Below are positions 1-64,000 of a DNA stretch of 64,000 nt, piece by piece. The notes below the pieces were generated by a model. The model saw nothing but the letters and a program-made list of their open reading frames with translations, searched no databases and was not told the DNA's origin. The translations under genes were made by a program, and so were the position numbers. Each line of letters starts with the position of its first letter. The first letter of the stretch is position 1. The stretch comes from Callorhinchus milii (taxonomy: Eukaryota). The stretch is taken from positions 58,838,001 through 58,902,000 of the forward strand of contig NW_024704745.1 in NCBI RefSeq assembly GCF_018977255.1, given 5' to 3'.

Positions 1-116
1 AGAACCTGCATTGGAGTGTCAGCTAAACTGAACTCAAAATCCCGACTTGGAACTTGAACCCATAACCTTCACTTTCAGAGGCGAGAGTGTTCCCACATAA
101 GTAAGGCTGGCACCTG
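1..116 (-). mobile_element. SacSINE1-like DeuSINE, 5' tRNA-derived head (cut by window edge)
   Basis: Plus-strand 'ttggagtgtcagcta...cttgaacccataacc...tcagaggcgagagtg' matches the other long-SINE heads in the window (e.g. 34365-34460) in reverse; B-box GGTTCAAG on minus. Confidence 0.7.
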
Positions 117-2348
117 ACTATTGAGATTACAGAGCAGGCTTTTCCAGCAGCCTAACCTGCTTGAAAACTCCTTTGTGTGCAGACCATGCATCTTTCAAAC
201 ATTGGCTAATCCCATCTATCTTTTTAATACAATATGGAAAATGTAAAAGAATTTAGGTCTGAATTTATAAGCTGATGCAATATGGTGGATGAACTGTCAC
301 AACATCCAACATCAACCTCTACCTGTGGTTATCTGCCTCTCTCTATCTACCGCTTGTTTGTGCAAGGAGCATGTGAATTATTTAGAATTATGGGTTTGGT
401 TTATAATGTATTCTTGTACTGTTATTTTTGCCTAGATAATAAAAATCACCATGTTTCCAAAGTAACTAATTGGATACGTTTCAATGTGATTAGTTTTAAA
501 ATGAAATACACACGTTATTTCATCATTATGACTTGTTTTTATTCTGGACCTGTTAGTCCTTTGCCTTAGCATTCATAACTCTACTGTTTGGCAAATTCAT
601 GCAGATTAAATTTAAATGCAGTATTGCAAGGCTTTCTTGCTTGACATAAATGTTCATTGATTTGGAAAGAAGAGAAAATTTGTAGTGTTGAAGACGGGCA
701 AAGCTACTTCAGTATATATTTGTAATGAGGGTGAGCTGTAAAGCACCAGTAACCCTTTTCCACATGCTATATGTGTTGATAGCAGTGGCCTTCCAGCTGA
801 AAGAAACCAAATTTTTAATAAAATGATGAAAGGCAAGTGAAAGCATAATTATCAAAACTGACATCACAACTATAACCCTTACACCTAGCTACTCACAAAA
901 AACAAAGTATTTTAGAAATCATTCTAAATCCTCCACTGAATGTAAGAGAGACAACAACCAACCTGAAAACATGAAAACAAATATGTAAGAGTTTTACCCC
1001 CATTTAGAAACCAAGTAAAACTCAGTGCTGAAACAATTACTGGTACAGTCTAAAAAACTGCAATACAGAGTAGCTCCATTAAGTTTATTATTGACAATAG
1101 TTCTCATATTTTACAATAATAATCATCCTTCCATTCGATAAATAGGAATAATAATATAGTGCCTTCACCGCGATGTCTCAAAGAGCTTTACAGGATTTTA
1201 CTGTGAGGTGACTATATATTTGAAGGCAAATAAGGCAACCAATGATTTGATATGAAAGATATCAAATGGCATTAAATAAGAATAAATAGTTTTCAATTAT
1301 GGTGGTTGAATTTAGTGTGGTAAGTGTTTAGTGATTTCATTGGGAAGATACATGAGCTAAAGCAACCAGGCCTCATCTGGACACATTCTGTAGTACCTAT
1401 TGTCTGTCCTTGCTGGTAGGATGGGCAGCAAGAGGAGACAGTGGCTTTTATGGGTACAAATGTGTTTCCTCACTAGTGATTTGCAGTTCAGCTTCAAAGT
1501 GATGAATGGTTGAAAGCTGCAGTCTTCTGTGGCAAATCGGTTCAGTTATACGGTTGCAAGGAGTCAGCGTTCATTTGAAGTGATGTAAGCCATCATTATT
1601 GCACCGTAGGAATCGGCAAATCACAATTGAAAGAAGAGTAGAAGACAACTTAAACAGAGATTTGCAAAAGTAAAATCCTGAACTGCCCAGGGGGGGTGAA
1701 ATAACCAATGGAGATTTTGTTTCTCTAGCTCAGTATTCACACTGGGCTCAGCAGTGCTCTCTCTCTCTTCTCCCTCTGTTCTTATGACTGAGTTCACTTT
1801 CTATTTGATCATTTGCAAATAACTTTAGCATTTGCCCTTCATCTAGAAACAGCTGGTTCTCATCTTGTAGAGGTTCAATATTTATCCCATCAAATATACC
1901 TGGAAGTGCTGGAGGCGGATACCTTTTCTCCGTTCCAATCTCAAACAGAGGTTTCTCTAAACCAGGCCTGTGGCATTAGACATCTACATTACAGTTTTTG
2001 ACTGCCTACTAGTAGGATACTGGCTTTTTGAGTTTGTTTACTGGAAAGTCGATATCCAGAGAAACAGCATTTGAGATTCATATGTGCAGTCTAGACAATG
2101 GTAGTCAGAAAGAACAAAAGCTCTGCGTTTAATACGTGCTGTAGCAGGTGAGCGAGCATTATCTATAACTGAAACAATTATTCAATTCCAAATTCTTTAA
2201 CTTCAATATATTTATATCTGAAATGATTTTCTAAATATGGTACTTATTGCAAGGAAAGCAGCATTTTCATTAACTTCCTTTTAATTATGAAAAAAAATAG
2301 AAGTCACTGGGATCACTCAACAAGTCAGGCAGCATCTATGGAGAAAGG

Positions 2349-2383
2349 AAACTTTTCGAGTCCACAAGCCTTCGTCAGAACTG
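2349..2383 (-). ncRNA. Second, more degenerate minimal hammerhead-like motif (inverted arm)
   Basis: Minus strand reads cagtt-CTGACGA-A-ggcttgtggactc-GAAA-agtt; stem II and helix III are mutated. Confidence 0.4.
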
Positions 2384-2390
2384 ACCCTTC

Positions 2391-2427
2391 AGTACTGATG
2401 AAAGGTTGTGGACCCGAAACGTTGACT
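2391..2427 (+). ncRNA. Minimal type I hammerhead ribozyme-like motif
   Basis: CTGATGA (2395-2401), A, AGGT-tgtgg-ACCC stem II, GAAA (2416-2419), CG, TT. Palindromic ACGT helix III; stem I agt/act. Confidence 0.6.
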
Positions 2428-2570
2428 CACTTTCCTTTCTCCATAGATGCTGCCTGACCTACTGAGTGTTCCCAGCGACTTCTGTTTTTGTTTCAGATTT
2501 CCAGCATCTGCACTATACTGCGCTTTGTTCTCCTTTTAATTTTGTTTGACTAACAGTGGGAGCTTAACAG

Positions 2571-2894
2571 TAATAATAATAATCCTTATATTTGGTGTAG
2601 TGAGTTTCATGTCAGGATATCCCAAAGTTCTTCACAGGATATAGTGTAAAGTGAAGTGATCCACAAACTGCCATGGAATGAGTGATCAATTGTATTTGCA
2701 GGTATTTTGGCCAGGAGAAACCCTTCTCTTTTTGAATAGTGCCGTGGAATCTCTAACCTCCACCACAATAGGCAAACAGGACCTTGTTTTTAACATCTCA
2801 TGCAGAGGACGGCACCTCAGACAATGCAGCACACTCCTGGGACTGCATTGAGTTGTCAGCTTAGACGATATGAGTTCCACATCTCCACATGGGA
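2571..2894 (-). mobile_element. SacSINE1-like DeuSINE body and tail (head continues at ~3506-3575)
   Basis: (TAA)n tail at 2571; 'tttgaatagtgccgtggaatc', 'gacggcacctcagacaatgcagcacactcc' are the reverse complement of the long-SINE body. Confidence 0.75.
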
Positions 2895-3505
2895 TATCCT
2901 CCTTGGAGAGGAGGTAAGCGCAGATTCCTTGGAACTCAACTGCCTCCATGGTGACATGTTTCTCAATCGAATAATGGAACTGAGCTGTGGCGGACTCATG
3001 GGTCCGGTTCCTGAGCCAGGTGGGTCCACAGTATTCCAGGGCACTACTGATGGCAGCACAGCCAGCCTCTTTCATCAGCAGGACGTGGAAGGATAGGGAA
3101 TCATCCCACTCAGCTCCTGTTAATCCTGCAAGCCAAAGCCCTAACAGGCAGGGTGGTTTTAGCTGGACAAGCAGTGGGAAAGCTTGCTAGACAGTGATCT
3201 CAATGGTAAGTTATGTGGTTTTAGCTAGTTAGACTCCAGCAGTACCCCAACGCACATTCTGGGGTCCCAAAACTTTGGCTCTTGCCAACTTGCGCTTAGA
3301 ACTTTCCATAATTCAGTAAGTAGGATGCATGCCTGCAGGGAGAGAGGGCACATTCCATTCAAAGAATGTATCTCTGAAATTTTGATCTCTAGGTAGAATT
3401 TGCATGAAGTTCTCTGTTTGGTTTGGATATTCCTTTGTATGGTGAAGGGTTTCTACATGTGTCAGACACTCGGCTGACCAACCCCTTCCCCCCAATAACA
3501 AAAAA
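2895..3505. repeat. Unclassified dispersed repeat inserted in the DeuSINE
   Basis: Shares 'ggaggtaagcg..a.t..ccttgga.ct.aactg.ctcca.ggtgacat' and 'gttcctgagccagg' with 18590-18725. 2990-3350 is homologous in reverse to 44865-45405. Confidence 0.7.
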
Positions 3506-3575
3506 ACATGTGGGACTTGAACCTTCAATCTTCTGACTCAGGGACAACAGTGCTACCAGTAGAGCCAGGCTGACC
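3506..3575 (-). mobile_element. DeuSINE 5' head, separated from 2571-2894 by an insertion
   Basis: 'gtgggacttgaaccttcaatcttctgactcaggg...gtgctaccagtagagccaggctgac' is the reverse complement of the A/B-box head. Confidence 0.75.
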
Positions 3576-6246
3576 AACAATAATCCTTGGTACCGCATCT
3601 GATGATAGTAAGCAGTGCAGTCAGTGAGGGTGCACAGCCATCTTTGATGTTCTTTGCCAATTAAACAACACCAAATGGACTTTGAATAAAGCTGTCATGA
3701 TCAAAACCATCATACGATTTAAATTAAATTCTTACCTGGCAACAATCTACTTTTTCTTATGAGTGAGTTTAGGAATAGGTGATTCCTGCACTTTGATTAA
3801 ATATTTTGGTCTATGTCCTCGGCATTTAATAAGCAGGGGAGCTGTTTATTGCCTCATTTGTTGACTAACATGGTATCACTTAATTAGAGTTGTATATTGG
3901 AATAGCAAAGCTATGCTAGAACTAGCTTAAATCATGGAGTGAAGCAATTACCAGAGTTCATCTCTTCAGGGGGAAAAAAGAAATGAGTTGGAGATGCAGT
4001 GCTATCAGAACATTTACAAACAAAGCTGACGAGGTACGAATACATACAATTGATGGCCAATACATACAATACCTAATATCTGTGCTCCACAAAGTGAATA
4101 ATATTAAGATTAATTTAACATCAAACGTTTAACCATTGAACTATCTCATTTGAGTGACAACTTATGAAAAAGACAAATAAATGTTCATTATAAAATGCTT
4201 TTTCTGGTAGTTTGCTATATTAGGCTGCAGAATTAAAACCAGTGTCAGTAAGTACTGTGCCATTTTGTGTACTGTAGTATAGGATTTGAGATTTGTCTAA
4301 GCTCTTATGGTTCAGTGCATAAATTTTTGGGCAAATGTGAAACGGAATCGTGTGAATATCCAGCTCCTAGGACAATAATGGGGTGAATCACAATGCAATT
4401 CATACTTACAAATAGCTTCTGATGATAACCAGAACTGTGTTTATGCTGACACCTTCATTTGAGAATTCCATTACAATTGCTGCAATTTAGATCCATTTGT
4501 GTTTCAGCAGTTGCACAATTTGGATCACGTTTTCCTTTAAACTTCCTTTTGTCAATACAAATGAATTCAGGTTTTTGAGTCTCTCTCCTCGTAACTTAGA
4601 AACCTAAGTCTTGAAATCATTCTTTTTTTCATCTCTGAACCCTTCCCAGTGTATCACAGTCCATTTGCAGCGAGTGAACCAACTAAGACCTTTAAAAAGG
4701 TAATGGGAATAATGGAGCCAGCACTGCAGTAAGTGGGAATCAAACGATTAATGAAACCATTTCTTCCCAGTGATCTCAGGATCAAGGCTCCAATGCTGGC
4801 TCAAACCTGACTTATACTTAACATTTTGCAGTAAATCACACAATAATCTCTGCAGGACTTGAATCAGGTATTTTGATGTAATTGATTGCCCTCAAGACCA
4901 ATTTGTGTTAAGTCTCAATTCCTTAAATAACATTCACTTAGCCCTGTGAGAATTCACAACCTTCTTCAGATTCACTGTTCAAAAGTGAGCAACATCTGGC
5001 TTACTTTCATAGCATGGGGATGCCTTGACATCCACAACAACAACAACTTGCACTTATATAGGGCCCTCCAAGCAGGGCAGTGTCTTAGAGCTCTTGACAT
5101 CCCTAAAAAGCAAGTGATTTGCTCTGCTTCTGCACTGAAATGCTAACCAGAGCCGCGTGCAGTACCTGGAGTGGAACGAGGTCTACTACAGATTATAAAA
5201 TTGCACTTGGCTGAGTTTTTCCACTCAACTCAGGAAAAAAATCGGCAAATCCATTATCCACCAAATGGAATTGCTTCAGCACTGTTATGCCCTATTAGAA
5301 TGCAACACATGTGAAGAGGACTGAGGTGTAACTGAGAGGTTTTATTAGGAAGCCATGTCGTTTACTCAAGTTGTACGGCATCCTTGACGGCTTCTCATGC
5401 CTCTTTCCATACTCTTGCTTTCTATATGTATTTCCTAAAGCTGTGGCAGGTCCCTCATCCTAATCTTCTTGTGCTTGTAATATCCATCTTGTTATACAAA
5501 GGGCTGTATAGCGTCACTCAACCTGGCAGACTCATTTTCTGTCCTCTAGTTTTGCGCTTCTAGGTACAAATACGAAATTGGATAGTTTGCATTATATCGG
5601 TATCATTAAAAAATCATTGTTAAAGGCACTCATGCCTGCCCAGTTGCTAAAACACTTGGATCTAGAGGTTTGCAGATCATACTGTTATCCCAGGACACAA
5701 AGGTACAAAAGACTGATCAAAGAGATTAAATCCTACTCTATGTAGCTAAAAGGATTTAAAAGCTTTATGCTGTACTTTTGGATTTATTCCTTATCCAAAT
5801 ACTAAGGTAGGCAAGAAAATTCCTAGAGGGATTACAAATTACAAATTCTTGGATTTGCTAAGGAATGAATAATTACCATGTAATGAATATCTTGTTTATG
5901 AAATTCAGATTCTTTAACTATTGAGTCAGAATTCCATTTGGAGATGTTAATCGCAATATGACAGTAATAATTAAAAGATTCTTTCTGATGAGACTTCAGC
6001 TGCGGAAAAAATGGGCCTTTGAATAAATGTTGCATTTTTGGGGAATTAGTAAACGTGTCTCATTCATAGACTTGCTTTGTGTTAAAAATATGATATTTTG
6101 TTAAAATTGATAGGTGTCAGTAGGTTGTGGGTTCAAGCCTCAGGACTTTGAACTCAATTAGGGCACCACTAAAATACAGTGCTGGGAGAGCTCAACCAAG
6201 GCCCCAACTGCCTATTGAGATGGATGTTGAAGAACCTATGGCACTA

Positions 6247-7046
6247 CAGTAAAACTCACCTTATCTTTATAAGTCGTACAATCGTCTAAGTCATACATTC
6301 ACCCGAGTCCCATTCAGTTTCCTCTCAAAACCACTTAGATTTGTTTGCACTACTCGTATTAATCACCTCCTAACTCATAACGCCACTCACCTACCCTCCA
6401 TTACTCTCACACTTACCAGTTGCATTGAATCACAGGAAATTACATTGTGACCTATCCACCCATTCGCACTTATCGAGCGGATGCGTTAAATCGTGGGAAA
6501 CCCAGGCTTGATCTGTCGTCAAGTGCGCAGAAGAACTTAATTTCCCACAATGTAGTGCTGGCCGGTAAGTGCACATGCGGCAACAACAACAACAACAAAG
6601 CGCCTGTCATGCCGGGAGGACATCCCGAGGTGGAGGATAGACAGAGTTTCAGACCTGAGCTGGGGGTCGGGGTCGGGGAGTGTGCAGGGAGATCAAACAC
6701 GTGGTCGAAGAGGAGGGTCTTGAAATGGGTCTTGAAGGAGGCCAGAGGGTGGGGGCAGAGTGGCAGAAGGCCCTTCCGCCAATAGTGGGGATAGCGAGGC
6801 AAGATGCATTGAATCGCAGGAAACATCAATGCATGTTTTGACCCATCAACACATGTGCACTTACTGGTTGCAGTGACAAACTGCTGCATGCACACTTTCC
6901 AGCTACATTGAATTATGCATGTGCAGTGTAGATTATTGATTAAATCAGATTTTATCCGATTTATACAGTTTGCTTGCAACGGGACTTCGTGTAAGTCATA
7001 CTAAATATTTTGGTCCCGAATGATACAACTTGTTTGAGTTTTACTA
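6247..7046. mobile_element. Tc1/mariner-superfamily (pogo/Tigger-like) MITE
   Basis: TIRs CAGTAAAACTCA (6247) and TGAGTTTTACTA (7035-7046, terminal G>A). TA duplicated at 6245-6246 and 7047-7048. Internal repeats 'tgcattgaatc.caggaaa' at ~6421 and ~6805. Confidence 0.75.
6581..6795 (-). mobile_element. L2 LINE 3' end inside the MITE
   Basis: (CAA)n tail, 'gcgcctgtcatgccgggaggacatccc' stem-loop, minus ORF contains SFKTHFKTLLF (L2 ORF2 C-terminus). Confidence 0.8.
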
Positions 7047-7669
7047 TATTCGAAAAGAGAAGAGAGTTGTTTTTCCTGGTGTCCTGGCCAAACCCGTCTC
7101 CCCCCCAGATAAAATTGCTCATTCACTTCATACCATTTTATGGGATATTGCTGTGTGAAAATTGGCTACCGTGTTCACCTGCAAGTATTCAGTAAAATCC
7201 TGTGAAGTACTTTGCGACTTCTCAACGATGTGACAAAGTGCTATGTTAAATGCATCTTGTTGTGCACAAGATGGCTGTAATGTTTGCGTACAAATACAAG
7301 TCCCTATACTATACAGTAATTGTGGAGTGTTTTAAAGTATTTAATTGCACTGTAAAAAGACAAGTTCTTTCTATCTTTTAATAGTATGTCAGCATTGGTG
7401 CTTTGCGCAATTTGGATAATGACTGTGTGTTGCAAATTTAATGCCTGTTGGCTAGTAATTGTAGTTTTTGAAAAAAATATTTAAAAGAATCCTTTTATTA
7501 AGATGTATCTGAATCCATAAATAATTGTACTTTACATAGTGCAGTTTCTGCACTCGATATTATAATGGCTCTATGTGGGTCCAAGCTTATAGTATCAGAG
7601 CATCATGTCTTTAGAGAATGTAATTTGAATAATGAATTACTTAAGTAATATTTGCTAAATATTTTGCAT

Positions 7670-8015
7670 CCGACTTCAGTCTCACCTCTGATTCAAAAGA
7701 TTTGGGGTTTAAGTCCCAAGTTGGGAAATGAGCTCAGTGTACACTGACAATACAATGCAGTTCTGGCGGAGTTCTGCATTGTTTTTCAGATGAAACATTA
7801 AACTGAAGTCCTATCTGCTTGTACTCATGGATATTAAAGATCACATGGCTCTATTCAATGAAATGAAGTTTCTCCTGATGTTCTGGCTAGCAATTCCCCA
7901 GATAAAATTGGTCATTCACTTTATGGCTGTTTGTGCATTTTAGCAAATTGGTTGTTGCAGTTGTCTGCAAAATACACAGGCGTTACAATTTACAGCAATT
8001 CCTGCTACTTTGGGA
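7670..8015 (+). mobile_element. Old SacSINE1-like DeuSINE
   Basis: 'ttcagatgaaacattaaactgaagtcc...aaagatcacatggctctattc...cccagataaaattggtcattcac'. Confidence 0.7.
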
Positions 8016-9489
8016 TCATTAGACCTTAGGTTACCAACAAGGTTAAGTATACTGGACTTGTTTACCAAAAGCAGCTTGAATAATAATCCTTGCATTTGAT
8101 ATAGTGCCTTATCATGTCATTAAAGATATCTCAACATGCTTCACAGAATATACTATAAAGTGGATTGACTGTGTAGTTTGTGAATCTGTGACTGGACAAC
8201 AATAGGTGGGTATTCTAGAAGGATGAGATCAAATGGACTTTTGTTCATCTGAATCTCTTGTGAGTATCTTTTCCTTTTGTGCTTTGGACATAATTCTATT
8301 GTGCTTAAATAAAATCATGCGAGGAGAAAAGCAAGAACATTGGTTGTATTTGTGTAACAATACATCAACACAAAATTTCTGTCAATAGACAGGTCCTATT
8401 AAATTATAGACTGGCTTTTACTTTCAAAGATGACAGCCGCTTCATATCCTTACAAAATTTTGTGACATATATAATCTGATTTCCTTCTTTTAAGGAAGAG
8501 ACCTAAAAAGAGGAATGCTGTGGGTTTTCGAGAGTAGTTTAGAACTAGCCATTTGAATTTTCAAAAGCAAATGAATAATTTTTACTGTAAAGTGCACGAT
8601 TTCAGAACCTCTTTCCAATCTTCAAAAGGCTTGCTTTTCATAAGTTCAATCTGCTTGCTGTAAAATTTCCCTGCTATTAAACCACATGAATTCTTTCTTT
8701 TCCAGCTACCCAGCTACTTTTATTACTTTCAAGGGCTGCCTGAGTATTTATAACTCATTGTATGATTCCAGAAAGATCTGCGGGAGAAGAATATAATTCA
8801 GAAAGGGGTGCGGGTGGGGTGAAAGGAGAAGGGAAGATTGCATTGAGAGTGTTGCATTTTTTAAAATCTCTGCACAGCTTAGTCCTGCTCTAACTAAAGT
8901 TGTTAAAGTCTGATTTTATTATTACAATATCCCCCTTCAATTAAAAAAGTTAAAAAAGAAAATGGTGAAAATGTCACTTTCTAATTTTCCCTGCCCAAAT
9001 GAAATATTTAAACTTTGCATATTAAAATGTGTGCAGCCCCTTAGAGGATTAATGGAGGTAGCACATGTGGTTCAACTGTGAAAATGCTTTATCTACGCAG
9101 AAGGACAATTGATGGCGATCCAATGCAGTCTTTTGTTGCAGAGAAGAGAACAGAAGGTTTCTCCAAATTCTTTTGAAGAGGGTCACACACATTGCTCTCA
9201 TTTGCTGTTACATTCCAGTGTTGTAAATTGATTTGAAATCCCTGATAAATGCAGGCTTGTGATCCAACAAAGTAATTAGTCTTCTTTTAAAAAAGGCTAA
9301 CAAACCTCAGAATTTTTGTTTCTTTTAAATATCATTTAGAAAGCAGGTGAACGACCAGGTCAATTGGGGAGATAAATGGTTTGCAAATTCATAAGTGGCT
9401 GACGCACACTGACATTTTTAAATGCTTACCTTTTGTAGAAAAGTTCAAAAAAGTTAGCCAGTTTATTGTGTGAGAGCAGCAAAGGGAAT

Positions 9490-9730
9490 AATAGTAATAA
9501 TAATATCATCGCTTTGATATAGCACTTTATCATCATTGAGACATCTCAAAGCAGTTCACAGGACATGGGGTTTGAACCTACGAACCTTCTGACTCAGAGG
9601 TGAGAGTGCTATCACTCCGCCAAGCTGACATACAAACCATTTCCCCTGGAAAGTGATCTACCAATTGACTAGCAACTGGGTTCCTACTTACTGCTGGCCA
9701 AACAGAAGGCATTTGGAGTAAGGAAACGTG
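9490..9730 (-). mobile_element. DeuSINE fragments (tail, head and SINE2-type body)
   Basis: 'gagacatctcaaagcagttcacag', 'ttgaacctacgaaccttctgactcagagg', 'gcaactgggttcctacttactgct'. Confidence 0.6.
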
Positions 9731-10554
9731 CCTTTTGGCAAAGGTTTTGCAATGCCTAGGATACAATGTACTTGCACTTGTTTCTGGTCAAAGTAGGATT
9801 CTCAGCTTGATGTTGGTGTATTTTGTTAACTCAATATGCAACACTTTATGCACAGTGCTCCCTTTAAACCGATGATTACTGTAGGATGAGAATAAGCTCA
9901 AAGAAGGTTTCAAAATCAAACTTGGATAACATTTAAGTTGGTGGAGGAAATCAGATTGTTTCTGTATTTTCTTTATTCTACTTCCTCCCATTAATATCTG
10001 AGTGTCATGTGATTGGAATAATTAGTTTTTTAATCTTCTCTTTGTTTATAACTTATGCCATTTTACTTAAATTGGATCAAAAGGAAAGTAGTTTCCATCT
10101 GGGTTTAAATTTTCTGTTTATTAATGGCAAAATTGCTTTGGTGTCCATTTCTGTGATGGGCAGGGAGAAATCTGTCCATGATGTATATTTCTGTGCAGTT
10201 TCTAAAGATTATCTACAAAATACAGTTTTTACACTTTACAACCACTGCTATTTACATTGTTGTAAATGTTTGTAAATGACATTATGTCAAATGACACGTG
10301 TTAAGGCAATATATCGATTGCAAGATTATTATTATTATCATTATACATGATGGACACTATATAAATGCAAGTCGTTTACAATAAATTCTGTGAAGCGCGT
10401 TGAGATGTCCTCCCAACATGAAAGGTGCTATATCAAATACAAATAATTTTCTTATGCACCAGGAACACTTTAATGATCAAAGAGCTATTTGCTCCTGATC
10501 TCCAGGTGTAGAAGGTGTGCCTAGCATCGTGTCGGAGGTATAAGAGGTGTACAT

Positions 10555-10775
10555 AGCAGTAAGTAGGAATCCAGTTGTTAGTCGATCGGTGGATCGCTTT
10601 TCCAGGGGTAATAATTCCTTNAAAAAAAAATAATTTGGCCACTTAATCCATGACTGCCGCATTTCATCCACAAAATATGCAGTCAATTCACTTTACAGTA
10701 TATTCTGTGAAGGGCTATGAGACGTCTTGAAGACGAGATAAGGCACTATGCAAGGATTATTATCATTATTATTAT
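10555..10775 (+). mobile_element. SINE2-1_CM-like DeuSINE, 5'-truncated
   Basis: Matches 31000-31270: 'agcagtaagtaggaatccagttg...cagtcaattcactttacagtatattctgtgaag...gagacgtcttgaagacg', (ATT)n tail. Confidence 0.75.
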
Positions 10776-11174
10776 TGATTTATTGCAAAAGACTTATTTA
10801 GGATTACATATTCAGAAAAATTCTACGTTTCCACGAGCAAGGAAGATGCAAACACTTTCAAAAGGGGGAAATCCCCATATCTTAAATATACTTTTTGATC
10901 TCAATATCTGAATTTGTTTTTAATATTCAGAAGTGGAGCTGGGATTCTGTAATGGGAATTCTGTGTGAGGGGCTAAATGCTCTCACAAGCATGCTTACTT
11001 CCTTTCAACAACAGAAATACCAACAACAACTTGCAGTTATATATCGCCCTTAAAGTTAGATAAAGTCTCGGAGTGCTTTACAATGATAGAGTTTAATATA
11101 AAACTGGAGGGAATGGAGGGTGGGAAAAGTGACATGGCTTTTTCAAGGTAGGTTTTAAGGCATGATTTAAAGAG

Positions 11175-12105
11175 AACAACAACAACTTGTACTGATATAG
11201 CGCCCTCTATGCAATGTAGAGTCTTATAGCACTTTATAGGGGCAGAGCCTGACTCCGAGCCGGGGGGAGTGGGGGAGGTGACAGTCAAAAAGGAAGGTTT
11301 TCAGGCGGGACTTGAAAAAGGGGAGAGAGGGGAAAGGTGGAGGAATTGAGGGAGACTGTTCCACAGTTTTGGGGCATAGTGGCTGAAAGCGCAACCTCTA
11401 ATGGTGGAGCGGGAGGCACGAGGGGCGAACAGGAGGCTGGTGCCAGTCGAGCGGAGGCACCGGGTGGTGGATTGGGGAGTGAGGGGGTTGGAGAGGTAGA
11501 GTGGTGCCAGGGAATGAATGGATTTGAACACAAGTGTGAGAATCTTGAAGTCAATCGTTCGGTGATGGGGAGCCAGTGGAGCCTGGCCAGAACTGGTCAG
11601 ATGGGGGGACGGCATTTGGTCCAGGTAAGTATGCAAACAGCAGAGTTCTGAATGAGCTGGATTTTTGAATAGTGGAGCTGGGGAGAGCGGCAAGAATTGC
11701 GTTTGAGTAATCCAGGTGGAATGCGAGGGTATCGGTTGCATTTGAGGTAAGGTATGGGTCTGAGGCAGGCAGTGTGGCGGAGGTGGAGCAAGCGACTGGA
11801 TGTGGGGGAGGAGGGACAGCTGGGGGTCGAACTGAAAGCCTAGACTGCACACTGATTCGCTGAGTCTGAGAAAGAGCCCAGGGAGGTTAAGGAGTTTAGA
11901 TCGGCAGGAGTGAAGACATTGACGGGATCCAAGGAGTATGGTTCCGTCTTGTCCACATTCAGCTGCAGGAAGTTTACACTCATCTAGGTCCTAATGTCTG
12001 CCAGATAAGCTGATAGAATATCAGCGGATCTGGAGTCGATGCTGGATGAGGCAAAGCAGATTTTTATGTGTCATCCGCATACATGTGGAAGTTTATATAT
12101 GTGGA
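11175..12105 (-). mobile_element. L2 LINE 3' portion (RT YADD motif to tail)
   Basis: Minus 'aacttccacatgtatgcggatgac' = NFHMYADD at ~12070-12095. ORF 11301-11852 has IDFKILTLVFKSIHSLAP and AFSHYAPKLWNSLP. (CAA)n tail at 11175. Confidence 0.9.
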
Positions 12106-12530
12106 ATAACAACAACAAAATTACATTTGTTAAAGCGCCTTTCACGTAGGGAGGACATCCCAAGGCACTGAACAGTTGGGGATCGATCAGGACCTGAGTA
12201 CAGAAGGTAGGGTTGAGGTGAGGGAGGGCAGAGAGGTAGGTAGGAAGTCGATTGAAGGCACAGTCAAAAAGGAGGCCTTGAATCATGCCTTGAAAGTGGC
12301 AAGGGAGAGAGCAAGGTGAAGGAATTGTGGGATGGAATTCCAAGGGTGGGAGCAGAGAGCCTAAAAGACCGGCCACAAAATGGTAGGGCGGGTCGGGCAG
12401 GAGACATGTAGCAGGCCGGAGCCTGCTGAGTGGATAGCGTGGATAAGTTGATAGGGGGTCAGCAGGTCAGAGATATAGGAGGGGGCAAGGCAGTGGAGGG
12501 CCTTGAAGGTGAGGATGAGGATTTTGAATT

Positions 12531-13439
12531 CTATCCTCTGAGGCATGGGGAGCCAGTGGAGCCGGGCGAGGGTGGGGATGATGGGGATATGGCACCCAGT
12601 GTGGGAGAGGATACAAGCTGCAGAATTCTGCATGACCTGCAGCTTGTGGAGGAAGATTTGGGAAGACCAACAAGGAAGGAGGTTCCATAGTCAAGGCTTG
12701 AGGTGATGAACGCATTTATGAGTTTTGGTGGCCTGAAGGGTGAAGCAGAGTCAGGCAATGTTGCAGAGTGGGGGAAGGCAGAGCGGGTCATGGCATGTAT
12801 ATGGGAGAGAAAGGACAATTGAGGGTCAAACAAAATGCTCAGGTTCCTGACTGGCTTGGTGAGGTGGAGTGTGCATCCGTGGATGCTGATGCTGTCAGTG
12901 CCTGAGGTGTGGAAGCGCTGACGCGAGGCAATCACGAGGGCCTCAGTCTTTCTGACAATCGGCTGGAGAAAGTTGTCTCTCATCCAGGACTTGATGTCTG
13001 ACAGACAGTCTGTCAGGACATCAGTTGTCTTGGAATCAAGGGTGGAGGCAGAGAGATAGAATTGGGTGTCATCCGCGTACATGTTGATGTTGACCCCATG
13101 TCGGCAGATGATGTCACTAAATGGGAGCATGTAGAGGTTGAAGAGGAGGGGACCGAGGATAGAGCTCTGAGCAACACTGCACGAGACTGTGTGGGGGCTG
13201 GAGAAGAAACCAATAGCGGAGATAAATTGGAGACGGTGTGAGAGATAAAATCTGAACCATTCAAGGACAGAACCTTGAAGGTTGAGGTGAGAGCAGAAGC
13301 GGTGGAGAAGGATGAAGTGGTCCAAGGTATCAAAGGCAGCAGAGAGGTCGAGGAGGACGAGGACGCACATGGAGCCCTGGTCACAGATGGACAGGATGTT
13401 GTTTGTCACCTTGACCAGAGCAGTTTCTGTGAGCAGCAC
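12531..13439 (-). pseudogene. L2 ORF2 reverse transcriptase fragment (frameshifted)
   Basis: TETALVKV, LLDLSAAFDTLDH, QSSILGPLLFNLYMLP and MYADDTQFY non-LTR RT motifs; flanking parts lie in other frames. Confidence 0.92.
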
Positions 13440-14357
13440 GGAAACCTAATTGGAGGTGCTCGTAAAATGATGAGCAAAGCTGGGAAGTAACGACAATTTC
13501 AAGGGCCTTGGAAAAAAAAGGGAAGTTGGAGATGGGCCAGTAGTTAGAAAGCAGGGATGGGTCCAGGGAAGGTTTTTTCAGGATGGGGGTGATTATAGCT
13601 GTTTTTAGGGGGATGGGAACAGTGCCAGGATAAGGAAAGATTGATGGTGTCTGAGAGTAGAGGGGCAAGGAGGTGGAGCTGGGAGGTAAGAAGAGGGGCG
13701 AGGATGGGGTCAAGGGAGCAGTTGGTGTGTTTCATGCTGGATAAGGTGGTGATGAGAGCTGCCTATGAATGGATCCCCTTGGTTTTGGACTCGAGGAAAT
13801 CCAGCATTTCCACACAGTCAGAGCTTGAGGAGAGAATGGGGGAGGCATGGGAGAGTGGAAGGAGAAGCCGGTTGGTGGTGGAGAACAGGAGCCTGGGGTT
13901 GTCCTTCACCTCCAAGATAATCTTGGAATAGAAGGATGATTTGGCGGAGGCGAGGGCGGAGTGGTGCATTTGGATGTGATCCAGCCAGATCTGCCGGTAG
14001 ACTGTTAGATCAGACTTGAGTCAGGTGTGTTCGGCGGCCCGCACCTGACCTTTAAGAGAGCGGAGGTGGTTGGTGTACCAGGATGAGGTTCGTGAGTAGG
14101 AGGTGGTTCGGGAGGTGAGGGGGCAAGGGCATCAAGACTGGTGGAAAGAGAGCTGTGAAGGAGAGTGAGCGAGGAGGAAAATCAGTGTGGGAGGTAAGCA
14201 AGAGGTGGGGGAGTTCGGATGACTCCAGGACAGCAGAGAGGAATTGCGGGAAGANTTTTTTCCAGGGGCGATAGCAGATGTAGGTGGATTTGGTGGTGAT
14301 GGTGAGAGAGATTGAGGAATTGAAGGAGATAAAATGGTGATTGGAGATGGCTTTGTG

Positions 14358-14833
14358 ACCCCATCACTCCCACTCACGCTCGACTCCACTGGCTCCCCAT
14401 CCCCCAGAGGATTGAGTTCAAGATCCTCGCCCTCACCTTTAAAGCCATCTATGGCCTTGCCCCCTCCTACCTATCTGACTTGCTGACTCCCTACCAACCT
14501 GCCCGCTCCCTCTGTTCATTGGGATCCTGCTCCATGTCTCCCACCCGATCCGACCTACCATCGGTGGCCGGGCTTTCAGCCTCTCTGCCCCACACTCTGG
14601 AATTCCATCCCATGGTCCCTTCACCTCGCTTCTTCCCTTGCCTCCTTCAAGGCCGGTCTCAAGACCCTTCTCTTCGACTGTGCCTTTGGTCTCCTTCCCA
14701 CCTCTCTGCCTTCCCTCACCCCTACACCACCCCTCCCCCATACTCGGGCTCCGACACCTTATTGTTCAGCACTTTGGGACGTCCTCCCGACGTGAGAGGT
14801 GCTCTATAAATGTAATTTTGTTTTTGTAGTTGT
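14358..14833 (+). mobile_element. L2 3' end inserted in opposite orientation in the long L2
   Basis: LHWLP.P.RIEFKIL coding, 'gggacgtcctcccgacgtgagaggtgct' stem-loop, T/G-rich tail. Confidence 0.9.
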
Positions 14834-14927
14834 CTGTGATCGTGATAATCACCAGGTCAAGTGGTTGGCCATAAACATGGGTGGCAAAGTGGATGTGGAG
14901 GGAAAGGTTGTGAGAGGAAAGGAGACA

Positions 14928-15018
14928 GAAACTTGCCCAAGGTTTCGCCCTGCTAGGAATCAAACCCTGGTCTCTCGCTTACAAGGCGAGTGCTCTAACC
15001 ACTGAGCTACAGAACTCC
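14928..15018 (-). mobile_element. SINE2-1_CM-like tRNA head only
   Basis: Minus: ggagttctgtagctcagtggttagagcactcgcc...cagggcgaaaccttgggcaagtttc, matching 19189-19280. Confidence 0.85.
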
Positions 15019-15164
15019 TTGAGGAAGGAGTCCGGTAGGATTTTTGGGGAAGGACAGCTCGGGTTGGGGGTGGCAGCCAAGATGCGCACCCCGAGACTTG
15101 AGGCAGACGGTTAGTGGGGCATGGTCAGCCTACAGACATGGAGACTGTCGGGGCTAGAGATGCG

Positions 15165-16265
15165 CAGAAGTCTGCAGATTACATCGCCAAGTGGGAGCAT
15201 ATAGATGAGGAAAAGAAGAGGGCCAAGGATGGAGCCCTCTGGTATTCCGGAGGTGACCTGGGAGGGGACGGGAGGAGAAACCATTTGACGGATGAAGTGT
15301 AGGTGGTTGGTTATGTAGGATTCGAACCATGCGAGTGTGGTCCCACCAAGGTGGATGAGGGAGGAGAGCCGATGGAGGAGGATGGCGTGATCGATGTGTC
15401 AAATGCGGCAGAGAGATCCAGGAGGACAAGGAGGCAGAGGGAGCCCTGGTCACAGATAGAGAGGACGCTGTTTGTGACTTTGACAAGCGCTGTCTTTGTC
15501 CTGTGGGCAGGGTGAAAACCAGACTGCAGGGGCTCGAGGAGGGAGTGGAGGAAGAGGTGTGACCGAAGTCGACCTGCAACAGTGCATTACAGGACTTTAG
15601 CAAGGAAGGGTATGTTGGAAATGGGACGGTAGTGTGAGAGATTAGAGGGATCAAAGGTGTTTTTTTTTGAGGAGGGGTGTGATAACAGCGGTTTTCAGGG
15701 GGAATGGAACAGAGCTTGAGGAGAGAGACTGGTTGACTGTGTCGGCCAGCAGGGGAGAAAGGAGTGGGAGTTGAGTGACCAGCAGCTGAGTGGGGAGGGG
15801 TTCGAGGTAGTAGGTGGTGAACTTCATGTGGGTAACTGTGGTTGAGAGGGAGGTGGGAGAAATGGGGGCAAAGGAGTGTAAGGAGATGGGAATGGCAGGT
15901 GCTGTGGTGGAGGGAGAAGGCGGTGTGGACGGTCTGGGTGGGGTGGAAGGGGACATGAGGGGGGAAGATGATGCAGCCAAGCAGATATTTTCAATCTTTG
16001 AGGCGAAGTCTAGGACCTCGTCACACTTGGCATTTGATGTGAAGACACGGTGATGGACAGTGGCAAATAGTGGCTTTGAGTTGTTTTTGGCTTCCAGGAT
16101 GACGTTGGAATAAAAGTCAGTTTGGGCCTGTGAAAGGGAGAGGCGGTAAGTGTGGAGTTGCTCGAGCCACAGATGGCGGTGAATCGTGAGGCCGGATTTC
16201 TGCCATCTGGCTCAAGCGTCCGGGCTGATGAAGACTGATGAAGAGGGAAGGAGACAGAGGGGTAG
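15165..16265 (-). mobile_element. L2 ORF2 internal fragment (linker and N-terminal RT)
   Basis: PLPTQLL...PLKTAVITPLLKK; minus 'ggaataccagagggctccatccttggccct' (GIPEGSILGP); ends at YMLPLGDVICR. Confidence 0.85.
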
Positions 16266-16269
16266 AAGA

Positions 16270-16620
16270 AGGGAGATCCAGAGATTAAGGGAGTAGCTTG
16301 AAAACTCATTTACAGCTTGTGACATGAAGAGGCAGAGGATATACAGCAAGCCCAAGTCAGTCAAGTGGAATGGGTGAGCAGGAAAGTGATGTAGATAAAG
16401 ATCAAAGAGATTGGGTGGTGCTTCAGTGGGAAAGGATTTACAGGTTAGGATGAGGAAATCAATCCACAACAACAACAAGATTACATTTGTATAGCGCCTT
16501 TCACGTCGGGAGGACGTCCCAAGGCGCTGGGACAGAGTGCAGCATTTCTGACCCGAGCTGGGGTTGGGGGAGTAAGGGAGGGGAGGGAAAGGGGGGTGGC
16601 CGATGGCAGGGAGACAGTGA
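16270..16620 (-). mobile_element. Two abutting L2 3' fragments
   Basis: WIDFLILTCKS ORF; (CAA)n tail at 16466 followed by 'gcgcctttcacgtcgggaggacgtcccaaggcgc'. Confidence 0.75.
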
Positions 16621-18519
16621 AGCCTGATGAAAACTGGGTTGACTGAAGACTATTCTAACCACCACATACATACCTAAGACAGTCTACTTAAGACTTTTTT
16701 CAGTGAACATTTCAAAGCCTAAAAAAATCAAACTGACCTGCTGAAATCTGTCAGCTGGCTCAGTCAGTCATTTGATTTCTCTGCACAAACCAGTTTCTCT
16801 GTGCAGTAATGAAATTCTGCAATCTGTACAAGGGTTATGAACCCTAAATAATGGGTCCCATTGTGCCTTTTGTACGCAGCAAGAAAATGCGGACAGTCTT
16901 TTTCACAGCAAGGACTGAAGAGCAATATTTCTGAAGATATACAAGTGCATTATCCCACCGTCAGTATCAGTAATAATCCAGAAACACTAGATGGCAGTGT
17001 CAGAGGTTATTGTGGACCTTTACACAATGTCCGGATGAATGCTTTCTTGAAAAACACATTAGTGAATAAGGTTTCCAGGGCGTCAATTTTTTATGATTAC
17101 TTTATAATCTTTTCAAGTGCAAGGTTCAATGTTTGCAGTATCCTTTCCACTTGAATATTAGATTGATCATTGAAATTAACACCTGCTGTTAAATTAATTC
17201 TTGTTTGACAAAGAATATGTACAATTTTAGTCTGTTTCACTTCCTCTACCAAACATCCAAGTGTACACTTTATTTCAGTAATCTACCAAATTGAATCTTG
17301 CTACAATAATAATATGTAATGATTAACATTTCAGCAGATCGGTTGGTTTGTTTGCACACCTCTTCCTGATATTTCAATGTTAAGTATTTCTGCTGAGCCT
17401 TTAACAGTTTTCCACAAACAATTGAATGTAAACTAATGTTAACCTTTATAAACGATGGTTTGAGCCCTGACTTTACCAAGTACTGTGTTCTATAACAGAA
17501 AGTCTTGTAACATTTGAAAACCTGATTGTTTAAATGGAAATTGCCTTGAGCAATGTATTGAACGGGTACACAGCAGGGCCAATTATCATATCCATGCCTT
17601 GCATCTAAGCAAATAATTCTTTGAATGTCCTGAATTAGTGTTTATAATGGGCAATATTGCTGAGGTACTATTGATAGCTGAAAACACTATAGTACTGCTT
17701 TATGTATATATGCTTTAATTTTGACTATTTCCAGTCTTCCACAGATTAGGATGGATTTTTTTAAAAAAAACACAGTAGCTCAATGTGTAGTAAAGAAATG
17801 GAGGCATGTCCACATGTATACAATAGTAATACTACTGCATTCTCATTATTTGTGGACATTATAATTACAGAATCCTAGTTTTGCTCCTTACATTGCATTT
17901 TGATAGACTAGCTGGGTTAAATGTATCCAAGTTTTAATTTATACAGAACATTTAACTTCAGTCTAGTGTGTTGTCTGTCTGATAATGGCATGCAGAACAA
18001 ATCAGCATAATTTTGAAGCCTAAAGCAGTGAGAGCAAAGAAGTTGTAGCAGGAGCATGGTTGGAGAAGAATCTTGCAGTAAATGAATGCTTGATAGAGTC
18101 TGCAATCCAGCTTGGGTCTGGGTAAAGACATGATCAGTATCAAAATGAATTTGTTTGTTTAGTCTGAAGCCTCTGAAAGGTAGCAGAAAGGCTTGTATAC
18201 TCATTTGAGGCCAGGATATCTAATGGCTTTAACTTTCAGATCATTGTACTAAAAATGTAAGATTGTGCATTATTTTGAAAGAGTCTTAGATTCAGTATTC
18301 ATGTGATGTTTTAACTAAAACTGCAGAAAACTATTTGAGACTGAATTTAAGAATTTTCCAAAATTCTACACGATCGTAAATTTTAAAGATCTGCTCTTAA
18401 CAACACTTGCACTTGAAGATTGTCAGGTCCAGGCTAGATTACACCAACTCTCTGATGGACAGACTAACCACCTGTTCCTTTCACAAGCTACTATCCGGTA
18501 AGCTCACAGGGAGCTCCTG

Positions 18520-18790
18520 GTGCCTACCATCCACATATTGAGGGTTCAAACCCGCACTTGTCAGATGTCGAACCACCAACTAGTGACTTTCCTTCTTGGG
18601 TGGGAGGTAAGCGGAGTCTCCTTGGAGCTGAACTGGCTCCAAGGTGACATTCCAGGCTACAAAATGTTGGAATCAAGTCAGTCCTCTATAGCGCTCTTGG
18701 TAGCCCAGTTCCTGAGCCAGGCTACTACTCTACCTCTGCAACCTCCACAAACCTTAGCAACCAGGCTGTTTCCTCAGCTCAGCAGACACT
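18520..18790. repeat. Second copy of the unclassified repeat (same orientation as 2895-3100)
   Basis: 'gggaggtaagcggagtctccttggagctgaactggctccaaggtgacat...cagttcctgagccagg'. Confidence 0.65.
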
Positions 18791-18799
18791 AGCTGCTTC

Positions 18800-19075
18800 A
18801 ATTCCCTGCCCCACCATCGGCAATTAGGCTTTCAGCATACCTATCCCCATTCTTTGAACCTGAATCTCAGATTTCCTTTGACTCATCCCTTCCATTGCCT
18901 TCTTCAAGGTCTGCCTCAGACATTCCTCTTTGACCATGCTTTTGGTCATCTTTCCCCACTCACCCCCCTAACCCCCACCTCCAGCTTGCGAACAAGCCTT
19001 GGATTTTCCAGCGCTGTGGGACATACTCCTGATGTGAAAGGCACTATATCAATGTGCATTTGTAATTTGTATTGT
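18800..19075 (+). mobile_element. Degraded L2 3' end
   Basis: 'ttcaaggtctgcctcagacattcctctttgaccatgc', tail 'gcgctgtgggacatactcctgatgtgaaaggcact'. Confidence 0.7.
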
Positions 19076-19188
19076 AATTTTAGGACTCTCGCTCTTTATT
19101 TAGGAGTTCCTCTGGGTTCGCTGCGGACGTATGCATGTCTCGAAAACAATTTAAGAGTCAAGAGCTGAAGGGAATACTTACATCCTGT

Positions 19189-19519
19189 GGAGTCCTGTGG
19201 CTCAGTGGTTAGAGCACTCGCTTTGTAAGTGAGAGACCTGAGTTCAATTCCAGGCAGGGCGAAACCTTGGGCAAGTTTCCTTACTCCACACGCCTAATAA
19301 TAATCCCTCCAAAAAAAAAACAATAATAAATTGGTCATTTTCAATCCATATGACTGTTTGTGGGACATTGCTGTGCGCAATTGGCTGCCGCGTTCGCCCA
19401 CAAATATACAGTCAATTCACTTTACAGTGTGTTCTGTGAAGCGCTTTGGGACGTCCTCCCGACGTGAAAAGCGCTATATCAAATGCAAGGATTATTATTA
19501 TTATTATTATTATTATTAT
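19189..19519 (+). mobile_element. Young full-length SINE2-1_CM-like DeuSINE
   Basis: A box TGGCTCAGTGG, B box AGTTCAATTCC, Deu domain 'tgtgggacattgctgtgcgcaattggctgccgcg', L2-like tail, (ATT)n. Near-identical to 58940-59258. Confidence 0.92.
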
Positions 19520-19639
19520 CTATCTTGTGTGAGTGACTATTTCAGGTACGGTTGAGCTCCATCTTGTCCTTACCTGGCATTTTGGGGATAGAATAAGGTG
19601 GTAGAGTGAAAGTGCATAATGGGTCTCAAGAGGGAAGTA

Positions 19640-19780
19640 GAAATGTATATGAAATTTAGAGACTTGAAGGGAGATATGGGAATTGGACAGGGCAGCAAGA
19701 TGGAAAGATCAGCTTGCACTGAGAGCTAGTGTAGACTCGAAAGGCCGAATGGCCTCCTTCTGCGCTATAAATTTCAATGA
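19640..19780 (+). mobile_element. CR1 LINE 3' end
   Basis: 'ggccgaatggcctccttctgcgct' CR1 terminal hairpin. Confidence 0.7.
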
Positions 19781-21899
19781 CATGCCCACGTGCGCCTTTT
19801 TGAAAGGGAATAGTGATCAACAGCAGCTTTTCTGAGTTGGCCCACTTTCTTGTTGTCAATTGCAGCAACTCCACTTTGTTGAAGAGTTCATGGAAGAGCA
19901 ACATAGATGATTCAAAGGCTCCAAGTTAAGAGAGATTCAAAGAACTTGTATTAACTGAGGAAAGGAAGATTGAATGAGGAAATGGTTCATGTCTTCAAAA
20001 TTCTGAGAAATGTGAATAATTGAATTGACTGTTTAATTTAGAGGTGTGACTGCAGGATTGGAGCACGACTCAGTGAGATGAGAGGCACCTCACATGATGT
20101 GAGTGGGAGATTAAAGAGATTTCATCTTGAAGACTCATTATATGTAATTTTATGTGTTAAGAAGAACTTTGAAGATGATGCGTATGATGGGGTTGCAAAA
20201 TGAAGGTTGTATTTAAGACATTGCCAAATGCTTTAAAATTCTACGTGAATAAGATAAACATAGAGTCAGGTGCAATTTCTCCCCAATAATGTTTATTATT
20301 GTAGTAACAATAATAATAATAATTATTACATTTAGTATAGAACCTTTGCAAGGATGTCATAGCAGGTCATAGGAAAATGCAGTGATTGTATTTTGTCGGT
20401 GAAATACAGCAGTTAATTTGCACACAGCAATGTCACTCAAACAGCTATGAAGTGAATGACCAAATCACTTCTTTCTCACATCTCCTCTTTCTATAAGCAA
20501 ACAGATTATTTCAGGTCTGAAGCTTGTTTCAGAGCTCTTAACTGTTACAATTCCAGATACCCTTATACAACATCTCTTTTTGATTCAATATCGATCAGAA
20601 TGCATTTCAGTCTGATTGCTGATAATAGGAAGGTGTCCAAGACATCAACACAAACTGAGTACATGGAATTTAAAAGAATAATAACTCCTGTATTTGATTT
20701 AGTAGTTTTCACACAAGGAGGACTTCTCAAAGTGCTTAAAGTGTTATTACCTGTGTATTTTGTAGACCAACACAAATAACATAAGTGTAAATGAATAACA
20801 TTAAATATGAAATGTCTTCTAAAAGCATGCAAGGCATATTACATCTATTCTCATCTATCTGGATGAGGAGGGAGGAGTGCTTTAGATTGCATGTATTTTA
20901 CCCTCATATCTCCTGGTCAGTCATAAAAGATGATGTCCTTTCAACTTGCGATTCTAACCATAATTCCCAAGTGACTAATAAATTATCCAGTCAGCCTCAC
21001 TCAATATATTCCTAGTCCATAACTGAAAGATTGCAGAAAGATTCTCTGTATCTATACAAAGGATCTACCTGTAATCTGTGACTGTTGGTTTTAAGCTGAA
21101 CGATAAATACATGTTGATGCATTGGGGTCCATATCGTGTTACATTTGATATTTATATCATCAGATGTGCTGGAGGCACATATGGTGAACACAATACTCAA
21201 TAGTGATGTCCTTGAAGCCAGCCCTGTGGCATTGGATTTACAGATCACTGGTTAACAAGATACCACTGTTTAACTAAGCAGAATAGCTGGTACTTTGCTA
21301 ACCATCAGTCAAAGGCCACCGTCCAGTGCTGGGAGGCAGGTCCACCTCTGACATGTGGTAAATATTAAATGAATGCCAAATTGAAGTAGTATGTTGGAAG
21401 ATGGCAGTTATTGCATTGCATTTTGAGAAATATATAAGTTAACCCCTTACAAGATTGTTGAGGTGTTTACTTGACTGGTTGCTAGCTCTGTCTAGGTGAT
21501 GTCAGTGAGTTTATGTGGTTGTGTCTCCAGTTTCCAATTTCTGCATTAAAGATTGGCCTGGTTGCATCTATTTCAAGGGTTTCTCACTGGCTATAAAATC
21601 AATCCCAGAAGTGGATTTTTTTCCCTAAACATTATTTCTACTTTAAACCTGAGGTAATCTACACAGAAATAATTGATTTGTTGGGAGTCATATTGGCTTT
21701 TCTGTGGGGCAAGATAATTCTTTTCATCTCAAGTGATATTTGAGACTTTAGATTTTTAAACTGTGGCATCTAGTTCTGTTCTCATATTGCAAATTAAATA
21801 GCTTATTTACAACTCTCTTATGTATGCCTCTATAATTTTGGATCAGTGTTCAATGAGCGAATGTTATTGGGTAAGGTAGCAATAAACCAGGCAACATGG

Positions 21900-22290
21900 G
21901 CTATATCAGTTGAGTTCAGATGTCCAGATGTCATACTCAAGCTATATAGTACTCTGGTCAGGCTGCACCTAGAACACTGCATCCTGTTCTGATCACCACG
22001 GCATAAGTGGTTCAGGCCCTAAAGTCAGTGCAGAGGAGAGGAACGAGGTATGATCCACGGGAGAACAAGCGACATAAGTGTAAAGTTGCAAAGATCAATT
22101 TCAGGATGTACACCAGGAAGTTTTCTTTATACCCAGAGGGTCACTAGCACTGGAACAGATTGACAGGAAAGGTGGCTGAGGCCAGAGCACTGAACCCAAT
22201 TAAATTCAGCTCAATATTATCATGGAAAGATGATCGGGTTGGTAATCTGGAGGAATGAGATCAAATCGGCTAAAGGACCTTCTTCAACCG
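21900..22290 (+). mobile_element. Old CR1 ORF2 3' fragment
   Basis: 'ctatatagtactctggtcaggctgcacctagaacactgc' resembles LY..LVRPHLEYC; 'cccagagggtc..tggaacag' resembles TQRVV..WN. Confidence 0.7.
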
Positions 22291-25200
22291 AACTGATTTT
22301 GTAACATATTCCGCAACATAGGGATGTGGGATTTTAAAATAGGGCAACACATGCTCTGAAGTGTGTTACGAGCTAGATGACAACATCTCAATCTTTGGAT
22401 GCATCATGTCAACTATCTTGTAAAGTCTCTGATACCTTGTAGCAGACTATCATCAAACTGGTGCACCCCTGCCGATACCTGGTACGTGATTATTCATTTT
22501 ATTGAAATCATTTATTTAAATATTCATTTGTGCCATTGTGGCTTTTTTACTTAATCTGATTATAATGGTTCACAGAGGAAAGTTCACCAGTGAGCACAAT
22601 ATGGATTCAGCCTTCCTGAAGTAAGCATTGGTGCAATATGTACTTTATCAAGTTCTGCATTTGTTCATCAGCTTTTTGTTACTGACAATGAATTGCATTC
22701 TAGAGCAGTCAATAGTTAATCAAGTTTTCCATTGCAGTTGGCAGTTGTGAATACATTGAACAATGTTGTTTTAGTGCAGAGAGATTGCTATGTAACATAT
22801 ACTCCTATTTCAGCCTGTGTTCCTCTGGAGAGCATAGCCTTGGTAACTCTATTTCATAGTAAGTAGCCAACTGTATATTATCAAGAGAAGAAAACACTAA
22901 TATAATTCTGAAATGAATACTCTCTCTGGTACGAAGAGCAAACTAGAGCCAGTTACACCTGTCAATCCCTGACAATTCAGTTATGAGTATACTTCACTGA
23001 ATTTATTCTGGAGTGAAGCCAAGCTGGGTTCGTCCCGAGTGAGTTGTGCAGAACTAGCTGCACACCTCTAGGGCGTGCTTTGAATCCCAATTGAGCAGAA
23101 ATATAGATGTTCAGACCAATCTAAACTTGGCTTATTTGCAGCTATGCTGGACTCAGGCCATCTTAGATTTTTTTTTAAATAACTGAAAATAACTGTGAGT
23201 TCTGTGGTGTGTTCCTTCCATCAGTTCCATCACACCAATAATGTGCCCTTATCATGATTGATATGCACTGTTACTGAATCAAGATTGTTTTCCTTGAGTC
23301 TGTGGGGCAAGTTGAAGGTATTCTATAAATTAGCACTAGCATTACTTTGAAGAACACATTAAAGCATGCCACAAGTATTCCTTCTATTCTTCCCCAACCC
23401 CTGTATCTTCCTTCTGTATCAGAGAAGTGAAAAGATTCACTAAAGCAACAATACAATGGTTACAGTTGATTTGAGATGAACACACCTGATTAACTAATGG
23501 AGGTCACTTCATAATGGGTATGATGAACATTAAATATTTTTGAATGTCTGGTTACCTCAAAGCAAATGTGTTCAAAAGTAATTTCTCCATTTAAAATGCA
23601 GGACCAATCAATCTTTATGTTTGGCCTAAACAGTTAGTGTCAGTGAACTATCAAAGTAGGGATGGCAGAAGCCATTATCATTATTATTACTAATAAGACC
23701 ATCACAGACAAGCCTGGAATTGTGACATTAAGTCCAAGATGAGAACTTTTAGCTGAAAGTATTGAGAAAGAATGAGTAAGCAAGTAATTAGTTTTACGAC
23801 ATTGAGAGTCAGACATTTTTCTCACAAGTTTTTTTTGGCCGATATTTGCTGACTTGGGATTCACGAGCTGTAAATCTTGCAAACCTTAAAGGTACAATAA
23901 ACAGAAATTTGTGAATATCACAGGTTACATCCCATTATTTATGACTCCTTCGCGAGTTCAAAAATCAAGCTGAATATTCTCAGTACAAGTAAATCTCTCT
24001 TGTATTTAAATGCTCATAAGCCTGCATGTATTTTGGTAACTAAAGCTTACTGTACTTTATTAGCATAATACCATAATTAAAAATCTTGTTATTAATGCAC
24101 ATTTTTTTCTGAAAAACTGTAATAGGATTCGCACATAGTTTCAGAGAATTTGGAGATCCTCAGCGTTTGAAAGTGGATGTAAATGGTAACTGACAATAGC
24201 TAATTATAACTTGTACTTCCAACCCTTATAATTATTATTTTCTCAGCCTAATGGCAGAGCAATGTATTAGAGACCGTTTCCACCCTCCTACCTTTGTTGT
24301 AATTATTAGCCTGAATTGATTGTGTGCCATTATGCTGGTGCTTCAGAACTAAACTGTGTAATTTAATTTCTCGCATTGTCTCAGAGTTCTGTTGAATGGG
24401 GATAGCAGGCAAGGGCAGCAGCCAGAGTCTTGTGATGGTTTCATGGTGATGCAAATAACAGCAGAGAATCATGTGGCATGATTCTCTTCACTCAGTTGGA
24501 ATTGACAAGTGTTTGAATTTTCACACATCAGCTGTGCTGAGTACAATCAGCAGTCGTGATGGACTGGACGATTTGTGAAAGAGACTGTCAAATACTCTAA
24601 GGTTTAACCCTGGGAGAAGGAAAAAGGCAGAATCTGAGGCTTAAGCTGATTTATTTTCTCAGCTGAAGAGGATAGGAGTGGTGTAAGGTGCTTAACATTC
24701 AACCCCATGTTCTCACTTTTGCAGTAGCTCTATGTACATGGACTTAATTAGATAGTGTTTCAGATGAGCAGGAAAAGGTCATTCTGTGATGGTTCATGCT
24801 ATAGCAGCAGGGAGTTAAAGCACCTCTTTAACCAGAGACCAGCTTCCCAGGTCTGCAAAAGAATTCTTCCTGAAACCTGCAATGAAGTGTCACGTAAAAT
24901 GGTTTGCCAGTAAGATTACTATTAAAATCAATGTGCTTGCTTCAGTGGAATGAATCCACATCAGTGCTTTCCTTCTCCTCTTTACTTTTGGCTAAAGAAG
25001 CCAACAACTGGGAATGCAACAAATTTGATGAATGTATCCAATTATTAATGACTTTCTTATTCAACTTGTCAGTTGCTCTCTTGCCTCAATACCTGACATC
25101 TTACTGAGGTCAGTGTGGAACTCTTCATCGTTTATGACAACTTTCACAGAAAGATATTTCATTATCTCTAGGTCCAATTTAATTACTTTTGGCTGCAGTT

Positions 25201-25837
25201 TTCAGTCTGTCTGAATAAATTCAGAATGCGTGAACTCACCTATAAATTAACATGGGCAGACAGATTTTACAGAAGAAGCCATTTCGCATTAATTTAATCG
25301 CATAAAAGTTTCCTTTGCAGCAGAAAGCTCCTGTTCTAAGGGAGGCAAGAATAGATTGGATAATGGAAAACTGTTACTGCTTTTTGATTCTGTACTTGTA
25401 CTTGCTATTTGCTGTATTGAAGTGCTGAACATAGACTGGCCATGCTTCTCTTTAGAGTGCATATGTTGCTATTGTAGCTGCAGTAGAAATTGTTTATGTA
25501 ATGGCTCCACAATGCCAAAATGCACCTACTGGATTAAATAACTCAATTTAGATGTTGTCCTCGCATTTATGTTAGTGCTACAATAGGGATTGTGCAGGAG
25601 TGCCAGGGATGAATGGCATTGCACCCAAGGTGACTACATTTGATTTTGTCCTTTCTCTCTTCTCTCTTCTATGTTGGCATTGCATAGTTGACTGCTCTCT
25701 CGCCTCACTATCAAAAAAAACTGAGGGTTGAAGCAGCACTTTGGACTTGAGCTTCTAGTCTAGGTTGCTGCATCAATGCCTTCCTGGGGAGAGTTCAGCA
25801 TTGTCAGACACAACAACAAACTGCATTTATATAATAA

Positions 25838-26578
25838 CTAGCTGCACCTTTTGCAGCTACGCTTGCAGCCAGTTTAATTTAATTGGCCTTCTCTGATTCG
25901 TCTGTCATTTTTATTTGATCTTCGCTTCTTAGGTATCTTTATCCCTTAAGATTTTAAGAAAATGTGCCATTGAACTTGTTAGCATCCGTTGTTCACATAT
26001 TTGCACACATATCCTTTTGGGAGGACTCTTGTTGGGAGGACTCCTGTTGGGAGGATTCAGTGGGAAGAATCAGTGGGCAGACTCCTGCTGGGAGAACTCA
26101 GTTTGGAGGAGTCCTGTTGGGAGGACTCCTTCCTTGTTGGAGTCCATACATGTGTGATGAGCTTGTTTGGGTCATGATGGGAGATCCCCGAAAAAAAATA
26201 TGCCAATGAAACTCCCCCTTGCAAGATCTTTCCGATGAGGTAAAAATCATGTCTTTACTTCAATCGGTTAGACAGACACACAGACAGACATTTTGTCTTT
26301 ATTAGTAATAGATGTATCTCTCTAGAAGGGTGTGTGACCTCTGTCGCTAGTTTGTTGCAGAATACCATGCATAGCTTTTTGGGGGCTTAATTAAAGCATT
26401 TTTTAATATATTTTGTAATATAGCTTATCAATGATAGGAGATTCTCCCCCCCCAAAAAAAATGCCCATGATGCTCCCGCATGCAAGACCTTTCCGATGAG
26501 GTATAAATCATGGTTCTACGTTAATCAGTTATTGCGTTCTTGGCAGACAGACAGACATTTTGTCTTTCTTAGCATAGA
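25838..26578 (-). mobile_element. Non-autonomous Helitron (Lep1-like architecture)
   Basis: Minus strand begins A|TCTATGCTAAG...(TGTC)n and ends with a hairpin then CTAG|T (25838-25841). Inserted between A and T with no TSD. Confidence 0.75.
26018..26140. repeat. ~15-bp minisatellite (TGGGAGGACTCCTGT)n inside the Helitron
   Basis: About 8 degenerate units; produces the repeated 'WEDSC' peptide in the ORF track. Confidence 0.85.
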
Positions 26579-26579
26579 T

Positions 26580-27075
26580 AATAATAATAATACTTGCATC
26601 TGATATAGAGTCTTATCACAACTTCGAGACGTCTCAAAGCATTTCACAGAATATACTATAAAGTGAATTGACTGTATATTTTGTGGGCAGCTTTCAAGTT
26701 AGGACAATTTCCCAAGGTGTTGAAATTTTATGCTTCAGATGAGATATTTAACTGAGATTGCCATAGCAATGTCCCACAAACATCCATGAAGTGAATGATC
26801 TTTGTTTTATTTGGGGGATTGTTGGTCAGGACACTGGGAGAAACTCCCTCTCTTTTCCAATAGTGCCACTGATTCTTAACATCCAACTAAACAGGCAAAC
26901 GGGATCTTAATGTCTCATCCAAAGGACAACACACGTCTAACAATGTAGCACACCCCCAACGTTGCACTGGAATTTCAGTCTCTACTATATGAGCTCAAAG
27001 TCTCAACGTGGGGCTTGACCAAACAAGGTTTTTGACTCTGTGGTGAGTGTGTTACAACTGAGCCAAGCTGACATC
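26580..27075 (-). mobile_element. SacSINE1-like DeuSINE, near full length
   Basis: (TAA)n tail, 'gagacgtctcaaagcatttcacag', 'agcaatgtcccacaaac', head 'gtggggcttga...ctgagccaagctgac'. Confidence 0.8.
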
Positions 27076-29269
27076 AGTTTGTTGACTGTAAGTAGTGAAC
27101 AAACTATCTTGTCCTGTTCTGTTATCTAGTACACTAGTCAGTGAAACAAAAAAAACTGGTCAGCTGGAGTAACATTGTGAAACAAGGCATTGGAGCTAAT
27201 TTAGCAATGAATTGAACAGTAGGCTATGAGTTCACACCATTGATTTCCCCAGATGATGTCTTTGACATTAGACCTGCTGACATGTGGACCAGACCAGAAA
27301 ATGATTGTTTGAATGAAAGTAAAGAAAAGCTAATTAGTAAATCTATTGCTTTACAAAAAAAACAAATTAAATTATTGCATTTTAAGACAAAACTAATAAA
27401 AATTAACCGAATTTTTAAATTTGTCATCAAACTAATATTTACTGTTTACAATGTATAGGAGAGAGTCATATATTGCATGGGACCAGCCCTATTGTGGGTT
27501 TGAAAACACTGTTGATGATTCTCTCCATCATGTGTATATGTGCTCACTCTCTCTCTCCCTTTTGCCCTGTGCATACCTGGTACTGGTATTTTTGAGTTAG
27601 AAAAAATCACAAATCTTGTTGGCATGCACTCAACTAAACATGTTTTTACCAACATTGCATTTCTCCTTTGAATCTCTGCAGATTAGTGGACGGATCATTG
27701 GTTCACTTTCAATTGGCTTCTTGGCACTCTTCCTTAAAATAGAGTTGATAAGAACACATTTTATTAAATAGCTTGTAAATGTGTTTTCAAATCCTCTAAT
27801 GTTGGAAAATTTCAGTGAGGCTGTAACTCCAGTTAAAATCACAGTGTTTATGCTGGAGTAAAGTCTTAACTGTGTGACTGAAATTGTAGCATCAGATCCA
27901 ACATTTAGCTGTTGAGGTCAGTTCTGAACTGGCCCCAGCTGTTCAATTCAAACACAGTTTAGAAGCGTGGTCATCAAAACCAACACCTGCACTGATCCAC
28001 ATCCATCATCCTTTCTGTTTTGGATTTCTGGAAGAACCAAACATTTTCTTATGGTCCCATTGAAGTGAGACAGACTTTAGGGATCAGTACAACACTGACC
28101 CCTAGTGCCAGCTGAGCCCCATATAAAAGCACAACTGTGAAATAGATGGTCTCAAAGAGAAGTGCGAACCTAGGCCTAGAGTTGCATTTTGACAAAGGAG
28201 GAATAATTCATCTGCAGATCAATAATTCATCTGCATTTGTTTTTACTCTGTGTGAGAAATACCCTCTCTATTTAAACTAATAAATCTCGTTTATTTAAGC
28301 ACAGCAAGTACAGTTTCCTGTAAATCTATCTCGCGATAGCAATTCACATATAGAAGTGTTTGGTCTGCAGGAGAATTTCTCTTCAATTTCTACAGACTGG
28401 TATTCCAATATATAAATTGCTGACCTCTTGGGAAAAAATACTGAAGCAGACTGCTAGTTTTGATGGCTAAGTGGGACAACTGCTTTCAAACAAGATTCAT
28501 TTATTGGTTGTTTTTGCTTCTAAGATCCACGCATGTCATTACTACATTGAACGGGGTCAATGTTTATGAAGTTCATCTTTTCTTGGTAAAATGTCATAGA
28601 AAACAATGTAAGCTCTGAACTTCTAATTTAAAAAGGTCTGTCAAGACATTTGAGGGAAGGTTATGCAGTGAGCAACACAGTCAGGTACTGTGATGTTTTT
28701 AACTAGTTATAGTTCTTCCAGTTGTAAATAGCAATAAATCCCATGCTGAAAAATCCTATGATTTTGACCTGCTCTTTGAGATCATGGTAGACTCTATAAG
28801 AGCCCAGATCTTCCACATAGTTTGTGCAATTGATGAGATTTTCATGCCAAGCAGACACAATATACTGGGGCCACAGTATGACTGCATTTTCTGAGCTTGT
28901 GTCAGAATGGAATGAGACCACCTTGAGGAGGTTGTCTCACAGCACATTAGCTTTGCAATTGCTGCTCACTGTAAAGTAAGACTCGGACAATCCCTAGGAT
29001 CACCTAGAGGTTTTAGTATTATTAAGCAGCCAGCAGTTCCACTGCCCTATTGCTAACATCAGGGTGCTGATTTTTCAGAGTTCTGTGAATCAAAGTAATG
29101 CTCCATACAAAGAGCTGTGCTTACATTTTGCCTGAGGTGAGAATGATACAGAATGATTAGTATAACTCCGCAATCTGCTACAAGAACTGGCTTAACACAA
29201 TACCTGCAGTGTAATTGAACCATTAATCACGATTAAGACTTGTAGATATTAGATTGGGTTCTGAATAAA

Positions 29270-29650
29270 ACTAATAATTTGATAAGGTGTCTTATATTGC
29301 AGCATCTCAAAGTGCTTCATAAGATAAATTATTTTCAGTTTAGTGAAGATAGTCATCTCGGCAAATGTGGGAGCTAATCTGCATCAGCAAAATTTCACAA
29401 ACTGCAATGAAATGAATAACCAAAGTTGATGTTTTTTTGGTGAATTTGGATGAGAGAGGAATATTGCTGGGAGAACAACCCATTTTTCAAAACCGTGCCC
29501 TGGGGACTTTAACATCCATCACAAAAGTAGACAGCACCTCACTTAGTTTAAAATCTCAGCTGAACACAGCACATCTAACAATGCAGTGCTCCCTCAGTAT
29601 TGCATTGAAATGTCAGCCTCGATTATAAATTCAGGTCTGGTGTGGGTTTA
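29270..29650 (-). mobile_element. Old DeuSINE
   Basis: 'catctcaaagtgcttc', 'ctaacaatgcagtgctccctcagtattgcattgaaatgtcagcct'. Confidence 0.7.
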
Positions 29651-29779
29651 TCTTTCATACACCAACTCAACACTAGCTTCCTGTAAAAAAATCGTAAAAT
29701 GCGCATGACAATAAATATTTAATGTCTTGGCAAAACATAATAAACCAGTAAAATATTGATTTATATTTCTATACTGCTC

Positions 29780-30120
29780 TTAGTCTAGGCTTACACTCCC
29801 GTGGAGTGCTTGGGATGTGCTGCATTGTCAATGTTGCTGTCCTTCGGATTAGATGTCAAAATGATATTCCATCTACCTGTTCAGGTGCATGATAAAGACC
29901 CCATGAAACTATTTGAAAAGACTGGAAACTTTCTTCTGATGTCCTGGCCAACAATCTTCCAGATAAAATTGATCACTCACTTCATGACTGCTTGTGGGAT
30001 ATTGTGTGCAAATTGGTTGCTGCGTTTACTTACAAAATATGAAGTCATTCCCCTTTAAATGCTGTGAAACACTGTAAGACATTTTGACAGAGTTCTTATA
30101 ATGCTGTATCAAATGCACAG
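29780..30120 (+). mobile_element. Old DeuSINE
   Basis: 'aaagaccccatgaaactatttg', 'tgtgggatattgtgtgcaaattggttgctgcg'. Confidence 0.75.
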
Positions 30121-30883
30121 ATATCCTGTACTATTATAACTTGCCAGTGCATAACCTGCGAGGGAGTAGGGTAGCTGATTCTTAACAGTGAAACCTTAAC
30201 GAGTGTGTTTCACTGCTTCCAATCACGTATCTTAAATTGAAACTGAGAAAAGGGTTATTTTTACTCTTACTTGACAGCATGATGACACAGTCCTAATTAC
30301 AGCAGAAGGCTGCCTTGTGGTGGTCTGGCAATCAGAGATGCTCTCACTTTGCACAGTGTGTGCCTATCAATGTCTTACTTGTCTTGCAGTTGTAAACTCA
30401 TTCCGTGCACTCATCCATTGGACTCAATAAGGTTGGACATCCTTGATATATTGAAGCTGAATTCTGTGAGTTGGAGAATGCTGATGGGGGAAGTTTTGAC
30501 ATTTCATCAATGAAAATCTAATTTTGCTTTTCACTGATAAAATGTATAGATATCTTAATTTAAAAAAACGTGGAAATGGAATTTCAATTTTTTAAACAGC
30601 ATTTTAACTACTGAAGTTAGTTTACTTAGTCAAACTTCACGTCTCATAAGAAATGATAATTTGCACAGGGAAATACATGGCAGGCAAAGTGCTTTCTTGT
30701 GCAGGGTAATTTAAAGTGACAATGCACAGTATTTGTTTGCGATGTATTATGTGCCATGTGTAATCTCAGCTGTGTGTGAGCCTTATATAAACACGTGTAC
30801 AGAAAGAATTACAAGTACCTTAAATATGTACGAGTAATTAACAAACAAAGGAATTTATTTATGTAACCAGCGACCAATCTGGT

Positions 30884-31277
30884 GGAGTCCTGTAGCTCAG
30901 TGGTTGGAGCACTCGCCTCGCAAGTGAGAGACCTGGCTTTGATTCCCAGCAGGGTGAAATGTTGGGCAAATTTCCTTAATCCACACACCTCTGTTTACCT
31001 AGCAGTACGTAGGAACCCAATTGTGAGTCGATTGTTGGATTGTTTTTCTGGGGGTAATAATTCCTTCAAAAAAAATAATAATAATAAATTGGTCACTTCA
31101 ATCCACAACTGTTTGTGGGACACTGTTGTGTGCAATTGGCTGCTGCATTTCACCCACATAATATACAGTCAATTCACTTTACAGTATATTCTGTGAAGCG
31201 CTTTGAAACGACTCGAAGATGTGAAAAGCGCTGTATTATTATTTTACCAAATGCAAAATTATTATCATTATAATTAT
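30884..31277 (+). mobile_element. Full-length SINE2-type DeuSINE (longer subfamily)
   Basis: ggagtcctgtagctcagtggttgg head; extra ~60-nt segment after the head that is absent from the 19189 copy; Deu domain; tail. Confidence 0.88.
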
Positions 31278-32804
31278 GAAACGTTTTCATTGTCCAAATG
31301 CAGTCTGACCCTGATATAAAGTATCGTGAGTTCACAGGTAACCACCATGAACTGCAGAATATTTAGGTGTGGTACACTTCCTCTTCCCAGGGCTGGCCTG
31401 TTCCTAGGGATGACGACTGGCTTTCTGCACTAAGCTCACAAGTGGTCGATGCTGACCAGCCTTTCTGTACATGACATGCAAGTGCAATGGGTCTTGGTGA
31501 CAGTAGTGGCACCGACAACCCTGGAATTGCTGACGAGCTGCTCTATAATGTGAGCAGTCACATTTAATTACTCAAGTGCCCTGTTATAACATGTCGGACT
31601 CTGAGTTGTCTGATTTCCTCAGTACAATCTGGTGTACAATCTGCCTGTCCTTTCCTATGCGTTTACATATGGCACAAAATACATGCTTTACACTTCTATT
31701 TAAGCCGGATTCCTATCTTCCACTGCCAAGTCTGTGATACTGTAATTCATTTTGTGTGTATTTATCTTTCGTTTGTAGTTGCATATTGGTTGCTTCGGTG
31801 ACATAAGGGAATAAACAACATGTTAATGGCCCTTTCTGACTACATTATATACTCACAGTTTTTCTTCCTTGAAAGCTAGTGATTTTAAGCAGATGAGTAA
31901 AGAATGAGCAGTCACCCAAAGTAGAGGCCTGACTAATATGGAAAGAACCATGGAAAAGCCACATTCTGATGGTATCGTAATCAATGTACATTGAGCCAGT
32001 AGGTCTTTTCAGCCTCAGGTTCTGTGGTGATATAGAAGACAGATGGCTATGTCTAATGTCATCTCTTTGATCATTAAACTGAAATCTGCTTCTGGTCATA
32101 TCCTAGAGAGAGGCACGGAGGGTATTAATGGCAGTGGTAATGTATCATTATTGAATTGTGTGGAGTATTGCTGATGGAAACTTCAGTTACTCAATCTGCC
32201 ACTCAGCATCCGTTTGCTCTTTATCCACAATTAAAACAACAAGTTAGGTTTCCTTACGATGTGCTTACGCTTTTCTAATCGGCTTGGGCTAAAAGGGTGA
32301 ATGGGATCTGTATTAGGAGCCGTGAACTTTACTTAATAGTTTATTTATAATTGAGCTGGAAATGTTTCCAAAAATGTCTCTTCCGCAGCATTGAGTCAAT
32401 GTGTTAATGGTAGAATTACTGGAGTTCTTTTTTAGCAGCATCAGTGGCTTGCTTGATTTGGGGATTTAGTTGTTATAAATTACTTATTTCAATTACTGCA
32501 TTATTCATGTTCTTTTTTAGATGCCATGTGTTCCATAGACTGATTGTGATTAGAGACTGAGTGACATTTGTCTGCCTGGCAGTATTTTAGCACTGACCCT
32601 TTGATCACTGGATCTTTGTAATTTTGCCAGTGTAGTACGTTTACTATCATACTTTTAAGAAATATATAAGTAAATTCACATCTAATAGCCACCACTGTTT
32701 ATTGTTTCATTTGGTCAACCTGTCAGACAAATTGAAATCATTAAAATATCCAATATGAAATCATTAAAATATCACTCCCAAAGATGGAAGATGGGGGTGA
32801 ATAA

Positions 32805-33090
32805 TATTTATAATATAATCCTTGCATTTGATATAGCACCTTATTAGGTTGTCGAGGGTCTCAAAGCATTTCACAAGATATATTGTAAAGTGAATTGACT
32901 GTATTTTGTGGGCGAACGAGGCAGCCAGTTGTACACAGCAATATGCCACAAACATGGAGTGAGTGACTAATATTATTTGGGGGATTTTTGGCCAGGACAC
33001 TGGGAGAAACTCCCTTCTCTTTTTGAATAGTGCCATGGGATCTTTAACATCCACCTGAACATTGGTTTAATGTCTCATTTGAAGGACAAC
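32805..33090 (-). mobile_element. DeuSINE 3' two-thirds
   Basis: 'cttgcatttgatatagcacc', 'gaatagtgccatgggatctttaacatccacctgaac'. Confidence 0.8.
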
Positions 33091-33823
33091 ATTGTGGAAT
33101 TATGAAGATAGATCAACAATCTATGCTAGAGTTTTCATAGAATCAAGGAAATTATAGTATAAAACAGTCATTAAACTATTGAGCCATAAGAACTTTGATT
33201 TCAAGTCCTGTTTACCATTTGCCTTTTCACTTGCTCTTGTTTATCCAGTTCTCTTTGAAATATTGATATTTACCACTGGTGGCAAAGTGTTTTAACTCTT
33301 TGCGTGAATCACATTTCTTCAAACCTCTCCCCTCCCCCCACAAGCTCTTTCAATGATAACGCTGTAACAAAATTAACAGAAATAACCTTTCACTGTGAAT
33401 CCTCCCAAAAGTTCTCTAAATTTTGAAGACCTCTATTAGATCCTTACTTTTTTAGTGAAAACAGCCTCAACTTTTCCTCATCACCATCTTCAAAACTATA
33501 ACCACCCTTACCTCATCATGTATAAAAGATGTCCATTGCATTGAACAATTTCCATCTGAATTTGGAATCTAAAGCATGCAGTTTCAGTCTGGGTTTGCTA
33601 ACTTAGGCCTACTGCATTCTCCCACTTCCTCTACTTCACCATTGGTGACCAAACTTTCAGCCACCATGTTCTTTGGAAATCTCTTTTACATCCTCCTTCC
33701 CACTTTGTACTTTCCCTTCCTATTTTTAAAACCCTTCGAAAACCTTATCTTTTTGAGCACTCCTTTCATTATTTACCTTCTATTCCTGCTTGGGTCACCA
33801 CTCCCATCTCTGTAATGATGATG

Positions 33824-34269
33824 AACAACAACAACAACAAGATTCCATTTATTGAGCGCCTTTCACGTCGGGAGGACGTCCCAAGGCGCTGTACAGTTGG
33901 GTCAGGACCCGAGCAGGGGGGAAATGGTCAGGGTGAGGGGAGGGAAGGGAGGGAGCGAGGAGAGGGTAGAGAGTCGAGAGGGGAGCTGAAGGTACGGTCA
34001 AAGAGAAAGGTCTTGAGACCGGCCTTGAAGGAGGAAAGGGAGGAAGTAAGGCGAAGGCACTGGGGGATAGAGTTCCAGAGCCTAGGGGCTGAGAGGCTGA
34101 AGGCCCGGCCACCGATGGTAGGGCGGTTGGGGCGGGGGATGTGGAGCAGACCGGAGCCAGAGGAACGGAGGGTACGGGCAGGTAGGTAGGGGAATAGTAG
34201 GTCAGAGAGGTAAGAGGGAGCAAGGCCGTGAATGCCCTTGTAGATGAGGATGAGGATCTTGAATTCGAT
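33824..34269 (-). mobile_element. Young L2 3' end (~445 bp)
   Basis: Open frame IEFKILILIYK...AFSLSAPRLWNSIP...[11 protein letters not shown], intact CpGs, (CAA)n tail; highly similar to 50040-50488. Confidence 0.95.
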
Positions 34270-34364
34270 ATTGCATTTGATATTGTGCCTCATCATATAG
34301 CTGAGATGTCTCAACCAGACCTTTTCCTGTGTGAAGGGTACTATATGAGCATTGTTTTTACGAC

Positions 34365-34772
34365 TGGCATCTGGTTCAGTTGGTAACATTCTCATCTTGA
34401 GTCAAAAGGTTGTGGGTTCACGCTCCACATCAGTCCAAGCTGACACTCCAATATAGTGCTGGTGGAGTGCTGTAATGTTGAAGGTGCCATCCTTCAGATC
34501 AGACATTAAACAGAGATCCCATCTGCTTAGTTCAGGTAGACATTAAAGATTCCATGCAACTATCCAAAAAGAGAAGAGTTTCTCCCAATATCCTGGCCGA
34601 CAATCCCCAGATAAAATTGTTATTTGGCTGTTTGTGAGATATTGCTCTGTGCAAATTGTTTGCAGCATCCTATGAAATACACAGTCACTGCACTTTACAG
34701 TGAATCCTGTGAAGCTTTGAGATGGCTTCCTGACATGCAAGGCACTATTTCAAATATAAATAGAATTATTAT
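34365..34772 (+). mobile_element. Full-length SacSINE1-like DeuSINE
   Basis: 'tggttcagttggtaac...ggttgtgggttcacg...gctgacactcca...ggtgccatccttcag...tgtgagatattgctctgtgcaaatt'. Confidence 0.82.
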
Positions 34773-35589
34773 AAAAGTACAGTATATAGTTTGGGATATG
34801 AGGTGTGCATGCGGCTGCCAGAATGGTGGAAGGTGAACTGGATGACTAGCAATTCTTATGTTCTTATGTACAAGTTGTTCATAGTAGCTTGAAAAGATAC
34901 TTTTTGGTTTGATCAGTTTGTTACCGTAGATTAAAAAAACGATGGTTTCAGTAAGTTGCAGAATTACATTTGTTTTATACATTGTGGGAAATGTTATTGC
35001 CTCTTATGGAGGAACAGAAAAGTAAAAATAATTCATTACATTCTTGAGAAGTCGTTTTCCGATATGATTACTTGATATCTCTGTCATAATTCATCTCTGA
35101 GAATCAATGAAATTTCATGCGGTGTTTATTCTGCTGGAAGTGAAGCAGTTCTGCTTCCAGCAGTTGAGAGATGTGGAACGAAAAGCTCGATTTATACCCC
35201 CTGCCTCATATCATATTGGGGCCATAAGTAAACTTGACACTCAACTTTGGAGTTTGGGCATACACAACCAAGCCATTTGCATCACCAACTCTCAACAATG
35301 AAAAATACATACCGTGAAATTCAGACTGTCTCCAAGTCGTCAGGGGATTTTTTTGGACGCTTGAGTGCAAAAAAATCCATCACCCAGCTTAAAAATATCC
35401 AACTCAGAATTAGAGTTCCGTATATGTATGCCACCAAAACATGGAAATTTCCCTGTGTCCATAATGGAATGCATACTCACTCCTTGGGGTGTGGCACCCT
35501 GCTTATCTAATTCCAGAGAGTATTAGGTGCAGGTTTTCTCCCAATGTGAACGGCACCATAGAAATATAATTTGTTGTTGTTGTTGGCAA

Positions 35590-35755
35590 GAGCTGTTAGA
35601 GGACAAATTTAGATAGGTGCTCGAAAAGGAAAAATTTGCAAGACTATGGGGAGAGAGCGGAGGAGTGGGACTGATTGGGTAAGTCTTCCAAAGAGCCGGC
35701 ACAGGCACGATGGGCCGAATGGCCTCCTATGCTATAATATTCTATGATTCTATGA
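35590..35755 (+). mobile_element. CR1 3' end
   Basis: 'gatgggccgaatggcctcct' followed by an (ATTCTATG)2 tail. Confidence 0.88.
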
Positions 35756-37469
35756 CAATGGGCATGGGCTCCATCCCGATTAATAATGTATATTTTGGGG
35801 GAAATCGTTATAAAAAGCTGCACAGCAAAGTGCAGCAGGAAAACTTAAATCTTACATGGTTAATTATCTTTGATTAAATTATAGAACAATCTTTGTTCTC
35901 TTTTGTGTTTTTTCATTTGAGTACATTCAGGAAAAGGACATTTACATAGATGTGTACTTGTGGTTTAATGGTTCATTACATAACTACAGTATATAATCGT
36001 AACTGACAATGTTGTGTAATGTACCTAGAGGTTTCTCCAGGTTAATAATGATCCTTAATCTTTGTTTTGTGATTTTCCGTTTTGTTATATTAATAAAAAG
36101 CTCATTACATAACACTCCACTCTTGTTTACTGACGGTGCTGTGCAATGTGCTGTGTAAATCTGCAGAATATGCTCATGCTTTTTGCATCCAGTATCATTG
36201 AGTATTGAGCAACACTCTTACTTGATGAATCTAAATGCCAGAGGAAAGTTTGGTACTGAACAATTCACCAATCGATTGAGTACTTTCATCATCTTGTAAA
36301 GGATCTGGTTACACAATTGAGTGAAATTAGCAGCATTCTGTGTAATAAATATAAATATTTGAAATGTCTTGCAGTTCAACATTTAACACCATGCTAAGTA
36401 ACCCTTCCTTTTAGTTACTGCCCTCACCCTGACATACCTCCTTTGAGATCCTCCAGCTTAGCAGTTTCAGCAATATTATTTTATGGGCGTTTCACCCATG
36501 AAATATACAGTCAATTTACTTTACAGTATGTTCTGTGAAGCACTTTGTGTTGGCTCCGAAGGCATGATAAGGAGCTATATCAAATTTAAGGATTATTATT
36601 ATTATGGAGCCATCTTATGAATTTTCAGTATCAGACCTACTTCAATCCTCTGTCCTGCACGCAGTTTTTGCAGGCAACAAGGACGCACAAGAAGAGGATA
36701 CTAACTTCATTCAGACTTAAATACTGACCTTCATATTCAGGGCAGCATTTTGGAAGGAGGATTCCCTCAGATGATACTGCTGTCATGTTAATCACTGGAA
36801 GAGTTTGCACTCCGCAGACACAAACTGCTGATGTGTGTACGTTTTTAAAAGATGTCTCAGCAAAGATGAGCTAAAGGTCTTCATTGGACACTTTAGGAAA
36901 ATATTTCCAAGGCGAGTTGCATCATTTGAAATGCAGCCAACTCCTTTTCAGTGAGATGGTGCCTCTATTAAGACCAATTAATAGGATTAATGGTGCTTTT
37001 TGAAAATGAATGCAAAGCAGAGTATGTCTGACAATGTCTGACAGTCTCTGTCAGTCATAGGAACAGTGCTGGACCCCTAAAAGTCAAGAGGCTGCTTTAG
37101 AGAGTATTTCCTCAGATAGTCATCAGTTCTGTAGCATTTGTTTCAAAGGCTACGATTAGATAAAGGGACTATTTTTTTCTCTTCTGATTCAGAGGTTTTG
37201 TCTCTGAATAAAATGGAAGGCTTGAAATTGTGGTCTGATGGTTTAATGGAAAATCAAATTTGAATGTAAAATCAGGCTTTGAACTATTATTTGCCGTGCT
37301 TGAAATTTTTATTTCTGATCCTTTATTTGCTTCTCTCAAATAGTCTAGTAACACTGTTGGATTAAGTGTGTAGACTCAGGTCGCCATGCCAGCAGCTGTT
37401 TGAGTTTCGCAAGCTGCAGAGTGAATCAAAAAGCTTGTCCATCCAAATTTGATCTCCAGCCAAGACAAC

Positions 37470-37680
37470 ACAGGAACAAGAAGAGGCCATTCAGCCCATT
37501 GACTCTGTTTCATCAATTTATCAGATCATGACAAATTTTTTGATCCCATTTCTCTACCTTTCACCATTTACCTTTATACCATTACTTCCTGAGTATTTAC
37601 TTTCTTCCTTTTATACATGGCAATTGATTCCGCACTGATGGCCTTCTGGTATAAAAAGTTACTAAATCTGACTGCTTGAT
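37470..37680 (-). mobile_element. Old CR1 3' end
   Basis: 'ggaacaagaagaggccattcagcccattgac...agatcatg'. Confidence 0.6.
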
Positions 37681-37854
37681 CATATGGATATTATCACTAT
37701 TATATGTTTGACTTGACAATACAGGGTAAATTCATTGTCAGTGTCCTATCTGTAACCTTATAATGTCTCCCAGTTGTTCTCACTTCAAAAACATGGATAC
37801 CACCCTGTGACCATGTGGTGGGAGTGTCAACAAAGTACCATTTGTCTCCTTCCA

Positions 37855-38205
37855 ATTTGCACTTTCTTTCTTGAATGTACTGATCTTGGTGGGGATACAG
37901 CTGTATGTGGGATGAGTGGCATCCATTATCTTGCTTACCTGACTGTTTTATATTTGAGTTGAAAGGCATCACAGCTAAGTCTGATTCTACCTTGCTTAAT
38001 GCCCATACATATGCATTCTCCAGCAGGACTCACTAGAGAGCAATGAGAAATGGGTACCCTAAGCACTTTTGTTTTCCTCTCCCAGGACAAAGAGCACTGG
38101 GGTCAATTAGAATAATCTTATACCTATAGTGGCTGAGACCGGTGATCAAACCAGTAACGTTCCTGATCTATATTGGTCAATTTCACATTGGCCAATGCTT
38201 CACCA
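37855..38205 (-). mobile_element. Ancient tRNA-derived SINE, resembles AmnSINE2/UCON3-related shark SINE
   Basis: Minus: 'gatcaggaacgttactggtttgatcaccggtctcagcc...tagtgagtcctgctggagaatgcatatgtatgggcatt...cttagctgtgatgcc'. Family assignment is from memory. Confidence 0.5.
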
Positions 38206-41099
38206 CTTTAGTTCCTGGTCATTAATACATTTTGGTCTCATTCTTTAACCCTCATTTCTCTTGCAACTGGATGTGTGGAATGAATGCAAATGGAGTGAAA
38301 CTTGCATGTTGTCTTTAGCATGATATTTTGCCAAGTTGAATACAAGACAAAAGAAAAATTACGGCTTGAATTTTGATGGTTTATTTTATGACCAAATTAA
38401 TTGGAAATCGTCATATTGCTGATGATTATTATTAACAAAAGAGAATGTAGTGTTGCATCTGGATTTCATTTTGGAAATACCCAGAAAGACCATTGAAAAA
38501 AATGTTTGAACAGAGCAGGTGGCAATACCATCTGTCTTACCTTTTCCTTTTTCAAAAATACACTTTATTTTTCACATTGTTTCACTCATTGCATGAGTGG
38601 ATATACTTTTAAAAAAAGCAGAACGTTCACATTGAAAATCATTTCCATGTGAATATGCTGTATGGTAATCTTGCATGGATTGTGAATGTGTTCTGCTTCC
38701 CATTGTTCCTAACTGAGAGTTGTATTTTATTTGAACCCTCTACCTTTTCCCATGTTAAAGTAACACTGCAATCTCCCCACCAGTCCTACATTGCAGCAAA
38801 TTTAAAAATCTGTAAGAAACTCTGGCTGCCCTTTGGCATTTTCTTCACTCCCCTGTATGTTGTCTGTCTACTTGTTTCCAGGCCACTTAGCTTGGCTCTT
38901 TCAGTTGTAAGTAATCTATTCCCCATGTTTATGGAAAGGGAAAGTGTGAATTTCAGTACTGAGTGCTAAAAGATGCTTTCCCTGAGGATACCACTAAAAT
39001 TAGACATGCATAAATGACATCTGCTGCACGAAGCATGGCTCGTGTCACTGTGGTGTAGCCTAATGCAACAAGGCAAAAATCGCCTTTAATTTTCTGGTAG
39101 AGAGACTTATATTGCTTTATACCTCCTGGGAAAATTCAACAACATTATTATTATTTGATATTACATGTTTTTCCATTTACTGTGCAATTCCTTTTGCATA
39201 CAGACATGATAATTGTGTAAGCTTAAATAATCCTGCTAAAAAAAAACAGGATTTCCCTGAGTATCCCCTAAAGTTGTTAATACTAATGCCACAAATTCAG
39301 AATTTTAGAATTATATTTAGCAGTTGTCATGCCTGAAAGCAATGTAGAACATTTTACAACATGCATGATAGAATTGTAATAAGGTAGTGGTGGCAGTTTA
39401 GGGAATATATGTATATACTTGATGCTTCCCACATGCATTTCATTGGTAAGGTCAAAATATATCTTTCTTTACTTTTCTCTCTGATTTTCTCCCTTCTACA
39501 GCATTTTTGGCATTCTGTTCTAGGATGCTAGGCAGCCTTTGCTAACACATGCAAATGGCCATTTCTAATGCGCGAATTAGGACTCTGAAGAACATCAGCA
39601 AGCAATTTAACTGTTGAAAGCATTGCATCCAAGCCCAGTCTGGCTTGAGCTGACATACATGCATGCGCACTTTGCAGTGAAGGTTATTTGCTTGCAATCT
39701 GGAGTATTGCTTTGGCTTATATCTCTCATCCACTAACCCCCCCACCCAGCCTCGGGATATTACATTTATCATGCTACAGCATTTCACAACCAGTGGCTTT
39801 TCCATGTAATGTGCAAAAATGACTTGTGAAATATTCATGTAATACATGACAACAAACTGCATTTATCTAGCACCCTTCACGCCGGGCAGCGTCTCAGAGC
39901 GTTTAAGTGACTTGCGAACCCGATTTTCTTCCAAAACAAATGCTTTACCCAATTGTATATCTAAATTCAATACAGGAAGCAGAATTTGTTGGAAGGTCGA
40001 CCCCAAAGGTAATTCCAATCACAAGCCTTGGCTCCACTGATGCCTGCTGTTTTAAATTCAGTAACCAGTGAGGTACCAAAGTGCAATCATTCAAGAACAA
40101 AAAAAATTACATTTGTATAGCGCCTTCATGTCGGAATGTTGTAAGTCCACAATTTTATGCATTGCAGATCCTAGACGTTAGCTAGGTCACAGGGAGGAAG
40201 ATGTTTAACAGAAGCCAGGGGATTCTCACAGGGAAGACATATTGGATGGGAGTCACTAAAGTCACCAATTGCACATGGTTTCTCAGAATAAACAAGTCCA
40301 CACTCCCTATTCTAAGCACTATGATTGGAGAGGAGGGGAAAGTCTCAAAATGTGAAGGACTAATATAAATTAGCAAACAATGAAAGGTTTGAAAATTTAG
40401 ATTCTCAAAATCCTTCCAAAACGTATATCTTCAGCTGTGTTTTCAGTTACCTTCCTCCTACCCCTTTTTCTCCTTGCCCCAGTTTTTGCACACTGTCGAC
40501 GTAAACCAATTTGAGTTGCTTTCTGACCTGAAAAGTGCTATAGATGCACAAGTTATTGTTATGGTAACTGTAGGTTTTCCTCACAGCTTTTCACTCGTCC
40601 TGTGATAACAAGCTTCAGGTGAAGTAACTACAATAAAAACTATTTATTTCCTTTTTATGAAAATGTAATTGTAACTGTGTTATGAACATACACAATGTTC
40701 TATTTAATATACAGTCACTACATTTTACAGTATATCTTGTGAAGCGCTTTGAGATGTCTTGAAAATGTGATAAGGAACCATATCAAATGCAAGGATTATT
40801 ATTATGCTTATCAGTACTTGTTTTAACAGAGCACTATGCAATACAGTCTTGTAATGCGGTAAGGTTTACATTGTTGCTATGGTGCAGTGGGTTTCCATTG
40901 GTAACCTAGACACAAGGTTCATACCAGAGCTGTTACAGCAATTTCTGTTACTCTCGCTTATGAAATTTTAATTGCATCAATTCCAAGCATTACACATGAT
41001 AAAGAAACTCCTTTCTGCTCACAAGATTGATTTGGCTGAAGAAGATCCTTCAGCCCATCTGATATCATCCTTCCTTCCACCCTACCATGTTTCCATCAT

Positions 41100-41540
41100 C
41101 AACAACACCAATAGCTTGGATTTATATAGTGCCCTCCACGCCGGACAGCGTCTCAGAGCACTTTGCAGTAATGGATCCCGGGACCGAGCCAGGGGGAGGG
41201 GGAGGAAGGTGACCAAAGGCGCAGTCGAAAAGAAAGGTCTTCAGCAGAGACCTGAAAATGGGAAAGGGAGGGAGCAAGGCGAAGGGAGTGAAGAAGGCAG
41301 TTCCAGAGCTTCGGGGCTTAGTGGCTGAAGGCACGGCTGCCGAGGGTGGAGCGGAGGACTGGGGGGACGAGGAGGAGGCCAGACCCGGAGGAACAAAGGC
41401 AATGGGTACTGTTTTGAGGAGTGAGGAGGTCAGAGAGGTATGGGGGTGCAGAGGAGTGCAGGGACTTGAATACAAGGGTGAGGATCTTGAAATCGATCCT
41501 CTCTGGGTTAGGCAGCAGTGCAGTCTGGTAAGGACTAGCA
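41100..41540 (-). mobile_element. L2 3' end, second subfamily
   Basis: IFRSLLKTFLFD; tail stem-loop variant 'gtgctctgagacgctgtccggcgtggagggcac' on minus. Confidence 0.88.
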
Positions 41541-42297
41541 TCAAGCTCTTTTTTCCCAAAATGAGTTCCAGTATCTTGGCCTTAACTATCCTTCCTGACA
41601 ACTACATTGTTTCTGTTTCTCGCAAAAGTCAACTTTTGCGAGAAACAGTTTGGATAGGAATGTTTTCCCCTAGACATTCTTTCTCGTTTAAACGAATTCT
41701 CCTCAGCTCATATTAGTTCATATATCATTCCCTTGGAGACAATCTGACATAAAGATGTTTAATCCCATCAAAATGATAGGCACTTTCACTAGTGTCTGGG
41801 CTCTGTCTGATGAGACAGAAGGAAGGTTGGGGACTTTAAGTACTCTGAAATGCCACCACACACTCAGGGGTGTTATACAAATGCAATTTGTCGTTGTTGA
41901 CATTACGTTAAAGTGCTGTAACATGATTGAAATACTTTGAATTAAAGGAGCGCTCTGTATATGGAGATCTGAATCATTTATACAAAATCATCAGAGCTGT
42001 TTATCTTGTTGAAGATAAATGAGACATTAAATGAATATTGAAGTTAATTGAAAAATTATTTAATTTAATATCAAACTGCATTTGCTGTTCTCAAATCCAT
42101 TCACTTGCTCTGGTTCTCCTCATTTATATTACAGAATGTAGCATTTTACATGAGCCTTACAGCAGCAGATTTGAATGAATCCAGACTTTTACAAAAAGAC
42201 AGTAAATATACGTGTCTGTGCCGTTCTAATGTCAAGCTTGATGCGTGTAAATCTGCACTTGAAAGCTCTTTGAGAATCACTGGAAGAGAGACATGAA

Positions 42298-42317
42298 GGT
42301 TCAAAAGGTCATCAAAG
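42298..42317 (+). promoter_or_regulatory. Candidate DR2 nuclear-receptor (RAR/RXR) element overlapping a TCF/LEF site
   Basis: GGTTCA-aa-AGGTCA (42298-42311) and ATCAAAG (42311-42317) in repeat-free sequence. Confidence 0.45.
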
Positions 42318-43469
42318 TTTCTTCTGACTTTGTACTTGACAAGATGCAGTTCGCCCCGTGCATTTCATGCTTGATGAAGTAATGGTACACACTATGGACC
42401 AGAGGCATTAAGCAGTAACCATAATGAACTGGAAAATGAGCATTATTGGTGAGGTGCAGTGGTTTAGATTAGGTTTAAGCACTCAACCTCACCTTTATTT
42501 TCAGACCGAATCTGGCCTGCATTATTCAGTAATGCACAACTTCTCATTCATTATTGCTTAAATGTAATTTCCATAGAGAAGCTGTCAAGAAGAAGATTTA
42601 ATTACAGTTGAATGGATTGGTCTGAAAGGTTATCTAAATTGGATGTTATTTGCCAGCTTTGCCATCAGCCTTGCTATTTCCCTCTTTATCTTTGTCTTAC
42701 ATGCATGAGAGTGCTGGTCTCTTGTGAACAGCTAATTAATTCATACCAGGGTGAGAAAAACACAAGCAGTTTTGAATTATTGACTAAAGGAATAAGGAAA
42801 ATAAGGTTCAGCTTTAAAGGCTTTTATCCCTTCAATCACCAGTTGCCGCAGCTGGTCAGAAACAATGGTGCTTCTTCTGTTAATTGTTCTTTTGTGAATA
42901 CTGTACCACTATGAATGCTGTTCTGCAGGTCTATTAGATGCTTAAAAGAGTTGAATCACATGGGGCTTGACATTCTGAGTTCCTGCTTTTGTCTGGCACA
43001 AGAAAATCAACATTAATTTGTTACAAAGTGTGGAAGCTTTGCTCTTCTCTCCTTTTCTCTGACCTGCTCATTATCTTTCTTTCTGGTGTTGCATTGCAGT
43101 TAAAATACCTAATTACAGTGATTATATGCACTGCACAATGAGGTGGGAGCCTTTTGTGGACAAGCACCTAAGCAACGCTATCAGCCCTTTATCAAGTTTA
43201 AGCACTAACAATCCACAAGCCATTCCACCACCAGGGAATAAATGTTGCTGGGAATTCTGCCAAAGTAGAAATGCAGCTGAGCTCTCCACTCTCAGCTGGA
43301 TCTTACCTCCATATTTCCATCCTAAGAATGAAAACCTTCTTTACAAATAAAAATTAAGCTTAACTCAGAATACTGGAGGTGAATGGATCTTGAGCTAGGT
43401 ATCACTGAAGAAAAACAAATTATAGAACTTTGCCATTGATTTTTTTTACACAGAGGGTTATTGGGACAT

Positions 43470-43930
43470 GACAACAACAACAAATTACATTTGCATAACG
43501 CCTTTCACATTGGGAGGACATCCCGAAGTGTTGGACAGTCAGGGAATTGGACCTAAGCAGGGGATTGGGATCAAGAGTGATAGGGAGTGTTGGAGTGTAG
43601 AGGTAGGAGGGTGACTGAAGGTGCGGTCGAAGAGGAGGGGCTTGTCACGTACCTTGAAGGAGGCAAGAGAGTCAGGTGAAGGGACTGTGAGATGGAGTTC
43701 CAAAGAGAGGGTGAAAAGGCTGAAGGTCCGACCGCCGATGGTGGGGTGGGCTGGGCAGGGGACATGGAGCAGGTGGTTGAAGCACTTTTCCCTCCTTCCC
43801 TCCACACTTTTAAAGCCTGCCTTAACATCTTTCTTTTTGATGATGCTTTTGGTCATTTCCCCCATAAAGAATTTCTCTCTTGGCTTGTTGCCCCGATCTC
43901 GTGATCTCAGAAATTGGCGTTTAAGCACAA
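43470..43930. mobile_element. Two L2 3' fragments back to back (minus 43470-43778, plus 43785-43930)
   Basis: (CAA)n tail and 'gcctttcacattgggaggacatccc'; then plus 'ttttaaagcctgccttaacatctttctttttgat'. Confidence 0.75.
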
Positions 43931-44459
43931 GTACAAATGGCATTCTGACCTATACTTTAGTACTCATAGTGCCTCCAGCATTGAAAAACTAATCTCGAGC
44001 CTGCTGACCAGACACAGCAGCAAAATATGGCAGCAAAAGATAATAGAATCCCAAATAGAAGCAAATCATTGTGGGTGGGAGGTGGAGAGAGGGTGTTCAG
44101 TTCCACAGGCAGTCTTTTGGAATGAATAGAAAATATTGTGTTTCATAACAGATTAGGTAACACATTTGATCATTATTGAATCTGTTATGAAATGTCACAT
44201 TTTTCACCCTGTAGTTTATTTTTCTTGTTTCTTCCAGCTGCCACTGTATATTTTGAAAGGTGAGAGCAATTCACTTTACACAGTAGTATCACAGTAAGGT
44301 ATGGAGCCAACGATAAGCTAAAAGCCTGAGGATTGACAAAGTCATGCCATAGAAACATCTCTGTTAATTTACGATTCAGGGAAAGAGAGTGAACAAAAAG
44401 CCAAATCAAGTGAGAGTAACAAAGGGTTAACTGGTGGAATATGACTAATTTAAGACTGA

Positions 44460-44705
44460 AGATTACAAAGAATCTACCGCACCGAAAGAAGTCGTTCGGC
44501 CCAACTAGTGCATGCTGATGTTTACACTCCACACGAGTCTTCACCCATCCTAAACCCCCTCCTCCCTAGCAACTCCCCCCTCTACCTAGCAACCCACCCC
44601 AACTCCCCCCACCACCTCCTGACCCCCTATTCCCTTTCTTCTCTCTCATGCATGCATTGATTTTCCTTTAAAATGTATTAATGCTTTCTGCTTCAACCAC
44701 ACTGT
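44460..44705 (-). mobile_element. CR1 3' end with C-rich expansion
   Basis: 'gcaccgaaagaagtcgttcggcccaac...ctccacacgagtc'. Confidence 0.65.
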
Positions 44706-44864
44706 TAGTCACAGGAAGAGTGAAAGGAGGTTAAGTGAAATTGTTTCATTCAAAGTTGTTGGCATGTGGAATATCCTGCCAAGTAAAATGGTACAGTCCA
44801 TTATGAGATTCAAGAGTGAAGTGAACAGATAAGATATATGCTTTGGCCTTAACAAGATTGAGTG

Positions 44865-45405
44865 GAAAGAATCCCTGTCCCTAGTGACTGGTCTGCCCCT
44901 AAAAGTGGTGCCGATGAATCAAGCTGGTCTGTCATCAACAGTGGCTTGAAATACTGGAGACCTACCTGGCTCAGGAAACGGACAATTGGAACCACCACAG
45001 AAGATTTACTCGACTCTATTTTATTGCTTGCATTTCACTTTGGAACCAGCTCAGTCGCACAAATAGCCTGTGTTGTTTGGTGTGGTTATTTCAATAGTGT
45101 TAACCACATTTATGAGTTTACTGTTTCCTTCCCTTTCCCCTGGGGTGGACATGCCTAACTCAGCACAGGTTGGCAAAATCCAAGGCTGGGGACCCCAAAG
45201 TGTACTTCAGTGTGTACTGCTGGATTTAAACTGCGAGTACACAGGTAAGCTTCCCACTTCTTGCCAATTATGACTATTCTAGCTGTTAGGGTTTGGCTTG
45301 CAGTTTTAACAGGAGGTGCATGGGATGAATCCCTGCCCCTCCTGCCTGGTCTGCTCCTTCATGTCCTGCTGATGAGCCAGGCTGGATTTGTCTGTTACCA
45401 ACAAT
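44865..45405. repeat. Third copy of the unclassified repeat, inverted relative to 2895-3350, partial tandem dimer
   Basis: 'gaatccctg.ccct' at ~44868 and ~45327; 'gttagggtttggcttgcagttttaacaggag' matches the reverse complement of 3113-3146. Confidence 0.7.
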
Positions 45406-45484
45406 GTAATTGACATACCTTCTCTTCTCAAAAATAAAATCAGAAGTTACAGTCAAAATGATTGATGTTATGACTGATGGACAA

Positions 45485-45855
45485 GGTGTCAGCCTAGCTC
45501 AGTTGGCAGGACTGTCGCCTCTGCTGGGAAGCAATGCATTGACGAAGGTGCCATCCTTCAGATATGATGGTAAACCGAGGTTTGGTCTGCCCGTTCAGAC
45601 AGATGTTAATGATCTTTTTGCATTATTCGAAATAGGGAAGTTAATTTGTCCTGGTGTCCTAGTAAACAATCCCCCAGGAAAAAGCATGGTCATTTGCTTT
45701 GTGGCTGTTTGTGGGATATCGCGGTGCACAGATTGGCTTCTGAATTTGCTTGCAAAATACATAGTCATTACATTTTACAGTAAATTCCTGTGAAGCACTT
45801 TGAGATGTCTCAATGATTCAATAAAGCGTTCTGTCAAAATGTAAGTATTATTGTT
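45485..45855 (+). mobile_element. SacSINE1-like DeuSINE
   Basis: 'gtcagcctagctcagttggc', 'ggtgccatccttcagat', 'gtggctgtttgtgggatatcgcggtgcacagattggct'. Confidence 0.8.
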
Positions 45856-47851
45856 ATCCCAAGTGTCCTTGGAGCCATTATCCTTGCCCAAACTGCAGAC
45901 ACATTTCAGAACTGTTTTGGACACATGGCATGTGTGATTCACTCATTCTCCCTCCCTGGCATAAAAATGTATAAAAATGAAACGGGATGGAGATGCTGGT
46001 AGTCTGCATTTGGTGGTAGTGAGATGACTTGCGAAAGGTGAAGAGCTCTGTATAAACTGTATGTTACAATACCCCTGTATACCCCTGTTTGTTCTGTTCA
46101 GTAGTCTACAGGGCCTGTCCTATTCAAGTAAAACATTACTTTTCAAATTTACATATTTGACTCTATTATTAAGACTTCATTATTCACTAAATAACAGGGC
46201 TTCTGTGTTACTTTCCCTTTCCTCACTGTGCCCAGTGGGAGGGGATGCCAGGCTGCTGACTGATAACCCAGCCTACATTCAAAATGGTGGTCCTGGTGGA
46301 ATTGCAGGGATTTTAATTCTATTTTTATCTGGTAGAAGGCTAGTGGAAGAAAATCATAATATTGCACCACCAGTGGTGCCAATTAAGCCATTCCATTTCT
46401 TTAAAGCTGCAATGCCTTGCAAACTACTCCTAATATAAATTAGTGAAAAGTACTTTTAAAATTAAATGCAGTTTCGTTTTAAAAGAAATTACTTAATCAT
46501 TTATTAAAGCTAAAAAACATTAAAGAATTATCTAATCTGTGTGGATGGAGGAAATCTTTAAATTGTGCTATCACGAGTACACATTTTATGTTACTTTACC
46601 AGCCTGATAAACCTCTAGATATAATATTTAATGTTAAAAAGTTATTTTCGTACCTGGGAATCAAAATACCAAATCCCTCAATAAATAAACAAACATAACA
46701 CAATCTCCAGAAAGAGAAATTCTTCTTCTAAAGTCAGCGGTTGTTCAGTCGCACTCCTGTTGTGTGAAGGCTGGAAATTGAATCCTTCTCATGTGGAGAA
46801 CAGTATGAACACTGGGAGTGTGAATACAGTCCCACTCACCCTCAACCAAACAGAAAACTATCTTGCAGTTAAAATACAGCTTCTGATGACAGGTAATGTA
46901 GTCAAGGTTATCACTGATTTGGCAACATTTTTGCACTCCAGGATTATTCCGACTATGCTCAAAAATGTTGGTGTTAAATAAGTCTATGTAAATTGCTCTC
47001 TTCCTAGTGTTTAAATGTGCACCTTATATCTTGCACAAGTGAAAGACCTCCATTAATTCTTCTGTTTGTGTAGTTTATGTCTTTCACAATTGTTGCAGAT
47101 AAGATAATCTATAGCTTTGATCTGAGGGCAAAAGTTGTCGGAAACATTTGATTTATTGCAAAGGAGTTTGTCAATAGAGGAGAAACTCAACGAGAGAAGA
47201 AAAAGATTGTGGAGAAGTCTTATCTCATCAGTCTCAGAGCGGCCAAGATAGATGTGTTGTAGTTCCGATTGTTTTCGGACTGAATGCGTTGGTGCTTCAG
47301 GCGGATATTAAAATTTAACACAGGCAGACGCTGCCTTCTTTCACCCCTTATTGTCACCATTTATTAAGACAAAATGTCACTGTTGACATGTCTGAATTCA
47401 GACGCTTGTTTGTGTTCAGACAGAGGGCTTTTCGAGCTTGCACGAGTCTGAGATGTGCTCCAGGCTCACCATTGATGTGGAAAGCACACAAACAACAGAT
47501 CAATACATTAAATGCTAAATATGTTAATTCTAGGAAAACAACGTATGCTTAAAATATGCACCTGCAAACTTAAATGTTTTAGGGGATTTTGAATTTTGGA
47601 ATATTATAAATATTTTTTTCCAATTTATTTCATTCCTTGGTCCAAGGTACTATCCTGCACAATGGACATTAGAGAAATGCAAGTTGCTGTTCTCTCTTCT
47701 CCTCCCATACAAAACATCGGTCGTGAAAGTGGTCACTGAGTTGTTGAATCCAATGGAATTCCTTAGAAATACAAGTTGTTGTTATCATGGATTTCTGTTA
47801 AGAAATACTCCAAATTAGACCCTTTAATATTTCAGCTTGACAATTAGATGT

Positions 47852-48072
47852 CATTGGGCCGAAATTTCACCTGGGTCTAGATTTACTCAATTTACTTACC
47901 ATTTCAGAGCATCAAGAAATCAATAAATTCTTAAATTTTCAAAGCCTGTTTTCTCTTCACTTCTTTTAAAAATAACAGAAAACAATTTCAAAGACTGAAC
48001 TCAACAACTTTCATGCTCTGAACTGCAAAGAAAACAGTAAATGTAGACCCAGATGGAATGACTCACCCCATG
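47852..48072. repeat. Degraded palindromic MITE-like element
   Basis: Arms 'ctgggtctagatttact...ttcagagcat' and 'atgctctgaa...agtaaatgtagacccag'. Confidence 0.65.
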
Positions 48073-49289
48073 ATAACAAATTTGATTTTCACTTCTATCC
48101 AGCTTATCTAGGCCAGGCCACCACACCACATGGTCTTCTTCGCTTTGGCTGTTGCCTGTAAGAAATTAAACTCTTCCTCCACTCTGGCTCTCAGATGTGC
48201 TGCAGGCAAGAGGAAACAGGACACAAGTGATTTGCAATCCATACTTGGATCAAAAAGATCAAAAACTGCCACATGCCGTAATGTGTTCATTAGAAGGCTT
48301 TTACTGGGAAAGTGGTAGATGGAGCAGTTTATGCACGTGTTCCCATGTAACAAACAGCATTTAAGAATTGTGTGGACTGTTTGTGATCGGTAATGAAGTT
48401 TCTTGTAATACCAGTCTTAAATAATGAGTTAATGCAGAGGTAAATGTGGTCTCTACTTCAGCCTATACCATAAAGCATCCATATTTCCCCATGTCACATT
48501 GACCAGACTCTTGGAGTTGGTTCTCTCACTGCCTAAATAGTGAGTTGCCTACATTCTCAAGATTGAAAACAATGACAACAGGAAACAACAACAAATTCCA
48601 TTTATATAGCACTTTTCATGTTGGGATGACCTTCCAAGGCAATGAAAAGGTTCAGCATTGAAACATGAGAGTGTAGTGCCGCTCTACATAGAACTTGCAC
48701 AGAATCTCTGATGCAGGCCAGCTTTCATTGAGCGGACATCATCAAACCACTTTTGCAATGTTGTCTGATCATTCGTGCATGCGTGGAATGTCGCACTGCA
48801 AGCACCGGTATGCCCTTCCTCTTGCAGAAGATTGAAGGTGAAGTTTGAGTGTAATGGGTGGATGCAGAAAAAGTAATGCTGGATCATCAAAAGTACTACC
48901 ATTCCATGCCGCAGGAACAACAGTATAAAAGTGGCCAAGAGCTGATCTCGAATAGGCTTGTATTAGATGATAAATACCTGTGAAACTGACCCAGTGGACC
49001 GAATATATTGTGCAGCAAATAAGTCATGCAGAATCTTCAGACAATTGAACTGGTTATTTTCTTGATTGTGTCTGTAATAACTGATCAACACACAGCATTA
49101 CAAACAGTTATAGCTCTTTGGTAAATGGTCCTCTGACTATTCCTTTTGTTCATTTTTCTTACATCCTCCAACCCAGAAAGGAATTTCAGGGCTCATAACC
49201 CCCTTGGCAGAAAGCATAGTGATTTTCATGGGTTTTTCCTGTTGGAAGAACAAATCAACAAAGTCCCAATATTTTAGTGATAAGTACAT

Positions 49290-49545
49290 TAGGAATGTGG
49301 AAAACAGGAACTGGAGAAGGCCATTCAGTCCATCAAACTTATTTAATTAATTTGTTAGATGTTGGCACATTAATTCTCTGCCCTTTTATTGTAGCCCTTA
49401 ATATCTCTAATGCCCAAGTATCTGTCTCTCTTTCATTTAAGCACCTTTATTGATTCCACCTTAATAGCTTTCTTGCGCAGAGCATTCCCTATCTTGACAG
49501 CCCTCAGTGTGAAGAAATGCTTCCTGACTTCAGGTCTAACTGAGG
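49290..49545 (-). mobile_element. Old CR1 3' fragment
   Basis: 'ggaactggagaaggccattcagtccatc', 'cagagcattccc...ccctcagtgtgaagaaatgcttcctga'. Confidence 0.65.
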
Positions 49546-50039
49546 GATATCAGCACTTCAGTTGCAGTGGTGGTTGGGAAGTGCACCAATAGATTGAAAT
49601 AGTCTAAACTGTTAGACTACTTAAAAAGACTAACTGTTAAATAGTCTAAACTAAAGTCAATAACTATTTCTATTGAAGTGTATGGACCATTGATCAGTTC
49701 ATAGGACAAATCATGTAAATGCACATTTCCTTCAACCAATATGCTGGTCTAAAGGTCTTTGGGGTTCTTGTCCTTGCTGTAAATGTGGTAGCTTGTTCAC
49801 TCACATGTCACAAGGTAATTGTAGGTGCTAATTGAACAGAATTGGGCTAATTGACATTTTACGTTTAATGCCAAATTGGAATGGATTGTGTAAATAGCCT
49901 TTGGTCAGTCAAGGATTTGAAGTGTACAGTGACTGCTGAGGAAAAAGCACCAATGGTATCCAGACCCTAATCTGTCTGACCCTGATTTGTATGCCTAATA
50001 TCGGGTGTTAGAGTTTGGAGAACACCCATATTCTGTATT

Positions 50040-50488
50040 CAACAAAAACAACAACAACAAGATTCCATTTATTGAGCGCCTTTCACGTCGGGAGGACGTC
50101 CCAAGGCGCTGTACAGTTGGGTCAGGACCCGAGCAGGGGGGAAATGGTCAGGGTAAGGGGAGGGAAGGGAGGGAGCGAGGAGGGGCTAGAGAGTTGAGAG
50201 GGGAGCTCAAGGCACGGTCAAAGAGAAAGGTCTTGAGACCGGCCTTGAAGGAGGAAAGGGAGGAAGCAAGGCGAAGACACTGGGGGATAGAGTTCCAGAG
50301 CCTCGGGGCTGAGAGGCTGAAGGCCCGTCCACCGATGGTAGGGCGGTTGGGGCGGGGGATGTGGAGCAGACCGGAGCCAGAGGAACGGAGGGTACGGGAA
50401 GGTAGGTAGGGGGATAGTAGGTCGGAGAGGTAGGAGGGAGCAAGGCCGTGAATGGCCTTGTAGGTGAGGATGAGGATCTTGAATTCAA
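50040..50488 (-). mobile_element. Young L2 3' end (~450 bp), sibling of 33824-34269
   Basis: Near-identical sequence; same (CAA)n tail and stem-loop. Confidence 0.95.
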
Positions 50489-50620
50489 GGTACTTTGATC
50501 TGGCTCTTCAGCAACAGACTCTGATTTGGATTTTTTTTGTTTAAGGAGGATTTTTTGTGAGTTGTGCAAATGGGAACTCATTCAGTAACCAGAAATGCAT
50601 CATGCTGACCTGTTCTAGCT

Positions 50621-50785
50621 TAGAATCATAGAAACATAGAATATTACAGCACAGAAGGAGGCCATTTGGTCCATTGTGCCTGTGTCGGCTCTGTGGAAGA
50701 GCTACTCAATCAGTCCCACTCCCCTGCTCTTTCCCCATATTCCTGCCAATTTATCCTTTTCAAATACCTATTCCAATTCCCTTGA
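50621..50785 (-). mobile_element. CR1 3' end
   Basis: (CATAGAAT/CATAGAAA) tail, 'cacagaaggaggccatttggtccatt'; reverse complement of the 35640-35755 family. Confidence 0.88.
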
Positions 50786-51249
50786 TCTACTTCTACATAA
50801 TAGTTCTCATTAGTCAATGGGAATTCCTTTTTGCAGAACAAGGCTATTTGACCTCTCAAGTGTGATCTACTATTAAATCTGTGGCAATATTTTTTATTTC
50901 TTCCATATCTCTTAATATCCTTGTTTGCCAAGTACAGTTTCTATCATTAGTGACATAAAAAAGATATCTTAAGAATTATTGCAGGAAACAAGGAGGTTCA
51001 TTGGACAGCGGATTAAATTTTTAAAAGACTATTTCTAAGGAAGGTCAGTATTGATTCACACTGGCTATACCCATGCTGCAGTGGTGGGTGCAAATGATTG
51101 AACCAAGCAGGTTTTTAAGGTAGTAATCCTGATTGTTGGGCACTAATAGAAAATAACCAGTTCTGAGTCACACTTTTCTGAAAACATTTGTCTTACCTTA
51201 AATTTTAGTGCTTAAGTTTGATGCATTTGCAGGCCAACTCTATTTTATT

Positions 51250-51436
51250 AGAAAACAAAACAATAATAAATTGGTCATTTCAAACCATGACTGTTTGTGG
51301 GACACTGCTGTGCGCAATTGGCTGCTGCGAATATAGTCAATTCAGTCAATTCACTTTACAGAATATTCTGTGAAGCGCTTTGAGACGTCTAGAAGACGTG
51401 AAAAGCGCTATATCAAATTCAAAGATTATTATTATT
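51250..51436 (+). mobile_element. SINE2-type DeuSINE 3' half
   Basis: Deu domain plus tail 'gagacgtctagaagacgtgaaaagcgc'. Confidence 0.85.
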
Positions 51437-53371
51437 AAAACACTTTGATACAGTGTGGGTTAATTTATAGTGGGTGTACCATGTACAGGTATATCAGTGC
51501 AGTATACACCTGACTTCCAGTGCTGACTGGCTGGCTTCTTGCATTTTATGTGCAGCAAGTGCCGCTGACATGACTTTCTATGGTGCTTCCTACATATATG
51601 TGTAATGCACAGGAAGTGATATCAGCAGTGACTTGATAACCCAGAAGCATGGATTGGTGGCCTTTTTTAAACATGCGCCCTTATTATGCATAGTCAAAGT
51701 TTATGGACCCAAACCATTGCATCATAACTGGACCAGCTTGTGCTTACTTGATCATGCATTGTCTAAAACAATCACAATGTTTAGAGATAGTTGGTGGCAT
51801 TTCTCAATCAGATTGTCATTCGAAGAACCTCACATTCGCTTTCCTTCAAACACTCACATGGGTTGGAAATATGCACTTGTTGTCTTTCCTGGACTACCTG
51901 TTGCAATGGAGCAATTGTGATCTGAAAACTGCTATTTATTGTCACAAACAGCTAGCATTAACCTTGCTGTATTACTGTTTTATAAAGAACACAAGTTTTC
52001 TAACAGTCGACTTTGCATTCACCCCTGCACTCATTATCAACATATCGTTTGTCCAGAATAAAACCCCTGAAAATTTGATTACTTGAAAGCCAAGTAATCT
52101 ATCTTACTCAGAAGTCCATTTTACTTTCCACTACATCAGACAAGAAAAGTGGTTTGGAAATTATGCGTTCAAAATTAGATTTCAGGAGGCATAAACATGT
52201 GGATTGTCAGCTGCCAAACGATGCATATCTAGGCACTTTTCAGCACTTACCCTCTGAGGCTGAGATTTCCTTTGAGGATGGCTAGCCCGTGATGAGCTTT
52301 CAGCAAGCATCAGACAGGCTCACAATGATTGTGTTAAACTGACCGCAAGGTATTGTTGCCTCAAAGCATCTCCAAGTCTGTGCGCTACAAGTAAATGACA
52401 AGTTTTGTTTAATGCTGCCACTTTAGCTTCATCCATTGAAAGGTAAACTTGACACATCACACGTAAATGAGTTCAAAGTAAGTCATATGTGACCAAAGAC
52501 TTGTTCTAACTGGAAAAAATAACTTGAGTGCCTTTGTATGATCTGCAACACTTACAACTATAATACTTACATTTTTAAAGTATATTTTTCAATGGTTAAA
52601 ATGCATGGAGATTTCAAGCAGCATTAAATTATTCTGCGTTGTTCAAAGATTGTTTTAAATAACTCCTGAAATCACATCTGTCCAACAGCCTGTTATTATT
52701 TGCCAGTGTTTTTTTAAAAAATGTTATAATGTAATGGCAGAATTCATAAAGATTCTTCAGAAAAAATCTGACCTTTGGAAGGCAAATGTGTATTTTTCAG
52801 CAGCTGAACAGAAATTTTGGATTTTACTTGGAGAGCGCAGTTTATGAGGAAATAATTTGTAAGCAGCTGGGGTTCCTGTATTTTACAGATTCCGTTTTCG
52901 TACTCTTGTGAATCTAAATTATTATTTGGGTTGCCAAGAGCACTCTTAAAGTTAATCATAATTCTTTGTAATGTGTTTTCTGAGTTTTGTTTTTCTGCTT
53001 TTAATTAAAAAAAGTTTGTGTAAGGATATATAAGCTCCTTTCACATTTGTTAACAAAATATAGTTACTACACTTGATAGAAATTACATCTGCGAAACACA
53101 TCAAAAGTGCAATAGCACAGAAAGAAACTGGAATGGGCCCCATTATCTGATGTTGACTTCAAATTAGTAGTAAGGGTCATAAATCACCCACCTTTTGTTC
53201 CCATCTATGTTTCACAAGATGAGGTGGATTTGTTTTGGAAAAAATTCTTAAAATAAGTATATGAACCTTTTTTGATAATTTTAACATTCAGCATAGTTAC
53301 TCAGAACAGATAGATTTATCTGAACAGCAGCATTTCGGCAACTGTAGAAATATAATATATTCACATTCTCA

Positions 53372-53600
53372 CCAATGGAGCCCAGTTGTTGGTCAATTGG
53401 AGGAAAGGGTAATAATCCTTTTAAGAATAATAATAATAATTTGGTCACGCAATCCATGACTGTTTGTGGGACACTGCTGTGCGGTTCGCCCATAAAATAT
53501 ACAGTCAATTCACCTTCCAGTAAATTCTATGAAGCGCTTTGAGACGTCTCAAAGACATGATAAGGCGCTATATCAAATGCAAGAATTATTATTATTATAA
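53372..53600 (+). mobile_element. SINE2-type DeuSINE 3' part
   Basis: 'tgtttgtgggacactgctgtgcg...gaagcgctttgagacgtctc', (ATT)n. Confidence 0.82.
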
Positions 53601-54749
53601 TTCATGCATTTTCGTGCATTGTGGTTTTGCCAGTCTAATGACTGACTGTCATTGTTTGGACTTTTATTTCACTGGCAAAGAAAGGATGGAATAAATTGTA
53701 ATAATCTATGTGCTCGATTCTATGTCCTTTTCACTGCATTTGTGGAACAGAGTGAAGGACTGGAAGTAGTAGGCTAATATTAGTCATGTCATAAAGCGGG
53801 TTGTATTATTTAACATATCAAAATTCTCACATTATTTAAGATGACTATCATTTTGCTATATATCTGTATCTGTCTGGTTTACTTTCCAGTAGCTATCTCT
53901 GGCTCCCTCTGATACACTTAGCACTGGTTATTCATTCAGCCTGATAGCTGCCATGTCCTTCAACTTCAGCAGCAATCAATATCATTACACAAGTTAGAGG
54001 ACAGTGGTAGGAGCAGAGTTAATATTGGTGTCATCAACAATGTTTGCAACTCAATATCTTAACTAACTTCCTATGCTGAAAAATGGCTGACCTCTGGGTT
54101 GTGAGGTCACCTCTGATGTCATTTCCAGTGCATTACTCACAGTACTGATTTCATTTAATATATGCTATCAACAAGAAATGCAACTAACGTTGCTTCTTGT
54201 GTTCTGTGCATGCATGTTAGGCGCAGGAAACAGTGTTGACATCACTTTCTGCAGGAAGTGATGCCAGCTGGGATCTGATGACCTGAAGTTTTTTTTTCAA
54301 GTTAGAGGGTAATTAACAACTGGAACAGGTTACAGGAAGTGTGGTTGAGGCCAGGACATTGGATTCATTTAAATAGCAGCTTAATGCTGGTGGTAGGAGG
54401 ATGGTTAAGTGAATGTTCAGAAAGGATGAGATTAGATGGGCCTTCTTCATCCAGACTAATGTTGTGATCTTCTGATGAAGACATAATGGATAAATAAAAA
54501 AGAATAATAAAATAGTACTATTCTGTTTTACTCGTAATAGGAATAGGGAATATCTGTGCAGAAAATTTTCCAGGAAATAAAGTTAGGATGGCTTTAGAGT
54601 GAGATGTTGTGCTCTGTGTAACAAAAGGGCTTTTTTCCATTTAATACGATTGATAATGCGGAAACGAATGTATGGAATCCAAATCCTGGGAATCCAAATC
54701 TCTATTTTTTTTATTAATTTGTTACAGTTTATCTGTTTACGTAATAATA

Positions 54750-55000
54750 TAGGAAGAATCCTTGCATTTGATATAGTTCCTGTAATGTTGAAACAGCTCA
54801 GTGTTTCACAGATGTAATTTCTATCACGTGTAGTATCTGTATTTTGTTGGTAAATATGACAGCCAATTTGTGCACAACAAAATCCCACAAATAGCAATTA
54901 GGTGAATGACCAATTAATCTAGAAAATTGTTGACCAAGAACAGGGAGAAGCTCATATCTCTTATTGAGATATTTCAAGTTCTGAGGGCCGTCCACCTCAA
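54750..55000 (-). mobile_element. Old DeuSINE
   Basis: 'ccttgcatttgatatag', 'cagccaatttgtgcacaacaaaatcccacaaa'. Confidence 0.7.
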
Positions 55001-55309
55001 TTGTACTCATAAATATGAGGGTCTTTTCTTTCAGATGGGCAATATTAGAAGATTGAGAGATGTACTAGAAGATGGATCAATTTTCTGTTGTAATTGTCTT
55101 CATCAGTAGAGAATCCCCGATTAAATCAAGTTGCATTCTAGCTCAAAACACCACCCTGTGCTCTGATGAACTTGAACAAGCATCTCGCCAGACACTCAAT
55201 TAAGGGTCTCTTGAGGAGCTGTATAGCATAATTACAGATGTGAGACATTAATGCTTTGTTTACACTGATGGAAGCAATTAGGAGCCAGAAGCCTGCAATT
55301 GAATGGCTA

Positions 55310-55600
55310 TTTTGCTGAGATCTTGAGCTCATGTCTAGGTTGACATGTTTGGGGAGTGCTGCAGCATTGTTGGTGGTGCAATTGTTTGAATAAAATATTA
55401 AACGAAAGGTCCTAGCAACCGGTTTAGGTGAACATTAAAGATCCCAAGGCATGATTCAAAAAGAGAAGTGAGGTTCTTCAGGGGTCCTGGCCAACAGTTC
55501 TTCAGATTAATTTGTTATTCACATTCAAATAAACTTCACATCAGCTTTGGGATGTTTCCACTTGATAAGGTCCTATAAAAATACAACTCTTCATTTCTTT
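55310..55600 (+). mobile_element. Old DeuSINE
   Basis: 'ggagtgctgcagcattg', 'attaaagatcccaaggcatgattc', 'gtcctggccaac'. Confidence 0.65.
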
Positions 55601-55890
55601 TCCACTACCACTGTTTCTTTTTAAAGTCATTGTAGAGCTGGAACATTAAAAACGGTCCCGTGAACATTTTGTGTGCTGATTTATACTGTGCTCTCGGCAT
55701 GAAATACAAATATATAATAATAATAATCCTTGCATTTGATACGTCTTCGAGATGTCTCAAAGCGCTTCACGGAATATTCTGTAAAATGAATTGACTGTAT
55801 ATTTTGTGGGCAAAAATATGATATCTGCCAGAATTTAAGTGTTTTAAAGTTTTTTGTGATTCCCCAGTCTATGCAAAAATGTCCACTGGA

Positions 55891-56168
55891 AATAATAATA
55901 ATAATTCTTGCATTTAATATAGCGCTTTTCACGTCGGGAGGACGTCCCAAAGCGCTTCACAGAACACACTGTAAAGTGAATTGACTGTATGTCTGTGGGC
56001 GAACGCGGCAGCCAATTGCGCACAGCAGTGTCCCACAAACAGTCGTAGATTGAAAATGACCAATTTATTATTGTTTTTGGTTTTGGAGGGATTATTATTA
56101 GGCGTGTGGAGTAAGGAAACTTGCCCAAGGTTTCGCCCTGCCTGGAATTGAACTCAGGTCAGGTCTCT
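55891..56168 (-). mobile_element. Young SINE2-1_CM-like DeuSINE with truncated head
   Basis: Reverse complement is nearly identical to 19235-19519. Confidence 0.92.
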
Positions 56169-56624
56169 CCTGTTTCCATCAGGATCATTCCATTGGATTG
56201 TACTCAATGTTGAGAACAATTGTACCTTTTTTCAAACCCTTTGTGTTTGTATCTATGACAGAACTTCCTCCTTCATCCCCCATTGAATGCCAACAGTGGT
56301 TTTGGTGGAAGCTTGGAACTGATTGGACTATAAATATTACAGTAAACTATGGTGACTCTGTACTTAAACACATCAGTCAATTTGCTCACAGCATTGTCCA
56401 ACAAACAGCCATGCAATGAATCAACAATTTATCTGAAGGATTGTTGGCTTGGATATTGGGAGGAACTCTCTTCTCTTTTCAAATAGTATAATGGCATATT
56501 TCATGTCCACCTCAACTGGTTGGCTAAATGTCTCATCTATAGGATAACACAGCCAACTATGCAGTTGTCTCCCAACATCACTGGAGTGTCAGCTTAATAG
56601 CATTAGTTGTAGTAGTAACAATTC

Positions 56625-57100
56625 ATGATAATAATAATAAACCTTGCATTTGGTATAGTGCCTTTCATGTCAGGAGGATGTCCCAAATTGCTTCACAGGA
56701 TTTACTGTGAAGTGGAGTAATTGTGTATTTGTCGGTGAACACAGCAGCCCCAATTACACACAACAATATCCCACAAATACCTATGAAATAAATGACTAAT
56801 TTTATTTGAGGGAATGTTGACCAGGACACTAAGGGAAACTCCCCTTTTTTGAATAGCGCCATGTGTTCTTTAACATCCACCGGAACAGGTAGATGGGACC
56901 TTGGTTTAATGTCTCATCCAAAGGACTGCACCACGGACAATGCAACACCCCCCTGCCCCCCCACCCCACCCCCCCCCCCCCTCCCCCCCCCCCCAGCATT
57001 ACATTGGAGTTTCAGCTTAAACTACGCGAGTTCAAGTCCTTTTATGGGGCTTAAATACCTGACTCAGAGGCGAAAAGGCTACCACTGAGTCAGACTGATA
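56625..57100 (-). mobile_element. Full-length SacSINE1-like DeuSINE with internal poly-C tract (~56947-56995)
   Basis: Tail, Deu domain, 'ttggtttaatgtctcatccaaaggactgcacc', head 'ctgactcagaggcgaaaaggctaccactgagtc'. Confidence 0.8.
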
Positions 57101-57474
57101 CACACCCAGCCTAGAGTAGGAGTCGCAAGACCCGATGTGGTGCTTGAAACCATAATCCTCTGACCCTAAATTTACTACAAACTGACCCAGGCTGACACAG
57201 AGTGACACCCAAAAATGTCTCAGAAGCGGACACCAAGACCACAAGATACTGTGCAGATGAAGAAGACCTGTTGCCACGTTTGATCTCGTAATTCCAGAAT
57301 CTTATCCTACTGTCTTCTCAAATGAGTCCAGCATTCTAGCCTTTACTACCCTACATGGTAAGCTGTTACAGCTGCTGGTTACCCTCTGTATAAGCTAATA
57401 CTTCAGTACAAAATTTGTCCTTGAGCCTGTTACCTCTTGTCTGCTGGCTTGAATATCTGAATATCTACAACATT

Positions 57475-57570
57475 CAACTGTGGGAGGAGGCGAGGGCAAG
57501 GGAGGGCAACTATGGGAGGGGGTGAGGGCGAAGGAGCGCAATTATGGGAGGGAGCAAGGGTGAGGGAGGG
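57475..57570 (+). repeat. 3 x 32-bp G-rich minisatellite
   Basis: Units start at 57475, 57507 and 57539 (caa[c/t]t[g/a]tgggagg...ggag[g/c]g). Confidence 0.85.
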
Positions 57571-57804
57571 AAGAGAGCTTTTTGCTGTCTTTGTGCCGCA
57601 AAAGAGTAAATGTATATCTTTAAAGAAAGGAATTAAATAAAGAAAGTTAATTTGGAGGAATAAACCAAAACAGGATATTGTATCCAGAATTTGTAAAGAG
57701 CAATTTGATCACCTGCCAAAAAAACACTTTTTAAGAACTGGGTTATAAATCATATTGTCAAACTCTCTTTTGATCCAACCAAAGGAGTTCCTACTATTTT
57801 TTGA

Positions 57805-57895
57805 TAATCAGCAACAGTAATGTGCTAGCCAATGTAACCAGGAACAGTAATGTACATATCAATGTGATAACCAGGAACAGTAATACATTTATCAC
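57805..57895 (+). repeat. ~3 x 30-bp AT-rich tandem repeat
   Basis: 'taa[t/c]cag[c/g]aacagtaat' recurs three times. Confidence 0.7.
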
Positions 57896-58939
57896 TAAGT
57901 ACATTATATTATCAGCTATGTTGAAATTGCTGAATAATTCATCACAAAATAAAGGGGAGGAGCAGCTCCTAATACGTGCAGTTAATAAGTATGTTTAACG
58001 CAGACTCCTGTTTTATGCAGAGTTTCTTCTTACATACAAACACTCAGATTTTAAGTAGCAATTATAATGTGTGTGTTACTGGTAACTACACAGAGTATTC
58101 TAACAAATAGACTTTACACTTCATAGCATGCAGCGCACCAGACAAGCATGTGGAATAAAATTAATTCCAAACTCATTCCAGAGGTCTGTGCTTATTGTGT
58201 TACTTTAATTTAGATCAAAATTCATCCTCGTTGACAAAAGATCTTCTCATACAAAATCTTGTCATCTTTCCAGTATTACTTTTACAAGATGTCAGGTTTG
58301 CACTTGCACTTGCTGTGCCTTCTTTGTGGGCAGGCTAGTGATTTAAATTTAAACAGATCAAAATCCTCTTTGGTCTGCTGCTTTTACCAAGAGAAAGTAG
58401 TTTACAATCTCGAGTAAATTTGTTAAGCGAACTGGTAATGTAAATAATTATTGGAGGCTTTCCCTTTGAAAGTTTAACATTTAGTAAAACCAGTGCATTT
58501 AGACTTGGTCTAGGTCAAAGGGAGCTGGTATACTCCAAATCTCCAGAAGTTTTTTGCCTTATTCCCTCTGTCTTGCTCCCTCTTTTCCTTTCTTCAAATC
58601 ACATCTGAAAACGTTCCTCTTCAACTGTGCTATCAGTCAGCTCCCTCTCTTTCCAGCTCAGTGTCACACCACACCACTGTTAAGCACTCTGAGACTCTAA
58701 CTCTCAGGAAGGGTACCATATAAATGCAAGTTGTTGTTTACAACTGTTTTATGTGAATTCTGCTCAGTGAAGTTATACTAATTTGTGGACTGACGTTTTC
58801 TCAGCATGAGGACTGAAATAATATGTTGCATCTTGTTCCAAATGTACTGTGATGTAGTATGACATATTGAGTTGTAATTCCATGGTTCATGGCCAGAATT
58901 ATTCTGTGATGTGAAGGAGAATCCTGAGCTTCAGTTATA

Positions 58940-59258
58940 TCCTGTAGCTCAGTGGTTAGAGCACTCGCTTTGCAAGCGAGAGACCTGAGTTCAATTCCAG
59001 GCAGAGCGAAACCTTGGGCAAGTTTCCTTACTCCACACGCCTAATAATAATCCCTCCAAAAAACAAAAACAATAATAAATTGGTCATTTTCAATCCATGA
59101 CTGTATGTGGGACACTGCTTCGCGCAATTGGCTGCCACGTTTCGCCCACAAATATACAGTCAATTCACTTTACAGTATATTCTGTGAAGCGCTTTGGGAC
59201 GTCCTCCCGACGTGAAATGCGCTATATCAAATGCAAGGATTATTATTATTATTATTAT
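58940..59258 (+). mobile_element. Young full-length SINE2-1_CM-like DeuSINE
   Basis: A/B boxes, Deu domain, 'gggacgtcctcccgacgtg' tail, (ATT)n. Confidence 0.92.
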
Positions 59259-61249
59259 ATTGGCAGTGGCATCAGCAGCCCAGTAGGGAAACTGGAAATT
59301 TGGACTTCACAAGATTGTGAGATTGGTCTGAATGAAGCTCTTTGGCCAACCTGATCTCATCCTGAATGCTCGTCCTTTCATTTTCCCATTGCATCATTCG
59401 TGTTTTTTTTAAATGAGTCCAATGTCTTGGCCTCCCCCCTTCCCGTTAAAACTAGGAGTCCAAGCTTGTCTAATCACTGCTCATTCCTCTTGCAATGGGG
59501 ATCATTCTCGTTGCTCTCATTTGCACTGCCCCTAAGTCTTGGGAAGCCTCCTTATGTTGTGGCGACCAGAACTGTATGCAGTTGTATCCTGACTAAGGAC
59601 TATATAGATTATGGTTTGAACCTGCTTCCTTCTGGTTTACATGTAACACTACTTCATTGGGCATGGCCTTTAGTCACCAGTCATCAAGGGATCTCCACAT
59701 CTGTAGTACATCTGTAGTAAGGCGGTTTCAGCATCAATCCACGCCACTGCAGCAAAAGTGCAGGTGGTGCAAATTTATTTGACATCCACTGAGAAATGGT
59801 CCCTTTAACGTTGTTGAGGAGTCCCTTTTAATGTTAATGAAGTTCTTTATGCAACATTAAAAAACAAGCAATGATTATTATGACCCTAGGCGAGAGCAGT
59901 TTTGAACAGGAAGCATCAAGATGTTGTGTTATTTTAGCAGTGTAAAGAAGCTGTAAATCCAACGTCTGCTGTGCATGGTCCCTGAAAAGAGTACATTCCT
60001 TTTGAAACTGATTGAATTGTCAAACTTGGAAAATTGTTTGTGGAAGATAAAAATAAAATGGTGTATTAGCTGCCAATAGCATGGCAATGGGTTATAAGAT
60101 TATCACAATCTAATCAGCACACTGGTTTCTTTCCAACAGCTGCTGAAACAAAGATTCAGCAAGAAATATGTTTATTTTTTTAAAAACATCAGAAATCAGA
60201 ATCAGAACAACATAAACCCTAATGTTAAAAACTGGAATTTTTTAAATCCATCTCAGAGTTCAGCTTCTAACCTGATATCCCTCAACAAAGTTACTTGATC
60301 AACCTTTTCAAAAATGTCATAAAACTGTCAGAACTTCTAGAGGCACATTTTATATCCTTTGTAGACAATAATGACGCCTCCATCTAATGGCCACTAAAGA
60401 TGAAAATATTTAGATTTAATTATGTTTCTTGTGATGTTTCAGATGGCTGGTGTCTAATGCAGTTGTGTCCATATAATTTTAACAGTCTAGGGAATACTGC
60501 CTTTTATGAAGAAGTTGGCTGGTGTGGATAATATGGTGCTGGTTGTGATTGTGGCAATGGAGGAGTTCCCAAATGCTACAGTGAATGCCGTGTAATAAAG
60601 GCTTGTAGTGTTCGTCAGCATTAACTGGGGCCCTCTTTTTGCACACAATGTAATGTTCAACCCAGTGTCAAATGTTAATGGTAGCATAATTATAGCAGGA
60701 TTTGAAAATGTTGACAAAAATTCAGTCCAACAGTAATTTGGTGTGGACTTTTGCCCCTCACCCAAACACACACACACATACACTCACATCCTGTAACATG
60801 TCAGATCGGAGTAACTGTGAGTTGGCAGGATACACATCTGGTTACAAGCATGATGTAAGTTTTTCAAGCCTTTCCAAATCTATTGTGACAAGTTTATTTT
60901 AGACCCCACAGTGTTATAAGAGTAGGTCTCATAGTGTTCATGTTCCTTCTGATTCCTGATTCCTCCCCAAAGGTGATCATCAGTAAGTGTTTTGAATACA
61001 AAAGTCTTATCATTTTCCAACAAATACAGTTCCTACACTGTGAAGCACATTGAGAAGTTTCATCGATCAAATGCAAGGATTTTTATTATTTTAAGTGGGA
61101 AAAGTCCTCATATAATCCAATGGTCCACTCTGACAAAGAGAACGAGAACTTTTTTACATCAGCATTCACTTCAATAGTCAACCAGCTCAGTTGTAGAGCT
61201 TCGAGAACAACGAAGAGTGGGCAATACAAGTATCCAGTCTGTTCATTTT

Positions 61250-62339
61250 CTGTCTGTCCTTGACTGGTTCAGGTCCTACCTTTCACACGGCTCCACTTCA
61301 TCTCAGCAAACGGCTTCTCCTCCAGCCCCACACAAGGCTCTGTCCTCGGTCCCCTCCTCTTCACCCTCTACATGCTTGGTGACATCATCTGCAGACATGG
61401 GGTAAATTTCCACATGTATGCGGATGACACCCAACTCTATCTCTCTGCCTCCACCCTGAACTCCAGGACTACTGGCGTCCTGACCGACTGCCTATCCGAC
61501 ATCAAGTCGTGGACGAAGGAAAACTTTCTCCAACTCAACGTCAGCAAGACCGAGGCTCTTCTGATTGGCTCGTGCAGCATCAGCCTCCATGGCTGCACAT
61601 TCAACCTCATTAAGCCAGTCAGGAACCTCGCTGTTCTGTTTGACCCGGAACTGGCCTTTCTCCCCCACATCCGCGCCATGACTGGCACTACCTACCACCA
61701 CCTCCACAATATTGCCAAACTCCGCCACTGCCCTACCCCTCAGGCTGCCGAAACCCTCACCCACGTATTCGTCACATCAAGGCTCGATTATGGAAACTCC
61801 CTCCTCATCAGCCTTCCCAACTCTTCCCCACACAAGCTGCAGATCATCCAAAACTCTGCAGCTCATGTACTCTCGCTCACCAAGCTCTGTGACCCTATCA
61901 CTCCCACCCTTGCCCGACTCCACTGGATCCCCATCCCTCAGAGGATCGAATTAAAAATCCTCATCCTCACTTTCAAGGCCATCGATGGCCTGCTGACTCC
62001 CTACCAACCTACCAACCTGCCCGCTCACTCTGTTCAACAGGCTCCATGTCTCCCGCCCGACCCACCCTATCATCGGTTGCCGGGCTTTCAGCCTCTCTGC
62101 CCCCACGCTCTAGAACTCCATCCCACGGTCCCTTCACCTCGCTTCCTCCCTTGCTTCCTTCAAGGCCGGTCTCAAAACCCTCCTCTTCGACCTTGCCTTC
62201 AGTCGCCCTCCCACCTCTCTGCCTTCCCTCACCCCTACCCCACCCATCCCACATGCTCGGGTCCTGACCCCTGACTGACCAGCGCCTTGGGATGTCCTCC
62301 CGATGTGAAAGGCGATCTATAAATGTCATTTTGTTGTTG
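61250..62339 (+). mobile_element. L2 3' ~1.1 kb with RT C-terminal half
   Basis: ORF 61372-62274: [48 protein letters not shown]; (TTG)n tail. Confidence 0.93.
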
Positions 62340-62344
62340 CTCTT

Positions 62345-62772
62345 GTCCTTGCCAAAAACTCCACTGGTTCCCTGTCACAGAGTGGATCGACTTCAAGAAC
62401 CTCACTCTAGTGTTTAAATCCCTCCATTTCTTGGCACCCCCCTATCTCTTTAACCTCCTCTCTCCCCACAGCAGAACCCGCTGCCTCCACTCTACTGGGT
62501 CCAGCCTCCTCCGTGTCCCCCAAATCCTCTGCTCCACCATGGGCGGCCGTGCCTTTAGCCACTACGCCCCAAAACTTTAGAACTCCCTCCCTCAACCCCT
62601 TTGCCTCGTCCCCTCTTTCCCACATATTCAGGTCACGCCTGAAGACCTTTCTTTTCGACCGCACCTTCCCCCTCCCCCTGGCTCGGCCTTGGGTCCCACC
62701 TTTGTTAAGTGCTCTGAGATGCCGCCCGGTGTGGAGTGCACTATATAAATGCAAGCTGATGTTGTTATTATT
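62345..62772 (+). mobile_element. L2 3' end, second subfamily, directly after the previous tail
   Basis: LHWFPVTEWIDFK, GGRAFSHYAPKL, FRSRLKTFLFDR; tail 'gtgctctgagatgccgcccggtgtggagtgcac'. Confidence 0.9.
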
Positions 62773-63334
62773 GCTGCATACCAGCAGGAAGGCTCCATTG
62801 ATTTGGCCCCAGCGCACAAATGTACCCTTTTCAGGCTGCCCCAAAAGTTTAAAGGGAGTATTCTTAATGTTGCCCAAGAAGTATAAATCCAGTTTCTTTC
62901 TCTGCATCTTCTAGTACTGCAAGTGATACAGAGTACCTCCAGGAATATAAAACATGCCTACATATTCACTCTAAATGTTCTACCTTGAAGATGACAGGGT
63001 AATCATTTCGGATGCTTGCTGAGACCTAGTTTTGTGCAGTTGTCTTACCAAATGCGTAAGCGGTTTGCTAGGAAATGTGCTTGGATCAGGACTATGCTTG
63101 ATTTAGAATTCATGCAGTCTTTCTACTGAAGGAAAAAAAAGCTTATAATATTTGTACTTCATCTTATTTAGTCACTCAAGCTGCAACTGAATCTGCTGTA
63201 AAATCTGGATTGCGTCCACACACTTCCTTGATTGACACCGATCTGTGGATTGCATTTTGTTTTATTTTCTCCCAATGTAGAATTGTAATTAGCATATAGA
63301 CATGATGTTATATCATGTAACAGCTGGAAATGCA

Positions 63335-63735
63335 AGAACGTATAAGAACATAAGAATTAGGAGCAGGAGTAGGCCATTCGGCCCCTCGAGCCTGCCCCGC
63401 CATTCAATAAGATCATGGCAGAACTATTCTAACTCCATCTACCCTTGTTATTCCCATATCCCTTAATCCATTTATCCACAAGAAATCTATCAATTTCAGT
63501 CTTGAATATGTTCAAGGACTGAGCATTTACAGCGCTTTGGGATAGAGAATTCCATAAATTCACTACCCTTTGAATGAAGAAGTTTTTTTCTCAACTCAGT
63601 GCGAAAGGGCTTACCCCTAATTTTAAGACAGTGATCCCTGGTTATAGTTTCTCCAACCAGGGGAAAAAGTCTCACACTATCTATTCTGTCATGCCCCTTA
63701 ATAATCTTATAGGTTCTATAAGATCAGTAATGCAA
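63335..63735 (-). mobile_element. CR1 LINE 3' end (shark HER1-like)
   Basis: 'cataagaattaggagcaggagtaggccattcggcccctcgagcctgccccgccattcaataagatcatgg' and 'gatagagaattcca'. Confidence 0.85.
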
Positions 63736-64000
63736 TACTGGAAATGCAGTACTGCTACTAATAGACAGATGTGTTGTATAACTGGATTTACAATTGTTTT
63801 GAATACATTTTGAAATATAACTGGCAATACTGTTACTCAATGAAGTCAGCAATATTTGGGCAACAGTGGGCAAGAGTTATATATCTGTGCTTTGGTTAAG
63901 CTAGGAATTCTATGCAGGGAGAAATGATTTCTTACATTGTATTTCTTTGCTTGAATTTGTTTGTGTTTGGGAGGTGCAGGAGGAAAGGTATACCTTTCCT

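Follow-up and report, generated by a model that had tools for sequence, protein, structure and literature searches.

A head-to-head pair of Penelope-like element end copies with decayed hammerhead motifs in Callorhinchus milii

We analysed a 64,000-nucleotide stretch of Callorhinchus milii DNA (hereafter the window) and found that the 244-bp insert at positions 2287-2530 is made of two 5'-truncated pseudo-LTR (pLTR) copies of a Penelope-like element (PLE) with a reverse transcriptase (RT) and a GIY-YIG endonuclease (EN), arranged head to head in a published form of PLE insertion. It is very likely a one-off insertion of this kind whose hammerheads have decayed. Taken as a whole, it is probably best explained by two PLE end copies that were assembled at one site by twin-primed run-off and then end-joined. 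The accessible parts of earlier reports already describe head-to-head inverted pLTRs with a tail and a target-site duplication (PMC3846280, PMC8557442) and opposed pairs of minimal hammerheads (PMC4209133). The locus itself, a decayed copy of a published form, matters little, whereas the statistics of its family bear on the open question of how PLEs make head-to-head inverted ends.

Anatomy of the insert and its hammerhead motifs

The insert is flanked by an exact 11-bp duplication, a word with a chance of about 7e-7, or about 7e-4 over 900 boundary placements. Its inverted arms match at 89% (2290-2351 with 2431-2492) and at 83% (2350-2384 with 2389-2423), and the predicted hairpin (-133.6 kcal/mol, z -16.4) was equalled by 0/200 shuffles. 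These results confirmed the duplication and the palindrome with inverted arms that a sequence-only reading of this DNA had described. The palindrome is asymmetric, with a 35-bp tail that is unpaired and present on one arm only and a 6-nt filler at the centre. In the feature list below, family numbering places hammerhead C3 at +1 and the predicted cut after +29, which is 2423 in the plus arm.

2276-2286, no strand: left target-site duplication, 11 bp (exact repeat)
2288-2383, minus strand: inverted tail-less PLE end copy, family position -4 to near +101, with a 9-nt deletion (family alignment)
2350-2382, minus strand: remnant of a minimal hammerhead with C3 at 2378; pair 15.2-16.2 lost, one mismatch in stem II, 3' strand of helix I removed by the deletion
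2384-2389, no strand: junction filler, 6 nt, unique in the genome (genome search)
2390-2495, plus strand: PLE end copy in direct orientation, covering -4 to +101 of the family (family alignment)
2391-2427, plus strand: remnant of a minimal hammerhead with C3 at 2395 and a cut predicted to follow 2423; pairs 2.1-1.1 and 10.1-11.1 lost
2496-2530, plus strand: PLE tail, 35 bp, on a single arm; in longer copies it leads into the ORF 5' region (family alignment)
2531-2541, no strand: right target-site duplication, 11 bp (exact repeat)

Because the letters of the filler match the family form of the left arm's stem II, about 15-20 nt away, the filler is likely to be a templated end-joining insert.

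The CUGAnGA and GAAA boxes had been noticed on both strands, and we located them with C3 at 2395 on the plus strand and at 2378 on the minus strand. The palindrome that had been assigned to helix III and its cleavage site, GAAACGUU, is likewise present in the plus copy, with U17 at 2423. Two pairs of the plus motif are broken, 2.1-1.1 (A.G) and 10.1-11.1 (A.C). Four are broken in the minus motif, which has lost 15.2-16.2, one stem II pair and, via the 9-nt deletion, the 3' strand of helix I. Compared with family-majority letters, the arms differ at 8 and at 10 sites plus this deletion, and signs of constraint are absent. In folding, the intact family 8-mer self-pairs at -5.7 kcal/mol, and the minus-arm version does not. 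The probability of stem II pairs is 0.0 on both strands in the full hairpin, so that sequestration of the hammerheads by their own antisense arm, as had been proposed, is predicted for read-through RNA, but in a trivial sense only. A ribozyme off-switch, suggested on the same grounds, did not hold up: conserved pairs are broken in both motifs and the family core is no better conserved than neighbouring sequence. It is implausible because it needs an on-state, which this copy probably lacks.

At the family level the minimal-hammerhead anatomy holds, with the core boxes, an extra base before stem II, a paired stem II, helix I and a palindromic 15.2-16.2; one natural copy (L087) carries an intact minimal hammerhead with 0 broken pairs. 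The pair 10.1-11.1 is G-C in 83 arms, A-U in 27, G-U in 13 and A-C in 3, and the pair 2.1-1.1 is U-G in 88 arms and U-A in 24. Two subfamilies, A and B, differ by a compensated change at 10.1-11.1 (A10.1-U11.1 in B) and a one-sided change at 2.1-1.1. Stem covariation is thus present at 10.1-11.1, but it is weak, since each change is a single event, one per subfamily. Conservation of the core in the copies is 0.95-0.99 (0.78 and 0.85 at two CpG sites) vs 0.95 in neighbouring sequence, so the inserted copies bear no sign of selection. With E values of up to 10 admitted, a covariance scan with Rfam matched no hammerhead family, either in the window stretch or in the intact family copy, and gave only weak, hairpin-driven matches; this miss is expected because the motif is without helix III.

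The boxes, the extra base before stem II, G10.1-C11.1, the palindromic 15.2-16.2 and a 4-bp helix I resemble the PLE minimal hammerheads described in the available text of PMC4209133. Unlike those, stem II here has 5 bp, subfamily B has A10.1-U11.1, and in this copy the motifs are decayed and the cores lie 17 bp apart. In Schistosoma, the same source places dual minimal hammerheads 100-700 bp apart on opposite strands.

The Penelope-like family behind the insert

When the 0.99-Gb genome was searched with the insert, 1,683 candidates came up. Of these, 40 were scored; 30 loci were retrieved, and two duplicates were left out of the alignment. An exact 19-mer from the arm had 2,414 genome matches vs 0 for its control, and the hammerhead pattern had 2,043 vs 39. 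The Penelope origin inferred at first reading was borne out, as the arm end is shared with an element whose copies carry RT and GIY-YIG coding sequence and the start of the ORF. Upstream of longer copies a GIY-YIG frame and RT motifs were reached. RT and GIY-YIG motifs were seen in L077, L089, L104 and L125, and in L125 and L032 the arm end comes after the RT-EN frame. Matches to Pfam models (RVT_1, E 6.9e-5; GIY-YIG, E 0.037) were both below curated cut-offs, and 6/8 PLE fragments scanned had no relevant match; this support is weak because the copies are decayed. A PDB search with the RT frame gave 0 matches.

Because the tail continues into the 5' region of the ORF in 9/30 loci (L126, L127, L130, L132, L140, L143, L145, L151 and L154), we place the arm at the pLTR-ORF junction. 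A CX2-5CxxC linker between RT and EN, present in 12/17 loci that cover it, marks the Neptune and Nematis clades in the consulted portion of PMC8557442. By the CX4CxxC form of its linker, the partner appears to be of Neptune/Nematis type.

In L127, L130, L132, L143 and L145 we observed a pyrimidine-rich, acceptor-like site about 35 nt past the tail, followed by an ATG from which the frame for the PLE N-terminus begins. Another acceptor-like site, again with an ATG, lies at 2431-2449 of the window. These sequence features make an intron in the PLE 5' UTR possible; no spliced joint on the pLTR-ORF copy L127 was among the contig joints listed. Positions 1377 and 1686 of L127 are connected by an opposite-strand joint with high depth in runs X5 and X8 (presumed RNA, from different studies), which is not listed for the DNA run X1. 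It possibly stems from one expressed, rearranged PLE copy.

The accessible text on EN+ PLEs (PMC3846280, PMC8557442) describes insertions with an inverted 5'-truncated pLTR, an optional tail of 30-40 bp and a target-site duplication. Our insert agrees in its head-to-head inverted end copy, the tail at one end, a duplication of about 8-15 bp and a partner with RT and C-terminal GIY-YIG; the tail has 35 bp here vs 31 bp in Adineta Pen2a. Unlike the forms in those passages, no coding sequence lies between the arms, the arms reach only about 100-140 bp, minimal pairs make up about half of the sampled loci, and 5' starts pile up at one base. The Poseidon PLE of Anolis carolinensis (PAc) provides a biochemical comparison: according to the portion of PMC11167929 available, in vitro it nicks and extends both strands, with RT starting from two internal sites. 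Like PAc, the present family carries its hammerhead where pLTR and ORF meet, and two copy ends, with the tail between them, lie about 100-140 nt downstream of it. Unlike PAc, the partner has a CX4CxxC linker, and head-to-head stubs with a shared 5' start are not treated in that portion. Non-LTR retrozymes (bioRxiv 10.64898/2026.07.22.740005, available text) are also short, non-coding, PLE-derived units with type I hammerheads, but they form head-to-tail tandem arrays whereas the insert is one inverted pair. We rejected this class for the insert, because in that description it requires tandem units with complete hammerheads and here both motifs are broken.

Assembly of the mirror pair

For family statistics we used an ordered sample drawn from the first 100 listed 19-mer matches, of which 97 were included; they fall in 87 loci (L156-L245), and the sample is limited to copies with one exact 19-mer in the first 22 Mb of one contig. 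In genome order, these loci comprised 48 head-to-head inserts, 17 single tailed arms and 22 single tail-less arms, and a tailed arm was paired with a tail-less one in 43/48 head-to-head inserts. After one duplicated locus was dropped, an exact flanking duplication of at least 8 nt (8-14 nt) was found in 25/47 head-to-head inserts vs 1.8% in shuffles. The other 22/47 have no exact duplication of that length. Among short single arms such duplications occurred at 0/13 tailed and 5/18 tail-less loci, and the two priming sites may resolve differently.

The centres of the pairs are nearly all different: 64 pairs (36 in the ordered sample and 28 insert-search loci) yielded 63 distinct centres, and the two loci with a common centre differ once the tail is used to orient them. 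The centre of this copy has 1 match genome-wide with one mismatch allowed, namely itself. Across the genome, we found 34 loci in which each arm begins exactly at -2 and no more than 14 nt separate the two. Their junctions have no filler in 3 cases, one base in 5 and a longer filler in 26, which represent 25 distinct loci with 25 different fillers; the further long-filler match left out is a duplicated segment. Many fillers repeat letters of a nearby arm, a pattern suggestive of templated end joining. The duplication surrounds both arms, so the whole insert arrived in one event, and in this trivial sense the idea of a foldback that moved as a discrete unit was supported. Copying of the unit from a master was not borne out, since unique centres and fillers point to assembly of each mirror pair, most likely, at the site where it now lies. 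A foldback or MITE-like unit copied from a master was rejected on the same evidence, as dispersed copies share no fixed internal sequence. Three pairs of loci (L027/L029, L207/L208 and L095/L096) are identical on two contigs or 67 kb apart, and are either duplicated segments or retained assembly haplotypes.

The two arms of an insert resemble each other more than arms of different inserts, with an identity of 0.908 vs 0.890 +/- 0.003 in shuffled pairs and 18 rare variants common to both arms vs 5.4 +/- 2.3 by chance. Within subfamily A only, identity was 0.913 vs 0.906 and shared rare variants numbered 11 vs 3.3 +/- 1.7. The 36 pairs in which both arms could be called were 33 AA, 3 BB and 0 AB (28/64 pairs uncalled). 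In this copy, the arms are identical at 79/92 positions and have 0 rare variants in common. The shared variants are explained equally well by two cDNAs with a common RNA source, by fold-back synthesis and by subsequent gene conversion.

Copies start and end at preferred places. The 3' ends form two groups, at about +95-105 and +127-141, as is expected from two internal RT start sites that bound the tail (PMC11167929, available portion). We also noticed a few copies that end about 60-70 nt past the tail, near +195 (L152, L154, L218, L224 and about 8 more), possibly at a third RT start site inside the 5' region of the ORF. The 5' starts fall at -6..+5 in 65/139 arms (0.094 per base vs 0.004-0.009 in other intervals) and in 23/40 single arms. 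This pile-up coincides with the 5' edge of helix I, is sharp at -2 to -4 and is present in both subfamilies; 14/139 arms pass farther upstream. Truncation at the hammerhead cut site was ruled out, with only 2/139 arms starting at +28..+32, and a spliced template was rejected because the copies have no upstream exon sequence in common beyond the start. In 58 pile-up arms, G occupies -2 in 43, A -3 in 23 and C -4 in 24, and the letters beyond are near background. In long copies the start site reads as YYANWYY, an initiator-like sequence, with A at -3. Transcription starts inside the pLTR in Penelope and Chlamys-3 (PMC8557442, PMC2377424, accessible parts). The simplest reading of these sequences is that RT ran off the RNA 5' end, with the pile-up as the presumed transcription start. 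Run-off fits best because the starts cluster at the 5' edge of helix I and not at the cleavage site. Counting against an RNA start is that the majority of arms stop at G(-2), missing A(-3) by a single base. A cap-G signal was not specific, with G at -4 in 7/11 non-C cases after A(-3) and also in 14/23 without A(-3). On L127, 49 contigs of run X1 have unrelated loose ends before -2, which are not independent if X1 is the source of the assembly.

We therefore favour, with some reserve, a twin-primed run-off mechanism. The element protein would likely have nicked both target strands 11 bp apart, and each nick would likely have primed one cDNA at two internal RNA sites 35 nt apart, as suggested by the in vitro work on the Anolis PLE (PMC11167929, available portion). 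Both cDNAs would then probably have run off the RNA 5' end just before the hammerhead and been joined end to end, with the unique filler between them. This copy decayed afterwards. With a slighter inclination, we regard the thousands of stubs and mirror pairs as a base-precise fossil record of a PLE reaction that is twin-primed, ends in a strong-stop-like run-off and is closed by end joining. If true, head-to-head inversion is explained without an antisense template, and a vertebrate PLE RNA start maps to the 5' edge of its hammerhead. Capped element RNA is then predicted to begin at -4..-2, and the hammerhead cut site would not be where copies begin. Neither a shared 5' start nor a twin-primed run-off account was found in the open literature covered, subscription papers and supplements lying outside it.

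The same architecture could also arise if the 5' pile-up marked an RT block, at a protein bound to the hammerhead or at an RNA-processing site, and not the RNA start. The start does coincide with the 5' strand of helix I and, in long copies, with a pyrimidine-rich, AG-ending acceptor-like site; the D. virilis intron stops at the 5' end of helix I (PMC4209133, text available), the Anolis hammerhead cleaves only with PLE protein (PMC11167929, portion available), and some arms pass the site. We nevertheless hold a block to be doubtful, given the lack of a common upstream exon sequence, the near-background letters at -5 and beyond, and the absence of a spliced joint among those listed for L127; helix I would moreover have been opened before RT arrives at its 5' strand. 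Self-priming, in which a single cDNA, or the antisense template suggested in the consulted part of PMC3846280, folds back at the end palindrome and copies itself, would account for arms that share rare variants and never mix subfamilies, for the 3/34 junctions without filler, and for a start site that is a mini-palindrome with a 2-nt loop, extended in several copies. It is distinctly unlikely, however, since arms often start at different places (L192, -31 vs -110; L234, -171 vs -220), most junctions hold unpaired fillers, and tailed and tail-less arms are each found alone with the same 5' start.

The reading first offered for this DNA, a non-autonomous foldback copied whole from a palindromic master, draws on at least 40 full-length palindromes with the same outer shape and on the recurrence of the simplest junctions (3 loci lack a filler, and 3 distinct loci have one A/T). 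Against it stand the unique centre of this copy and the diversity of centres and longer fillers elsewhere, and a hairpin would bury both arms; it is largely refuted for this copy and very improbable overall, and rare whole-unit copying may still have occurred at other loci. It is improbable in the extreme that a host transcript has retained the insert as a regulatory RNA hairpin, be it an off-switch or a small-RNA source. The hairpin is very stable on both strands and rotifer PLE copies yield small RNAs (PMC3846280, accessible text), but both motifs are broken even without the hairpin, the arms show no constraint, and no host gene was identified by the scans described below.

Surroundings of the locus

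A crude splice scan of the window revealed no host gene around the insert, and a Pfam search of 148/602 unmasked frames, drawn from the window and from 30 kb of sequence upstream of it, revealed no gene, with three weak matches below cut-off. The intron setting that had been suggested for the insert was not confirmed by these scans. An exon-like 50-nt stretch with acceptor- and donor-like flanks lies at 4649-4698 on the plus strand; a PDB search with its frame (4637-4729) gave 0 matches. Contigs of runs X5, X6, X1 and X4 on window positions 1-12000 were mostly repeats, and the joints listed there included neither an intron joint nor an empty-site joint. The left junction of the insert is spanned by DNA contigs from X1 and X4, runs that may themselves be the source of the assembly.

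A very abundant repeat, matched in many of the retrieved loci, opens the right flank 30 bp past the duplication (about 2570-2660), and family insertions often lie in or beside this repeat. Further along the window, two copies of a 443-bp repeat, 96% identical, occupy 33824-34266 and 50044-50486, and LINE-like fragments were seen at about 11.1-14.8 kb and 61.2-62.8 kb.
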